Source: an uncultured Gemmatimonadales bacterium
GTDB taxonomy: Bacteria > Gemmatimonadota > Gemmatimonadetes > Gemmatimonadales > GWC2-71-9
Direction: 5' to 3'
DNA: 64,000 bases
Assembly: GCA_963844035.1 (NCBI GenBank)
Contig: CAWJMT010000035.1
Span: 64,001 to 128,000 of the forward strand
Position 1 is the stretch's first letter. The number at the start of each line of letters is the position of its first letter. The translations under genes and the position numbers were made by a program. This document shows positions 1-64,000 of the stretch, piece after piece. A model generated the notes under the pieces. The model saw only the letters and a program-made list of their open reading frames with translations. It did no database searches and was not told the DNA's origin.

Positions 1-1449
1 GGCGGTATCCAGCACGACGGAGGGGGTCATGGCGGAGAGCATGCGCTTTCCGGGCGCGATCGCGTTGGTGGCGCCTTGCACCAGGCCGTACAGGTTGGCC
101 TTGCCGGGCGCCGTCGTGAAATCGTCCATCTCGTCGTTCAGCAGGAACCCCGCGCCGGTGACCGTGACGGCGCTGCCGAAATCGTTGTTCAGGGTCGTGG
201 TGCACGACACGGCGTTGTCGTCGGCATCGACCACGGAATAGTGGGTCGTTTCCGTGCCCTCGACGTGGGGCGTCATGCGCGGCGTCGGCGTCGCACGCTG
301 CAAGTCGATGTCCGCCCGAAGCGTCGCCGCATACTCCTTACTCAGCAGGCGCTCCACCGGGAGTGGCACGACGTCGGGATCCCCCAGGTACAGGTTCCGA
401 TCGACGAACGCGCGCCGCATCGTCTCCGCCTGGAGGTGCATGAGGGCCGCGCTGCCGAATCGGGGGAGGCTCGGGTAGCCCTCCATCACGTTGAGGATCT
501 CGGCGAGCGTCACGCCGCCGCCGCTCGGCGGCATGGTGTAGATCGCGTAGCCCCGATACGTGATGTGGATCGGCACCCGCCACTTGGGGTGGTAGCGCGC
601 CAGATCCTGCTTGGTGATCAGGCCGCCGCCGCGCTGCATCTCCTGCACGATGAGCTTGGCGATGCTGCCGTGGTAGAACGGCTTTGGACCGCTGTCGGCG
701 ATGAGCTGCAGGGTGGCCCCGAGCTCCCGCTGCACGAACGGCGTCCCGGGGGGCGGCGCGGCGCCATCGAGAAGAAACTGCGCCCGGGAGGCGGGGAAGC
801 GGGTCAGCCGCTCCAACTCGACGTTGATGTTGCGGCTGCGAATCGCGTCGAGCACGTGGCCGTCGCGCGCGAGCGCGACCGCGGGCGCCACGACGTCGGC
901 CCACGGCAGCTTGCCGAACTTGCGGTGCGCTTCGAACATGCCGGCCACACTTCCCGGAACCCCCGCCGAGAGGGGCCCGGTGAGCGCCGCCTCCGTCACG
1001 TTGCCGGCCGAGTCCACGTACATGCCGGCGGTCGCGCCTCCGGGGGCGACCTCGCGGTAGTCGAGCGCGTGGACGGTACCGTCGTGCAGGCGGATCACCA
1101 TGAACCCGCCGCCACCGATGTTGCCGGCAATCGGCTGCACCACGGCGAGCGCGAATCCGACCGCCACCGCGGCGTCGACGGCGTTGCCGCCGCGGCGCAG
1201 GATGTCGGCCCCGACGGCGCTGGCGAGCGGATGCGCCGACACCACCATGGCGTGCTGGCCGCTGACCGCGCCGCCCCGATCGGTGAGCGGCCACGTCGGC
1301 CCGATGAGGGGACTGCGGGCCGTGCTCTCGGGCGTCGGCGGTGGTGCCCCGCCGGCGACGGGCTCGGGCGCGGCTGGTGTCGCCGCCGGTCCCTTGGTGC
1401 CGCCGCAGGCCGCGAGCAGTGCGAGCGTAAGTGCGAGGAGTGCGCGCAT
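1..1449 (-). CDS. ggt: Gamma-glutamyltransferase, predicted lipoprotein; runs off the window's left edge
   Basis: My translation: MRALLALTLALLAAC (lipobox), GGNAVDAAVA, ETTHYSVVD (catalytic Thr), LNDEMDDF...PGKRMLSAMTP. Not in the ORF track because the stop lies outside the window. Confidence 0.93.
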   Translation of the reverse strand, partial: MRALLALTLALLAACGGTKGPAATPAAPEPVAGGAPPPTPESTARSPLIGPTWPLTDRGGAVSGQHAMVVSAHPLASAVGADILRRGGNAVDAAVAVGFALAVVQPIAGNIGGGGFMVIRLHDGTVHALDYREVAPGGATAGMYVDSAGNVTEAALTGPLSAGVPGSVAGMFEAHRKFGKLPWADVVAPAVALARDGHVLDAIRSRNINVELERLTRFPASRAQFLLDGAAPPPGTPFVQRELGATLQLIADSGPKPFYHGSIAKLIVQEMQRGGGLITKQDLARYHPKWRVPIHITYRGYAIYTMPPSGGGVTLAEILNVMEGYPSLPRFGSAALMHLQAETMRRAFVDRNLYLGDPDVVPLPVERLLSKEYAATLRADIDLQRATPTPRMTPHVEGTETTHYSVVDADDNAVSCTTTLNNDFGSAVTVTGAGFLLNDEMDDFTTAPGKANLYGLVQGATNAIAPGKRMLSAMTPSVVLDTA

Positions 1450-1508
1450 CCCGAATTGTGCACGTTGACCCAAGCAACGGTCAACGCCTAACTTGGAACC
1501 GACCCCCC

Positions 1509-2440
1509 ATGACCGCTCCCGGCCATCAGGATCCCCGCCTCACCGAGCAGCGCAACCCGCGGACCGAGCGCATCGATGTCGCCTCGAGCCTCGAAATCGC
1601 CGACCTGCTCGCGGGCGAAGACGCGCGCGTCGTTCCGGCGGTTCAGCTCGAGCGGGAGCGCGTGGCGCGCGCCATCGATCTTGCGGTCGCGGCGTTTCAG
1701 CGCGGCGGCCGCCTGCTCTACGTCGGAGCGGGGACCTCCGGCCGGCTCGGCGTGCTCGACGCGAGTGAGTGCCCGCCGACGTTCGGGACGCCACCCACGA
1801 TGGTGGTGGGAATCATGGCGGGTGGCCTGCCGGCGCTGGTGCGGAGCATCGAGGGAGCGGAGGACGACGTGAACGCGGCAGACGCCGCGATCGATCAGGC
1901 GGGCGTGGGGAAGGCGGATTTCGTGCTCGGGATCGCGGCCAGCGGCACCACGCCGTTCGTCCGCGCGGCGCTGGGGCGCGCCAAATCGCTCGGCGCCACC
2001 ACCGGCTTGCTGTCCTGCACCGATCCGCCGCGCCAGCTCGCCGAAGCTTGCGACGTGGTGATTCTCCCCAAGGTGGGCCCGGAAGCCGTGACCGGATCGA
2101 CGCGCATGAAAGCCGGCACCGCCACCAAGCTCGTCCTCAACGCCATCACGACCGGCGCCATGATTCGGCTCGGCAAGGTGTACGGCAATCTGATGGTGGA
2201 CGTGATGGCCACGAGCGACAAGCTGCGCGACCGTGGTGAACGGATCGTGATGGAGTGCGCCGGCGCGGATCGGGCGCGCGCCCGCGCCGCGATCGACGCG
2301 GCCGGCGGGAGCGTGAAGGTCGCGATCGTCATGGTGCGGCTGAGCCTGAGCCGCGACGAGGGCGTCCGCACGCTCGAGTCCGCGGGGGGGAGCATGCGCC
2401 GCGCGATCGGTGATCCACCTCCCGTCGGTCGGGCAAGTGA
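1509..2440 (+). CDS. murQ: N-acetylmuramic acid 6-phosphate etherase
   Basis: TEQRNP, GAGTSGRLGVLDASECPPTFG, GSTRMKAGTATKLVLN. The likely TGA at 2438-2440 is out of frame (probable indel). Confidence 0.93.
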
Positions 2441-3561
2441 CCACCACACTCGCCGTCGGGATCATGTCGGGCACGTCGCTCGACGGCGTGTCGACGGCGC
2501 TCGTGAAGGTGACGGAGTCGCCGCCCGGTGCGGAGCTCGTGGCATTCCGCGTCGAGCCTTACGCCGCCGCGGAGCGCGCGCAGATGATCGACGTCATGGC
2601 GCGCGGCAGCGCGCGGGACCTGGCGCTGTTGCACGTCGCGCTGGGCGAGCGCTTCGCCGGGGCCGTGCTGCAGCTGCTCGCCACGGCGGGGGTCGCGCCG
2701 CGCGACCTGTCCTTCGTCGCGTCGCACGGGCAGACCGTGTGGCACGAGCCGGGGCGCGCCACGCTGCAGCTGGGCGACCCCGCCGTGCTGGCGGAGCGCC
2801 TCGGCGTGCGGGTGGTGAGCGATTTTCGTGCGCGCGATGTGGCGGCGGGGGGCCAGGGGGCTCCCCTCGTGCCGCTCGCCGACGTGCTGCTGTTCGGGCA
2901 CCCCGCGCACGGGCGGCTGCTGCTCAACCTCGGCGGCATCGCCAACGTCACCTGGGTGGCGCGGCGCGGCGAGATCGCGGGCGCCGTGGCATTCGACACC
3001 GGACCGGGCGTGGGCGTGATCGACGCCGTAGTACGGCGGTTCACGCCCGACGCACCGTTCGATCGCGACGGTGAGCGCGCTCGTCGCGGGCAGCCGATCT
3101 CGTCCGTATTGGACCAGCTGCTTGCCGATGCGTATTTCGCCGCGCCTCCTCCCAAGAGCACCGGGCGTGAGCGCTTCAGCCCGGCGTACGCGGAGCAGTC
3201 TGATCGAGCTGGTGCGAGCGGCGGGCGGCTCCGAGAACGACGCCGTCGCGACGGCCACGGTGCTGACCGCCGAGGCCGTGGCCCGGGCGATCACGCGGTG
3301 GACCCCGGCGGGCGCCGGGGAGGAGCTGGTGATCTCGGGCGGCGGCGCGCGCAATCCCGCGTTGGTCGAGCAGCTCGCCGCGCGCGTGCATCCCCGGCCC
3401 GTGGTGCTGTTCGACGCGCTGTTCTTCGATGGCGAAGCGAAGGAGGCTCTGGTCTTTGCGTTCCTCGGATCATCTCACGCTCGACCAACCGGCCCGGGAA
3501 TCTCCCCGCCGCGACGGGCGCCCGCGGCCCGCGCGTGTTGGGGCACGTCACCCCGGCGTGA
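2437..3561 (+). CDS. anmK: Anhydro-N-acetylmuramic acid kinase (two compensating frameshifts near 3195 and 3470)
   Basis: GIMSGTSLDG, SHGQT, GGQGAPLVP, NLGGIAN, FDTGPG, PPKSTGRE; GGGARN and EAKEA lie in the alternate frame. Confidence 0.92.
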   Translation: MTTTLAVGIMSGTSLDGVSTALVKVTESPPGAELVAFRVEPYAAAERAQMIDVMARGSARDLALLHVALGERFAGAVLQLLATAGVAPRDLSFVASHGQTVWHEPGRATLQLGDPAVLAERLGVRVVSDFRARDVAAGGQGAPLVPLADVLLFGHPAHGRLLLNLGGIANVTWVARRGEIAGAVAFDTGPGVGVIDAVVRRFTPDAPFDRDGERARRGQPISSVLDQLLADAYFAAPPPKSTGRERFSPAYAEQSDRAGASGGRLRERRRRDGHGADRRGRGPGDHAVDPGGRRGGAGDLGRRRAQSRVGRAARRARASPARGAVRRAVLRWRSEGGSGLCVPRIISRSTNRPGNLPAATGARGPRVLGHVTPA

Positions 3562-5011
3562 GTGCAACGCTTGCGCGGCTGGTGTTTCCGTCGCTCCGAT
3601 TCAGACCGGCGACGGCGGCGGGTTCGCGCATGAGCGCGCCAAGATCGATGCGGCCCTCAAGGCCGGCGTCGGGGGATTCATCCTGTTCGGCGGCGACCGC
3701 GCAAGCATCACGACGCTCACGACGAACCTGCGCGCGGCCGCCGGGCGCCCACTGCTGATCGGCGCCGACCTGGAGCGCGGGCCCAGGCAGCAGGTCGAGG
3801 GACTCACCGAGCTGCCGCCCCCCGCCGCGCTCGGATGGCTGGCGGACCTGACCGACGACCAACACGGCGGGCATGATCACCGCGGTGCGAGGCCCGGTCG
3901 GTCGGCATCACGTGGGCGTTTGCCCCGGTGTGCGATCTCGACAATGAGCCGAAGAACCCGATCGTCCAGACGCGCTCCTTCGGCGTCGATCCGGCGCTCG
4001 TGGGCGAGCACGCGGCAGCGTGGATCCGTGGCTGCCAGGAGCACGGCGTGCTCGCGTGCGCCAAGCACTATCCGGGACACGGGCGGACCACGCAGGACTC
4101 CCATGCGACGCTGCCGCGGGTGACGACGGCGATGGCGGAGCTCGAGCAGACCGATCTGGTCCCGTTCGCGGCGGCGGTGCGCGCCGGGGTCGGCAGCGTG
4201 ATGAGCGCGTTCGTCGCGTATCCGGGCTGGGACCCGAGCGGCAGTGCCGCGGGCTACTCGCCGAGTGATGCTCGACTACCTGCGGGACACGCTTGGCTTC
4301 CAGGGCATCGTGGTCACCGACGCGCTGATCATGGCGGGAGCGACCGCGCGCCAGGCCGAGGCGCCCGCCACGGCGAGCGCGGTAGCGGCGGGGTGCGATG
4401 CGCTGTTGTATCCGGCGGACTTCGCAGGCGTAGTCGCGGAGCTCGACCGCGCCGTGGGCGGTGTGATCTCCGTCGCCCGGGCCGACGCCGCGCTGGCGCG
4501 CTACCAGCACGCGGTGGATACGTGGAGTCAGGGCCCCGAGCAGGGCGAGCCGGACCTGGCGGCGCACGCCGACTACGCCGATCGGCTCGCCACGCGGGTG
4601 ACGCACATGGTGCGGGGCGATGCGCCGGCGCATCGCGCCGCCGTTATCGTGTCGATCGTGGACGACGATGTGGGTGGGCCGTACAAGGTCGGGCCGCGGG
4701 ACGTCTTCCACGCACACCTTGCGCGAGGCGGGGGTAGCAATCGCAGCGGGCAACGGGGAACGGGCAGACGGGGAACGGGTATCGTGCTCGTCTACGCCGA
4801 GCCGCGGTCGTGGAAGGGGCGGGCCGACCTGGGTCCGCGCTCGCTCTCGGCCCTGAAGACGCTCGCACCGAAGGCCGCCCTCATTATTCTGTTCGGCCAT
4901 CCGCGTCTCGCGGCGCAGATTCCGGGCAAGGCGCCGGTGGTGTGCTGCTGGCATGGGCAGCCGTTGATGCAGCGCGCGGCGGCGAGGTGGGTCAAAGACA
5001 AGACCAAGTAA
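3558..5011 (+). CDS. nagZ: Glycoside hydrolase family 3, NagZ-like beta-N-acetylhexosaminidase (several frameshifts)
   Basis: GVGGFILFG, DLERG, NPIVQTRSFG, KHYPGHG, DSH, GIVVTDAL spread over four ORF segments; operonic with murQ-anmK. Confidence 0.8.
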
Positions 5012-5019
5012 GAGGGACG

Positions 5020-5070
5020 GGGGACGAGGGAGGGGTAGCACCCGTCCCCCGTCCCCCCTCCCTCGTCCCC
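5020..5070. terminator. 16-bp perfect inverted repeat between convergent genes (REP-like or bidirectional terminator)
   Basis: GGGGACGAGGGAGGGG (5020-5035) / CCCCTCCCTCGTCCCC (5055-5070); no T-tract. Confidence 0.55.
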
Positions 5071-6509
5071 TACCGCATCACTCCGAGTTGTCTCAGGTAT
5101 GCTGAAACGGTCCGTCCCGGCACCGCAAAAATGATCTTGCCCTGAGACTCCCGGTTCCCGCCGTACAGCATCGCGACCACGCGACCGTCGCGGTCGAAGA
5201 TTGGACTGCCTGAGGATCCCGGCGCCCCGTAGCCATCCACCTGCACGAGGGTACTCAGCACCTTGCTCACCGTCCCCACCGTCAGCGTGGGATCGGCGAC
5301 GGTGGTGCGGTCCTGGCTTTCCATCGGCAGGTCCTCGCCGAGCGGATAGCCGATGATCGCGACCGGGTCGCCGCGCTGCGGATCTTGTGCGGCGGCGGCG
5401 AATCCCACGACGCGCGGCGTGCCGCCGCGGATGTCCACCTTGAAGACGCCGACATCGGCGCTGTCGGACACGCCGAGCAGGCGTCCCTGGAACCACTGCT
5501 TGCTCCCCGAAAACTTGACGGCGATGCCGAGCGGCGCGCGGCCGCCCGCTTCGCCCACGAGCACATGCTTGTTGGTGACCATCGTGCCCTGAGAGTCCAC
5601 CGAAAACGCCGTGCCGCTGAACACCTCGGTCGCGGAGAACTTGACCAGCACCAGGGCCACGGCGTCGGTATTGCGACGCGCGATCCCACGGAAGTCCACG
5701 CGCGAGGCGTCGGCGAGTCCTCGCTGGCGCAGTTCGGCGGAGTCGAGCTGGGAGCGGAGCAGCGCCACCGTGGCGGGGTCACCGCTCGTTCCCAGCGCGG
5801 CAAGGGCGCCGCGCAGCCGTCCCGTCTCAGCCTGCGAGGCGCGCAGCGCGGTGCGCATGCTTTGCATTTCGGTTTGGACGCTGGACAGGAGCAGCTGCGC
5901 CGCCCGACTCAGGGAATCGGCGCGCGCTTGCAGCGCGGCGAGCTCACCAGCGTGGCGGGCGTTGTTCCATTGCATCCACCCGAAGGCGCCGACGCTCACT
6001 AAGAGGAGGGCGAGGAGCGTCTTGGTGGTGCGGCGGAGCCCCTGCGTCTGGCGCTCGACTTCCGCGGCGATGCGCACGCCGGTGCTGCTGGGCGCGGGCG
6101 GAGTGCGGGGCGGGGCGGACACCGCGCGGAACTGGTCCCGTGGAGACGACATCCGCCCGGCGGAATCGCGCGCGGCGGCTGACGAATCGGCGGCGCCGGC
6201 ATCGAGGACGTGAAACTCGAGCGACGGGCCGTGAGTGCCGAGCGCGATGACGTCGCCGTCGCGCACCGGCGCATCGCCCGTGACCGCGATCCCGTTGACG
6301 AACGTGCCGTTGGTGCTGCCGAGGTCGCGTACGATGAAGGCGTCACCCTGGCGGATGATCGCGGCGTGTTGGGAAGAGACATCGAGGTCGCCCGCCGGAT
6401 CGAACCGCAGATCCGACAGGGGATTCCGGCCCAGCGCGACGTAGCCTTTCTGGAATGTCTCAACCTGTCCGGCGCGTGTGCCGGACAGGATCTTGATTCG
6501 AGCCTTCAC
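5070..6509 (-). CDS. FHA domain + TM + coiled coil + trypsin-like serine protease
   Basis: FHA motifs GR, VSSQHA, DLGSTNGT; hydrophobic LLALLLVSVGAFGW; triad TNKHV, DVGV, PGSSGSP. Confidence 0.85.
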   Translation of the reverse strand: MKARIKILSGTRAGQVETFQKGYVALGRNPLSDLRFDPAGDLDVSSQHAAIIRQGDAFIVRDLGSTNGTFVNGIAVTGDAPVRDGDVIALGTHGPSLEFHVLDAGAADSSAAARDSAGRMSSPRDQFRAVSAPPRTPPAPSSTGVRIAAEVERQTQGLRRTTKTLLALLLVSVGAFGWMQWNNARHAGELAALQARADSLSRAAQLLLSSVQTEMQSMRTALRASQAETGRLRGALAALGTSGDPATVALLRSQLDSAELRQRGLADASRVDFRGIARRNTDAVALVLVKFSATEVFSGTAFSVDSQGTMVTNKHVLVGEAGGRAPLGIAVKFSGSKQWFQGRLLGVSDSADVGVFKVDIRGGTPRVVGFAAAAQDPQRGDPVAIIGYPLGEDLPMESQDRTTVADPTLTVGTVSKVLSTLVQVDGYGAPGSSGSPIFDRDGRVVAMLYGGNRESQGKIIFAVPGRTVSAYLRQLGVMR

Positions 6510-7537
6510 GGGCGCTGGCCGACGAGGTACAGCCCCAGGCCCACCAGCGTCGCCGCGATCGCCAACAGGAGCAACGCGCGCCAGCGCGTGCGCCTCGCCC
6601 GCACCGGCGGCGGGCTGCCGGTGTAGACGGGAACGGGCTCGGTGGCCGTGTCCGTGTCGATGAGCGGGTACACCTGATGCCCGGGCGTGTCTCCCGGGTC
6701 AGCGGCACGCAGCCCCTCACCCTCGAAGCGCGCGACGATCACCGTGATGTTGTCCGGGCCCCCGCGCTCGTTCGCGAGCGCGATGAGACGATCGCATGCG
6801 CCCGGCAGGTCGTGCCCGCCGCCCACGATCGCGCTGATTTCCTCCTTCTTTACCTGGCCCGTGAGGCCGTCGGAGCAGAGGACGAGCACGTCGCCGTTCC
6901 GCAGCTCCTGATGCGTCAGGTCCACCTTCACTTTGGGATCGGGGCCGAGCGCCTGGAGAATGATGTTGCGGCGTTCGCTGTGCGCCGCCTCCTCCTCGGT
7001 GAGCTCGCCGGCCTCGACCAGGCGCTGCATCAGCGACTGATCCTTGGTGAGCTGGAATGCCGTCCCGTTGCGTACCAGATAGGCGCGGCTGTCCCCGACC
7101 TGCGTGAGGAATACCTGGTCGCCGAGTACGCCGACGGCGGTCGTGGTCGTCCCCATCCCGCGCATTTCAGGGTGCGCGATCGCATACGAATGAATGTGCC
7201 GGTTCGCCGCCTCGACCGCCTCGCGCAGCCGGTACGCAAACCGCTGCGATGTGGGCTCCGGCTCCTCGCCCCAGGCCGTGACCAGGTGATTGTAGATCGT
7301 ATCGGTGGCCATCTCGCTGGCGATCTCTCCCGCCGCCGCGCCCCCCATCCCGTCGGCCACCACGAGCAATGAGCCGTACCCACCCACCTCGTGCTCTCGT
7401 ACCTCGGGCAGCAGCGAAGCCTGCCGCCGCGAGAGATCGGCAACGAGAAAGTGATCTTCGTTGTGATCGCGCGAGCGGCCCACGTCCGTCTTGGCGAACA
7501 CGTGAATCTGGGTGGGCTTGGAGACGCGTCCGAACAT
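6506..7537 (-). CDS. PP2C-family Ser/Thr phosphatase (Stp1/PrpC-like) with C-terminal TM helix
   Basis: TDVGRSRDHNED, VADGMGG, VGDSRAY, LCSDGL, GGPDNIT. Confidence 0.92.
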   Translation of the reverse strand: MFGRVSKPTQIHVFAKTDVGRSRDHNEDHFLVADLSRRQASLLPEVREHEVGGYGSLLVVADGMGGAAAGEIASEMATDTIYNHLVTAWGEEPEPTSQRFAYRLREAVEAANRHIHSYAIAHPEMRGMGTTTTAVGVLGDQVFLTQVGDSRAYLVRNGTAFQLTKDQSLMQRLVEAGELTEEEAAHSERRNIILQALGPDPKVKVDLTHQELRNGDVLVLCSDGLTGQVKKEEISAIVGGGHDLPGACDRLIALANERGGPDNITVIVARFEGEGLRAADPGDTPGHQVYPLIDTDTATEPVPVYTGSPPPVRARRTRWRALLLLAIAATLVGLGLYLVGQRP

Positions 7538-7539
7538 GG

Positions 7540-9043
7540 CTATGGCTCGCAGAGGGAGTGCACGAGGGCGGGATAGGATCGGACCCCGGCGTCGAGACCG
7601 GCGGCCCGTCGCGCCCATTGGCACCCCTGCGCGCGATCGTCGAGCTTGGCGTAGGCATTCGCGACCAGGTACGCCGCCAGGGCGCGATCGGTGGCGGCCA
7701 CGCCGGGCGTGTCATAGGCCGCCCGCGCCGAGTCCCGCAGGGTCGCACCGTCCAGGACATCGATACGATCGAACAGGTCGTTCAGCCGCGTCGCGACCGG
7801 GACCGCCGGCTTGGGTGGCACTGGCGTCGCGGTGCCCGCCGACCGGGCGGGCGGATTCGACGGGGCTTCGCTTGTGGGTGACGTCTGCGGAGTGGTGGTC
7901 GTGGATGTGCGGCGTGGCGTCGCGCCGGGCCCACAGGGCGTACGCGCCGCCGGCGCCGATCAAGACGATGGCGCCGAGCGCCATCGGCAGGGCCGAACGT
8001 CGCTTGGCGGGCGCGGGCCGGGCGGAGGGAGTAAGGATCTGCGTCTTCCCGTCCGCGTCGGCGCGCGTGGCCGGCACCGCCGCCGCCGCCCCGCGCCCCA
8101 GTCCCGCGACGGCGGCCACGTCGCTCGCGAACTTGGCGGCTGACTGATACCGCTCGGTGGGGTCACGAGCCAGTGCCACGTCCAAGGTCGCCTGGAGGCC
8201 GGCGGGATAGGTGATGGTTGGACGCGCCGCCGCGAGTGTGAGCGGATCGTCGGTGAGCCGTTTGATCATCGTCTCCTGTATCGTGCTCGCTTCGAACGGC
8301 AGTTTGCCCGTCAGCATCTTGTACAGCACGAGCGCCAGCGAGTAGATGTCCGAGCGGCCGTCGACCTTGTCACCCGCGAGCTGCTCCGGGCTCATGAATT
8401 CCGGCGTCCCAACCACAAGTCCCGTCTTGGTCACCTTCTGGGAGTCGTCGCCGCCGATCGCCTTGGCGATCCCGAAATCCACGACCTTCACCACGTCCGT
8501 CCCGTTCCGTCCCCGGGCCAGCATGATATTGTCGGGTTTCAGGTCCCGGTGCACGATGCCAAGGTCGTGGGCGGCCTGAAGCGCGTCGGCCACCTGGGCA
8601 AAAATCTGTACCGCGCGCCCGGTGGGGAGCGACTCGTCGCGCTTGAGGAGATCGGTGAGGGGCTCGCCCTCGACGAACTCCATGGCGAGATAGATCAGGC
8701 CGTCGCTCGTCTCCCCGAAATCGTAGATCGCAGCCACGTTGGGATGGGTGATGCGGCTCGCGTTGGCGGCCTCGCGGTTGAAGCGCGCCACGGCGTCGGG
8801 GTCGTGCACCATCGACGGGTTCATCACCTTGATCGCGCTGCGCCGGCCCATCTTGACGTGCTCGGCGAGATACACCTGACCCATCCCTCCCTCGCCCAGC
8901 TTTCTCGTCACATGGTAGCGGTCGGCGATCACCTGGTCGACCAGGTCGCTCGCGGGGGAAGCCGCGCGCAGCGTCTGCCCGTCGTTCGGACAGAACTTCA
9001 CGTCGTCCGCGTACTCCGTGTTGCACACCGGGCAGACCTTCAT
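7540..9043 (-). CDS. Hanks-type Ser/Thr protein kinase: N-terminal Zn ribbon, TM, short helical C-terminus (frameshift near 7850)
   Basis: CPVC..CPND, GEGGMG, AIK, HRDLKPDN, DFG, GTPEFMSPE; C-terminus is in ORF 7540..7821. Confidence 0.92.
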
Positions 9044-9940
9044 GAGGCGGCCGCCAGCTCCACACGCAGCAGCTTGTCGCCCAGGAGGATCCGGGAACGA
9101 TGTTGCAGCGTCATGTCGCCGCGGGCGGCGATCGCCACGCCGTTGCGGCTGCCGGCGTCGATCACCACAAAATCGGCGTCCTCCGACCGGATGGTGGCGT
9201 GCGCCGCGCTCATGGATGGATCGTACGGAAACAACCACTCGCCCCGCTCGCGGCCGATCTGGATGTCCCGGCCGGGGGAAAGCTGCACCACGTCCCGCGA
9301 GCTCCCGTCGGAGCGGAGCTGGGTCAAGCTGGCGATGTCGGCGCTCGGGATCAGGCTCCCCATGCGCTTCGTGGCATCGACATCGGGTGCGGTGGGTCCC
9401 GGATAGCCGAGGCGCCGGAACCGGACCACCTGCGATCCGATCAGCACCAGATCACCGTCCACCAGCCGGTAGGGCGCTTCGAGAAACACCCACGTTCCAT
9501 TCCGGCTCCCCAGGTCGCGCACGACCAGCTGGTCGCGCTCCCAGGAGAGCTTGGCGTGCAGGGGAGAGAGAAACGGATCGTCGGGAAACCGCAGGTCGCC
9601 CTCCTGGCGCCCGATGGCGACTTCGGGACCGGGACGCTCGAACCGCTCCAGGGGATTGCCGGTCTCATCGAGCAGGACGAGGCCGATGGCGCTGCCGGTG
9701 GGACGGCCGGGGCCGTGCCGAGTCCGACTCGGTGAGACGGCGCCCGCAGTGCGGACAAAAGGGGAGCCGTCCCGGGGTCCAGCGGTTGCAGAATGGACAG
9801 GTGTTGCCGTCGGGCGCAGGAGCGGCCCCGGTGGTGGCGGCGATTTTCACGGCCACGGCCGAGCCGAGGGGCTTTCCGCAATCCATGCAGAACCTGGCGC
9901 CCGCGTCGTTGCCGCGGCCGCAGTACGTGCACACCGTCAA
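9040..9940 (-). CDS. Double Zn-ribbon + two FHA domain protein (frameshift near 9710)
   Basis: TTG start with GGAG upstream; CTYC..CMDC, CPFC..CPHC; IGR..SPLHA..DLGSRNGT; IGRE..SAAHA..GSRNG. Confidence 0.8.
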
Positions 9941-10033
9941 GGCAGAATGTGCTCCACAGGGCGCCTGAGTTACGGTCTGCCAATCTATTGGTCTAGTTGG
10001 CGGGTCGAAAGGCCCAATGCTAGCTTGCGCGCC

Positions 10034-12808
10034 GTGCGCATCGCGTCGAGGCTGTCGTGCTCGGTCGTGTGCCTCGCGCTCGCCACCAGCGCGCAGGCAC
10101 AGGTGGATCCGTCCGCCGGGTGGCGCACGCTGCACACGCCCCACTTTCGCATTCACTTCCGTCCCGAGACCCGTGCCGTCGCGCCGCGGGCCGCCCGGGA
10201 AGCGGAGCGCGCGTATGGGCTGCTCGCGCGCGAGCTGCATCCCCCGCGCGGGATCATCGACATCACCCTGTCCGATGATGCCGACGCGGCGAATGCCTTG
10301 ACCACCGTGTTTCCCTCCAATCGCATCACGCTGTACGTCGCTCCGCCGGCGAGCGACCCGGACCTCCAGAACTACGATTCATGGCTGCGGGTCGTCACCA
10401 CGCACGAGCTGACCCACGTCTTCCATCTCGACCGGGCGCGGGGGTTTTGGGGGTCGCTGCAACACGTGTTCGGTCGCGGCCCGCTGCTGTTTCCCAACGA
10501 GTACCAGCCGACCTGGGTGATCGAAGGCCTTGCGACCTACTATGAGTCGGCGCTGACCAATGCGGGACGGGTCAAGGGGACCCTGCACACCCAGGTGCTC
10601 GCTGCCGGGGCGCTGGGGGGCACGGCGCGATCGCCGTGGAATGCGCTGTTCTTCAGCCGCTGGCCCGGGGGCGTCGCGCCATACGCCTACGGCAGCCGGT
10701 TCTTTCGCTACCTCGCCGACTCGCTGGGCGACTCGATCGTCCCGCGCTTCGTCGAAGGGACCGCGGGACAGCTGATTCCGTTCCGCGTGGGCCGCCCGCT
10801 CTCGCGCGTCACGCCGAGCGTCAGGCTCGACGCGGCGTGGCCCCGCGGGACACAACCGGCGGCGGCGCCGGCCGACTCGAGCGGCGCCGAGCGAATCGAC
10901 CGCGGCCTGTTCACCGAGCCGGTCCCGCGCGTGTCGCCCGATCGGCGTCGCCTGGCGTATGTGCGGGACGACGGCAAGGGCAGGCGCTCCCTCTACATCG
11001 TCTCGACCGAAGACTGGCGCCGCGTGCGAACCCACGACGTGACCGGCGGCGTGAGCTACGACTGGCTCGGCGACACGCTGATCGTATCGCAGCTCGACTA
11101 CACGTCGCGCTGGCTGCTGCGCAGTGATCTCTATCGCTGGCTGCCCGACGGGCGCTGGACGCGCACCACCCGCGGCGCGCGGTTGCAGCAGCCGCGCGCC
11201 GGTGGTGACCGCCTTTCGACCATCGAGCTGGTGCCGGGGGGCAATCGTCCGACGCTGCTTGGGGACGACAGCGCCGACACGCGAGACGTCGGCGCGACCT
11301 GGGGGGACGTCGTCCCTTCGCCCGACGGCCGTTCGGTGGCCGCCACCCGCCACGCCGACGGGCACTGGTCGCTGGTGCGCTGGCCGGCGGAGGCTCCGGA
11401 GCAACGCGAGCTGCTGTTCGCCTCTCGCAGCGTTGTGAGCGACGTCGCATGGACTCCGAACGGGGAGCTGTTGTTCGTGAGCGACCAGTCGGGGTATCCC
11501 CAGATCTACCGCTGGTCCGCGTCGGGCGCGCCGGTGGCGCTCACGGCGGAGCCCCTCGGAGCCCGAGCGCCCGCCATGCTCGCGGATAGCACGCTGCTGT
11601 ACACGACGGTCGCCGCGTCCGGGTGGGAGCTGCGCCACGCACGCCCCGACTCAGGCGTAGCGGCTCCACCGCTGGTGGAACCGCTGCCGTTCGATTCCGC
11701 GCCGGCAACCGCGCTGCGCGAAACCGGCTACGCGCTTGGGTCATCGTTGCGGCCGCATTTCTGGCTCCCCCTGGTGCTCGATCGTGGATCGGCAGGAACG
11801 TTCTTCGGAGTCGCGACCGGCGGCACCGACGCGGTCGAACGTTACACCTACGCGGTGGCGGCATTGGCATCGGCGTCCCCGGGACGGATGGTGGCGGCGT
11901 TCGACGGCGTGTCGCACCTGTTCGGCAATCCGTCCCTCGACGTGTCGTTGACTTCCGACTGGGCGCCGGTAGCATCCCCCGATACCAGCGCGTCGCAGCG
12001 CGAGAGCGACGCGGCGTTGGGGGTGACCTTCGTCGCGCGGCGCTGGGAAACGACCGCGAGTCTGCGGGTCGCAGCCGAGTATGAGGCGACGCATTTCGCA
12101 GCCTGCGCGGGCGGGTGCGTGGACCAATCGCTGCTCGGCGCGTCCATCACGCTGGCGGTGCGCTCCTTCACGTTCGGCGCGGTGGCGATTTCACCGGAAG
12201 ACGGGGTGCGGCTGTCGGCGACGTATCGCCGCTGGGACGAGCGGGGCACCGATCGGTGGTCGAGCGAGCTCCGTCCCGAGATCGCGGTCTACGCACCCTT
12301 GCCGCTCAAGAAGGGCTTCGCGCACCAGGTATTGGCCCTGCGGGTGGCGGCGGGGGCGCTGTCCGGGTCGTTGCCGCGCGTGTTCAACGTGGGCGGCGTG
12401 TCGTCGGGGGGGGTCGCCTTGGCGCTCGGGCAGTCGCTGGGCCAGACGCGGGACTTCCCCGTGCGGGGCTACGCCGAAGGAGAACTGTGGGGCGACCGCG
12501 CGATCGTCACGTCGGTTGAGTATCGCGTACCCCTCGCGCTCATCGGCCAGCTCATCGGCCATCTCCCGATCGGCAGCGACAAGGTGTCGCTCTCGCTGTT
12601 CGCCGATGCAGGGAGTGGGTGGACCGATGGCAACGCCGCGCAGCTGGCGCGGCTGCGCTCGGTGGGCGCCGAGCTGGTGGGCGACATGACGATCAGCTAC
12701 GACGCACCGCTGCGGTTGCGCCTGGGGGTGGCCAAGCCGCTCGCTCCCCCGCCGTCCGGTCTCCCGCAGGACCCCGTGGTTTATGTTGCACTGAGCTCCA
12801 GCTTCTGA
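10034..12808 (+). CDS. Exported protein: gluzincin-like HEXXH domain, TolB/PD40-like repeats, BamA/TamA-like C-terminal barrel
   Basis: Signal peptide ..AQA; THELTH and WVIEGLATYYE; SPDRRRLAY, SPDGR, WTPNG; FPVRGY, SVEYRVPL, LFADAG, terminal Phe. Confidence 0.75.
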   Translation: MRIASRLSCSVVCLALATSAQAQVDPSAGWRTLHTPHFRIHFRPETRAVAPRAAREAERAYGLLARELHPPRGIIDITLSDDADAANALTTVFPSNRITLYVAPPASDPDLQNYDSWLRVVTTHELTHVFHLDRARGFWGSLQHVFGRGPLLFPNEYQPTWVIEGLATYYESALTNAGRVKGTLHTQVLAAGALGGTARSPWNALFFSRWPGGVAPYAYGSRFFRYLADSLGDSIVPRFVEGTAGQLIPFRVGRPLSRVTPSVRLDAAWPRGTQPAAAPADSSGAERIDRGLFTEPVPRVSPDRRRLAYVRDDGKGRRSLYIVSTEDWRRVRTHDVTGGVSYDWLGDTLIVSQLDYTSRWLLRSDLYRWLPDGRWTRTTRGARLQQPRAGGDRLSTIELVPGGNRPTLLGDDSADTRDVGATWGDVVPSPDGRSVAATRHADGHWSLVRWPAEAPEQRELLFASRSVVSDVAWTPNGELLFVSDQSGYPQIYRWSASGAPVALTAEPLGARAPAMLADSTLLYTTVAASGWELRHARPDSGVAAPPLVEPLPFDSAPATALRETGYALGSSLRPHFWLPLVLDRGSAGTFFGVATGGTDAVERYTYAVAALASASPGRMVAAFDGVSHLFGNPSLDVSLTSDWAPVASPDTSASQRESDAALGVTFVARRWETTASLRVAAEYEATHFAACAGGCVDQSLLGASITLAVRSFTFGAVAISPEDGVRLSATYRRWDERGTDRWSSELRPEIAVYAPLPLKKGFAHQVLALRVAAGALSGSLPRVFNVGGVSSGGVALALGQSLGQTRDFPVRGYAEGELWGDRAIVTSVEYRVPLALIGQLIGHLPIGSDKVSLSLFADAGSGWTDGNAAQLARLRSVGAELVGDMTISYDAPLRLRLGVAKPLAPPPSGLPQDPVVYVALSSSF

Positions 12809-12841
12809 GTAGGTATCAAGAGGCGAACAAACGAGAACAGC

Positions 12842-15097
12842 GTGAAACGATCGGTCCTCCTATTCGGTGGCTTGCTGGCCTTCGCGCCCGGCAGCGCGCT
12901 GGTCGCGCAAGATCCCGCCGACCGGGTTGGCCTGGAGCGGTTACGGGATTCGCTCGCCCGCAGTGCGGACAGCACGGCGATCAAGCAGCTGGAAGCGGCC
13001 ACGATTGACGTGGCGAAGCAGCACCGCGACGACCCCCTCATTCACCTGCGTCTGGGATTCATCGCCTACCGGCTCGGCGAGGTGGCTGGAAAATCCCATT
13101 TCGAGGACGCGGCGGGGGAGTTCGAGTGGGCCGCGGAGCTGCGGCCCGGGTGGCCCTACCCCTGGTATGGCGCCGGCCTTTCCGAGCTTGCGGTCGGCGA
13201 GCACTCCGTCATCGGTGTCGAGAATGTCCGGCAGGCGCTGCGCAAGGACCACTTGTCGAAAGCCGCGCGGGCGTTCGCGAAAGCGGCTGAAGCAGACCCG
13301 GCATTTGCCGAGGCGACGGTGGACCTCGCCCGCGCGGCCCTCGTCCAGCGTATTGGGGCGCGGCTCGATCTCGCCTTGAGCGCCGTCCGCGCGGCAGCGC
13401 ACTCCGCGGCGGGCCGGGACCCGCGCATCCAGCTGGCGCGGGGCCGCGTCGAGCGAGCGGTGGGCAACAGCGATTCGGCCCTTGCGGCCTTTCAAGTCTA
13501 TCTGGCGGTCGGCGGCGACTCGGGCGTCGGTCTCATCGAGCAGGCGCGAACCCTGTACTCCGCGCACCAGCCGGCAGCCGCCCTGCACGCCTACTTCGCG
13601 GGGGCGCGCACCAGCACCGCGGCTGCCGCCGCCCTGTATCGGTTCGACATCGGCTGGATCGCTTCGCCAGCCGGCCTCGCGGCCTTCGATGCGCTCGACA
13701 ACGGGCCCGCCCGTGCCAAGTGGCTGGCGGATTTCTGGCAGCGGCGCGACGTCGCCGAGGCACGCGAGCCGGGCGACCGGCTGACGGAGCACTACCGCCG
13801 CTGGTTCTATGCCGAGCGCAATTTCCTGCTGGTCAGCCGCCATCGCGAGTACGACATCACCGAGCGCTATCGCAATCCCCAGGGCGAGATCGACGATCGT
13901 GGGGTCATCTATGTCCGGCACGGCGTCCCGGACGCCCGAGCGATCTGGGTCAGCTCGGACTCGGTGGAGCCGAACGAGACCTGGCTCTATCACCAGACGG
14001 AGGGCGATCTGATCTTTCACTTTGTCGCGCGCAAAGGAGTGCAGGACTACAAGCTGGTGGAGAGCCTGGCCGATGCGCTGGTAACGGGACAGCGAGCAGC
14101 AATGGCCCTCGAGGCACGGCGCCAGTTGAGCCCCGTGGCCATCGGTCTCTTCGCGTCGCGCGCCGGTCTGAGCCCCCTGTATGTGCGCCTGAGCGACCCG
14201 GTCGGCTCCGCCAGCATGCGCGGGGTGCTCGCGTCGGAACGCAAGCTCGGACAGCGCAGCATCGAGATCGGCACCGCGAGCGACAGCTACCGCCATGCGT
14301 TCGCGTCGCCGCTCGACGTGATCGTGTCCCGTTTCGTGGCAGGGGATCCGCGCAACGGCGGCGGGGCGCTGCACATCGTGTTCGCGATTCCGGCGCAGCG
14401 GCTCGAGCCGGTGCCCGACAGCAATCGCGTCGTGTATCCCCTCGCATTCCGTCTCTACGTGACTGACCGCACCGGAGAGATCGCAGCCCGGCTGGACACG
14501 ATGCGCGTCTTTGCCGCGTCCAAGCCGCTCCCCGACGGGAGCTACCTCACCGGGAGGTTTGCCGTCCCGATCCCCCCGGGCCTGTATGCCTACCGGCTGC
14601 TGACGGAGCAGCGCAGCGGTGGGGCAGGCACGATCGCGATGGGCGACTCGGTGTTCGTGGACACGCTCACCGGCAACCGCTTTGCCATCAGCGATCTCGT
14701 GGTCGGTCGCGCCGGCTCCGGTCTCGTGTGGAGCGCCGGGTCCGACACGGTGCTCCTCAACCCGCTCGATCGGTTCCCCGAGGGCGGCACGGCCGCGCTG
14801 TACTACGAGGTCTACGGGGTGCCGCCGGGCGCCCTGTACCACACCGAGATCCGGTTGGAGCGCCGCGGTGGGCGGTCGGCGTTCGGCGCGGTGTCGCGGC
14901 TGTTCGGCGGAGGAAAACGCCAGCCGGTGTTGCTCGAGTTCGATGCCCCGAGCAGCGGGCGCGTGAACCGGGTGCACCGCCAGGTGGATTTGCGCGACGC
15001 GCCGCGCGGGTCGTACTCCATCATCCTGCGCATCAGCGATCCGGCGACCGGCAGGGCGCTGACCCGGAGCGTGGGGTTCACCGTCGTTTCGCGCTAA
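12842..15097 (+). CDS. TPR-containing GWxTD-domain exported protein
   Basis: Signal peptide, TPR-like helices, FWQRRD...EHYRRWFYA...DDRGVIYVRHGVPD...ETWLY. Confidence 0.75.
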   Translation: MKRSVLLFGGLLAFAPGSALVAQDPADRVGLERLRDSLARSADSTAIKQLEAATIDVAKQHRDDPLIHLRLGFIAYRLGEVAGKSHFEDAAGEFEWAAELRPGWPYPWYGAGLSELAVGEHSVIGVENVRQALRKDHLSKAARAFAKAAEADPAFAEATVDLARAALVQRIGARLDLALSAVRAAAHSAAGRDPRIQLARGRVERAVGNSDSALAAFQVYLAVGGDSGVGLIEQARTLYSAHQPAAALHAYFAGARTSTAAAAALYRFDIGWIASPAGLAAFDALDNGPARAKWLADFWQRRDVAEAREPGDRLTEHYRRWFYAERNFLLVSRHREYDITERYRNPQGEIDDRGVIYVRHGVPDARAIWVSSDSVEPNETWLYHQTEGDLIFHFVARKGVQDYKLVESLADALVTGQRAAMALEARRQLSPVAIGLFASRAGLSPLYVRLSDPVGSASMRGVLASERKLGQRSIEIGTASDSYRHAFASPLDVIVSRFVAGDPRNGGGALHIVFAIPAQRLEPVPDSNRVVYPLAFRLYVTDRTGEIAARLDTMRVFAASKPLPDGSYLTGRFAVPIPPGLYAYRLLTEQRSGGAGTIAMGDSVFVDTLTGNRFAISDLVVGRAGSGLVWSAGSDTVLLNPLDRFPEGGTAALYYEVYGVPPGALYHTEIRLERRGGRSAFGAVSRLFGGGKRQPVLLEFDAPSSGRVNRVHRQVDLRDAPRGSYSIILRISDPATGRALTRSVGFTVVSR

Positions 15098-15154
15098 TCC
15101 GTTTGCACTTCATCGCGGCCGCCGGTAGCTTTCGCTGATTCCTCCGGAGTAGGG

Positions 15155-17030
15155 ATGTATTGTTCCCGCTGTGGTACCCAAAACGAAGACACCAGCAGGT
15201 TCTGCCGGTCGTGCGGTCTCGACCTGGCGGCGACGCCGCTTAAGGGTGAGCCGGAAGTCAGCGAAATCGACATGGTGCGCCGGGAGCTCAAAGGGGAGTA
15301 CGACATCCTCGAGGAGCTGGGCCGCGGCGGCATGGCGATTGTGTTCAAGGCCCGCGAGCGCCAGCTCGAGCGCGACGTGGCGATCAAGGTGCTCCCGTTC
15401 TCCCTCGCCTTCGACAAGGAATTCGTAGAGCGCTTCGAGCGGGAGGCGCGGACGTCGGCGAAGCTCGAGCACCCGAACATCATTCCGATCTATCGCGTCG
15501 GCAAATCGGGACGCGTCACCTACTTCGTCATGAAGTACCTGCGCGGCCAGCCCCTGTCGGCCCTGCTCGCCGCGCGCGGGTCGCTCCCCCCCGGCGAGAT
15601 CCGCCAGATTCTGGCGCAGGTCGGCCGCGCCCTCGCCTACGCCCACAAGAGCGGCATCGTCCACCGGGACATCAAGCCGGACAACATCATGTTCGACGAG
15701 CACGGCTTGGCGCTGGTGACCGATTTCGGCATCGCCAAAGCCGCCACCGGCGGCAAGCTCACGGGCACGGGAATGTCCATCGGGACGCCCCACTACATGA
15801 GTCCGGAGCAGGCGCGCGCTCAGGGCCTGGACGGACGCAGCGACCTGTATTCGTTGGGCGTGGTCGCCTATCAGTGCCTCATAGGATCGGTCCCCTACGA
15901 CGGCGAGGACTCGTTCTCCATCGGCTACAAGCACATCATGGAGGACATGCCGACCCCACCGCTCCATACGCCGGAGCAACGGGACCTGTTTGAAATCATC
16001 AAGAAGATGATGGCGAAGGCCCCCGACGACCGGTTCCAGAGCGCCGAGGAGCTGGGGAAAGTCCTGGAGGGGGCGGGCGCCTTCACGAGTGTGACCCTCG
16101 CCAGCACGCCCACCCGTCCCATGCCGTCCCACAACATGGCGAGTGCACTTACGACACCGCTGCCGCGCGCGACGGGGGTGCGCCCGGCGCCGGCAACGGC
16201 AACGGCGCCGGCGCCGGCGTCGGTGCCCGCGGCCAAGGCCAAGCACTCGGTCGCGGGAACGATGTTTCTGTGGCTGGTCATTGTGGGCACCGCCGTGGGT
16301 GGAGGCGGGTTCTACGCCTACAAACAGGGGTGGCTGCTCGCCTCCGCGCCTCCGGTCAAGCCGGACACGGCGGGACTGCCCCCCGTCACTCCTATTCAGG
16401 CGTCCGAGTCGACCGCGCACGCGGATAGCGCGGCCGCGCCTCACCCCGGCGGCCGACACCGCCGCTCCCCGCCTACCGCCTCCGGGGACACCAGGAAAGC
16501 TCACGCTGCAGGGGATGCCGCAGGGGGCCCGGGCCACGCTCAATGGGCAGGTCGTGAAGGGAAATTCGTTCGAGGTGCCGCCCGGGGTGCACAAGCTGGC
16601 CGTGCGGGCGCCCGGGTACGACACGTTTGAGCGGCAGGTCGTGATCACGCCGGGCCAGCCCAGCACCGTCAAGGTCGACATGCAGCTCGCCGGCGGGGGG
16701 ACGGGTGGGGCGGGCCCCTGCGAGCAGTACGGGCCGGCCTACAACCAGGACAACCTGTGCTTCGATTCGCGGCCGGTCCCGCTGGCATCGACGCTGCTGC
16801 CGATCCCGGTCGACGCGCCCGTCGTCCCGCGCGAGGCGATTCTCCTGTTCCACGTCTCCCTCACCGGCGAAACCATGGCGGTACGCCTGTTCGTCCGCTC
16901 GAACGTCGAAACCTTCAACGATCAGGCGCTCGACCTCGCCAAGGGGTTGCGCTGGAATCCCGCGCAAAAGAACGGTGAGCCGGTCGATGCCTGGGTCCAG
17001 TGGCCCTTCAAGCCGGTCCCCGCGAGGTAA
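15155..17030 (+). CDS. Ser/Thr protein kinase: Zn ribbon, kinase, TM, PEGA domain, TonB C-terminal-like domain (frameshift near 16450)
   Basis: CSRC..CRSC, GRGGM, HRDIKPDN, DFG, GTPHYMSPEQ; PEGA-like PQGARATLNG..PGVHKLAVRAPGY; TonB_C-like FNDQALDLAKGLRWNPAQKNGEPVDAW. Confidence 0.85.
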
Positions 17031-17539
17031 GCATCAACATCCATCCCACGGCGTTCATCGCGCCCGGAGCGGTCGTCCTGGGGGACGTCACCCTCGGGCC
17101 GCGCTCCAGCGTGTGGTACACTGCCGTGCTGCGAGGCGACACGGCGCCGATCGTGGTGGGGGAAGCGTCCAACGTCCAGGACGGGACCATCATTCACGTG
17201 GACGCCGGCGTTCCGGCCACCGTGGGCGCGCGGGTGGGCATTGGGCACCGCGTGGTCCTGCACGGGTGCACGATCGAGGATGAGTGCCTCATCGGCATGG
17301 GGAGCGTGCTGCTGAACGGGGTCCACATCGGCGCGGGCAGCGTCGTGGCGGCCGGTGCGGTCGTGCCGGAAGGGCTGCGGGTGCCACCGGGCTCGGTGCT
17401 GGTGGGCGTCCCGGCTCGGATCACCCGCGCGGTCGACGACGGGCTGCGCGACCGTATCCGGGCCACGTGGGAGCACTATGTGACGGAGGCCACACGGCAC
17501 CGCTCCGGCGCGTTTCCAATCGCGCGAGCAAGTTTGTGA
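17000..17539 (+). CDS. Gamma carbonic anhydrase family (hexapeptide repeat) protein; start uncertain
   Basis: IHPTAFIAP, VLRGD, NVQDGTIIH, IGHRVVLHGC. Confidence 0.9.
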   Translation: MALQAGPREVSINIHPTAFIAPGAVVLGDVTLGPRSSVWYTAVLRGDTAPIVVGEASNVQDGTIIHVDAGVPATVGARVGIGHRVVLHGCTIEDECLIGMGSVLLNGVHIGAGSVVAAGAVVPEGLRVPPGSVLVGVPARITRAVDDGLRDRIRATWEHYVTEATRHRSGAFPIARASL

Positions 17540-17703
17540 TGTTAACTTTCGAAGGGCCCGCTAGGTCGTCGCTTTTCGCGTGGCTTGCCGGGGGCGCAGC
17601 ACGTTCCTACCTTGGCCAATCCGCGCCGTAGCAGAGTGGCTCTCGACGTGGCTGACCTTTCCGTTCATCGTGACAGCAATCTCGCCGTGAGGGACAAACT
17701 AGG

Positions 17704-20181
17704 ATGACTGAGTCCACCAATAAGGGGTCGCTCTCGCTTACCCCAAACGCTGTCACGATTCTCGAGAAGCGCTACCTGATCAAGGATGACAAAGGAAAGG
17801 CGGTGGAGCGGCCGGAAGACCTGTTCTGGCGCGTGGCCCGCACGATTGCCGCGCCCGACCAGACCTACGGTGCCTCCCCCCAGGCCCTGAAGGGCCTCGC
17901 CGAGACGTTCTTCGAGCTGATGGCCACCCGCGTCTGGATGCCCAATTCACCCACTCTGATGAATGCCGGTCGGCCGCTCGGGCAGCTCTCCGCGTGCTTC
18001 GTTCTGCCGGTCGACGACGCCCTGTCTAACGGCCAGAGCGGCATTTACGACACCCTGCGCTCCATGGCGCTGGTCCACCAGTCGGGAGGCGGGACGGGCT
18101 TCTCCTTCTCGCGGCTGCGCCCTCAGAATGACGTGGTGCGTTCCACTATGGGCGTCGCCTCCGGCCCGGTGTCGTTCATGAAGCTGTACGATGCCTCGAC
18201 CGACGTGGTGAAGCAGGGCGGCACCCGCCGCGGCGCCAACATGGGCATCCTGCGGGTGGACCACCCCGACATCCTGGAGTTCATCACCTGCAAGGACGAT
18301 TTGACCCAGGTGACGAACTTCAACATCTCGGTCGCGGTCACCGACGCGTTCATGGCCGCCGTGGAGCAGGGGACGAGCTACGACCTGATCCATCCCCGTA
18401 CCGGCCAGCCGGTGGGGCAGCTCGAGGCGCGCGACGTGTTTCAGAAGATCGTGCACGGCGCCTGGAAGACCGGCGAGCCGGGGGTGTTCTTCATCGACCG
18501 CGCCAACGCCTACAATCCCGTCCCGCATCTCGGCAGCTACGAGGCGACCAACCCCTGTGGCGAGCAGCCGCTGCTGCCCTACGACGTGTGCAACCTGGGC
18601 TCGATCGACGTCGGACGGTGCGTCAAGGACGGCGCGGTGGACTGGGAGCGCCTGGCGACCGTCACGCACCTGTGCACGCACTTTCTCGACAACGTCATCG
18701 ACGCCAACCGGTACCCGCTGCCTGAGATCGACAAGCTCGCCAAGCACATCCGCCGGATCGGGCTCGGCATCATGGGTTGGGCCGACCTGCTGGTGCGGCT
18801 CGGCATTCCGTACAACTCGGACGAAGGGGTGGATCTCGGCCGCAAGCTGATGCAGTTCGTGGACGAGGAGTCGAAGAAGGCATCGGAGAAGCTCGCGGAG
18901 CAGCGCGGCGTGTTCGGCGAGTGGGAGCGGTCGATCTGGGGACCCGATGCCACCTGCGCCCGCGACGCCAAGGGCGAGCGCATCCGGCCGATGCGCCGGC
19001 TGCGGAACTGCAACCTGACGACGGTCGCGCCCACCGGCACGATTTCGATCATCGCGGGCTGCTCGTCGGGGATCGAGCCCCTGTTCGCCGTGGCGTTCAT
19101 GCGGAACCAGGCGGGCGTCCAGATGCCGGACGTGAACGAGGACTTCGTCGCCATCGCGCGGCGCGAGGGGTGGTACTCCGACGAGCTGGTGCAGCGGATC
19201 GCCGAGACGGGCCATATCCATTTCCCCGAGGTGCCGGAGAAGTGGCAGCGGGTCTTCGTGACTGCGCACGACGTGACCCCCGAGTGGCACATCCGGATGC
19301 AGGCGGCGTTCCAGGAGTACACCGATTCGGCGATCTCCAAGACCTGCAACTTCCCCCGGGAGGCGACGGAAGCGGACGTGGAGCAGATCTACCGCTTTGC
19401 CTTCAAGCAGCGCTGCAAAGGCGTGACGGTGTACCGCGACGCGTCGCGTGAGAACCAGGTGCTGTCCACCGGCGCCACCACCAAGAAGGCCAGTGAGGCG
19501 GTGCCCGATCAGGCACAGCGCCAGCTCGCCGAGGCGCTGGGACGGATCGCCGAGCTCGACGCCGAGCTGGCGCGCACACGCGCGGCCTTGCACGGCGTTG
19601 AGGCGGAGAATCAGCAGCGCCGGGCCAAACGCTCGCGCCCCGACCTCCTGAAGGGCTCCACGCGGCGGGTCGAGACCCCCCTCGGCACGATGTATGTGAC
19701 CATCACCGAGGACGAGAGGGGCCAGCCGTTCGAGATGTTCATCACGCTCGGGAAGGCAGGGCACGCGTTGATGGCCGACGTCGAGGCGATCGGCCGGCTC
19801 ATCTCGCTGGCGCTGCGCTCCGGGATCTCCTTGAAGGAGCTCTACCGCCAGCTCCGCGGCATCTCGAGCGACAAGACGATCGGGCTCGGCCTGCAGAAAG
19901 TCTCCTCGGTGCCCGACGCGATCGGCATCGCGATCGAAAAGTGGATGCAGGAGCGACAGGGGATCCAGCAGGATCTCCTCGGCGACCCCGGAGCCCAGCA
20001 GCCGACGGCGCTGCGCGAGGTGGTGACGGGGGTGTCGGGAGCGGGGGAGGGGGAGCTCTCGGTCCACGGTCATGACATGAACCAGGAGTTCCTCGGCGCC
20101 TGCCCGGATTGTGGATCGCAGCTCGCCTTCGTCGAGGGCTGCGCCAAGTGCCACGTGTGCGGCTACTCGGAGTGCGGTTGA
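17704..20181 (+). CDS. nrdJ: Class II (adenosylcobalamin-dependent) ribonucleotide reductase with TSCPD-like domain and C-terminal Zn ribbon
   Basis: PNSPTLMNAG, LSACF, GGTRRGANM, TNPCGEQPL, CNLGS, APTGTIS, GVTVYRD, SSVPDA, CPDC..CHVCGYSEC. Confidence 0.95.
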   Translation: MTESTNKGSLSLTPNAVTILEKRYLIKDDKGKAVERPEDLFWRVARTIAAPDQTYGASPQALKGLAETFFELMATRVWMPNSPTLMNAGRPLGQLSACFVLPVDDALSNGQSGIYDTLRSMALVHQSGGGTGFSFSRLRPQNDVVRSTMGVASGPVSFMKLYDASTDVVKQGGTRRGANMGILRVDHPDILEFITCKDDLTQVTNFNISVAVTDAFMAAVEQGTSYDLIHPRTGQPVGQLEARDVFQKIVHGAWKTGEPGVFFIDRANAYNPVPHLGSYEATNPCGEQPLLPYDVCNLGSIDVGRCVKDGAVDWERLATVTHLCTHFLDNVIDANRYPLPEIDKLAKHIRRIGLGIMGWADLLVRLGIPYNSDEGVDLGRKLMQFVDEESKKASEKLAEQRGVFGEWERSIWGPDATCARDAKGERIRPMRRLRNCNLTTVAPTGTISIIAGCSSGIEPLFAVAFMRNQAGVQMPDVNEDFVAIARREGWYSDELVQRIAETGHIHFPEVPEKWQRVFVTAHDVTPEWHIRMQAAFQEYTDSAISKTCNFPREATEADVEQIYRFAFKQRCKGVTVYRDASRENQVLSTGATTKKASEAVPDQAQRQLAEALGRIAELDAELARTRAALHGVEAENQQRRAKRSRPDLLKGSTRRVETPLGTMYVTITEDERGQPFEMFITLGKAGHALMADVEAIGRLISLALRSGISLKELYRQLRGISSDKTIGLGLQKVSSVPDAIGIAIEKWMQERQGIQQDLLGDPGAQQPTALREVVTGVSGAGEGELSVHGHDMNQEFLGACPDCGSQLAFVEGCAKCHVCGYSECG

Positions 20182-20245
20182 GCGGCACACCGGACACCGG
20201 CGCTCGCCCGGAAATGACGGATCAGGATCGCCCCCACACCCTGGG

Positions 20246-20288
20246 TGTGACCTCGGTCACGACGTCTTCAGTTGCCCCCGATTATTTT
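20246..20288 (+). promoter_or_regulatory. CRP/FNR-family-like site plus -10 element (class II geometry)
   Basis: TGTGA-cctcgg-TCACG (20246-20261), centred 41.5 nt upstream of GTG 20295; TATTTT at 20283-20288. Confidence 0.5.
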
Positions 20289-20294
20289 GAAGAC

Positions 20295-20684
20295 GTGACG
20301 AATCCTTCACGTGCTATCGCCCCTACAAAACTTCAGGCTCGCGGCTGGGCCCGCGTCGGCAAACGCGGGGCCCACCTGCTGCGCCGCGGCGCCTGGTACC
20401 CCGTCGTGCGGGTGTCCTCGAGCCAGATCGTGGTGCTCGACGTCAACCGGCGCAACGTGCCCGTTGACCGCCGCTTCCTCGAGATCCGCTATCATCCACC
20501 CGAGCGGTGGAGCCTGGTGCGGTGTGAGCCGCGGGAGCTGCAGCGCCTCGGGCGCAGCTTCCCGCTGACCTACGCGGTGTGTCCCAGCTGCCGCCACCGG
20601 CAGGCGTTCAATGGCGATGTGCGGGATCTCACCTGCGATCGGTGCCACCACCCGGCGCCGATGGCCTGGGATGAGTTGAGCTAG
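20295..20684 (+). CDS. Hypothetical protein with C-terminal C4 Zn ribbon, paralogue 1 (alternative start ATG 20214)
   Basis: GWAR..LRRGAWYP..WS.V..TYAVCPSC..CDRC..W; aligns along its length with the next ORF. Confidence 0.75.
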   Translation: MTNPSRAIAPTKLQARGWARVGKRGAHLLRRGAWYPVVRVSSSQIVVLDVNRRNVPVDRRFLEIRYHPPERWSLVRCEPRELQRLGRSFPLTYAVCPSCRHRQAFNGDVRDLTCDRCHHPAPMAWDELS

Positions 20685-20686
20685 AA

Positions 20687-20786
20687 GCGGGGAAGAGGGA
20701 AGGGGGAAGGGGGGAAGAGTGGCGACGCCGCTCTTCCCCCTTTCGCTTTACCCTTCCCTCTTCCCCCCTCTCCGTCCCTCGTCCCC
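20687..20786. repeat. Purine-rich/pyrimidine-rich short tandem repeats forming a long hairpin
   Basis: GGGGAAGAGGGAAGGG...GGGGGAAGAG / CTCTTCCCCC...CCCTTCCCTCTTCCCC. Confidence 0.65.
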
Positions 20787-20823
20787 ATCGCTGGCAAAAG
20801 TGCTATGATGTGTCCTCGCATCC

Positions 20824-21186
20824 ATGACAAAGCTGGGCTGGGCCAGGTGCACTGATAACGTGGCGGATGTGCTGCGCCGCGGCGCGTGGTACCCCATCGT
20901 GGAGGAATCCACGGACGGGCATCTCGTGGTCGAAGTGCGCGGTCGCGGGGTGCGGCTTGCGCGCGGCGACCTGACGGTGCGCCAGAACGCCCCCGATCGG
21001 TGGAGCGTCGTGGTCCGGACGGGCATACAGCGTGCCGCCCTGGACGGGCGGGGCAGGGAACTGCCAAGCACGTACGCGGTGTGCCCGCACTGCCAGGAGC
21101 GCCGGGACTTTGCCGGCGCCCCCCCGAGCCTCGCCTGCGCCCGGTGCGGCGCGACCTCCCCGGTGAACTGGTCGGAGACCTGCTAA
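20824..21186 (+). CDS. Hypothetical protein with C-terminal C4 Zn ribbon, paralogue 2
   Basis: GWAR..LRRGAWYP..WSVV..TYAVCPHC..CARC..W; extended -10 TGcTATGAT at 20801-20809. Confidence 0.8.
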   Translation: MTKLGWARCTDNVADVLRRGAWYPIVEESTDGHLVVEVRGRGVRLARGDLTVRQNAPDRWSVVVRTGIQRAALDGRGRELPSTYAVCPHCQERRDFAGAPPSLACARCGATSPVNWSETC

Positions 21187-21189
21187 CGG

Positions 21190-21316
21190 CAGGTGTCAGG
21201 TGTCAGGTGTCAGGTGTCAGCAAGACACTTGCGCCGCTCGGATGTGATTAGTATATTAATCATCAACATGTTAACTTCTCTCCCCCTGACACCCGACACC
21301 CGACACCTGACACCTG
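21190..21316. repeat. 31-bp inverted repeat made of tandem heptamers, flanking a 65-bp AT-rich spacer
   Basis: (CAGGTGT)4CAG at 21190-21220 versus CTGACAC CCGACAC CCGACAC CTGACAC CTG at 21286-21316; 29/31 complementary. Confidence 0.85.
21229..21262 (+). promoter_or_regulatory. Sigma70-type promoter with overlapping palindromic operator (likely MarR autoregulation)
   Basis: TTGCGC (21229-21234), 17 nt, TATATT (21252-21257); palindrome TGATTA-N6-TAATCA (21245-21262). Confidence 0.65.
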
Positions 21317-21778
21317 ATGTCTGACCGCTCCGAGCTTGCCCTGCAGCTCGCCGCGGCCGTGGCCGACGTCGATGCGGCCATCCAGCGGTCGGGGGACCGT
21401 GCCTACCGGACGTTTCACCTGTCCCACCGGGCCCACGCGGTGCTGTGCGCGGTGGACCAGGGGGGTGCCGACGGCGCCCGGCCCAAGGATGTCGCCGAGC
21501 AGCTCGGCGTGTCGCGCGCTGCCGCCACGACGTTCATTCAGCGCCTCGAGGCGAAGGGCTGGGTCGAAACCACGCCCGATCCGGACGACGATCGTGGTGT
21601 CCGGGTCTCCCTCACCCGGCGCGGCATGGAGGCCGTGTTGCGGGTGGGCCACCTTGAGCGACGCCTTGCCGCCCGCGCGATCGAGGGGCTGCCCGCATCC
21701 GCCATTCTGCGGACGGTGCATTTGCTGCAGCAGTTCAAGCGCCAGCTGGACGAGAAACACATCGCCGTCGTGCCCTAG
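21317..21778 (+). CDS. MarR-family transcriptional regulator
   Basis: Winged HTH: PKDVAEQLGVSRAAATTFIQRLEAKGWV..DPDDDRGVRVSLT. Confidence 0.9.
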   Translation: MSDRSELALQLAAAVADVDAAIQRSGDRAYRTFHLSHRAHAVLCAVDQGGADGARPKDVAEQLGVSRAAATTFIQRLEAKGWVETTPDPDDDRGVRVSLTRRGMEAVLRVGHLERRLAARAIEGLPASAILRTVHLLQQFKRQLDEKHIAVVP

Positions 21779-22073
21779 GCACAAGTGCGAATGTGCGTAT
21801 GTTTATGTTTCGAAACGACGGGTTTTTGGGCGCGAACCGTCGGAGATAGTACTTGAAGTCTCCGCTCTATCAAACCGCCCGGCAGTCAGTTAAGTCGATG
21901 AGCCGAAGCGCCGCCACGTCCCCAACGAGGGTGCTGGGCGCGCTCACGGGTTCCATGGTTTTCCACATCTCAGCCCCTATTCGGGCATGTGGATTTTCTA
22001 TCGCCAGCAGCGTCAGGTCACGGCGCCCGCCGTGCCGTCGCGCTGCTGACGGCGTGCCTGAAGGAGAGCTGAA

Positions 22074-23471
22074 TTGATTCGCCGAACCAAGATCGTTGCC
22101 ACGATTGGCCCCGCCACGGGGACGGACGAGGCGATCGCCGGGCTGCTCGAGGCCGGTGCCAACGTCGTCCGCATCAACGCCTCGCACGGCTCGCCGGAGG
22201 AGCGCGCTCAATGGATCGAGGCGGTGCGGGCGGCTGCCGACCGCACGGGGCAGCCGGTGGCGGTCCTGGTCGATCTGCAGGGTCCACGGATCCGCGTGGG
22301 CGATCTCGACGCCCCTCGCGAGCTGGAGCCGGGTCAGACGGTCACGTTCGCCCCTGAGGGGCTGGCCACGGCGCAGGAGATTCCGACCACCTACGTCGAT
22401 CTCGCGAAGGACGCGCGCGTCGGCGCCCGCATCCTGCTCGACGACGGGCTGCTGTCGGTGGAAGTGGTGCGCATCGTGCCGCCGCGCGTCGAGGGCCGCG
22501 TCGCGGACGGCGGCACGCTCAAATCGCACAAGGGGATGAACCTGCCGGGGCTGAACGTGAGCGCACCCGCACTCACCGACAAGGACCGCGAGGACGTGGT
22601 GCACGCCGTCGAGCACGGCGTGGACTACCTCGCGCTGTCGTTCGTGCGGCGGGCGGAGGATCTCGCCGAGCTGCGACGCCTCGTGCCTCCCACGGTCAAA
22701 CTGGTCGCGAAGATCGAGAAGGCGGCGGCGCTCCAGGACCTGCCCCGGATCCTGGCGGCGTGCGATGCCGTCATGGTCGCCCGCGGCGACTTGGGGGTCG
22801 AGCTGCCGTTCGAGCGGGTGCCGGTCGTGCAGAAGCGTCTCATCCAGGAAGCCAACCAGCGGGGCAAGCCGGTGATCACGGCGACCCAGATGCTCGAGTC
22901 GATGGTGCATCACCCGCGCCCGACGCGCGCCGAGGCCTCGGACGTCGCCAACGCGATCCTGGACGGCACCGACGCCGTGATGCTGTCGGCGGAAACGGCG
23001 GTGGGGGAGTACCCGCTCGAGGCGGTGCGCGCGATGGACCGGATCATCCGCGAGATGGAGCGCGAAGGGCCGACGCGCGACGAGCGTCGCCGGGGGACGA
23101 CGGGCGAAAACGTGTCCGCGGAGGACGCGATCGCCCTGGGGACGAGCGCGGTCGCCCGCATGCTCAAGACGCCGCTGATCGTCACGCTCACCAAGGGCGG
23201 GTTCACGGCGCGCAAGGTCGCGGCCCTGCGGCCGCCGGTGCCGATCCTCGCGCCCACGACCGAGGCGTCCACGTTCCGGCAGCTCGCCCTGGTGTGGGGT
23301 GTGACGCCGGTGCGCGTGAGTCAGGTCCCCGGCTACGATGCGATGCTGACCGTGGTGCGGGACCTGATCCTCAAGCGGGGCCTGGCCAAGACGGGGGACC
23401 GCATCGTGATGACCGCGGGACCGTGGGAGGTATCGGGGGCGACGAACCTCCTGAAGGTCGAAGAGGTGTGA
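22074..23471 (+). CDS. pyk: Pyruvate kinase
   Basis: RRTKIVATIGPA, DLQGP, AKIE, MVARGDLGVE, ATQMLESM, DAVMLSAETA. Confidence 0.97.
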   Translation: MIRRTKIVATIGPATGTDEAIAGLLEAGANVVRINASHGSPEERAQWIEAVRAAADRTGQPVAVLVDLQGPRIRVGDLDAPRELEPGQTVTFAPEGLATAQEIPTTYVDLAKDARVGARILLDDGLLSVEVVRIVPPRVEGRVADGGTLKSHKGMNLPGLNVSAPALTDKDREDVVHAVEHGVDYLALSFVRRAEDLAELRRLVPPTVKLVAKIEKAAALQDLPRILAACDAVMVARGDLGVELPFERVPVVQKRLIQEANQRGKPVITATQMLESMVHHPRPTRAEASDVANAILDGTDAVMLSAETAVGEYPLEAVRAMDRIIREMEREGPTRDERRRGTTGENVSAEDAIALGTSAVARMLKTPLIVTLTKGGFTARKVAALRPPVPILAPTTEASTFRQLALVWGVTPVRVSQVPGYDAMLTVVRDLILKRGLAKTGDRIVMTAGPWEVSGATNLLKVEEV

Positions 23472-23472
23472 C

Positions 23473-24255
23473 GTGCGGCTGACGTTTCTCGGCACTGGAA
23501 CGTCGTTCGGGATTCCGCAGGTGGGATGCAGGTGCCGCACGTGCACGTCGACCGATCCGCGCGACAAGCGCACGCGGGCGGCCGCGCTCTTCGAGGAGAA
23601 CGGTCGCCGCCTCCTGATCGACACGCCGCCCGAGCTGCGCCTGCAGCTGGTGGCCGCCGGGGTAGACGGGGTGGATGCCGTACTCTTCACGCACGCGCAC
23701 GCCGACCACGTGCACGGGATCGACGACCTGCGGGCGATCTCCGTCAAGCAGCCCGGGGGCGTGCCCGTGTATGGTCCGGCGGAAACGATGACCGAGTTGG
23801 CGCGGCGCTTCGAATACATCTTCGATCCGGCGGTGCGGGCGGAGGCGGGGACCACGAAACCCGAGCTGCGCGCGCACGCCCTCGAGCCCGAACGGGAAAC
23901 CGAGATCGCGGGCATGCGCGTGCTCCCGCTGCGGCTGCCGCACGGTCCCCACACGGTGTTCGGCTACCGCGTGGGACGCGCCGCCTACCTCACCGATGCG
24001 AAGACGATTCCCGACGCTGCGCGGGCGCACCTCCGGGGGCTCGACGTTCTGGTCCTGAACGCGTTGCTGTCACGGCCGCACCCGCTGCATCTGTCCATTC
24101 CCGAGGCGATCACGGCGGCGCAGGAGATCGGCGCGACCCGCACGTTCCTCACGCACCTGACCCACGAAACACCGCACGCCGACCTCATGGCACGCCTGCC
24201 GGCGGGGGTCGCCCCCGCGTGTGACGGCCTGGCCATCGAAATAGGCGCCGCCTAG
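23473..24255 (+). CDS. MBL-fold metallo-hydrolase (PhnP-like)
   Basis: LGTGTS.G.P..GC.C..C, THAHADHVHG, AYLTD. Confidence 0.9.
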   Translation: MRLTFLGTGTSFGIPQVGCRCRTCTSTDPRDKRTRAAALFEENGRRLLIDTPPELRLQLVAAGVDGVDAVLFTHAHADHVHGIDDLRAISVKQPGGVPVYGPAETMTELARRFEYIFDPAVRAEAGTTKPELRAHALEPERETEIAGMRVLPLRLPHGPHTVFGYRVGRAAYLTDAKTIPDAARAHLRGLDVLVLNALLSRPHPLHLSIPEAITAAQEIGATRTFLTHLTHETPHADLMARLPAGVAPACDGLAIEIGAA

Positions 24256-24282
24256 ATTCGTCCGCAAAACTGGGAGGATGCC

Positions 24283-24564
24283 ATGTCCGGAGCCGACGAG
24301 CACAAGGCGAGCGAGTGGGAGCCGGGTCTGGGGTCGTTCGTCCTCGGGGTGGCGGTCGGCGTGACGCTCGGCCTGCTGTTCGCGCGCGAAGACGGGGTGG
24401 CGTTCCGGGGGAAGGTGGCCCGCCGCCTGCGCGCGTTGCGGGCGCTGGCGGCGGAGCAGAGCCGGCGACCTCGGCGCCATGGTGATCGACGCGGGCCCGG
24501 CCGACGGAAGAGAAGTCCGGCGGGCGGCGCCGGCGGTCGTGATCCCGGAGGGCGGGTGGCATGA
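24283..24564 (+). CDS. YtxH-like small membrane protein (3' end uncertain)
   Basis: SFVLGVAVGVTLGLLFA..G..FR pattern. Confidence 0.55.
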   Translation: MSGADEHKASEWEPGLGSFVLGVAVGVTLGLLFAREDGVAFRGKVARRLRALRALAAEQSRRPRRHGDRRGPGRRKRSPAGGAGGRDPGGRVA

Positions 24565-25432
24565 CTCGGTCACCGGGGTCGGGCGGCGCACCCTCGAGGC
24601 GGCCTACGAGGACAATCTTCCGTTTCTCGCGGGTGCTCTCGCGTTCGACCTGCTGCTGACGAGCATTCCCTTCATCGTCGTGCTGCTCGCCGTCGCCGGC
24701 TATCTCGTTCACCACCAGATCACGACGCACCAGGTCAGCCTGCACGAGCTCCTCATCCGGTTCATTCCTACGAGCTCGGACGGCAGCGAATCGGGGGCGT
24801 TCGAAGCCGTGGAGCGGGTGCTCGCGTCCATGCTGGAACGCCGCGGCCGCCTCACGCTGTTCGGCTTGCCGTTGTTTCTGTGGTTCTCGACCCGGCTGTT
24901 CGGCGGCCTGCGCGCCGCGCTGAACGAAGTGTTCGACACCGACGAACGGCGGCCCTGGCCCGTCGCCAAGGCTGCTCGACCTGTTCCTCGTGTGTGTGGC
25001 GGGTGTGTTCCTGATCGCGAACGGAGTTCTTTCGGCGTACCAGGCGCGTAACGCCGAGATGATCAGCCACAATTTCTACGTGAGCTGGGTGTGGCGGCTG
25101 AGCGTCGAGACTGACCGCGTTCGCCCTCGGCATCGGCATGTTCTTCGTCGTCTTCAAGCTGCTGCCCGAGCCGCCGCATCGGGTGGCGCACGGCGATGGT
25201 GGCCGCCGCATTCTGCTCGCTGGGATTCGAAGTGGCGAAATGGCTCTATGCGTTGACGGTTGCCAAAGTCGTCACGTTCGACCGCCTCGCCTCCGATGCC
25301 AACGCCGTCGCGGTGTTTCTGTTTCTCCTCTGGGTCTACTACACGGCGTTCTTGTTTCTGCTCGGCGGCGAAGTCGCCGAGACCTACGACCTGATGCGCA
25401 TGCGCCGCGCCCAGCGGGTGCGGTTGGGGTGA
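24479..25432 (+). CDS. YihY/BrkB-family inner-membrane protein (several frameshifts; start uncertain)
   Basis: DNLPFLAGALAF..LL..IPF, GLRAALNEVF, FLLWVYYTAFLFLLGGEV in successive frames. Confidence 0.8.
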
Positions 25433-26454
25433 CCGCGATCGATCTCCGCTCGGACACGGTCACCAGGCCGTCGCCCGAGATGCGCCGCGCCATGGCCGAC
25501 GCCGAGGTTGGGGACGACGTGCTGGATCGCGATCCCACGACGGCGCGCCTGGAAGGGCGGGTGGCCGAGCTGCTCGGCATGGACGACGCGCTGTTCTTTC
25601 CTTCCGGGACGCAGGCCAATCAGACCGCCATTGCCCTGCTGACCCGTCCCGGCACCGAGCTGCTGCTCGAGGCGAACGCGCACCTGGTGCACTACGAGTT
25701 CGCGGGGGTCGCTGCCAACTGGGGCGTGCAGATCCGTCCGATCGCCACCCCCGATGGCGTTGCTCACGGGCGACCTGGTGCGCGGGGCGTTGCGGCCGGC
25801 TTCCCCGCACGTGCCCCGTGCCGCCGCCATCGCGGCGGAGAACACCCACAACGCGGCGGAGGCAAAGTGATGGCGGTCGAGGTGATGGCGGGCATCGCGG
25901 CCGCCGCGCGGGACGCCGGTCTGCCGCTGCACCTGGATGGCGCGCGTCTGTGGAACGCCGCCGCGGCGCTCGGCGTGCCGGTCTCGCGCCTCACGACCGG
26001 GGCGAGGACGGTCATGGTGAGTTTCTCCAAGGGACTGGGGTGTCCGGTCGGCTCGTGCCTCGCGATCCCGGCGGGTGAACGGGCCCGGGCTTGGGAAATC
26101 CGCAAGCGCTTGGGCGGCGGCATGCGTCAGTCGGGGATCCTCGCCGCGGCGGCCCTCTGGGCACTGGACCATAACGTCGCCCGGCTTGCGGACGACCACG
26201 CCAACGCCCGGCTGCTCGCCGAGCGCCTGGCGCGGTGTCCGGCGGTGCGCGCCGAACCGCCGCAGTCGAACGTGGTCATGGTCGATCTGGTGCGCGACGG
26301 TGAGACGGCAGAGGCGGCGGTTGGGAAGCTTGCCCGGGCCGGCGTGCTGGTGGTGCCGTTCGGTCCCAGGCGCCTGCGGGCCGTGACGCACCTGGACGTC
26401 ACGCGCCAGGATGTCGAACGGGCGAGCGACGTGATCGCGCGAACGCTCGCCTAA
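25429..26454 (+). CDS. ltaE: Low-specificity L-threonine aldolase (compensating frameshifts near 25760-25860)
   Basis: IDLRSDTVT.P, GDDV, SGTQAN, HLDGARLWNA, SKGLGCPVGS, GGGMRQ. Confidence 0.92.
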   Translation: MTAIDLRSDTVTRPSPEMRRAMADAEVGDDVLDRDPTTARLEGRVAELLGMDDALFFPSGTQANQTAIALLTRPGTELLLEANAHLVHYEFAGVAANWGVQIRPIATPDGVAHGRPGARGVAAGFPARAPCRRHRGGEHPQRGGGKVMAVEVMAGIAAAARDAGLPLHLDGARLWNAAAALGVPVSRLTTGARTVMVSFSKGLGCPVGSCLAIPAGERARAWEIRKRLGGGMRQSGILAAAALWALDHNVARLADDHANARLLAERLARCPAVRAEPPQSNVVMVDLVRDGETAEAAVGKLARAGVLVVPFGPRRLRAVTHLDVTRQDVERASDVIARTLA

Positions 26455-26493
26455 CCAACTACCCGCCCGCGGTCCGGGCGTTATCTTGGCCCC

Positions 26494-28233
26494 ATGTGCG
26501 CCGTCCGGATTCTCCGCCAACCGATGCCGCTCGCTCGCTCGATCCTGTGGGCGCCTCGGAGTGCGTCGCGGCCGGGTGACATGAGCAACCCGGTCTTCCT
26601 GGAGCAGTCGGCGCTGCAGGCGATGTACGAGCATCTGGCCACGCCCCCCGCGCCCGGCCAGGGCGTCCTGGGCTTCCTGCTCGGTGACCGCTGCGAGTGC
26701 CCGGTGTCGGGGGTGTCGTACAGCGTGATCGATGCCGCGCTCCGCCTCAACCAGACGATCTACAGCGACCGCAGTCGCGACGTGGTCACGCGGCTCTGGA
26801 AGCGCCTCGCAACACAGCTCGAGGAGCAACAGGCCCATTTGATCGGGTGGTACCACACGCACGCGCCGCAGCCGCTGGAGATGTCGGAGCACGACGTCGA
26901 AACCCAGGACCTGTATTTCGGCGAAGAGTGGCAAGTCGGCGTGCTCGTGGATACCGACTCCGAGACGCCGGCAGGAGGGTTCTTCCGCCTCGGTGCTGAC
27001 GACGCATGGGTCCGCACCCTGCAACCATTCTACGAGCTGCTGAACGAAGACTCGGTTCGCGCCGGTGGCAAGAAGCGATCGTTCATGACGTGGAAGAACT
27101 ACCGCGCCTACAACCCCCCGGCGCTGCAGCCCCGATCCGCGGCGTCCCCGGCGCCGGTCGCTCCACCAGCGCCTCCGCGTACCGCACCCCCTGAGGCGCC
27201 CGGGCAGGTCCTTGGCCTGGAGCAGACGTCGTACGCGCCCCCGCCGCCGCCGCCCCGAGTATCCCAGCCGGCGAAAGCGATCGAGTCGTGGCCGGAGGAG
27301 CCGCCGGGGATGGAGAACATGCCGCAGGCTGAGCTCGAGGAGCCCAGCCGCACCGACTTGGACGAGCCTTCCGAAGAGCAGGAGGCGGAAGCAGCAGAGG
27401 AGCAATCGGAGGAGCCGGACGAACAGGAAGACGCCGGCGCGTTGAAGTTCTTGAGCGCCGCCGAGGACAGTCCGCCCCCGCTGCCCACGCGGGCCGCGGC
27501 GCAGTCGCCGTTCCTTCCGCCGCCGTTGCCTCCATCCTTCCAGTCACCGGATGAGCCGCCCGCAGAAGCCGAACCCGAAGCGGCGCCTGACGAGGTCGAT
27601 GCCGCCTGGGCCGAAGATCGCGCGCTCGAGAGCGAGGCGCCGCAGGATGAGGTGCTCGAGCCCGGTGAGGAGGTACCGCCCGAGCCCGCCGCGAAGCCGC
27701 GCCGCGCATCCCGCGGCATCTGGCGAAAACTGGTGCGCGGCGCCGCGGTGGGTGCGGGTCTGCTGGTGCTGGTGGGCGCTGGCGTAGCGGCCTGGCCGTA
27801 TGTGCCGGGCCTGGTGCAGCGCTTGAAGGGGCTGGTGCCCGCGCGGCAACCGGGTGCGAGCGAAGACGCCGCGCCCCGCGCCGGCGGCTGCGCCGGCCCC
27901 CGCTCCGGCCGCCCCCCGTCCGGCACCGCCCCGTCCGGCGATCGCTCCCCGCGCGGAGTTCGCACCGCTCGACCAGGCGGCGGACTCGCTGGCGAGAGCG
28001 CTGCAGGCGTACGACGGACGCACGCGTCTGTTTGCGAAACGTCGCCTCGATTGCTTCGTGCTCAGTGCGCGGACTGGTTCGCGTCGAGCGCGCGGCCGCG
28101 AGCTACGGCATGCAGCGCAATGCGGTGCCGGTGGACGCTCGATGCAGGGCGCGGGGCTCGCGATCTCGAGCTGCGCGCCGGCATCGACTCCGCCAGCCGC
28201 CAGTTCCTGCGATCGGCGTGCGAGCGCTCGTAG
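26494..28233 (+). CDS. JAB/MPN-domain protein with Pro/Glu-rich linker, TM helix and exported C-terminus (frameshifts after about 27880)
   Basis: GVLGFLLG...IGWYHTHAPQPLEMSEHD = HxHx7SxxD; hydrophobic AAVGAGLLVLVGAGVAAW. Confidence 0.7.
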   Translation: MCAVRILRQPMPLARSILWAPRSASRPGDMSNPVFLEQSALQAMYEHLATPPAPGQGVLGFLLGDRCECPVSGVSYSVIDAALRLNQTIYSDRSRDVVTRLWKRLATQLEEQQAHLIGWYHTHAPQPLEMSEHDVETQDLYFGEEWQVGVLVDTDSETPAGGFFRLGADDAWVRTLQPFYELLNEDSVRAGGKKRSFMTWKNYRAYNPPALQPRSAASPAPVAPPAPPRTAPPEAPGQVLGLEQTSYAPPPPPPRVSQPAKAIESWPEEPPGMENMPQAELEEPSRTDLDEPSEEQEAEAAEEQSEEPDEQEDAGALKFLSAAEDSPPPLPTRAAAQSPFLPPPLPPSFQSPDEPPAEAEPEAAPDEVDAAWAEDRALESEAPQDEVLEPGEEVPPEPAAKPRRASRGIWRKLVRGAAVGAGLLVLVGAGVAAWPYVPGLVQRLKGLVPARQPGASEDAAPRAGGCAGPRSGRPPSGTAPSGDRSPRGVRTARPGGGLAGESAAGVRRTHASVCETSPRLLRAQCADWFASSARPRATACSAMRCRWTLDAGRGARDLELRAGIDSASRQFLRSACERS

Positions 28234-28296
28234 GTCCCGCCGCAGCGGCCCGGGAGCCGCTTGGCTGGAGGCTCGCCGTCCGGGTATCTTTCGTGC

Positions 28297-28393
28297 GCCC
28301 CAGGTCCGCAGGTCGTCCGCTCGTGAACCGCGTCAGGCCCCCGCAGGGAGCAGCGCTTAGCGATGTCGGTCGTCGTTGCGGGGTGCCTGGGGC
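28297..28393 (+). ncRNA. ffs: Signal recognition particle RNA (small/4.5S type)
   Basis: Terminal stem GCCCCAGG/CCTGGGGC; domain IV-like GTGAACCGCGTCAGGCCC..GGGAGCAGC; -10 TATCTT upstream; directly before dnaX. Confidence 0.9.
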
Positions 28394-28498
28394 AATTCTA
28401 GGCGGTCAGACGGTCAGGCGGATCGACGGTAGTGCATCTCGGGAGCTTGACCGTCGGTCCGTTCTACACGGCGACCGCCTTGCATTAGATTGCTCTCA

Positions 28499-30179
28499 AT
28501 GATCGCCCTCGCTCGTAAGTACCGTCCCAAAACGTTCGCCGACCTCATCGTGCAGGACCACGTGGCGACCGCGCTCCGCGGCGCCGTCGCGCAGACGCGG
28601 GTGGCCCACGGCTACTTGTTCGCGGGCCCGCGCGGCGTGGGCAAGACGACGGCGGCGCGCATTCTGGCCATGGCGCTGAACTGCGAGCGGCGGACGACCG
28701 CCGGCGAGCCCTGCGGCGTGTGCGATTCTTGCGCCCGCATCTGGACCGGCGCGGCGAACCTGGACGTGGTGGAGCTCGACGCGGCATCCAACCGCGGGGT
28801 GGACGACGCCCGCGATCTGCGCGAACGGGCGATGTACGCGGCCAGCGCGGAGGGGCGATTCAAGGTGTACATCGTCGACGAGGCGCACATGCTCACGCGC
28901 GAGGCGTGGAATGCGCTCCTGAAGATTCTCGAGGAGCCGCCGCCGCGCGTGGTGTTCGTCTTCGCCACGACCGAACCTCAGAAGATCGCGCAGACCGCCG
29001 CCCCGATCCTGTCGCGGCTGCAGCGCTTCGACTTCCGGCGCATCGGGCCGCAGGCGATCGTGCAGCGCTTGCAGCATGTGCTCGCCACCGAGGGCGTGAC
29101 TGTCGGGGAGGACGCGCTGCAGCTCATCGCGAGGAGCGCCGACGGCGGGATGCGGGATGGGCTGTCGATCCTCGATCAGGTGTTGTCCTTCGGTGAGGGG
29201 CCGGTCACGGCTGAGCGCGTCCGCGAGGTGTTGGGGCTGATTTCGGATGACCTGTATGGCGAGATGCTGCGACTCATCGCCGAGCGGGACGCCCCGGCGG
29301 TCTTCACGCTGGTCGATCGGCTCAGCGAGGCCGGGGCTGACATGGGCGAATTCGTCGGCGGCGCGGGCGAGACCCTGCGCGCCGTTCTGCTGGTGGGGCT
29401 GGGCGGCGAAATCGCCGGGATGACCGAGGGGTTGCAGGCGCTCGTCCGCCGCTACGCGCCCCGCCTGCCGCCCGCCGACGTGGTTCGGTTGTTGACCGTT
29501 CTGGGTGAGGTCGAGCGCCAAATTCGCTCGAGCGGGAACATGCGCCTGGCCGTCGAGCTGTTGCTGCTGCGGTGGGCGATGATGGACCGGACGGTGGAGC
29601 TGGCGGAGGTGATAAAGGCGCTGGGACGGGGACGGGGAAGGGGGACGGGGAAGCGGGAAGCGGGAAGAGGGAAGCGCCAAGGGTGAAGCACCATTGTTGC
29701 GCGACGCCGCACCTGCGACGCCGGTAACGAGTGCGACACCGGTTCCCCAACCGCCCGACCGCCCGACCGCCAGTCCGCCCGACGTTGGCCCCCTGACGCT
29801 CGATCGTCTGCGGAGTCTCTGGCCCCGGATCGTTGCCGATGCGCGCGCCAAGAGCCAGATGCTCGGCGCATTGATGGCGGCGACGGAGGTGGCGGCGCTC
29901 GACGGCACGACGGTGACAATTCGCCTGCTGCAGGAGAACGCCGTGCACGCCGAGGGCCTCGCGCGACAGCGGGACGCGCTCGCTCCGCTGGTTGGGCGCT
30001 ACGTGACCGAGCCGATCCGCGTCCAGGTGGCGGCGGCCGAGGGTGGTGCCGCGCCGCGCGGGCGGCCGGCGCGAATGACGGAAGACGGCGCGCGCGCGGA
30101 CCGGTTGACCGGTTTGCGGGCGAAGGATCCACGTCTCGATGCGGCGGTGGAGGCATTGGACCTGGAGCTGCTGGAATAA
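28499..30179 (+). CDS. dnaX: DNA polymerase III subunit gamma/tau (split at a G/A-rich repeat near 29620-29690)
   Basis: LARKYRP, GPRGVGKT, ELDAASNRGVDD, DEAHML, ATTE; the C-terminal domain is in ORF 29694..30179. Confidence 0.93.
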
Positions 30180-30216
30180 CTTGCACCCCGTTGGGGTGGG
30201 GGGTAACTTTCGACGT

Positions 30217-30534
30217 ATGGCGGATTTATCCAACCTGCTCCAGCTGGGGCAGCAGATGCAGTTTCGGCTTTCGGAGATCCAGTCCCAGCTCGCCCAGCAG
30301 ACCGTGACGTGCTCGGCCGGCGGGGGAATGGTCCAGGCGACGGCCGACGGGCGCGGCCAGATCCGCGCGATCAAGATCGACCCCCAGGCCGTCAATCCGG
30401 GTGATGTCGAGATGCTCGAGGACCTCGTCCTCGCCGCCGTGGCGGAAGCGCAGAAGCGCGCCGCCGAGCTGTACCAGGCGGAAGTGCGCAAACTCACTAC
30501 GGGCTTGCCGTTCCCGTTTCAGCTGCCGTTGTAG
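30217..30534 (+). CDS. ybaB: YbaB/EbfC nucleoid-associated protein
   Basis: SAGGGMV..TADG...IKIDP..D.EMLEDLVLAAV; between dnaX and recR. Confidence 0.93.
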   Translation: MADLSNLLQLGQQMQFRLSEIQSQLAQQTVTCSAGGGMVQATADGRGQIRAIKIDPQAVNPGDVEMLEDLVLAAVAEAQKRAAELYQAEVRKLTTGLPFPFQLPL

Positions 30535-30540
30535 CTCGCC

Positions 30541-31143
30541 GTGTCGGCCATTGAAGATCTCGTGGCGGAGCTTGCCAAGTTGCCCGGGATCGGACAGAAG
30601 ACGGCGCAGCGCCTCACGTTTCATCTGTTGAAGCAGCCGCCGGAATTCGCAGGGCGGCTGGCGGACGCGATTCGGCGGGTCCGGGACCGGGTCACGGTCT
30701 GCCCCACGTGCGGGAACCTGACCGACGAAGCGCCCTGCGCCATTTGCGCCGACCCGCGCCGGGATGGCTCAGTGCTGTGCGTGGTGGAGGAGGCGTCGGA
30801 CGTCGGGGCGATCGAGCGCAGCGCGCGATTCCGCGGCCGCTACCACGTGCTGGGCGGGCGGCTCAGCCCGCTGGACGGCGTCGGTCCCGAGTCGCTGCGG
30901 CTCGAGGAGCTGCTCGAGCGGGTGAGCAACGGCTCGGAGGTGCGGGAGGTGATCGTCGCGACCAATCCCTCCATGGAGGGAGAGGTGACGGCGACCTATC
31001 TGCAGCAGCTGTTGAAGCCGACCGGTGTGCGCGTTACCCGCATTGCGCGCGGGCTGCCGGTGGGTGGGGATCTGGAGTATGCCGACGGGGTGACGATCGC
31101 GCAGGCCCTCTCAGCGCGACGCGACATGTCCGAAGGGGCGTAA
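30541..31143 (+). CDS. recR: Recombination mediator RecR
   Basis: LPGIGQKTAQRL, C4 Zn finger, YHVLGG.LSPLDG, TRIARGLPVGGDLEYAD. Confidence 0.97.
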   Translation: MSAIEDLVAELAKLPGIGQKTAQRLTFHLLKQPPEFAGRLADAIRRVRDRVTVCPTCGNLTDEAPCAICADPRRDGSVLCVVEEASDVGAIERSARFRGRYHVLGGRLSPLDGVGPESLRLEELLERVSNGSEVREVIVATNPSMEGEVTATYLQQLLKPTGVRVTRIARGLPVGGDLEYADGVTIAQALSARRDMSEGA

Positions 31144-31155
31144 CCGAGGAGCTGC

Positions 31156-31644
31156 ATGGCTGGTGCGGCGAGCTGGTCGTTCTCCGAGAACGACTTCAAA
31201 CTGATTCAGCAGCACCTGCAGGCGTTCCTGCGCGAGTCGAACGCGCGCTGCGCCTTGCTCGTCGACCGCACCGGGCAGCTCGTGGCCACCGTGGGCGATC
31301 CGCCGCAGTTCGACTCCGCCGCCTTCGCTTCGCTCACCGCCGCCGACTTCAGCGCCAATGACCAGCTCGCCAAAATGATCGGCGAGCAGGAGTTTGCCTC
31401 CCTGGTCCATCAAGGTGAAAAGGAGTCGATGTACCTCGCCGACGTGGCGAAGCGGGTGATTCTCGTCGTGCTCTTCGATCAGCGGACGACGCTGGGGCTC
31501 GTGAAGCTCAAGGCGCGGAATGCCGTCGAGCAGTTGAACAAAGTCTTCGAGGAAATGTTCAACCGGGTCGGCACCGGTCCGAGCTCGTCTCAGAAGGGGC
31601 TGCTCGAAGGGGCGGAAGACGAAATTGATAAGCTTTTCAGCTAA
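31156..31644 (+). CDS. mglB: Roadblock/LC7 protein MglB (GAP for MglA)
   Basis: LVDRTGQL..FASLTAADFSA..LAKMIGEQEF..HQGE..TTLGLVKL; upstream of mglA. Confidence 0.9.
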   Translation: MAGAASWSFSENDFKLIQQHLQAFLRESNARCALLVDRTGQLVATVGDPPQFDSAAFASLTAADFSANDQLAKMIGEQEFASLVHQGEKESMYLADVAKRVILVVLFDQRTTLGLVKLKARNAVEQLNKVFEEMFNRVGTGPSSSQKGLLEGAEDEIDKLFS

Positions 31645-31656
31645 GGGGACGCAGCT

Positions 31657-32331
31657 ATGTCGATGATCAACTACGCGTCCCGCGAGATCAACTGCAAGTT
31701 GGTCTACTACGGCCCCGGATTAGGCGGCAAGACCAGCAACCTCGAGCACATCTACGGCAAAGTGGCTCCCAACACCCGGGGGAAGATGATTTCGCTCGCG
31801 ACCGAAACCGAGCGGACCCTCTTCTTCGATTTCCTTCCCGTGGACCTGGGCACCATTCGCGGCTTCAAGACGCGGTTTCACCTCTACACCGTGCCGGGCC
31901 AGGTCTACTACAACGCCAGCCGCAAGCTCATTCTGAAAGGCGTGGACGGGATCGTCTTCGTCGCCGACAGCCAGATCGAGCGCATGGAGGCCAACGTCGA
32001 GTCGATGCAGAACCTGTACGACAACATGGCCGAGTACGGATACGACCTGACCAAGATTCCGTTCGTCATTCAGTACAACAAGCGCGATCTCCCGAACGCC
32101 GCGCCGATCAAGGATCTGCAATCGTCCCTGAATCCGGGATGGCCGATCGAAGATCCGGCGCAGCAGAAGGTGGTTCCCGATCCGGCCCACCCCGGGGAGA
32201 ACCTCGTCGACCGGATCGGCGGTGAGTGGATCGGCCACGCGAGCTACATCGAGGGCGTTGCGGTCCGGGGGGATGGCGTATTCGATACATTGAAAGCCGT
32301 TAGCAAGTCGGTGCTGAAAACGCTGAGCTAG
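31657..32331 (+). CDS. mglA: Small Ras-like GTPase MglA
   Basis: [40 protein letters not shown]. Confidence 0.95.
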
Positions 32332-32342
32332 AAGGCGGTCCC

Positions 32343-32984
32343 ATGCAGTGGACCTGGCCCAACATCCTGACGCTCGCGCGTATCTGCCTCACGCCCGTCA
32401 TCGCGCTCCTGCCGTTCATCGAAGGGTACTGGCCCAAGGTCATCGCGCTGGTGATCTTCATCATCGCCGCGCTCTCCGACATGCTCGATGGCTACCTGGC
32501 GCGCCGCTACAAGCAGGTGAGCGAGCTGGGCCAGCTGCTCGACCCCATCGCCGACAAGCTGCTGCTGTTCGCCACGCTGATCCCCATCTACTGGATCACG
32601 CGCCACCCCACGATCCTGGTGGACTACCGCATCCCCTGGTGGGGCAGCCTGCCGGTGTGGGTGGCGCTGATCCTCGTGGGACGCGAAGTGCTGGTCACCG
32701 TCGGCCGCTGGTTTGCCCTGCGGCGCGGCGTTGTGATTCCCGCGGGGGGGCCGGGCAAGCTCAAGGCGGCCTTCCAGAACGTCTTCATCGGCGCGACGAT
32801 CGCGTGGTTTGCCTGGAAGGATGCGCTTGCCGCCCATTCCTGGGCCGGATGGTTCCGAAACTTCTGGGACAAGTTCCACGGCGCCGTGGTGGCGATCACG
32901 CTGCTCGGGGCCGTGGTGCTGACGGTGTACTCGCTCATCGTCTACATCTACCGGTATCGCAAGCTGTTCAAGAGCGGCCAGTGA
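32343..32984 (+). CDS. pgsA: CDP-diacylglycerol--glycerol-3-phosphate 3-phosphatidyltransferase
   Basis: PNILTLARI, DMLDGYLAR..GQLLDPIADK, GKLK. Confidence 0.85.
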   Translation: MQWTWPNILTLARICLTPVIALLPFIEGYWPKVIALVIFIIAALSDMLDGYLARRYKQVSELGQLLDPIADKLLLFATLIPIYWITRHPTILVDYRIPWWGSLPVWVALILVGREVLVTVGRWFALRRGVVIPAGGPGKLKAAFQNVFIGATIAWFAWKDALAAHSWAGWFRNFWDKFHGAVVAITLLGAVVLTVYSLIVYIYRYRKLFKSGQ

Positions 32985-34234
32985 AGCTTGAAGTCGTCAC
33001 CATTGGTACCGAGCTGATCCTGGGAGCTACGCTCGACTCGAACGGCGCCGAGCTGGGGCGGGCGTTCGCGGCGGCCGGCGTCGAGATCACGCGCCGGACC
33101 ACCATCCCGGACCGGCCGGACGCGATCCGCGCCGCGGTAGCGGAAGCGCTCGAGCGCACCGGCTTCGTCGTCACCACCGGGGGCCTGGGCCCGACGCGTG
33201 ACGACGAAACGAAAACGGTGGTCGCGGAGCTGCTCGGGCGGCCGCTCACGCTCGACGAGGGTCTCCTGCTGGCGCTGGAATCCCGCTTCCAGCGGATGGG
33301 CCGCTGGCCCATGCCCGCGGCCAATCGCTCTCAGGCCTACGTCCCCGAGGGAGCGACGGTGCTGCCCAACCCACGGGGCACCGCGCCCGGCCTCTGGATC
33401 GAGGACTCGGACGGTCGCACGGCGGTGTTGTTGCCGGGGGTGCCGCGAGAAATGCGCGGGCTGCTGGTGGAGGAGGTCCTGCCACGCCTGGTGCAGCGCG
33501 CCGGCGCCGGCGTCCCGCGTGGTGCGCTCCCGGACGGTGCGCACGACCGGCGTCCCTGAGTCCGCTTTGGCCGAGCGCGTTGGCGCGATCGAAGAGTCCA
33601 TCGCACCCCTGACGCTGGCGTATCTCCCCTCCCTGCTCGGCGTCGATCTGCGGGTCACCGCGTGGGGTCTCGCGCCGGACGATGCGGAGCGCCGTCTCAC
33701 CGACGCCGCGGGCCGGCTCGCCCGACTCGCCGACGAGCACTACTACGGCGATGACGACACCGATCTCGCGGCCCACGTGCTCGCCCGGCTGCGACAGGGC
33801 GGGCACCGCCTGGGGATCGCGGAATCGTGCACCGGGGGCCTGGTGGGACAGCGGATCACGGCGATCCCGGGCGCGTCCGACACGTTCATCGGCGGCGTGG
33901 TGGCGTACGCCGACGCGATCAAGCACGACGTGCTCGGCGTTCCGCAGGAGACGCTCGACACCCACGGCGCCGTGTCGGAGCAGACGGTGCGCGCCATGGT
34001 CGAGGGGGCGCAACGCGTCTTCGCGGTCGATTGCAGCATGGCGGTCACGGGGATCGCGGGGCCGGGGGGCGGCACGCCCGACAAGCCGGTGGGGACGGTG
34101 TGGCTCGGCCGCCCGCGTCGGCGCCGAAACCCGGACGGTGCGGCGAGTGTTTCCGGGCGACCGCGACGAGGTCCGCGCGCGCGCGGCGCAGGCCGTGCTC
34201 GACTTGCTGCGCCGGCAGCTGCCACTCGTCCTGA
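32981..34234 (+). CDS. cinA: Competence/damage-inducible protein A (molybdopterin-binding-like + NMN deamidase), frameshifted
   Basis: IGTELILG..DSN, TGGLGPTRDD, GTAPG, LPGVPREM, AESCTGG, GAVSE, TGIAGPGG..KPVGTV. Confidence 0.9.
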
Positions 34235-35053
34235 TGCCGACGCTCACCGCGCCGGACGGCACCCAGCTGGTGTACGACGCCTTCGAGCCCCCGTCTCCCC
34301 GAGCGGCAGTCCTGCTGCTGCACGGGTGGTTCGACCACGCCGGGCGCTGGAGCGACGTGGCGGAGCGGCTGCGCGACGCGGGCTACGGCGTCTACGTGCT
34401 CGACCAGCGGGGGCACGGACGCTCCGGCGGCCGGCGCGGGCACCTCTCCCGGTTCAGCCAGCTGCTGGGGGACCTTCAGGCGTTCAGGCGCGCCGTTCGC
34501 CGCCGCCACACCGAGACGCCGCAGGTGCTGCTGGCGCATTCGTTCGGCGGGTTGGTGGCGCTGCGCTACCTCGAGACTCAGCCGGGCGATCCGATCGCGG
34601 CCGGCGGTGGTCTCCTGCCCATGGCTGGCGCTCGCCGCGCCGCCCCCGGTGTGGAAGACACTCGCGGGGCGGCTGCTCGCGGACCTCTGGCCGACGCTGC
34701 CGATCCCCGCGGCGGTCGACGCGGCCCTGTTGAGTCGCGACGCCGCGATCAACGCCGCCTACGAGGCCGACCCCGTGGTGCACGGCCGGATGACGCCCGG
34801 GGCGTGGCGCGAGATCCAGTGGGCGCAGCGCGCCGTGGCGGCGGACGGCGCCCGGATCGACGTTCCGCTGCTGTTTCTCCTCGCAGGGGAAGACCGGATC
34901 GTGGACGCCCACGCGGCGCGGGCCTTCGCCGACGGCCTCGCCGAGCACGAGGTGAAGTGGTACCCGGAGATGTTTCACGAGGTGCTGCACGATCCGCAGC
35001 GCGAGCAGGTGATTGCCGACATCCTTACATTTCTCAGTTCGCGCGGAATATGA
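34234..35053 (+). CDS. Alpha/beta hydrolase, lysophospholipase-like (frameshift near 34600)
   Basis: LHGWFDH, DQRGHGRS, AHSFGG, GEDRIVD, FHE. Confidence 0.85.
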
Positions 35054-35622
35054 GCCACGACACCGATCGACCCAACGATTCCAAAGGCCTCGACCCGAGC
35101 GGGACGGAGGGGGAGCAGGTCGCGGATGCCGTGGAGACGAGCGCTTCGGGAGCCGACGCGCAGCTGGCGGAGCTCACCGATCGGCATCTCCGGCTCGCCG
35201 CCGAGTACGACAACTTTCGCAGGCGAACAGGGAAGGAGCGTGGCGAGCTGTGGGCGAAGGCGCAGGCAGCCCTTCTGGGCCGCCTGGTCGATGCCCTGGA
35301 CGATCTCTCCCGCTTTGCCGGCGTGGACCCCGCACGGACCGACGCCAAGACGCTGCACGAGGGCGTCAACCTGGTGGAGCGGAAGTTTTGGAAAGAGCTC
35401 GAAGCGGCGGGCGTGCGGCGCATGGACCAGGTGGGCGTCGTGTTCGACCCCAACTTGCACGAGGCCGTGACGACGGCGCCGGCGGCCACGCCCGCCCAGG
35501 ACCACACCGTCGGGGCCGTCCTCCAGGCGGGGTATAAGCTCGGGGACCTGCTCATCCGGCCGGCCCGGGTGCAGGTGCTCACCTGGCAAGGGGACGCGGG
35601 ACGAGGGACGGGGGAAGGGTAA
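35050..35622 (+). CDS. grpE: Nucleotide exchange factor GrpE
   Basis: RLAAEYDNFRRR, FDPNLHEAV, QAGYKLGDLLIRPARV. Confidence 0.95.
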   Translation: MSHDTDRPNDSKGLDPSGTEGEQVADAVETSASGADAQLAELTDRHLRLAAEYDNFRRRTGKERGELWAKAQAALLGRLVDALDDLSRFAGVDPARTDAKTLHEGVNLVERKFWKELEAAGVRRMDQVGVVFDPNLHEAVTTAPAATPAQDHTVGAVLQAGYKLGDLLIRPARVQVLTWQGDAGRGTGEG

Positions 35623-36705
35623 TGGCAGCGCCGCGGGACTACTACCAGACGTTGGGCGTCTCGGAGACGGCGACGACCGACGAGATCAAGAAGGCGTTTC
35701 GGCGGCTCGCGAAGCAGCACCATCCCGATCGCAACCCCAACAATCCGCAGGCCGTCGAGCGCTTCAAGGAGGTCAACGAAGCGCACGACGTGCTGAGCGA
35801 CCCCGCCAAGCGGAAGAAGTACGACGAGATGCGCCGCTACGGCGCGTTCGCCGGGGCGGGGGCCGGCTGGGGTGCGGGGCGGCCAGGGCCGGGGAGCGGC
35901 GGCGGTGTCGACTTCGATGCCTCGGACGGGTCCTTTGGGGGGCTCGGCGACCTGTTCTCGTCGATCTTCGGCCGCCGCGGGGAGGGCCGCGGCGGTGAGC
36001 CCGACGATGAGGTCGAGACCACCGTGACGATTCCGTTCCGCGTGGCGGCTCTGGGGGGCAAGGTACCGATCGTGCTGGGGCTCACCGAGGTGTGCCCGAT
36101 GTGCAGCGGCAGCGGGGCCGCGCCCGGAGCGATCGATTTCGACCTGCCCCGAGTGCCGCGGTCGCGGGACCGTTTCGTTCGGCCAGGGCGGGTTCGCGGT
36201 GAACCGGCCGTGCCCGGTATGTCGCGGGAAGGGAAAGGTCCCGTCAGAGCCGTGCCCGACCTGCCGCGGATCGGGGGACGTGCGCGTCGAGAAGCGCCTG
36301 GCGATTACGGTGCCGCCCGGGACCGAGGACGGCGCGCGCATGCGCTTGAAGGGCGAAGGCGCACGGGGGCGCGGGGACATCGTGGTGGTGTTTCAAGTCG
36401 AGCCCGATCGGTTTTTCAGGCGTGAGGGGCTCGACGTGCTGTGCGTGGTGCCGATCAACGTGATGCAGGCGATGCTCGGCTCCAAGATCAAGGTCAAGAC
36501 GCTCGATGGGCGGAAGGTCGTGCTGCGCATCCCCCCCGGCACGCAGCACGGTCAGAAGTTCAGGATCCCGGGGCAGGGCATCGAGAAGATGGGCCGACGC
36601 GGCGACCAGTACGTCGAGGTGCGGGTGGAGATTCCGGAAAACCTGACGGTGGAACAGGAAGCCGCGGCACGCGAATTTGCGGACAAGGTGGGGATCAAGC
36701 ACTAA
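35622..36705 (+). CDS. dnaJ: DnaJ chaperone (frameshift near 36135)
   Basis: J-domain DYYQTLGV..HPD; four CxxCxGxG repeats across two frames; C-terminal IPPGTQ. Confidence 0.9.
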
Positions 36706-36719
36706 CTTGGCCCCTCCCC

Positions 36720-36749
36720 TTGCTCAGAGGTCGGCGGCCATGATAGTCT
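36720..36749 (+). promoter_or_regulatory. Sigma70-type promoter upstream of the leader/tRNA-Asn unit
   Basis: TTGCTC (36720-36725), 18 nt, TAGTCT (36744-36749), with an extended-10 TG at 36741-36742. Confidence 0.55.
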
Positions 36750-36756
36750 TGGCCCC

Positions 36757-36813
36757 GTGAATTCACCTGCCGTGCGTGCGCCGAATACCAACGCAGGGAA
36801 CCGCGTCGCGTAG
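36757..36813 (+). CDS. Putative Asn-rich leader peptide MNSPAVRAPNTNAGNRVA (leaderless GTG)
   Basis: 18 codons with Asn at 2, 10, 12 and 15; GTG is 7 nt after the -10; the stop lies in the antiterminator arm. Confidence 0.6.
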   Translation: MNSPAVRAPNTNAGNRVA

Positions 36814-36838
36814 CCCGTCGATCAGGTTCACGAAGGCT

Positions 36839-36866
36839 ACGCCCCCGGCACTGGGGGCGTTTTGTT
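36839..36866 (+). terminator. Intrinsic terminator (putative attenuator) upstream of tRNA-Asn
   Basis: ACGCCCCC-ggcact-GGGGGCGT followed by TTTGTT. Confidence 0.8.
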
Positions 36867-36870
36867 GGGC

Positions 36871-36933
36871 AGACGCTAAGACGGTAAGACGCTAAGACGG
36901 CCAGACGCTCGCATAGCGTCTTAGCGTCTTAGC
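36871..36933. repeat. Octamer tandem repeats forming a hairpin
   Basis: AGACGCTA/AGACGGTA units followed by inverted TAGCGTCT TAGCGTCT TAGC. Confidence 0.75.
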
Positions 36934-36950
36934 AACGTACGACTGTTTTT

Positions 36951-37023
36951 TGGGGTGTAGCTCAATTGGCAGAGCGCCCGGCTGTTAACCGGGAAGTTGG
37001 AGGTTCGAGTCCTCCCGCCCCAG
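36951..37023 (+). tRNA. tRNA-Asn (GTT); CCA not encoded
   Basis: Cloverleaf: TGGGGTG/CGCCCCA acceptor, GCTC/GAGC D stem, CCCGG-CT-GTT-AA-CCGGG, GGAGG-TTCGAGT-CCTCC, discriminator G. Confidence 0.97.
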
Positions 37024-37079
37024 TTGTTCAGGCGTCTACCATCCGATTGGCGACTTGCGCCGCACGGCGCACCGGGGGC

Positions 37080-37844
37080 GTGTTGACAGCTTCGCGTGGG
37101 ATCGGAATGTATCTGACGCTTGCCGGACTGGCCGCCTTCGTCGCGGCCTGCCCGGGCAAATCCCGCAAGGCCGCGCCACCACCGGCGCCGGCGCAGAAAT
37201 CGGTCTCCAAGAGCACGCGCGCCATGGCCGAAAGCATCAACGTCCTCGAGCAACACACCGCGCGCCTCGAATTGCGGCTCCTCGAAGGGGAAGCGCAGGT
37301 CGGAGACCTCCAGGCCAAGCTGGACGAGGCCCGGCAGGAGGTGGTGCGGGCGATGGCGAAGCTGCAGACCCTCGCGAGCAAGGCGGAGGCAGCATCCGCG
37401 ATCGCTGAAGCGGAGATCGCCATTGAGGCGCTGAAAACCGCCGCCGGCCAGCTCGGGACGGCCGAGGCCGCGCAAGCCGAGCAGCTGTTGCGCATGGGCA
37501 CGAAGGAGTTTGACGAGGAGAACTACGGCGGCGCGCTCTACCTGGCGAATCAGGCCAAGAACCTGGCGGCCCGGAGCCAGACGCGCTTGACGAGCTCGGT
37601 CCGCGGGGCGCTGCGGCCCGGTGAGGTGCTGTTCGCGCTTCCCCTGCAGCTCCAGACCCTGGTGCGCGGCAACGTGCGCGACGGCCCGGGCACCAATTTC
37701 AAGGTGCTGTTCACGCTCGATGCGGGGACGCCGCTGCTCGGGTATTCGTACGCGGATGTGTGGGTGCGGGTGAGTGACGAGAGCGGTCGCAGCGGTTGGA
37801 TCTTCTATACGTTCGTCGGGAAACGGCAGGGGGCGAGCCACTAA
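37080..37844 (+). CDS. Lipoprotein with coiled coil and C-terminal bacterial SH3 domain (alternative start ATG 37107)
   Basis: Lipobox VAAC; NVRDGPGTNFKV..WVRV..SGWI. Confidence 0.75.
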   Translation: MLTASRGIGMYLTLAGLAAFVAACPGKSRKAAPPPAPAQKSVSKSTRAMAESINVLEQHTARLELRLLEGEAQVGDLQAKLDEARQEVVRAMAKLQTLASKAEAASAIAEAEIAIEALKTAAGQLGTAEAAQAEQLLRMGTKEFDEENYGGALYLANQAKNLAARSQTRLTSSVRGALRPGEVLFALPLQLQTLVRGNVRDGPGTNFKVLFTLDAGTPLLGYSYADVWVRVSDESGRSGWIFYTFVGKRQGASH

Positions 37845-37860
37845 CGGGGGAGCGGCGCGG

Positions 37861-39510
37861 TCAGCCACCCCGGCGCGTGGCGCGTGTCTCGCTTCGTTTG
37901 GCCGTGGAGACGCGGTCGCGGCCCGCACGCTTCGCCTGGTACATCGCCGCATCCGCGCTCGCGATCACGGCCTCGGGGGAATCGCCGTCGGTGGGGAACT
38001 CGGCGATCCCGATGCTCAGCGTGATCTTCCCGACGGCAAACTTCGTTTCGGCCAGATGGTCCCGAATGCGTTCGCTCACCTGCGCGGCGCCATCCATCTG
38101 GGTTTCCGGCAGCACCAGCAGGAATTCCTCGCCGCCATAGCGGGCCACGCAATCCACGTCGCGCGTCGACTCGCGCAACACCGTCGCCACCTGGACCAGG
38201 ACCTGGTCGCCGGCGAGGTGGCCGAACTCGTCGTTGTACTTCTTGAACTCGTCGACGTCCACCATCACCACGCTCATGACGCGCTTGTGGCGGCGGCAGC
38301 GGTGGATCTCGTTGGTGATGGTCTCCATCAGGTGGCGGCGGTTGTAGAGCTTGGTCAACCCGTCGGTGATGGAGAGGCGCTCCAGCTCATTCCGGCCGAC
38401 GCGCAGCCGGTCCACCATGTTGTTGAAGACTTCTGTGAGATACCCGACTTCGCCGCCGCTCGTGACCGGCAGGTCGACCGCGAAATCGCCGGCGGCGACC
38501 TCCGCGGCCCCGCGGGTGAGGCGATCCAGCGGGCGCACGATGAGCAGGCCGAGCAAGTAGGCGAGCAATCCGACGCCGGCGAGCAGCGCGGTGACGATCA
38601 GCGCCGTCTCGTTCCGGAGCCGGATCACCTGCTCGTACGCCACCCGCACGGGAATCTCGGCGACCACGCTCCAGTTGAGGCGGGGGATCTGCCGCAGGGC
38701 TCCCACGACGCGATGCTGGTCGAACCCATTGTACTCGAGGGTGGTCGCCTGGCGCTTGAGCAACGCCAGCATGGTGGCCTTGGGGAGCTGCGAGCGGATC
38801 GGCTGCGTCGAGCCGACCTGGGAATTCGTGATGACCTTCCCTTGGGCCGTGATCAGGTACATCTGCCCCGACGGTGCGGGGACCACGCGCTTCAGGAGGT
38901 CGTCCACCGTACCGATGTTCAACTTGGCCATCAGCGCGCCCATGAAGCGCCCATTGGCGAGGCGAATCGGGACCGCGGCGATCAACACGACCCGGGCGTG
39001 GACGTCGTCCCAATAGGGCTCGCCCACGGCGGCGCCGTTGGCGCGAACGTCGTTGAGCCAGTTCGTGGGCAGACGCACCGGACCGGTGCGCGCGGCGCTG
39101 GTCGCCACGGCACGGCCGGACATGTCCATCACCATCAATTCTTCGTAGTCGGTGAACCGCTCCCGGACCGACGTGAGGTAGTCGTTGAGCCGGGTGAGGC
39201 CGCGGCGCCCCGGTTTGGCGCTGGGGTCGACATTTTCCGAGACTTCGTAGGAGCTGGCGAAGACGCGCAGGTCGTAGAGCCGCTCCTTGAGCCAGAGATC
39301 GATCTCCCGGGCGGTCTCGGAGCTCACGCTCTGCAGCTGGGCTTTGATCTTCTCACCCAGCGACCGCTTGTTGTGCGTGTAGGAGACCCAGGCCGTGGAG
39401 CAGGAGGGAATGAGGGTCGCGAGCACGGCGAACGCCAGGAGCTTGTTACGAATGGTCTCCAGGCGCAGCACGCGCAGTTGCTTCGATATGGCCTGTTCCC
39501 AGGAAATCAC
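37861..39510 (-). CDS. Diguanylate cyclase (TM, Cache-like, TM, HAMP, GGDEF)
   Basis: TDGLTKLYNRR, DVDEFKKYNDEFGHLAGD, I-site RDVD, RYGGEEF. Confidence 0.92.
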   Translation of the reverse strand: MISWEQAISKQLRVLRLETIRNKLLAFAVLATLIPSCSTAWVSYTHNKRSLGEKIKAQLQSVSSETAREIDLWLKERLYDLRVFASSYEVSENVDPSAKPGRRGLTRLNDYLTSVRERFTDYEELMVMDMSGRAVATSAARTGPVRLPTNWLNDVRANGAAVGEPYWDDVHARVVLIAAVPIRLANGRFMGALMAKLNIGTVDDLLKRVVPAPSGQMYLITAQGKVITNSQVGSTQPIRSQLPKATMLALLKRQATTLEYNGFDQHRVVGALRQIPRLNWSVVAEIPVRVAYEQVIRLRNETALIVTALLAGVGLLAYLLGLLIVRPLDRLTRGAAEVAAGDFAVDLPVTSGGEVGYLTEVFNNMVDRLRVGRNELERLSITDGLTKLYNRRHLMETITNEIHRCRRHKRVMSVVMVDVDEFKKYNDEFGHLAGDQVLVQVATVLRESTRDVDCVARYGGEEFLLVLPETQMDGAAQVSERIRDHLAETKFAVGKITLSIGIAEFPTDGDSPEAVIASADAAMYQAKRAGRDRVSTAKRSETRATRRGG

Positions 39511-39625
39511 GTCCGGCTCTCCCCTTTTTCGGCACACCAACATTCACTTTCGCGCCCCACACGCAAGTGGAGCGGGCCGTAAACCGTTGAGAATGGCCTC
39601 CGGTCAAGCTTTCAGGGGGGACGGT

Positions 39626-39665
39626 CGCTGCTATAGGCGGAGGGCCTTCTCCGCCTATAGCAGCG
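39626..39665. repeat. Perfect 17-bp intergenic hairpin
   Basis: CGCTGCTATAGGCGGAG-ggcctt-CTCCGCCTATAGCAGCG. Confidence 0.8.
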
Positions 39666-39685
39666 TCGGTCGTCAGGGGGGCGAC

Positions 39686-40120
39686 CTACCCTCCGACCGT
39701 GAAATCGACCCGGCGGAGCACCGCGCCGCTGGCGTCCCGGATCTCCACGTGCCACGCGCCGGTGGCCTCTGCGGGCACCGTCTTCCGGCTCCACGTGCGC
39801 CACGGTGAGCCGCCGAGCGTCAGCTCGACGTCTCCTACCTGGGTGTCGCCGAAAAACCAGACGTGATGCACCGTGGTGCCGGCCGTCGCGCCGGAGATCC
39901 TGGTCCAGCAGACGACTTGTCCGACGGCGGCGGGAAACGCGGTCCCGGTGTCCTGTGCCACGCGGTCGACCACCGATCGCGCGATGACTGCCTCCATGAC
40001 AGTGAGACTCGGAGCCGCAGCGGGAGCGGCCTCGGGGGCAGCGGTCGAATCCTGGGCCGCGAGGGTCGCCGGACCGCCGAGGACCAATGCCAGGGTACAA
40101 GCGATGTGTTTCAGCGTCAT
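39686..40120 (-). CDS. DUF2914-like exported protein
   Basis: Signal peptide; VHHVW..WRTWSRK..GAWHVEI. Confidence 0.8.
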   Translation of the reverse strand: MTLKHIACTLALVLGGPATLAAQDSTAAPEAAPAAAPSLTVMEAVIARSVVDRVAQDTGTAFPAAVGQVVCWTRISGATAGTTVHHVWFFGDTQVGDVELTLGGSPWRTWSRKTVPAEATGAWHVEIRDASGAVLRRVDFTVGG

Positions 40121-40396
40121 AGGTCACCTCTCGTGGGATCCTGGTGATTTACTACACGACGGCGCCGCATTTCGAGCCAGAAACCGACCAGCCCCACGAT
40201 CAGCGCACCGAATGCCGTTCCGAGGGTCTGTGCCAGCAGCTGGTATTCGAGCTGGCGCCCGTGACACTTCGACGAGAACAAGGGACCGACCATCGCGCTG
40301 CAGGACCCCTGGAACCTGTTCGAAGCCGTAGCGCGCCGCGAGGCCGCACACGAGCGGCAGCGCGGCGATGAGGAGATGGCGGACGAGAATCTTCAC
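40117..40396 (-). CDS. Small two-TM hypothetical protein (frameshift near 40308)
   Basis: VKILVRHLLIAALPLVCG..SCSAMVGPLFSSKCHG..AFGALIVGLVGFW; 4-nt overlaps with both neighbours once corrected. Confidence 0.55.
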
Positions 40397-40797
40397 GACG
40401 TGTGCATCGCGTACAGGAACACGAAATTGTAAATCCCGGTGAGCAGGGCCAGGCACCATACCAACACTACATAGGGACCCGCGTGCCGGTGCAACGGACG
40501 CAGCCGCGCGACGGCGCGGCTTACCACCTGCCAGGCCATCCCGGCGAACGCGGCGATCGCGAACGTCAGGTGGATCTTGAAGAATGGCAGGTCGCTGAGG
40601 GCGCCACGCCGGGGCCCCGGGGCCATCAAGAACATGAACGCGGTGAAGACGGCGAGCTCGACCGCCACGCTCGCGAGCATGAGCCCGGCGTGCAGGGACA
40701 GCTGGCCGCGCCGGACGCGGGTCGCCGCAACCACCAGAATCGGCGGGCCGATGATCGCCCACACCAGCCCGGCGACCGCCTGCGGAGGGGCGTTCAT
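40393..40797 (-). CDS. DUF420-like four-TM protein
   Basis: LHAGLM, KIH, LHRHAG..W..ALLTG pattern. Confidence 0.6.
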   Translation of the reverse strand: MNAPPQAVAGLVWAIIGPPILVVAATRVRRGQLSLHAGLMLASVAVELAVFTAFMFLMAPGPRRGALSDLPFFKIHLTFAIAAFAGMAWQVVSRAVARLRPLHRHAGPYVVLVWCLALLTGIYNFVFLYAMHTS

Positions 40798-41937
40798 CGA
40801 CCGTGCACGCCCTCGGCGAGGGGCTCTGCCTCGGATGGCGTCGACGGCGCGCGCCACCGCTCCACCAGCAGCACGAGCACGAGCGCGAGCCCACCCCAGG
40901 CGAACATCGAATGTGCGCGGAGGATCCCCCGCAGCGTCGCGGACCCGTTTGTGAGCAAGCCGGACGTGGCGATTCCGGCGGCGAGAAGCGTGATGCGCGT
41001 GCTCCGCGTCCAGAGCGCGGGCGCGCGCGACAGCGCGGCGACCCAGGCCGGGAACGCGAGCATGTAGTAGTGATCCCACCCAATCGGCGACACCAGGACG
41101 GCGAGGAGAATCACGATGCCGACATCCCCCACCACGTCGTCGGGAGAGGTTGAGCGCCGCAGCGCAACGGCCGCCAGCACCAGCAGCAGCAGGTCGATCG
41201 CGATCGCGATTTCGTTCGGCACGCCCGCGCGGCCGAGCAATGCGGGGAGCGACTGGTTGCGGGGATGCAGGACCCAGCCGCCGGTGCTGGAATTCGCCAG
41301 CCACACCTGGGCGCTCGTCAGCGCGCCGGACACCCCGGACAGGAGCAGGGCGCATACACTGAGGCCGAGCGCGACGCCCACGCCGGTCGCGGCGGCGCGC
41401 CAGCGGCGCTGGTACACGACGTACAGCAGCAACAATGCTGGAAACGCCTTGAGCGCGGTGGCGAGCCCGAGCCACACGCCCGCGCGGGCGTCGCGGCCCC
41501 GGGCGAGATCGAACCCCGCCGCCACGACCAGGGCCAAGCAGCACCGCGTTGATGTTCAGATAGTCGAAGTTGATCTGGATCGGGACGGCCACCGCGGTGA
41601 TCGCCAGGGCGAGGTAGGGTCGTCCTTCGCGTCCGAAACGGGCGATGCTCCACGTGAGGCACGCGACGCCTACGCCTGCGAATACGCCCTTCGCCAACGC
41701 CATGCTGATGTTCGCGAGCAGGGCGAACGGCGTCAGGGCCAGAATGGCGAAGGGCGGCCACCACACTCCGATGCTGGGAGCCGCCGTGTACACGGGTTGG
41801 CCGGCGAGCAGTCCCTGCGCCACCTTGATGTGAATCTCGAGATCGAGGCCCTTGTGGATCCCGACCGGGATCGCGATCGCGGCGTAGAGGATGCTCACCG
41901 CGGCGAGCAGCCACCCCCGCGCCGTCAGGCGCGCCAC
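40794..41937 (-). CDS. Glycosyltransferase family 87 (GT-C) membrane protein (frameshift near 41538)
   Basis: VY..WPP, NINA, ALKAFPA, NQSL, SPIGWDHY. Confidence 0.8.
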
Positions 41938-42293
41938 GCGCCGACGGCGAGCAGGAGCCACCCGGCAAGGAAGCAGAGCCCCCCGAAGGGCGTGACGGCG
42001 CCGAGCCCGCGGACGCCGGTGAGCGCGAGCAGATACAGGCTTCCCGAGAACAGGATCGTCCCGGCGACGAACAGCCATCCCGCCGTGCGGAGCGGGGCAG
42101 TATCCCACCGGGTCGTCGCCCAGGCGACCGCGATGAGCGCGAGCGCGTGATACATCTGGTACCGCGCGGCCGTTTCGAACACGGCCAGCAGGTCGGGCCC
42201 GAGGCGGGCCCGGAGCGCATGGGCGCCGAACGCCCCCGCCGCCACGGCGACGAACGCCGATACGGTCCCGCAGAGAAAAAACACGCGATCCAT
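41925..42293 (-). CDS. DUF423 (YgdD-like) membrane protein
   Basis: GAFGAHAL, TAARYQMYHAL, GTILFSGSLY, TPFGG. Confidence 0.92.
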   Translation of the reverse strand: MDRVFFLCGTVSAFVAVAAGAFGAHALRARLGPDLLAVFETAARYQMYHALALIAVAWATTRWDTAPLRTAGWLFVAGTILFSGSLYLLALTGVRGLGAVTPFGGLCFLAGWLLLAVGAWRA

Positions 42294-42688
42294 CAGTCGA
42301 TCCGTCGTCCGGTGGTTTCGATGCGGTTGATGTGCTCGATGCGCCCGGAGCTGCCCACGAAGGCGGACGCGAACCAGCTCGTGAGGCCCACGACGATCGA
42401 ACCCAGGATCGCCGCCCAGAGACCGCTGAGTGTGAAACCCGGCATGAGCCACGCGACGAGGGCGAGCGAGATCCCGTTCACCACGAAGATGAACAACCCC
42501 AGGGTGAGGAGCGTCAGCGGCAGGGTCAGGATGAGGATGACCGGCCGGATGATCGCGTTCACGAGCCCGAGCAGGAGCGCGGCCACGATCAGGCTGCCGA
42601 TGCCGGCGATGGCCATCCCCGGCACGATGGTGGCGGCGGCCCACAGGCCGAGCGCGGTGATCACGAGGCGGAACAGCAGGCCCTTCAT
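42293..42688 (-). CDS. Phage holin superfamily IV / YvlD-like membrane protein
   Basis: AALLLGLVNAIIRP..LTLPLTLLTLGLF..VVN. Confidence 0.88.
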   Translation of the reverse strand: MKGLLFRLVITALGLWAAATIVPGMAIAGIGSLIVAALLLGLVNAIIRPVILILTLPLTLLTLGLFIFVVNGISLALVAWLMPGFTLSGLWAAILGSIVVGLTSWFASAFVGSSGRIEHINRIETTGRRID

Positions 42689-43170
42689 CGGTCCCCCCAG
42701 GCGGCCAGATTGCGCTCGATCTGTCCCGCGTGCTTCTCGAGGTGCGCGGCGTAGATCGCGAGCCAGTCTTCGGCGGCGTAGGTGCCCGATTCGGTGTGCT
42801 GGCCCTTGCGCCGCCAATCCTGCTCGGACATCCGTTTCAAGATCGGCACCGTGTTGGCGCGCACCGCCTCGACCGTCGCCAGCGCCGGCTCGAGCGGGAG
42901 AGCATGGTAGTCCAGCGTTTGGGCCCAGCGATCCTGGTCGTACCCCTGGATCACGGGCTTCGGCTCGGCGAGCAAATAGCGCAAACGCGCATGTGCGTTC
43001 GTTTCCGAGTCGGCGCAATGCACCACGATTTCATGCGCCGACCACCTGTTCGGATCGGGGCGCCAGGTGAGCGCGTCGCGCGGGACCTTGGCCAGGGCTG
43101 CCTTGAGCAGTGCCGGGCCCCGTGCATACCGCTCGATCAGCGCCGCTCGCTCCTGGGGAGAAAACGGCAT
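42685..43170 (-). CDS. DinB-family protein
   Basis: WSAHEIVVHCADSE, YDQDRW, HLEKH. Confidence 0.85.
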   Translation of the reverse strand: MPFSPQERAALIERYARGPALLKAALAKVPRDALTWRPDPNRWSAHEIVVHCADSETNAHARLRYLLAEPKPVIQGYDQDRWAQTLDYHALPLEPALATVEAVRANTVPILKRMSEQDWRRKGQHTESGTYAAEDWLAIYAAHLEKHAGQIERNLAAWGDR

Positions 43171-43198
43171 CCGGACCTCCGCGATTCGGGCCCGAAAC

Positions 43199-43660
43199 TT
43201 ACTGCGGTGCGGTGCGCCTGGCCACGAACCGGGCCGTCAGGCCGGGCTTCACCTGGATCCCGAGTCGGGAGTCGAACAGCAGGGCGCCATGCAGCGAGTC
43301 GCCGTTGAGCGACAGGCCGATACCCCCGAACGGCCCCAGATCGGCCGGCCAGCCATACACGAACGCTTGGGATTCGCGGCCGATCCATGTCACCGTGAAC
43401 GGTCCGGCGCGCGGCGATGCGAACACGATGGCGCCGGCGAACCGGCACGCCGAGCCGGTCTCGACTCGTCCGGTATCGAGGATCAGCTCGGTGAGCGTGA
43501 AACGGTCACCCAATTCGGGGAGCGTGAGCGTGTCGCCGTGCGCCACGCGCCAGCGCCCGACGTAGGGAACCGACGCGCGGCTCGCGCCCCGCATCTGCCG
43601 CGACGCGCAGGGACGCGGTGGGCTGCACGCGGCCACCGCCGCGACCACCAGTCCGAGCAT
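43199..43660 (-). CDS. Hypothetical lipoprotein
   Basis: Lipobox VAAC; beta-rich; operonic position. Confidence 0.6.
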   Translation of the reverse strand: MLGLVVAAVAACSPPRPCASRQMRGASRASVPYVGRWRVAHGDTLTLPELGDRFTLTELILDTGRVETGSACRFAGAIVFASPRAGPFTVTWIGRESQAFVYGWPADLGPFGGIGLSLNGDSLHGALLFDSRLGIQVKPGLTARFVARRTAPQ

Positions 43661-43667
43661 CGCGAGG

Positions 43668-43919
43668 TTACGGATCGACGTTCTCCGAAGTGCGGATCCC
43701 GCCGCTCGTCGCGTCCGCCGCTCGCATCGCCCCGCCGACGCCGCGCGCGCCGGGGATAGTGGACGTGGACAGCATGCTGTCCCGCTGATATTCCGTCAGC
43801 TCGGCGCTGCCCGCACCGGCTGAGTGGTCTGAGCTGGACCCCTTGTCCTGGCCGCCGCATGCCGCAAGCGCAAGCATCAGGAGCAGCGGTAGGTACTGCC
43901 GGTACGACGCCCTAATCAT
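43668..43919 (-). CDS. Small hypothetical lipoprotein
   Basis: MIRASYRQYLPLLLMLALAAC; GAGGGG upstream. Confidence 0.65.
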   Translation of the reverse strand: MIRASYRQYLPLLLMLALAACGGQDKGSSSDHSAGAGSAELTEYQRDSMLSTSTIPGARGVGGAMRAADATSGGIRTSENVDP

Positions 43920-43969
43920 CGTGCCCCCTCTCGTTGAAGCCGTCTCGGTGGACTCCCACGGTCCCGAAT

Positions 43970-44350
43970 CTAGCAATGATCCAGCGCGCGGTGGCGTGTC
44001 CGCCGCCACATGATGACGTAGACGGCGACGTTCACGAGCAGCGCCAGGGTGCCGAGCAAGCCTTGCGTCGGGGGCGTGAGGCCGACGGGGTACAGCCACG
44101 CGGTCAGGTGGTGCTCGACGAATCCCCCGGGATATCCGGCGAGCCCCGCGCGGGCGCGCAGCGCGTTTTCCAGCGGCGTCAGGGGACAGACCCATCCAGC
44201 GAACTCGATCGCCACACCCCACACGGCGGCGGGGACGTGCACCCAGGCCACCCGGCGCCACCGCCACGCCAGGAAGCCGCCGAACACGACGAACACCACG
44301 AACAGGGCGTGCACGATCAGCACCGCGGTCGCGAGGGTGTGGTACATCAT
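43970..44350 (-). CDS. DUF2784-family membrane protein
   Basis: HALFVVFVVFGG..HVPAAVWG..CPLTPLEN.LR..GY.GGFVEHHL..LYP. Confidence 0.88.
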   Translation of the reverse strand: MMYHTLATAVLIVHALFVVFVVFGGFLAWRWRRVAWVHVPAAVWGVAIEFAGWVCPLTPLENALRARAGLAGYPGGFVEHHLTAWLYPVGLTPPTQGLLGTLALLVNVAVYVIMWRRTRHRALDHC

Positions 44351-44381
44351 GCCCGTAGGATGCACACGCAGGGCCCCACAA

Positions 44382-44427
44382 GCGAACTCCCCCGCCGGGC
44401 CAAGGCCCGACGGGGGAGCGGATTCGC
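44382..44427. repeat. Intergenic GC-rich hairpin
   Basis: Nested stems GCGAA/TTCGC, CTCCCCCG/CGGGGGAG, CGGGCC/GGCCCG. Confidence 0.55.
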
Positions 44428-44441
44428 CGGTGTGAGCCGGG

Positions 44442-45551
44442 TTAGAAGCCGACGATACTCTGTGCCGGCTCGAGCATGGCCGTGACGTGCTCGGAAACAT
44501 CGGCCGCAGCGTTCAGCACGTGCCCCATCGCGATGAGCTCGGCGGCCGTCATCTGACCTCCGCCCGCTCGCGTGATGACCGGCTGATGGGTGCCTCCGGT
44601 GACCGAGCAGTACGTGCCGCCGTTCACCGTGACCGCCACATTGAACGTGGCGGAGTCGTCCGCGTGCAGGATCGACACGGAGCCTACCAGCCGCACCGTT
44701 TCACCCGGGCGCGTGAACGCGAAGTTCACCGTGAGCGTGAGCGCGGTCGGGTTGTCGGTGACGGTGACCGTCTCCTGTACCGTGACGGCCGGGTTGTTGA
44801 GCGTCACGTTCACCGTGAGCGTGATCGACGAGGGCGTACCCGAGACCGCGATGCTGAAGGTCAGCGTCTTGTTTGCGTTCCCGGCGAGTCCGTTGGTCAC
44901 CATCCCGACCACCGAGGCGGTGAAGCTCGAGCTGTTGCCGGAGCCGCTGAAGGTGTAGTCGAGGAACGTGGCCGTCCCGGCGTTGTTCTTGACGACGATG
45001 TGCAGCGTGGTCGTCCCGCCGCTGCTCTCATCCGTGAAGTCCGCGTAGCCGAGCTGCACCAGCGGGAGCGAGGGCGATTCGGCCCCGGACGCGGTCGCGT
45101 ACAACAGGAAGCGGACACCGTTGGCCGGGCCGCCGGTCGGCGAGCTGCGCGTGTAGTGCCCCGAGTCGGTGTTCCAGGCGTACACGGAGCCGAGCAGCGA
45201 GTCGGGGAAGATCCCCCCCGCGCTCATGGTCGCGAAGTTGGGCACTGCTTGCTGGAGCGCGCGGGTCTGGCGCGCCAGCGCGACGTAGCGATCCTGCCCC
45301 GCGGGAATGGCGAGCGACCGAATGGCGCCGGCGGCGAATCTCGCCGTGGCCGGCACCTGGATCTGGCCGCCCAACGCTTGGAAGCTTGCGACCGCCGGAG
45401 CGGCGAGCGCGCTGTCGAGCGCCGCGGCCTGAGCGCCGGTGGTGGCGGGATCGTTGAGGGTCCCGACGGGACCGGTGGAGTCTTTGCACCCAGCCAGGAC
45501 GAGCGCCAGCCCGAGCGCCGAGCACAGTACGGCTCTGAAATGCAACGGCAT
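44442..45551 (-). CDS. Hypothetical Thr/Ser/Val-rich beta-strand lipoprotein
   Basis: Lipobox LAGC; GGAGG upstream; amphipathic strands. Confidence 0.75.
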   Translation of the reverse strand: MPLHFRAVLCSALGLALVLAGCKDSTGPVGTLNDPATTGAQAAALDSALAAPAVASFQALGGQIQVPATARFAAGAIRSLAIPAGQDRYVALARQTRALQQAVPNFATMSAGGIFPDSLLGSVYAWNTDSGHYTRSSPTGGPANGVRFLLYATASGAESPSLPLVQLGYADFTDESSGGTTTLHIVVKNNAGTATFLDYTFSGSGNSSSFTASVVGMVTNGLAGNANKTLTFSIAVSGTPSSITLTVNVTLNNPAVTVQETVTVTDNPTALTLTVNFAFTRPGETVRLVGSVSILHADDSATFNVAVTVNGGTYCSVTGGTHQPVITRAGGGQMTAAELIAMGHVLNAAADVSEHVTAMLEPAQSIVGF

Positions 45552-45675
45552 TATTGCCTCCGGAGAGAGTACGGCTAGGGCGCGTCAGTACTGATTGGTT
45601 CGCGGGCGCAATCTCAGTCTCATGTGGGCCAAGCGGCGGTGATCCTCGACACGTGCCACCCGGTCGGACCGAGTC

Positions 45676-46734
45676 TTAGCCGATCACCCCGCCGCCCAGG
45701 AGGCGGCCGTCTGTGTCGTACAGCACACCGGACTGCCCGGGCGTGATCGCGCGCACCGGCTCGAGTAATTGGAGCCGCAGCGCGGACGGTTCGTGGGCAC
45801 GAACCATGCCCGGGACGGGCTTCGCGCGATAGCGGCACTGCACCAGTACTTCGTCGCCTGCACGGAGGGGCTCGGCGAGCCAGTTGACCTCCTCGAGAGA
45901 CACTTCGTGTCCGAACAGTTCATCGCCCCGGCCGATCACCACTTCGCGGGTGACCGGGCGGATGTCGACGACGTACATGGGCTCGGGGAATCCCCCAGGG
46001 AGGCCGCGCCGCTGACCGATCGTGTAACGCGCGAATCCGTCATGACTGCCGATCACTTCACCGGCGACGGTCACGAGCGGTCCCGGCGAAAGGGCGGCGG
46101 CGTCGGAGGGGAGGTGACGCTCGAGCACGGTGACGTAGTCGTCGTTCGGGACGAAACAGATCTCGACCGACTCGGGCTTGTCGGCGGTGGCGAGCCCGAG
46201 CCGGCGCGCCATGTCGCGCGTCTCGCGCTTGGTGAGCGCGCCCACGGGTGTGAGCATGCGGGCGACCACCGCGCGGTCGATGCCCCACAAGAAATACGTC
46301 TGGTCCTTGGCGAGGTCGCGCGCGCGATACAGCGCCCCGTCCCGCGCATTCGCATAGTGTCCGGTGGCGAGGTACGCGCAATCGAGCGCATCGGCGTGGT
46401 GCAGGAAGTCACGGAACTTCGTGAACGAATTGCAGCGCACGCACGGGATCGGCGTCCGGCCGCGGGCATACTCGGCGACGAAATTCTCGATGACGTCGTG
46501 CCCGAAGCGGTCCTCGAGATTGATGACGTAGTGCGGGATGCCGAGTTTGTGCGCGACGAGACGCGCGTCGGCAATGGAGTCGAGCGAGCAGCAGGGCCGG
46601 TCGGGGACGTCGTCGCCGTAGCAGAACAGCTTCATGGTGGCGCCGACGACGTCATAGCCGGCCTCAACCAAAAGAGCAGCGGCCACGGAGGAATCCACCC
46701 CGCCCGACATGGCGACCAGCACGCGCTGCCTCAT
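45676..46734 (-). CDS. mnmA: tRNA 2-thiouridine(34) synthase
   Basis: [41 protein letters not shown]. Confidence 0.97.
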
Positions 46735-47906
46735 CGATGCAGTACGGCCGCCAGGGCCCGGACCTTCTCGACGATCGTCGGCATGGCGGCGACCACCGCG
46801 TCGACATCCTCCGGCGTGTTGTCCCGCCCGAACGAGAAACGCAGGGCGGCGACGCCGAGGTCGTGCGGGACGCCCATCGCGCTGAGCACGTGCGAGGGCT
46901 CCACCGCACCCGTACTGCAAGCGGAGCCGGCGGAGCACGCGATGCCGGCGAGGTCCAGGTGCATCAGCATCGCCTCGCTGTCGGTTCCCGGGATCGAGAC
47001 ATTCGCGATGTGCGGGGCGCGTTCGGCCCGCGACCCATGGATCACGGCGTCGGGGACGATCGCGAGGAGTTGCCGCTCCAGTGTGTCGCGCAGCGGCGCG
47101 AGCCGGCCCGCCAGCTCCTGTTGCTCTGCGACGGCAAGCGTCACCGCCTTCCCGAACCCTACGATCCCAGGCACGTTCTCCGTCCCCGGCCGCAGCCCGA
47201 ACTGCTGTCCGCCGCCGTGCACGATCGCCTCGACCGTGCGCCGGTCGCGCACCAACAGAGCGCCGACGCCCTTGGGGGCGCCAATCTTGTGACCCGAGAT
47301 GCTCAGCATGGTGCAGCCTGAGTCCCGGAACGACACCGGCACCTTGCCGAGCGCCTGCACGGCGTCGCTGTGGAACGCGACGCCGGCTGCGGCGCAGCGG
47401 GCGGCCAGGAGCGCGATCGGCTGCACCACCCCGACTTCGTTGTTGACCCACATGACGCTCACGACGCCGACACCCAGCGCGAGCGCGGCATCGAGCGCCT
47501 GCGGCTCCACCATCCCGGCGGCGGTGACGGGGACCAGAAAATCCTGGCCTCCGAGGTGGGTGACGAAGTGCGCGGCGGCGATCGCGGCTTTGTGCTCGAT
47601 AGCCGACACGGCGACCCGAAACGGTCCGCCGCGGTCGCGCGACGCCAACGCCGCGCCGACCACCGCCAGGTTGTCGGCCTCGGTGCCGCCCGATGTGAAA
47701 ATCACCTGGTTCGGCTCGGCGCCCACTGCTGCGGCGATCGCGCGCTTGGCTTCCTCGACGCCCGCGCGTGCCGTGCGCCCAAAGCGGTGCGCGGACGAGG
47801 GGTTCCCGAAGGCTTCCTTGCCGAGGTACGGCAGCATGGCCTCGAGCACTTCGGGGCGGACCGCGGTGGTCGCGGCGTTGTCGAGATAGACCAGACGCTT
47901 GGGCAT
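46731..47906 (-). CDS. iscS: Cysteine desulfurase (IscS/NifS group I)
   Basis: [34 protein letters not shown]. Confidence 0.9.
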
Positions 47907-47924
47907 CTGGCGGGAATCTAAGGA

Positions 47925-48693
47925 CTACAGCGAAGCCACGCCAAGCTGCAGCACATCCTGCACTTCCAACGTTTCATGAGCAGAAATACGGCTCGCCGTA
48001 CGGCTTCCGGATGAGCGAGCCGTAGTGCGCCGACTGAATGCGAATCAGCTCGTAGAGGTCACGCCCCGCGGGGAAGATCTCGCCCGCGGCCTGGACGCCC
48101 TCGAATTGCGAGGCGTAGCAGCGGATCGCCTCCAACTTGAGCTCGAAGGTGTCGGAGATGTCCACGACGAACGTGGGTTTGACGGGATCTTCGCGATAGG
48201 CGAGCGCGTGCAGCACCTTGAACGGCCGGTGCGGCTCGCCCGGCGCGTCGTACTTGACCAGGCCGGCCAGGTAGCATGCGTCCCGGCCGAGCTCCGCGGC
48301 GATACGGTGATCGGGGTGGCGTCCGATGGGGAAGGGGAGGATCACGACCCGTGGTCGCGTGATGCGAATCAGCTCCACCACGCGCCGCCGCGACGCCTCG
48401 TCGTTGGCGAGATAGGCGTCCCGCAGGCCGGCGTTCAGCCGTACCTGCACACCCAGTGTCTCCGCGGCGCGCCCGGCCTCCGCGGCGCGGGTCGCGGCGT
48501 CGCCGCGCGTCCCGGTTTCGCCCTGCGTGAGGTCCACGATGCCCACACGGCGACCGGCGCGCGCGGCCTTCGCCAGGGTGCCGCCACAGGTCAGCTCCAC
48601 GTCGTCGCGATGCGCGGCGATCGCGAGTAGATCTACCGGGGATGCCTCTCCGACCGCCTGACCGCCTGCCCGCCCGCCCGCCGCCTTACTCAT
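47925..48693 (-). CDS. bshB1: PIG-L/LmbE-family deacetylase, BshB1-like (probable indel near the 3' end)
   Basis: [35 protein letters not shown]; plausible tail HETLEVQDV.. in the shifted frame. Confidence 0.78.
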
Positions 48694-49927
48694 GTCGCAA
48701 TGCCTCAATCGGATCGAGCCGCGCCGCTCGCGCCGCCGGGGTGATCCCGAAGATGAGTCCGATGAGCACCGAGACGACGCACGCCACCAGCGTCGCCGAG
48801 ACCGGTACCGAGGTTTGCAGCTTCAGGGCGATTTGAATTGTCTGGGCCATCGTCACTCCCACCAGTACCCCGATCACGCCTCCCAGGAACGTGAGGAACG
48901 CGGCTTCCACGAGGAATTGCCACAGGATCGCCCGTCGCGTCGCCCCCATGGCCTTCCGCACGCCGATCTCGCGCGTGCGGCTCGTCACGGAGACCATCAT
49001 GATCGCCATGACGCCGATTCCGCCGACCAGCAGTGCCACGCTCGAGAGCACGATCATCACCAGGAAGAACATGGATGTCAGCTTGTTGAACGTGTCGAGG
49101 ATCTGATCCTGGGTGATGAGATCGAACGTGTTCGGGTCCCCGGCGCGCGCTCCCCGCAGCCGGCGCAGCTGCACGGCGACTTCGTCCATGGCGTGCGAGA
49201 CGGTCACGCCGTCCCTCGGTTTGACGACGATCCAGAGCGCATTGGTCTCGTCGTACTTGAAGAACCGCTGCGCCGCCAGGAATGGGATGATGGCGCCGAT
49301 TTCCTGGCTCGGGGGCTGGAAGATGTTCTCGGGATTCTGGTAGACGCCGATCACCCGGAACGGCCGGCCGCCCAAACGCACGAAGCGACCCAGCGGTTGC
49401 AGGCGTCCGAACAGCTTGTCGGCGAACCGCTCCTCGAGCACCACCACGGCATCACCCGTGCGGACTTCCGACGCAGTAAAGAACCGGCCGTTCAGGAGCG
49501 TCCCGCCCTGGATCTCCATGTATTGATCGTCCGCTCCGAACACCGTGACGATCTGGGTGTGCGCGCCCTCGAACTCGATCCGCTGAAACAGCTGCACCCA
49601 GATGCCGCCGTAGCGGACATCGGGGAGCCGGGCGATCGCCGCCGCCTCCTCCGCATTCAGGACCGGGCGCACCCGGACCTCTTTCGGCAACGCGTCAGGA
49701 TTGAGCGGCGTGGTCGAAAAGAAGCGCATGACATAGAACGTCGTGGGGCCCGCGACCTCGATGGAGGTCATGATCTGGTCGCGAATCCCCTGCACGATGG
49801 ACGCCATCGCCATCACGGTCGCGACGCCGATCACGACGCCCAGGATGGTGAGCCCGGAGCGGAGCTTGTTGGCGCGCAGCTGGTCGAGCGCGATGAACCA
49901 GGCTTCCACGACGGAATGCACCCTCAT
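48686..49927 (-). CDS. MacB/FtsX-family ABC permease
   Basis: NKLRSGLTILGVVIGV, VGGIGVMAIMMVSVTSRTREIGVRKAMGA, PAARAARLDPIEALR. Confidence 0.93.
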   Translation of the reverse strand: MRVHSVVEAWFIALDQLRANKLRSGLTILGVVIGVATVMAMASIVQGIRDQIMTSIEVAGPTTFYVMRFFSTTPLNPDALPKEVRVRPVLNAEEAAAIARLPDVRYGGIWVQLFQRIEFEGAHTQIVTVFGADDQYMEIQGGTLLNGRFFTASEVRTGDAVVVLEERFADKLFGRLQPLGRFVRLGGRPFRVIGVYQNPENIFQPPSQEIGAIIPFLAAQRFFKYDETNALWIVVKPRDGVTVSHAMDEVAVQLRRLRGARAGDPNTFDLITQDQILDTFNKLTSMFFLVMIVLSSVALLVGGIGVMAIMMVSVTSRTREIGVRKAMGATRRAILWQFLVEAAFLTFLGGVIGVLVGVTMAQTIQIALKLQTSVPVSATLVACVVSVLIGLIFGITPAARAARLDPIEALRHE

Positions 49928-49940
49928 GCCTCACGTCCCA

Positions 49941-51185
<1,245 letters not shown>

Positions 51186-51194
51186 GGAGCGGGG

Positions 51195-52478
51195 TCAGGC
51201 GGGCTTTTTGGCCTTCGTGGTATCGGGCTTCATTTTCCGGACGCGGGTGCCGTCCTTCAGGTCTCGCACCGCTTGATACGGACCAGCCGCGATGATTTCC
51301 CCTTCCTTGAGTCCCTCCAGCACTTCGAAGTGCTCATCGCCCGCGATGCCGACGCGGACCGGGCGAAACGTGACGAGCCCCTTTTGAATGACGAATACGC
51401 CTTCGGTCACGCGCCGGTGGCGCGTCACGCTACTCGTGTCCACGGGCCGTGTCTCGGTGGAGAGCGGGGTATTCTCGCGCACGGTCAGGGCGATGATGGG
51501 AATGGTGAGCACCGCGCTGCGCGTGTCGGTGACGATGCGGGCGGTGGCGGAGAGATCGGGGCGCACGTCGACCGGCGGGTGGTCCAGGGTGACCTCCACG
51601 TAGTAGTCGACCGCACGGTTGTTCGCGCTTCCCGCTACCGCGTCGGGATTGTCGATGGAGCTGTTCGAGATCTTCGTCACGCGGCCGAGGAACGTGGTGT
51701 CGGGAAACGCGTCGATCGCGACTTCGACCGAGTCGGCGAGGTGGAGCCGGACGACGTCGGTCTCATCCACCTGGACCTTCGCCTGGATGACGGACAGGTC
51801 GGAGATGGTCATGAGGAGCCCGATGTCCTTGGAGAACGTGCTCGGGACCGCGACCTCGCCCTCCTCGACCGGAAGCCGCGTGATGCGCCCGGCCATCGGC
51901 GCGAGCAGGCGCGTTTTGCGGAGATTGTCGCGGGCTTCCCGCACCGACGCCCGCGCCTGATCCACCTGATGCTCGGCGGCCTGCAGGTTGGCATCGCCAA
52001 TGGCCGATGCGGTCTGCGCCTGCTCGAGCTGCTCGGCCGAGATCAGGTTGGGGTTCTGATCGTGCAGCTCCTGGGTGCGGCGGAGCGTGCGCTGGGCCTG
52101 GTCGCGGTTGGCCCGTGCCTGCACCGCAGCGGCGCCCGCCGTGGAATACGCGGCCTGCGCGCGCTGCAGGTTGGCTTCGTAGACGGTGGGATCGATCTGA
52201 AGCAGCAGCTGTCCCTGGGCGACCACGTCGCCTTCGTGCACCAGGATCTTGATGATGCGGCCGGTGATATCGGTGCTGATGTCCACCTTTTTCTTCGGCT
52301 GGATCTTGCCGCTCGCGGTAACGGCGGCCACCAGGTCACGCCGTACGACCGGCTCCTCGCGCACCTCGACCTCACGTTTCCGGCGGGCGTGAACGGTCCC
52401 CGCGACCGCGCCGGCGAGCACGAGGACGGCGACGATCCCGAGGATGAGCTTGGTCCGGTTGGACATGTCGTTCAGCAT
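51195..52478 (-). CDS. Efflux periplasmic adaptor (MacA/HlyD-like)
   Basis: TM anchor, VTASGKI, VHEGDVV..GQLL, LLAPMAG, VDETDV. Confidence 0.9.
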   Translation of the reverse strand: MLNDMSNRTKLILGIVAVLVLAGAVAGTVHARRKREVEVREEPVVRRDLVAAVTASGKIQPKKKVDISTDITGRIIKILVHEGDVVAQGQLLLQIDPTVYEANLQRAQAAYSTAGAAAVQARANRDQAQRTLRRTQELHDQNPNLISAEQLEQAQTASAIGDANLQAAEHQVDQARASVREARDNLRKTRLLAPMAGRITRLPVEEGEVAVPSTFSKDIGLLMTISDLSVIQAKVQVDETDVVRLHLADSVEVAIDAFPDTTFLGRVTKISNSSIDNPDAVAGSANNRAVDYYVEVTLDHPPVDVRPDLSATARIVTDTRSAVLTIPIIALTVRENTPLSTETRPVDTSSVTRHRRVTEGVFVIQKGLVTFRPVRVGIAGDEHFEVLEGLKEGEIIAAGPYQAVRDLKDGTRVRKMKPDTTKAKKPA

Positions 52479-52485
52479 CGCGCGC

Positions 52486-53958
52486 TCACCGCAGCGGGCG
52501 GCCGACCGCCGCCTCGAGGTCCACCACCGCTTTGTGATACAGATAGACCGCGTTCACGTATTCATACTCCCCGTTGATCTGCGCCAGCTGGGCATCGAGC
52601 AGCTCGAAGAACGTCCCCGAGCCGACCCGGTACCGCTCGGTGGCGAGCTGGAGCTGCTCGCGCGCCGCCGCGCGGCTGGTGTCCTGGATCCCGATCGCCC
52701 GGAACGCCGTCCCGAGCGTGAGGTGGGCCTGGCTCACCTGGGTGCGCACCTCGAGCCCGCGCGCCCGCACCGATTCCGTCAGGTCGTCCCGCTGTGCCTT
52801 GGCCTGCGACACCTGCAACGGTCGTGAGAAGTTTGCAAAGATGGGGATGCTCACCGTGAGCTGGGCCTGGAACGGCTGGTTGGTGAAATGAAACGGATAC
52901 GCCGACTGCGCATCCCGAATCGCCTGCTGCTGGGCCAGCGCCTGGTCGTAGATCAGCGAGCAGGGGAGCGGCGTGAAGCCGCCGTTCAGCCACGCGGTAT
53001 TCTCGTACTGGCACACGGCGTTGTTCGTGTCTGCCTGGGCCTGGCTGGCCGCGATCGCGGGATTGACGTCGGCGAGCTTCTGCGAGAACCCCGACCACCC
53101 CGCCGAGAACGACAGCGAAGGTCCATAGCTCGACGTCGCCGCGCGCACCGCCCAGCTGGCGGCGTTCTCGCGGGCGCGCAGCGCCTTGAGGGATGGGTTT
53201 TGCGCTTCAGCCATCGTCAGCAGCTCCTCGAGCTTCCACGGCGGCGCCGACACGGGGAACGTGTCCGTCAGCTCGATCGTGGCGACGTCGGTGGGGGGTG
53301 CCACCCCCATGACCTGGAACAAGCGCAGCTTCTCGACCGCCATCACGGTTTGCGCCCGGAGCAGTGCGACCGCCGCCTGCCCGCGGGCGACTTCGGCCTG
53401 GCGGACGTCGATCAGGGTCGCCCGCCCGACTTGGAAGCGCGCGCGCGCGAACTCGAGAAATTGCGCGTCGTGATCGACCCGCGTCTGCGCGACGGACGTG
53501 TTCGCGCGCGCCTGCAACACCGTCAGGTACTGGTCGGTCATCGTCGCGATGAGGTTCGTCTCGGCCCCGACGATGTCGGCGTCGACCGCCGCGAGCTGCG
53601 CCTTTGCCAGGCCGGGCTGAGCGAACGTGGACCCCGAGAGCTCCAAATTGAGGCCGAGGTTGTAGTTCGTCGACCAGGTGCTGACGGACTGCGTGAACGC
53701 CTGCGTGAGGAAGCGCTGCTGCCCCGCACCGGCGTACCCCATCCCGCCCGATGCGCTCACCGCGGGAAGGAAGCTCGCATAGGCGTTGCGCGTCCCCCAG
53801 GCGGCGGGGCCGCGATCGTTCAGGACCTGACGGTAGGCGGGGCTGTGCTCACGCGCGAGCGCGATGGCGTCGGCGAGGGACAGGCGCGCGGGGACCGATT
53901 GACCCGCGCCCAGCGCGGGGCAAAGGACAAGCCCGAGGGTGATCAGCATGTGTCTCAT
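52486..53958 (-). CDS. TolC-family outer-membrane efflux protein
   Basis: Signal peptide, LSLADAIALA, RFQVGRATLIDV, ERYRVGSGTFFELLDAQ. Confidence 0.9.
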   Translation of the reverse strand: MRHMLITLGLVLCPALGAGQSVPARLSLADAIALAREHSPAYRQVLNDRGPAAWGTRNAYASFLPAVSASGGMGYAGAGQQRFLTQAFTQSVSTWSTNYNLGLNLELSGSTFAQPGLAKAQLAAVDADIVGAETNLIATMTDQYLTVLQARANTSVAQTRVDHDAQFLEFARARFQVGRATLIDVRQAEVARGQAAVALLRAQTVMAVEKLRLFQVMGVAPPTDVATIELTDTFPVSAPPWKLEELLTMAEAQNPSLKALRARENAASWAVRAATSSYGPSLSFSAGWSGFSQKLADVNPAIAASQAQADTNNAVCQYENTAWLNGGFTPLPCSLIYDQALAQQQAIRDAQSAYPFHFTNQPFQAQLTVSIPIFANFSRPLQVSQAKAQRDDLTESVRARGLEVRTQVSQAHLTLGTAFRAIGIQDTSRAAAREQLQLATERYRVGSGTFFELLDAQLAQINGEYEYVNAVYLYHKAVVDLEAAVGRPLR

Positions 53959-53987
53959 CGGGATCCTAGCGGACGAATGGTGTGATG

Positions 53988-54642
53988 TCACGCTGGTGGC
54001 AGACGCTCGGCGCGGACGCGGCGTGACGGGACCTCGACCTTGTGGAGCTGCGCGCGGTCGTCGAGCCATACGTCGACCACCTGGTTGGCGCCGCCCGTCA
54101 CCGTGACGTGCCGCAGCTGCACGGAGACGCCGTTGATGAGCGTCGTGTCGAGACCGAGGTCGCGAACGGTCAGCGTCTCGCGCCGGCCGGCGCGCGGCAC
54201 GATGGCCTGGATCTCGACGGGCTGCGGCCCCGCCTGCCATGCGACGAACAGATACAGGGCGAACACCGAATCGTCGAGCACGGCAATCCGGCCGGTCCCG
54301 GGAAACTCCCGGGCCTTCTCGGTGCGGCGCCCGAGAAAGCGAACCGTGAAGCGGCCGCGCGACAGCGTGCCGCGGATGCGCTGCGGATCGCGCGGGTCGG
54401 CGACGTCGAACTCGAGGTTCGAGGGCAGGGTGTCGCTGGTGACGTCGAGAATGGGGGCGAGCACCACCGGAGGCTGCTGGTACCGGGAGGTGCTGGCGAG
54501 GGTCCAACCCGGGGAGGCGCCGCGGACGGCGGTCAGGCGGAACTCCTCGTGGGCGATCACGCGCCGTATCGGTGCGCACCACGAGCGACGCCTCGTCGAG
54601 CGGGGCCTGCCACACGAGCATAGCCAGGAGGAGAACGGTCAT
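53988..54642 (-). CDS. Hypothetical exported beta-rich protein (frameshift near 54565)
   Basis: MTVLLLAMLVWQ.. joins ORF 53988..54560; ATGA overlap with the upstream gene. Confidence 0.6.
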
Positions 54643-55355
54643 GCCGCGCTCTCCAGCACTCGCGTCGCGATGCGGTCGTAGATCATCTTATACAGTCGCT
54701 CGCCCTTCTCGCGGGTGGCGATCGTGGGGTGGCCCACCGACCCCGGGCTTGCGACCGGCAGTCCTCCCCGCTTACCGCGACGGAAGCGCGAGTGGAGTTT
54801 GGTCGGCAGCAAAAAGTCCTCGGCCAGCTCCATGTGCACAAGCTCCGGCGCGAGGTACAGAAGCAGCGAAGTGTCGAGCTCGCTGCCGTGCATCGGGCCA
54901 TCGGGGTCTTCGAGCTGGCCCTCGAAGTCGAGTGCGAACACATCGACCGTGAGCACCCGCGCCTTGCGCGTCCGCAGCGTGGACAGCGCTTCCTGGTGCG
55001 GATCGAACCCGTGCGCGGTGAGAATAATAAACGTGTCGACGCCGGCCTGTTCCCAGGATCCGAGGAGATCGTTCATCCAACGATGCAGCGTCTTGCGGCG
55101 TACGGTGGCGTTGCCGGGATACTCCCGCCGGTTGATCCGGTTGACGCCGTACTCGACGGTGGGTGCGCGTAAGATCTGGAAATCGGCCGAGAGGTCGTCC
55201 GCCAGCCGCTCGACGATCACCGTGTCGCACCCGAGCGGCAGATGGGGGCCATGCTGCTCGCAGGTGCCCACGGGCACCAGCAGGCGCGGGTCGCGTTCGA
55301 GCGACAGGCGTACCTTCTCGGGGGTGAGGGTCTTGAGATGCAGCGGCCCGGTCAT
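54639..55355 (-). CDS. Creatininase-family amidohydrolase
   Basis: PVGTCEQHGPHLPLGCD, AHG, HGSELDTS. Confidence 0.88.
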   Translation of the reverse strand: MTGPLHLKTLTPEKVRLSLERDPRLLVPVGTCEQHGPHLPLGCDTVIVERLADDLSADFQILRAPTVEYGVNRINRREYPGNATVRRKTLHRWMNDLLGSWEQAGVDTFIILTAHGFDPHQEALSTLRTRKARVLTVDVFALDFEGQLEDPDGPMHGSELDTSLLLYLAPELVHMELAEDFLLPTKLHSRFRRGKRGGLPVASPGSVGHPTIATREKGERLYKMIYDRIATRVLESAA

Positions 55356-58300
55356 CTAGTCATCGCCGGGGGCATCGCCGCCGTCGCCGCGGCCGAGTGG
55401 CTGCACGGCGCGGCCGCCGGCTGGGCGTGGCTCGCGGGAGCGGCGGGTGTTGCCGCCGTGACCCTCGAGTCGGTGCGGCGGCCGCGGCGCGCCCCCGCGC
55501 TGGGGGCCGCCCTCGCCGTGCTGGTGCTGGGCGTGGTGCTGGTGGACGGGGCCCTGAGGATTCGGCGAATCGAATGCTGCTGGCCCGCGCTGCGGGAGCA
55601 GCGGGTGATCCGCGCCTCCCGGCAGCTGGCCGCCACCTTGTCCGGCGCGGTCGCTGCCGCGCGCCGGCTGGCCGAGGAGGGTGCGCACGGCGCGGACCTG
55701 CCGCGCGCAGCATCGTTTGCGCGGCTGGCCAAGGCGACGCGCGCTGGTCCTCGCGGTACGGAGCGGGGCATCGTCACCTTCAGCGGGAGCGGTGAACCGT
55801 GGGCGTGGGCGGGGCGCCACCGCTTTGTGCCCGCGATCGACACGACGGAACTGCGCGCAGTCATCACCCCATTCTACGTGTCGCTTGAGGCTCGACGCCA
55901 GACGCAGGGGGGTGGCAGCTCCGTCGGGACGGTGCTGCTGTATGCGGCCCCTGCCGTTCCAGACCGCAGCCGCGCCTTGAGCGCCGCCTTCGCGTCGCGA
56001 GCCGCGGCGTCGAGCTGCGGTTCTTCGCACCCCGGCTCGCGCCCGCGGGATCCGACGTGTTCGACTATGCGACCCCGGATGGCGATACGCTGTTCAGCGT
56101 GCTGACGGTACCGCCGACGCAGGGGGACGCCAAACTCGCCGCGCTGATGCGCACCGCCCGGCTCGCGAGCGCGCTGCTCGCGGCGGCGCTTCTCTTGTTG
56201 CTCGCCGCCGCCCCGCCCGGTCGCTGGCGTTGGGTCCGTGGCGCTCGCCGCGACCTGGTGCCTGGTGCGCGCACCGCTGAACCCCGAGACCTCGCTCGCG
56301 GCGTTCTTCTCGCCCGCCACCTTCTATCGGCCGGCGCTGGGCCCCTTCAGTGCGTCGGCGGGATCGTTGATCGTGCTGGCCGCGCTGGTCCTGTTCGCCG
56401 CCGGAATGCTGTGGCGCCGCGGAGTACCGCGGCGCTGGTGGTCGCTCGGGGCTGCGGCGGTGCTGGTCGTTGAGGCACCGTACGTGGTGCGGCACATGGG
56501 ACGGGGCATTACCCCGCCCGCGCAGGGTGTCAGTCTGGCGCTGTGGATGTCCTGGGAAGCGACCCTGGCAGTGACCGGGATGGCGCTCATCCTGCTGGCC
56601 GCCGCGCTGGTACGGGGGTCCACCGAGCCGCGCCGCGCGTCCTGGATCTTGCCGGCCGCCTGCACGTGGGCGGTCCTGGCGGCGATCGCCGGGCTGTGGT
56701 TGTGGAATCCGGACGGCGCCTGGCCCGAGTGGTACACGTTCGTCTGGCTGCCCGCGATCGTGGGCGTCGTGGTCCCGGCCCCGCGGCGCTGGGCGGTGGT
56801 GTCGATCGCGACCGTCGCCGGTACGGCCGCAGCGCTGATCACGTGGGGGGCTGCGGTCGAAGGCCGGATCGCGCTGGCCGATCGGGACGCGCGCGGTCTC
56901 GGCCGGGACGGCGATCCCATGGCCGCAGTGTTGCTGGAGCGCATGGGCGAGCGCGTCGCCGCTGCTCCGGCTCCGCGCACCGCTGGAGACCTGTATGCCT
57001 GGTGGCTCGGGTCCACGCTCGCCCAAGAGGACTATCCGGCGGTGCTTTCCGTCTGGACGCGGGCAGATGAGCCCAAGTCCGAGCTGCGGCTTGCCACCCT
57101 CGATCTCTCCACGCCGCTGATCGCGGCGTTGGTCCACTCACCCGAGACGCGGCGCGGGCCACGGGTGGAGCGGGTGGAAGCCGTTCCCGGCGTTCACTAC
57201 GTGCTGATCGCGCCCTTGGCGAACGGGGACGTCCTGGCCGTCGGCGTGGGGCCGCGCTCCCGTCTGGTGCCTTCGAGTCGCGCTGCGCGGTTTCTCCACG
57301 GCGACCTCCCCGTCACCGCGCCGTATGCGATCGTGTTGTCGCTCCCGAGCCACTCCTCGGCGCCCGTGAGCACGCGGCTCGCGTGGACCCGGGAAGCGTG
57401 GTCGGCGCGCGGCGAACGGGGTGTCGAGCTCCCGGGCGGCGAGCGTCACGTGCATCTCCGCGTCGACCTGCGCGGGCCCTGGCCCCTGCTCGTGCGGGGC
57501 GCGCTGGTGGTCGCGGTCGACGTGGCGCTGCTCGCGGGATGCTGGCTGCTCGGTCTGATGATCGCGGAAGGGTGGCGCCCGAAGTTCCCCCCCATCCTGC
57601 AGGTGCTCCGCACCAGCTTCCGCATGCGGGTCGCGGCGGCGCTGGCCACGTTCTTCGTGCTCCCGGTGCTGGCCTTCGCGGCGTGGAGCTTCACGCGCCT
57701 GCGCGACGATGCGCGTGCCACGCGCGACCTGCTCATTCGTCAGACGCTCAGAGATGCGGCAAGCACGGCGGGTGCCCTGCCGATCGAGCGCGCCGACGTG
57801 TTGCAGGCGGCCGTCGGGGATCTGGGGACGAGGCTCGACGCCGACCTGTGGCTGTATCGAGACGGAGTGCTGGTGGGTACGAGCACGCCGGTGCTGGGCG
57901 AGCTCGGCTTAGCGAGCCCGTTGCTTGCGGCACCGGTCTTTCAACATCTCGCGCTCGAGGACGATCTGGATCAGCAGGCCGATGGCCGGATGGCGGGGCG
58001 GCGCATCCGCATCGGGTACCGCGTCGTGATTGCGGGCCCGCCCCGGTTCCAGGCGGTGCTCGCGGCGCCGCAGCTTTTGGACGACGAGCAGGTGAGCCAA
58101 CAGCAGGAGGACCTGGCCCTGGCGCTGTTGCTCGCGGCGTTCGGCGGCGTGGCGGCGGCGATCTACCTCGCGGGGCTCAGCGCCCGAGGTCTCGCGCGGC
58201 CGGTGGCGGTGCTGCGCGAGGCGGCGGTGGCGGTGGGCAGCGGGACGACGCTGCCCGCGTTTTCTCCCGGACCGTTGCAGGAATTCGCGCCGGTGATGGC

Positions 58301-59382
58301 GGCCTTCGAGCGCATGGCCAGCGACGTCAAGACGAGTCAGGCGGCCCTCGAGGAAGCGCGCCGCCGGGCGGCCCAGGTGCTGGCGAATGTCGCGACCGGC
58401 GTGATCGCCGTGGACGACGGGCTGCGCGTGACCACGGCCAACGGGCGCGCGGCCGAGCTGGTGGGCCTGGCGCTGGCGCCGGGGGACCCGTTGCCGCACG
58501 AGGCGGGCGCCTGGCATCCGGTGTGGAAGACGGTGCGGGACTTCCTGGCGCGCGGCGCCGGCGCGATCGTGGAGCGGGAGTTCACGATCGACGGGCGCCA
58601 GATTCGGGTGCAGGTCGCACCGCTCGGTCCCGAGCCGCGCGGGTGCGTCGTCGCGCTCGATGACACCACGGCGCTGTCCCGCGCCGCACGTGTGCTGGCG
58701 TGGGGGGAGATGGCTCGCCAGGTGGCGCACGAGATCAAGAACCCGCTCACGCCGATCCGGCTGGGAATCCAGCACCTGCAGCGGGCGCGCCGCAGCGACA
58801 AGAACTTCGATGCCACATTGCAGGACACGGCGCGGCGGATCCTCTCCGAGATCGACCGGCTCGACGCCATCGCGCGCGCGTTCTCGCGCTTCGGCTCGCC
58901 GGGGGAAGAGGCGCTGCCGCTCGAGCCCGTGGACCTGTATCGCCACGGCGCGGGAAGTGGTGCAGCTGTACACGCTGGGCGGTCCGGCCCGCGCCGCGCG
59001 ATTCGAGGTCGTCGGCGAGACGGGCGCACCGGTGCTGGCGCGCCGCGACGAGGTGAAGGAGGTGCTCGTCAACCTGCTCGAGAACGCGCGCAACGCGGAG
59101 GCGCGCCGCGTGGTGGTGCGCGTTCCCGCCGATGGCCGCCTGCTGGTGGTCGAGGACGACGGCCACGGGATTCCGGCCGAGGTGCTTCCACGGGTGTTTG
59201 AGCCGGCGTTTTCGACCACGTCGAGCGGATCCGGGCTCGGACTGGCCATCGCGCGGCGTCTGGTGGAGGGGTGGGGTGGAACGATCGGCCTGGCGAGCAC
59301 GCCGGGGCAGGGTACGACGGTGACGATCAGCTTTCCAGCTGCGCGGCCGCGCGATAGCGGGGCCCGCCGGCGAGTGCGCTAG
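55338..59382 (+). CDS. Large multi-TM sensor histidine kinase, NtrY-like C-terminus (frameshifts near 56000, 56235, 58940)
   Basis: HAMP/PAS-like region, AWGEMARQVAHEIKNPLTPI, NLLENA, DDGHGI, FSTTSSGSGLGL. Confidence 0.85.
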
Positions 59383-61442
59383 GCCACGACCGCCACGGCG
59401 GCGGGCAGCAGGACGTGGAAGGTGGCGCCGCGATCGGGGTTGTTGACCGCCCACAGTTTGCCGCCGTGGCCGCGAACGATCGAGCGACAGATCGCGAGCC
59501 CCAGGCCCGGGCGTTGCGGCTTCGACGTGACGAACGGCTCGAACACCTGGTCCAGCTGGTCGGGCGCGATGCCGACCCCAGGGTCCGCCACGGAGAGCTG
59601 AGCGGCGCCGTCCGAGGTGCGGGCGGTCGTGATGGTCAGGCGGCGGTCGCCGCCATTCCGGTCGCCGATCGCTTCGCAGGCGTTCACGATCAAATGGAAC
59701 ACCACCTGTTGCAACTGTACCGGGTCTGCGGTAATCGCGGGAAGCGACGCGGCGAGCCGGAGGTCCGCTGACACCCCGCGCGCCACCAGATCGCCTTCGA
59801 GCGTGGCGAGGACGTCTCTGACGACTTCGTTGAGATCGAGTCGCCGAGGCTGCATTGCGCTGCGTTTCGTGAGCGCGTGCAGGCGCTGAATCACGTCGGC
59901 GGCGCGATGGTTGTCGTGCGTGATATCTTCGAGGATGTTGCGCAGCTCGACAAGATCGGGCTGTTTGCGCGTCAGTATCCGCTGGCCCGCCCGGGCGTTG
60001 GCCAGAATCGCCGCGAGGGGCTGGTTCACTTCATGCGCCAGCGCCCCGGCGAGCTCGCCGAGCAGCTCGGTGCGGCCCACACGCGCCAGCTCGCCCCGCC
60101 GGGCCAACGCCTGCTCCTCGGCACGCTTCCGGTCCGTAATGTCGGCCACGACGCCGATCATGCGAACCGCAGTTTCTCCGCCGTCGCAATGTGCTCGTCC
60201 CTTGCTCATGACCCAGCGGACACCGCCCTCCGGCGCAGGTATCCGGAATTCCGCTTCGTACTCGGCGCAGCGCTCGATCGCGCCCGCGACCGCGCGCATC
60301 AGTGTCGGTCGGTCCTCAGCGCTGAGCAGATCCAGGAATTGATCGAGCGGCGGCCTGCGATCGTCGGCGGAAGCGCCGAGAATGTCCCGCGACTTGGGCG
60401 ACCACGACAATCGGTCGCCCGCGAGGGCCCAGTCGAGCGTCCCCAGCTGCGCCGCGTCCAACGCGAGCGCCAGCCGCTCACCGCTGTGACGGGCGCTTGC
60501 TTCGGCGCGTCCCCGCTCCTCGATCACCGCGGCGAGACTCAGCAGCGGCACCGAGACCACGATCAGGAACAGCTGCATGGCCAGCGCGTTCTCCGCGGGC
60601 GAGTGTGACACAAACGGCCCGTGTCCGTGAATTGCGCCCCAGATTGCGAACATCGCGACGAACACCACGCTGACGCTCGCACCGGGCGCTCCGAATCGCA
60701 CGGCCGCCCATAGCAGGAGCGGCAGCGGGGCGTACAGCAGGGCGGGGGTGGCACGCGGTCCCGCTGCGAAGACGTAGAGACACACGGTAACCAGTGCAGC
60801 GGCGAGGAGACCGCCCTCGACGTAGCGCCGGACCGGCGCCTTCAATACGTCGGCCAGATCCCCTGTACCCACCGCCACGATGACCGGTACCAGGGTGAGG
60901 GTCGCCAGCATGTTGGAGAAGAAACGGATGCGCCACGCGTCCCAGAACGCCACTGCTCCAAAGTGGTTGAGCTTCACGAACGCGATGTCGATGAACGACG
61001 ACAGGAACACCGCGAGGAAGGTGGCCAGCGCGAACAAGCCTACACGGCGAAAGCTGTCGAGACGCAGTGGATCACTGCGCACCAGGCGGACGCAGGCGGC
61101 GCCGATCAACGCTTCGCTGCAATTGCTCACGAACCAGCACAACACCATGGCGGGCGGGAGGCCACTCCCAAGTTCTACCGCGAGGTGGGCGGGGAACGCG
61201 GCGAGCAGAATCACCCACCAGGAGCGCGGCGGCGTCACGAGCAGCGCGCCGAGCAGGATGGCGTTGGGAGGCCACAACGTGGACACGGCCTGGGGAGGCA
61301 TCGTCAGCGCCATGCCGATCTTCGCCCCGACGAAGTAGGCGACCGACACGACCAGGCCGGTGAGCGCCGCCGACGCCAGGTGTCCCGGTGCCGCGGCGTT
61401 GCCGGTTCCATTGTGGAGCGGGGCTTGCGTCGGGTTCATCAT
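59379..61442 (-). CDS. MASE1-PAS histidine kinase (FixL-like C-terminus)
   Basis: LWPPNA, PLLLWAAVRFG, DITDRK, LAHEVNQPL, DPVQLQQV, GLGLAIC. Confidence 0.9.
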   Translation of the reverse strand: MMNPTQAPLHNGTGNAAAPGHLASAALTGLVVSVAYFVGAKIGMALTMPPQAVSTLWPPNAILLGALLVTPPRSWWVILLAAFPAHLAVELGSGLPPAMVLCWFVSNCSEALIGAACVRLVRSDPLRLDSFRRVGLFALATFLAVFLSSFIDIAFVKLNHFGAVAFWDAWRIRFFSNMLATLTLVPVIVAVGTGDLADVLKAPVRRYVEGGLLAAALVTVCLYVFAAGPRATPALLYAPLPLLLWAAVRFGAPGASVSVVFVAMFAIWGAIHGHGPFVSHSPAENALAMQLFLIVVSVPLLSLAAVIEERGRAEASARHSGERLALALDAAQLGTLDWALAGDRLSWSPKSRDILGASADDRRPPLDQFLDLLSAEDRPTLMRAVAGAIERCAEYEAEFRIPAPEGGVRWVMSKGRAHCDGGETAVRMIGVVADITDRKRAEEQALARRGELARVGRTELLGELAGALAHEVNQPLAAILANARAGQRILTRKQPDLVELRNILEDITHDNHRAADVIQRLHALTKRSAMQPRRLDLNEVVRDVLATLEGDLVARGVSADLRLAASLPAITADPVQLQQVVFHLIVNACEAIGDRNGGDRRLTITTARTSDGAAQLSVADPGVGIAPDQLDQVFEPFVTSKPQRPGLGLAICRSIVRGHGGKLWAVNNPDRGATFHVLLPAAVAVVA

Positions 61443-61536
61443 CGGCACGCAATGTATCCCTTCGCGGGCGAGACGCGACCCTACCCTTTGGTGCCATATC
61501 CAACGGGACCGGCCGGAGGAAACATTCGGGCTGACC

Positions 61537-62715
61537 ATGAAACGTCTGCGCTCGATCGCGGTCTTGCTGGGCCTCGCTGCTCTGGCCGTGTCCGCGATCG
61601 GGGCGCAGGAACGGCCGTCCGCCGTGGACAGTCTCCCCGTCGCGTTCTCTCCCGACGCGGGCCCGGAGGCCACCACTCGCCCCGACAGCGGCGGGTTCAA
61701 GATCACACCGCTGCTGGCCCCTGCGTATAACCCGGAGATGCAGTTCCTCATCGCCGGGGGAGTGCTGCTGTCGTGGAAGGCGGGTGTCAACCCCGTTCGA
61801 CTGCAGCGGTCGACCTTGTCCTCCACCATCTCGATTTCGAGCACCGGCGCCGTCAACATTTCGAATTCGCTCACGGCGTTCTGGCTCCAGGACCGTCTTC
61901 GCATCACGGCCGACCTCGCCTTCAAGAACATGCCGGACAACTACTGGGGTGTGGGCTATCGAGACGGCCTCGAGCCGGAGAAGGGCGACAGCACCACGGC
62001 ATACCAGCGGCAATGGGTCAAGTTCGGCGCGCGAGTGGTGTGGGGGGTGGCAAAGCACTGGTTCATCGGCGGCACCTTCGATCTCAATCACACGATTGCG
62101 AGCGATGTGAACCCGGCCATGGCGGCCGACCCGTACTACGTGCGCTACGGCCCCGACAACAAGAACGGCGGCCTGGGAGTGGCCGCACAATACGATAGCC
62201 GGGACGTGGCGACCAATGCCTGGCGCGGCACGTACGTGGGGCTCACGGCGACGTTCTACGACCGCAGGCTCGGCGCAGAGGAGCAGTATCAGGTCGTTCT
62301 CCTCGACTATCGGCAGTACAAGACCCTGGGACGGGATGGCCGGACCCTCGCCTGGCAGCTCAAGGCCCGGGTGGTCGCGCACGAAGCGCCCTGGCCGGAG
62401 CTGTCCATGCTCGGCACGGGATACGATCTCCGGGCGTACGTCGAAGGCCGGTTCCGGGACCGCACCGCGCTGAGCGGAGTCACGGAGTACCGCCACATGT
62501 TCGTGCGGGACGACGGGCGGCTGTCGCGCTTCGGCTTCGTGAGCTGGCTCGGCGCCGGCACGCTGGGAAGGGACCTGACACATCTGACCGGGCTCTTGCC
62601 GGCCGCCGGGGTGGGGCTTCGATTCCAGTTGCAGCCTCGCGGCAACGTGCGGTGCGACTTCGGGTTGGGTAAGGGCTCCTACGGCATCTACTTCAACTTC
62701 ACCGAGGCGTTCTAG
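61537..62715 (+). CDS. BamA/TamA-like (surface antigen) outer-membrane barrel lacking POTRA domains
   Basis: Signal peptide; YDSRD, LRAYVEGRFRD, TEYRH, GVGLRF, YFNFTEAF terminus. Confidence 0.8.
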   Translation: MKRLRSIAVLLGLAALAVSAIGAQERPSAVDSLPVAFSPDAGPEATTRPDSGGFKITPLLAPAYNPEMQFLIAGGVLLSWKAGVNPVRLQRSTLSSTISISSTGAVNISNSLTAFWLQDRLRITADLAFKNMPDNYWGVGYRDGLEPEKGDSTTAYQRQWVKFGARVVWGVAKHWFIGGTFDLNHTIASDVNPAMAADPYYVRYGPDNKNGGLGVAAQYDSRDVATNAWRGTYVGLTATFYDRRLGAEEQYQVVLLDYRQYKTLGRDGRTLAWQLKARVVAHEAPWPELSMLGTGYDLRAYVEGRFRDRTALSGVTEYRHMFVRDDGRLSRFGFVSWLGAGTLGRDLTHLTGLLPAAGVGLRFQLQPRGNVRCDFGLGKGSYGIYFNFTEAF

Positions 62716-62799
62716 CGGGAGATTGGACTTTGGTGCAATGGGTGGCCGGCGGCCGGGCGGCGTAGTTTCGCATGCACCCCTCAACCCAAGGACGTTGCC

Positions 62800-63339
62800 A
62801 TGAACGCAGCACCGCACCGCCTGTTCGTCCTCTTGCTGGCTTTCGCCGCAGCCGCTCCGGCGGTGCGTGCTCAGGGCGCACCCGCGGCGAAACCCGCAGC
62901 CAAGCCCGCGGCGAAGCCCGCGGCCGCCGCTCCGGACACCTCCACGGCTGCTGCCATCGCGCTGCTCCGCTCGGACGTTCGTGCGGGCAAGAAGGAGCTC
63001 ATCGCGCACGCGCTCGACCTCACCCCTGAGCAGGCCAAAGTGTTCTGGCCGATGTACCAGACGTACGACGCCCAGGCCACCAAGCTCGGCGACGAGCGCG
63101 TGGCGCTGATTATGGACTTCGCCGCGCACTACGACTCCATGACGGATGTGAAGGCGCTGGAGCTGGCGACCAAGGCGACGGACCTCGAGGTGCGCCGCGC
63201 CAAGCTCCGTGCCGACCAGATCCCGATCATGTCGAAGAGCATGCCGGCCAAGCTCGTGGCCCGGTTCGTTCAGGCCGATGCGTATATCGCCAAGGCGATC
63301 GACTTGAAGCTGGCGGACGAGCTCCCGTTCATTAAGTAG
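62800..63339 (+). CDS. Exported alpha-helical hypothetical protein
   Basis: Signal peptide ..VRA, (AAKP)3 linker, LDLTPEQAKVFWPMYQTY. Confidence 0.75.
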   Translation: MNAAPHRLFVLLLAFAAAAPAVRAQGAPAAKPAAKPAAKPAAAAPDTSTAAAIALLRSDVRAGKKELIAHALDLTPEQAKVFWPMYQTYDAQATKLGDERVALIMDFAAHYDSMTDVKALELATKATDLEVRRAKLRADQIPIMSKSMPAKLVARFVQADAYIAKAIDLKLADELPFIK

Positions 63340-63364
63340 CTCCGGTAGCTCCGCTAAACGATCG

Positions 63365-63400
63365 GCGGCCGCCCCGGAATCGAGGGGCGGCCGCTTTCTT
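63365..63400 (+). terminator. Intrinsic terminator
   Basis: GCGGCCGCCCC-N8-GGGGCGGCCGC followed by TTTCTT. Confidence 0.8.
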
Positions 63401-63419
63401 GTCTCCAGCAGCGAGCGGG

Positions 63420-64000
63420 CTAGCGGCGGCGGGAGTAGAAACCGATGCCGACGCTCAGGTACTGAAAGCTGCGGGCTTCCCGGCTCAAGAAGCTGCCGGC
63501 GCTGATGGGATAGTTGTAGCGGACGTGCAGGACCGTGCCGACCGTGCCGCGCACAGGCAGCAGCAAGCCGACCTCCGGGGCCACTCCGAAGATCCAGTTG
63601 TCTGTTGTCGGTGAAGATCGCGCCGATGTTGAACTCTTGGTGGAAGTAGTACGCGCCCGCGTTGAGCCCGATGTATGGCCGGGCGCCGTATCCCGCGTGG
63701 CCGCCGTGCATAGAAGGCGCTGAGCATGAGCGGCACGGCGAACAGGTGACGATACTGTTGCCCGGAAATCGCCCCGCTCGGCAGCTGGATGAGGTCCGTC
63801 GTGTTCGTCGTAAAACTCGGAATAGCTCACCGACAGGCCGAACGAGACGTTTTCGCTCGTGAACGTCCGCAGGTCCAACCCGAAGCCGAGCCAGCTGTCG
63901 TTCTCGATGTAGTCCTTCATGTCGCCCATGGGCATCGCCCAGTCGTAGGACCAGCCAATGACCTTTTGGGCGACGGCAGGGCGCGCGGCACCGACCAGCA
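63420..64000 (-). CDS. Outer-membrane beta-barrel protein, 5' end outside the window, frameshifted
   Basis: Amphipathic strands: SWLGFGLDLR, PYIGLNAGAYY, FGVAPEVG, YLSVGIGF. Confidence 0.7.
   Translation of the reverse strand, partial: LVGAARPAVAQKVIGWSYDWAMPMGDMKDYIENDSWLGFGLDLRTFTSENVSFGLSVSYSEFYDEHDGPHPAAERGDFRATVSSPVRRAAHAQRLLCTAATRDTAPGHTSGSTRARTTSTKSSTSARSSPTTDNWIFGVAPEVGLLLPVRGTVGTVLHVRYNYPISAGSFLSREARSFQYLSVGIGFYSRRR

Follow-up and report, generated by a model that had tools for sequence, protein, structure and literature searches.

A predicted asparagine-sensing attenuator upstream of a second tRNA-Asn gene in Gemmatimonadota

In trp/his/pheM-type attenuators, a ribosome stalled on a leader peptide sets the choice between an antiterminator and a terminator. 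An arrangement of this geometry had been proposed in a first-pass annotation of the window (the whole stretch of 64,000 nucleotides analysed here), in which a short reading frame with several Asn codons and a terminator precede a tRNA-Asn gene, and the tRNA was thought to feed back on its own transcription. The locus raises the question of whether a tRNA may be the regulated product of such an attenuator and, if so, what need it would serve. From the comparison of sequences, we consider it probable (about 85%) that the window holds a ribosome-stalling transcription attenuator with a second tRNA-Asn as its regulated product.

Layout of the locus and its recurrence

The following features were assigned around the leader.

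36199..36705, plus strand: 3' part of dnaJ, the upstream gene (identity from sequence, by a J-domain HPD motif in the ORF at 35622)
36720..36749, plus strand: predicted sigma-70-type promoter (-35 TTGCTC at 36720-25, 18 nt, -10 TAGTCT at 36744-49)
36757..36813, plus strand: predicted leaderless leader ORF of 18 codons, MNSPAVRAPNTNAGNRVA followed by the stop (GTG at 36757, TAG at 36811-13)
36808..36842, plus strand: predicted antiterminator helix (GCGTAGCC at 36808-15 pairs with GGCTACGC at 36835-42; stop codon inside the span)
36839..36866, plus strand: intrinsic terminator (hairpin 36839-60, 9 bp, 7 of them G-C, then a U-rich tail; hairpin base and antiterminator overlap)
36869..36945, no strand assigned: palindromic REP-like multi-copy repeat between terminator and tRNA (fold z -5.4)
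36951..37023, plus strand: tRNA-Asn(GTT), paralogue 2 (CCA not encoded)
37107..37844, plus strand: SH3-domain lipoprotein-like gene (closely preceded by a TTGACA of its own; no relation to asparagine)

Each element claimed in the first-pass annotation was present. The promoter TTGCTC-N18-TAGTCT is followed, 7 nt past the -10, by the GTG of the 18-codon frame with its four Asn codons (AAT, AAT, AAC and AAC, at codons 2, 10, 12 and 15). The complementarity between the leader end and the terminator region was recovered in the fold together with its CGT/ACG extension, the inner pairs of which lengthen the predicted antiterminator helix; the terminator at 36839-36866 shares bases with that helix, and the exclusive pairing changes in step between lineages. 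The next gene is indeed the tRNA-Asn(GTT) at 36951-37023. Overlooked had been the repeat at 36869-36945 and two further tRNA-Asn genes in the genome. The promoter carries a TG extended -10 at 36741-42 (TG-A-TAGTCT) and scores below the threshold of a strict sigma-70 scan, which found none; no terminator was called by scan between dnaJ and the leader, and in an Rfam scan of the window the tRNA alone reached its gathering score, with no riboswitch and no T-box. The equilibrium fold of the window leader alone gave a z of about 0 against shuffles. Because the promoter is sub-threshold and the window fold no better than shuffles, the case rests on comparison, and it is conservation in relatives that makes the arrangement more than chance.

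A contig of a close strain, assembled from an RNA library, spans 36733-36869, differs there by 4 substitutions without any indel, keeps the frame and the Asn codons, and joins the leader region to the tRNA via 4 nt. The window leader is therefore no assembly error, a confirmation that matters because the assembly has broken frames in dnaJ (window 35622-36705, near 36300-36425), asnS (G000:C3:80012-81282) and gltX (C35:242924-243715), a pattern that suggests indel errors in the assembly. Since the contig already begins at 36733, before the predicted start, it marks no start site; it may be DNA-derived. The RNA runs were used as contigs (best share 0.16), in which neither start, end nor level is readable. 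The 4 nt of the close-strain contig stand where the window has the repeat 36869-36945, which is therefore probably mobile or recently inserted. It is made of 8-nt units, has related copies on at least nine contigs of the genome and lies outside the switch.

A pattern for the paralogue tRNA type gave 150 matches in Gemmatimonadota. Removal of 13 short or duplicate ones left 137 non-redundant loci, each preceded by 200 nt or more of sequence; one genome without a leader at its locus (G020) is counted in this denominator and in the 61-genome tallies below. These loci were passed through a filter blind to Asn (TTG-type -35, TAnnnT -10, start 3-14 nt on, 10-35 codons in the ORF, no more than 85 nt to a terminator). 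Thirty of the 137 passed, and 28 of the 30 leaders contained two or more Asn codons (2-7). Asn took up 124 of the 608 in-frame codons (20.4%), as against 2 in each of the two alternative frames and a genome-wide use of 2.08%. Other residues counted in the same 608 codons were Asp (13), His (6), Tyr (1) and Lys (1); a queuosine sensor was rejected, His, Tyr and Asp codons not being enriched. The stop was TAG at 28 of the 30 loci, the start lay 3-11 nt past the -10, and the promoter spacing TTG(A/C)nn-N16-19-TAnnnT recurred in all 30, this pattern being part of the filter. Asn was kept in frame while the DNA diverged, and the attenuator geometry was kept across Gemmatimonadales, Gemmatimonadaceae and Longimicrobiales. 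No second promoter was found from stop to tRNA in the 30 filter-passing loci.

A relaxed pass that required Asn, and so was not blind, added 9 leaders. Among 23 newer loci, 7 passed the blind filter, each with 3-5 Asn codons and a TAG stop and all from one genus; 20 further loci yielded an Asn-rich leader in 3 and none in 17. By either filter, a leader was absent from 98 of the 137 paralogue loci, and a 99th locus (L069) passed the filter with no Asn. In 39 of the 107 loci failing the blind filter, the tRNA lies no more than 60 nt from a promoter. In a genome of the same genus as the source (locus L002, G003), the 200 nt upstream of tRNA-Asn retain promoter and terminator without an ATG or GTG start and without Asn codons; this copy of the leader is decayed or rewired. 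Two other genomes (L265 and L266, in G210 and G122) have 34-codon leaders rich in Asn, Lys and Asp with a TAA stop before the paralogue, which may sense more than one amino acid.

When the source genome as a whole was scanned blind to Asn, a terminator followed at 5 of 59 sites with promoter, start and short ORF, the window site being the only multi-Asn one. No convincing leader was found before the other tRNA genes among 67 ARAGORN calls, and the genome-wide blind scan added none. Elsewhere the genome has leaders built in the same way. One leaderless leader rich in Tyr, Phe and Trp, with a terminator, precedes a DAHP synthase gene (L187:177-330, G000:C5:254476) and, judged by its sequence, is an ordinary aromatic attenuator. 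An Ile-rich one with a terminator lies on the minus strand before a gene that, from its translation, is citramalate-synthase-like (L188, G000:C4:335313). A third, also on the minus strand, has five Cys codons and a terminator (L189, G000:C36:83214) and is followed by porin, sulfate-binding and permease-like genes (sulfate uptake, from translations). With three other cognate-codon leaders, the organism appears to use the leaderless design for ordinary amino-acid control.

Pairing and the modelled switch

In the mechanism that we propose, a ribosome would load on the leaderless transcript. With charged Asn-tRNA plentiful, it would reach the TAG and mask the 5' strand of the antiterminator, so that the terminator would fold and the RNA would end near 36865. 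With Asn-tRNA short, it would stall at Asn10 or Asn12 (stall sites in relatives would lie mostly 7-16 codons before the stop), the last leader codons would pair with the 5' arm of the terminator before the 3' arm is made, and, with the antiterminator formed, RNA polymerase would read through into the tRNA.

Pairing was evaluated in 38 leaders, that is, the blind 30 without the Asn-free L069 plus the 9 non-blind ones. In the relatives, the 3' end of the leader, from its final codons to the stop, pairs with the terminator's 5' arm and loop, through sequences that differ by lineage. When leader ends were swapped among the 38, with full loops, the own pairing exceeded the swapped one in 626 of 703 pairs, a value that none of 5000 permutations reached; such values are not true probabilities, since kin are not independent. 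The control, using the first 22 nt of the ORF, gave 344 of 703 pairs. An earlier version of the test, with windows that fell short of the loop, had given a median rank of 5 of 37 and a place in the top three for 13 of 38. For 35 of the 38 leaders, the antiterminator folded better than with shuffled leader ends when the 3' arm of the terminator was not yet present. The window copy is weaker, 6 of 40 shuffles of its leader end folding equally well, and the caveat that helix and terminator overlap by only about 4 bp holds there; the overlap is 9-13 bp in many relatives.

The stalling model places the edge of the ribosome, by assumption, 12 nt beyond the A site. Across the leaders, the terminator arm was sequestered with a value of about 0.8 for stalls at least 9 codons before the stop, 0.68 at 7 and 0.51 at 6; at the stop it was 0, partly by construction. 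Asn codons are rarer where a ribosome would cover the antiterminator pairing, and only 7 of 164 fall in the last six leader codons. The placement of control codons thus fits a model in which stalling frees the strand and finishing covers it. Asn15 of the window is the exception: as had been cautioned, a stall there covers the arm (0.00 sequestered), and stalls at Asn10 (0.72) and Asn12 (0.53) leave it free in the model. At full equilibrium, the mean probability of the terminator was 0.47-0.63 for upstream stalls versus 0.96 at the stop, and in the window it was 0.89 at Asn10, 0.61 at Asn12 and 0.98 at Asn15. At equilibrium, then, the terminator still wins in the window; because it often does so among the leaders, many copies would have to switch kinetically. 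With no ribosome, the mean terminator probability was 0.67 and mean sequestration 0.72, with a wide spread.

The tRNA is the sole constant element downstream of the leader, the other downstream genes being mixed. The annotation had also cautioned that a regulated asn gene might once have followed the tRNA; none turned up, as no Asn-related Pfam family was found among 51 ORFs at 26 of the 38 loci (the other 12 are without downstream DNA). The results support the conclusion that none of the three caveats, on overlap, Asn15 and a former asn gene, overturns the attenuator reading.

The tRNA paralogue and asparagine supply

The annotation had implied a single tRNA-Asn measuring itself. The attenuator part of that claim stood, as a reading of sequence; the self-measuring part did not, because the regulated gene is a second paralogue and another tRNA-Asn copy is promoted directly. 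The acceptor stem of the window tRNA reads U1-A72, G2-C71, G3-C70, G4-C69, G5-C68, U6.G67 and G7-C66, with G73, and is near-invariant among paralogues, in which anticodon and T stems vary. A housekeeping tRNA-Asn, marked by C2-G71, turned up in 45 of 61 genomes and shares U1-A72 with the paralogue; 9 of the 11 leader-bearing genomes in this set hold both types. Among 30 housekeeping loci (27 with full upstream DNA), none had a promoter plus short ORF, and 15 had promoter matches, all within 50 nt of the gene.

Several observations concern the history of these tRNAs. In 19 of 37 leader-bearing copies (e.g. L008, L013 and L021), the D stem has G11-C24 for C11-G24, a compensatory swap. The third tRNA-Asn(GTT) of the source genome, of another type (G000:C35:5385-5459), has an AT-rich stretch after it, of the kind frequently seen at the borders of integrated elements. 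The 3' half of the paralogue is repeated several kb downstream in two genomes (L190 at G039:C2:746291; G111:C8:85448); given these repeats and an integrase that follows the tRNA in L021, the paralogue gene is also an integration site. Overall the paralogue is nearer a tRNA-Trp (score 56 of 73) than tRNA-Asp (48), and the source genome has two tRNA-Trp(CCA) types with unlike acceptor stems, one of them the nearest relative of the paralogue. This kinship hints, in sequence, at an anticodon switch at the origin of the paralogue. A tRNA-Gln-derived acceptor was rejected, the acceptor of the genome's tRNA-Gln being different.

We surveyed 301 Gemmatimonadota genomes (including G095 and G208, both paralogue-positive), of which 150 have the paralogue, 40 canonical AsnB and 10 AsnA. 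The paralogue occurred in 0 of 40 AsnB genomes, 1 of 10 AsnA genomes (G055, which has both) and 149 of 253 with neither synthetase, in counts to which kin do not contribute independently; the other 104 genomes with neither synthetase are without the paralogue as well. No conclusion hinges on G020, G095 or G208 alone. Within one family (f7), the genus-level contrast of 0/5 versus 5/13 was not significant (p 0.25). A single tRNA-Asn was present in 4 of 5 paralogue-negative genomes checked, and AsnB-like paralogues in 53 of 61 relatives. No AsnA-like enzyme that could serve as an alternative scored over the cut-off, and this candidate was rejected. The source genome, at 84% completeness, has AsnRS, GatB and one AspRS; GlnRS, AsnA and canonical AsnB were not found in it. 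Of 11 genomes in which gatB and glnS were tested, the four with AsnB all had GlnRS and lacked a full GatB; of the five with the paralogue, four had a full GatB and three of these also GlnRS, a combination that makes Asn the likely job of GatCAB. One leader-bearing genome (G013) had only a gatB fragment, and two with both GlnRS and GatB (G057 and G099) have the paralogue without the leader. In Bdellovibrio, too, GlnRS plus GatB points to tRNA-dependent Asn synthesis, according to PMC4206432.

The U1-A72 pair, the GatCAB determinant according to PMC1635274, occurs here together with GatCAB in the genome, as expected of a substrate of the indirect Asn-tRNA pathway and equally in the housekeeping copy. 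G2-C71 is a minor AspRS determinant conserved in bacterial tRNA-Asp, and is listed for Gln and Trp too, according to PMC9976931. The AspRS motif was RRDLG, as in E. coli, in 42 of 42 matches and not the RRDHG of Asp/Asn-ligase structures. It was the same in paralogue-positive and -negative groups, so that a motif tracking the paralogue was rejected, and a second marker position was without Lys in 30 sequences; His/Gly residues are the AspRS markers in question. An archaeal-type AspRS2 was likewise rejected, none scoring over the cut-off in 301 genomes.

As to purpose, the reading that we favour, with less certainty than the attenuator itself, is that in lineages without AsnA and canonical AsnB the paralogue, with its Asp-like acceptor stem and its GatCAB determinant, would be a dedicated carrier for asparagine synthesis by AspRS and GatCAB, induced through the attenuator. 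We hold this tentatively, at somewhat short of even odds. Speaking for it are the distribution of the paralogue relative to AsnB and AsnA, the GatB and GlnRS content of the genomes tested, and the U1-A72 and G2-C71 pairs; weighing against it are the E. coli-like AspRS motif, the U1-A72 pair of both tRNA-Asn types, the 104 genomes without synthetases or paralogue, G055, the frequent AsnB-like paralogues, the f7 contrast, the nearness of the paralogue to tRNA-Trp, the gatB fragment of G013 and the leaderless paralogue loci of G057 and G099. As an asparagine-making carrier, the tRNA would occupy the place of the biosynthetic gene in trp/his-type operons. The same attenuator could instead drive a plain booster, an AsnRS-charged paralogue made when tRNA-Asn itself is limiting because anticodon nucleases cleave it, because it is under-modified or because foreign mRNA rich in AAU makes heavy demands on it. 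AsnRS is present in 57 of 61 genomes, tgt is present and AspRS carries the Leu motif, all of which fit a booster, as does the weighting of leaders to the wobble-read codon seen in AAT:AAC counts of 67:57 against 1827:7701 genome-wide. However, extra tRNA gives no relief from asparagine lack, and a booster leaves unexplained both an acceptor stem that is unlike that of the housekeeping copy and stays near-invariant as anticodon and T stems vary, and the absence of the paralogue from all 40 AsnB genomes. We regard it as a serious possibility that nonetheless falls on the doubtful side.

Three readings appear far less probable. Deliberate mischarging of the paralogue (e.g. with Glu/Gln), rescuing stalls at Asn codons by mistranslation, would fit its nearest relative in the genome being a tRNA-Trp and acceptor pairs that match the Gln (U1-A72, G2-C71, G3-C70, G73) and Trp identity pairs listed in PMC9976931; the same text gives U34/C34 elements as needed by those enzymes, which the GUU anticodon lacks, and the genome has one GluRS locus, no GlnRS found and a tRNA-Gln with another acceptor, making this very unlikely. 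Somewhat less likely again is an arrest peptide that responds, within the exit tunnel, to a metabolite or an antibiotic instead of the supply of Asn-tRNA: an N-R-N motif recurs, the leader end is Arg-rich and Arg makes up 16% of codons, but the peptides differ freely in sequence, in length (15-28 codons) and in how their Asn residues are spaced, Asn alone is strongly enriched, the terminal Arg/Gly/Ala codons are those that form the helix, and the regulated target is the cognate tRNA. Least probable is chance or decay, with a terminator that merely ends dnaJ transcription and a tRNA served by its own unseen promoter. The lack of a called terminator right after dnaJ, the weak window fold and the decayed G003 leader speak for it; against it, the design recurs behind other upstream genes, in-frame Asn is enriched ten-fold in the blind set, and the close strain keeps frame and Asn codons and leaves no room for a tRNA promoter, as only 4 nt replace the repeat. 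For the family, this reading is largely refuted.

Relation to known systems

If confirmed, tRNA supply could be set by the decoding speed of the tRNA's own codons. If the carrier role were true, the locus would be an amino-acid biosynthetic operon whose sole gene is a tRNA, the indirect Asn pathway would have been reached by reshaping a tRNA with the synthetase unchanged, and annotation of the Asn pathway from enzyme content and AspRS motifs could miss a route through a specialised tRNA. Loss of AsnB with presence of GatCAB gives a testable reason why asparagine recurs in such leaders. Outside subscription journals and supplements, the literature searched reported no attenuator or T-box controlling a tRNA gene and nothing on GatCAB of Gemmatimonadota; supplementary motif tables (e.g. 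of PMC8632094) could hold a tRNA-gene leader. The likely novelty lies in the target, an additional tRNA-Asn paralogue with U1-A72 and G2-C71 that exists alongside a housekeeping copy transcribed directly from its promoter.

Asparagine is made on tRNA by a single bacterial-type AspRS together with GatCAB in Bdellovibrio bacteriovorus and Staphylococcus aureus, as described in PMC4206432. Like them, the lineage studied here has AsnRS and GatCAB, one AspRS and a tRNA-Asn with U1-A72, and AsnA and canonical AsnB were not found; unlike here, that text describes them without a dedicated second tRNA-Asn or attenuator, and charging by AspRS is putative in our case. T-box riboswitches (PMC7778990) also let the charging state of a tRNA decide between terminator and antiterminator; the window has no Rfam T-box match, and sensing would instead use a translating ribosome. 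The leaderless sensor ORF at the transcript start resembles the polycysteine attenuators of mycobacteria (bioRxiv 10.1101/834739). The predicted attenuator uORFC-8-2 before cysS in Rhodobacterales (PMC8632094) likewise responds to whether the cognate tRNA is charged and acts on a part of the charging system itself; there that part is the synthetase mRNA, at the Asn leader the tRNA.

The closest likeness is to trpL, hisL, pheL, thrL, leuL and pheM-pheST, with which the window shares a short ORF rich in the codons of one amino acid. As in trpL/hisL-type attenuators, the antiterminator is exclusive with an intrinsic terminator and the control codons lie upstream of the pairing strand. Unlike in those, the start codon lies within about 10 nt of the -10, the antiterminator spans the stop codon, a consistent protector (1:2) hairpin does not seem to be present (the ribosome-free arm being sequestered at 0.72 on average), the amino acid is asparagine, and the target is a tRNA gene rather than protein genes; the biosynthetic, transport or synthetase proteins of classical operons were not found as targets at the Asn-leader loci. 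Judged by its sequence, the Asn leader thus likely works as a classical attenuator, yet without the protein target of its family.
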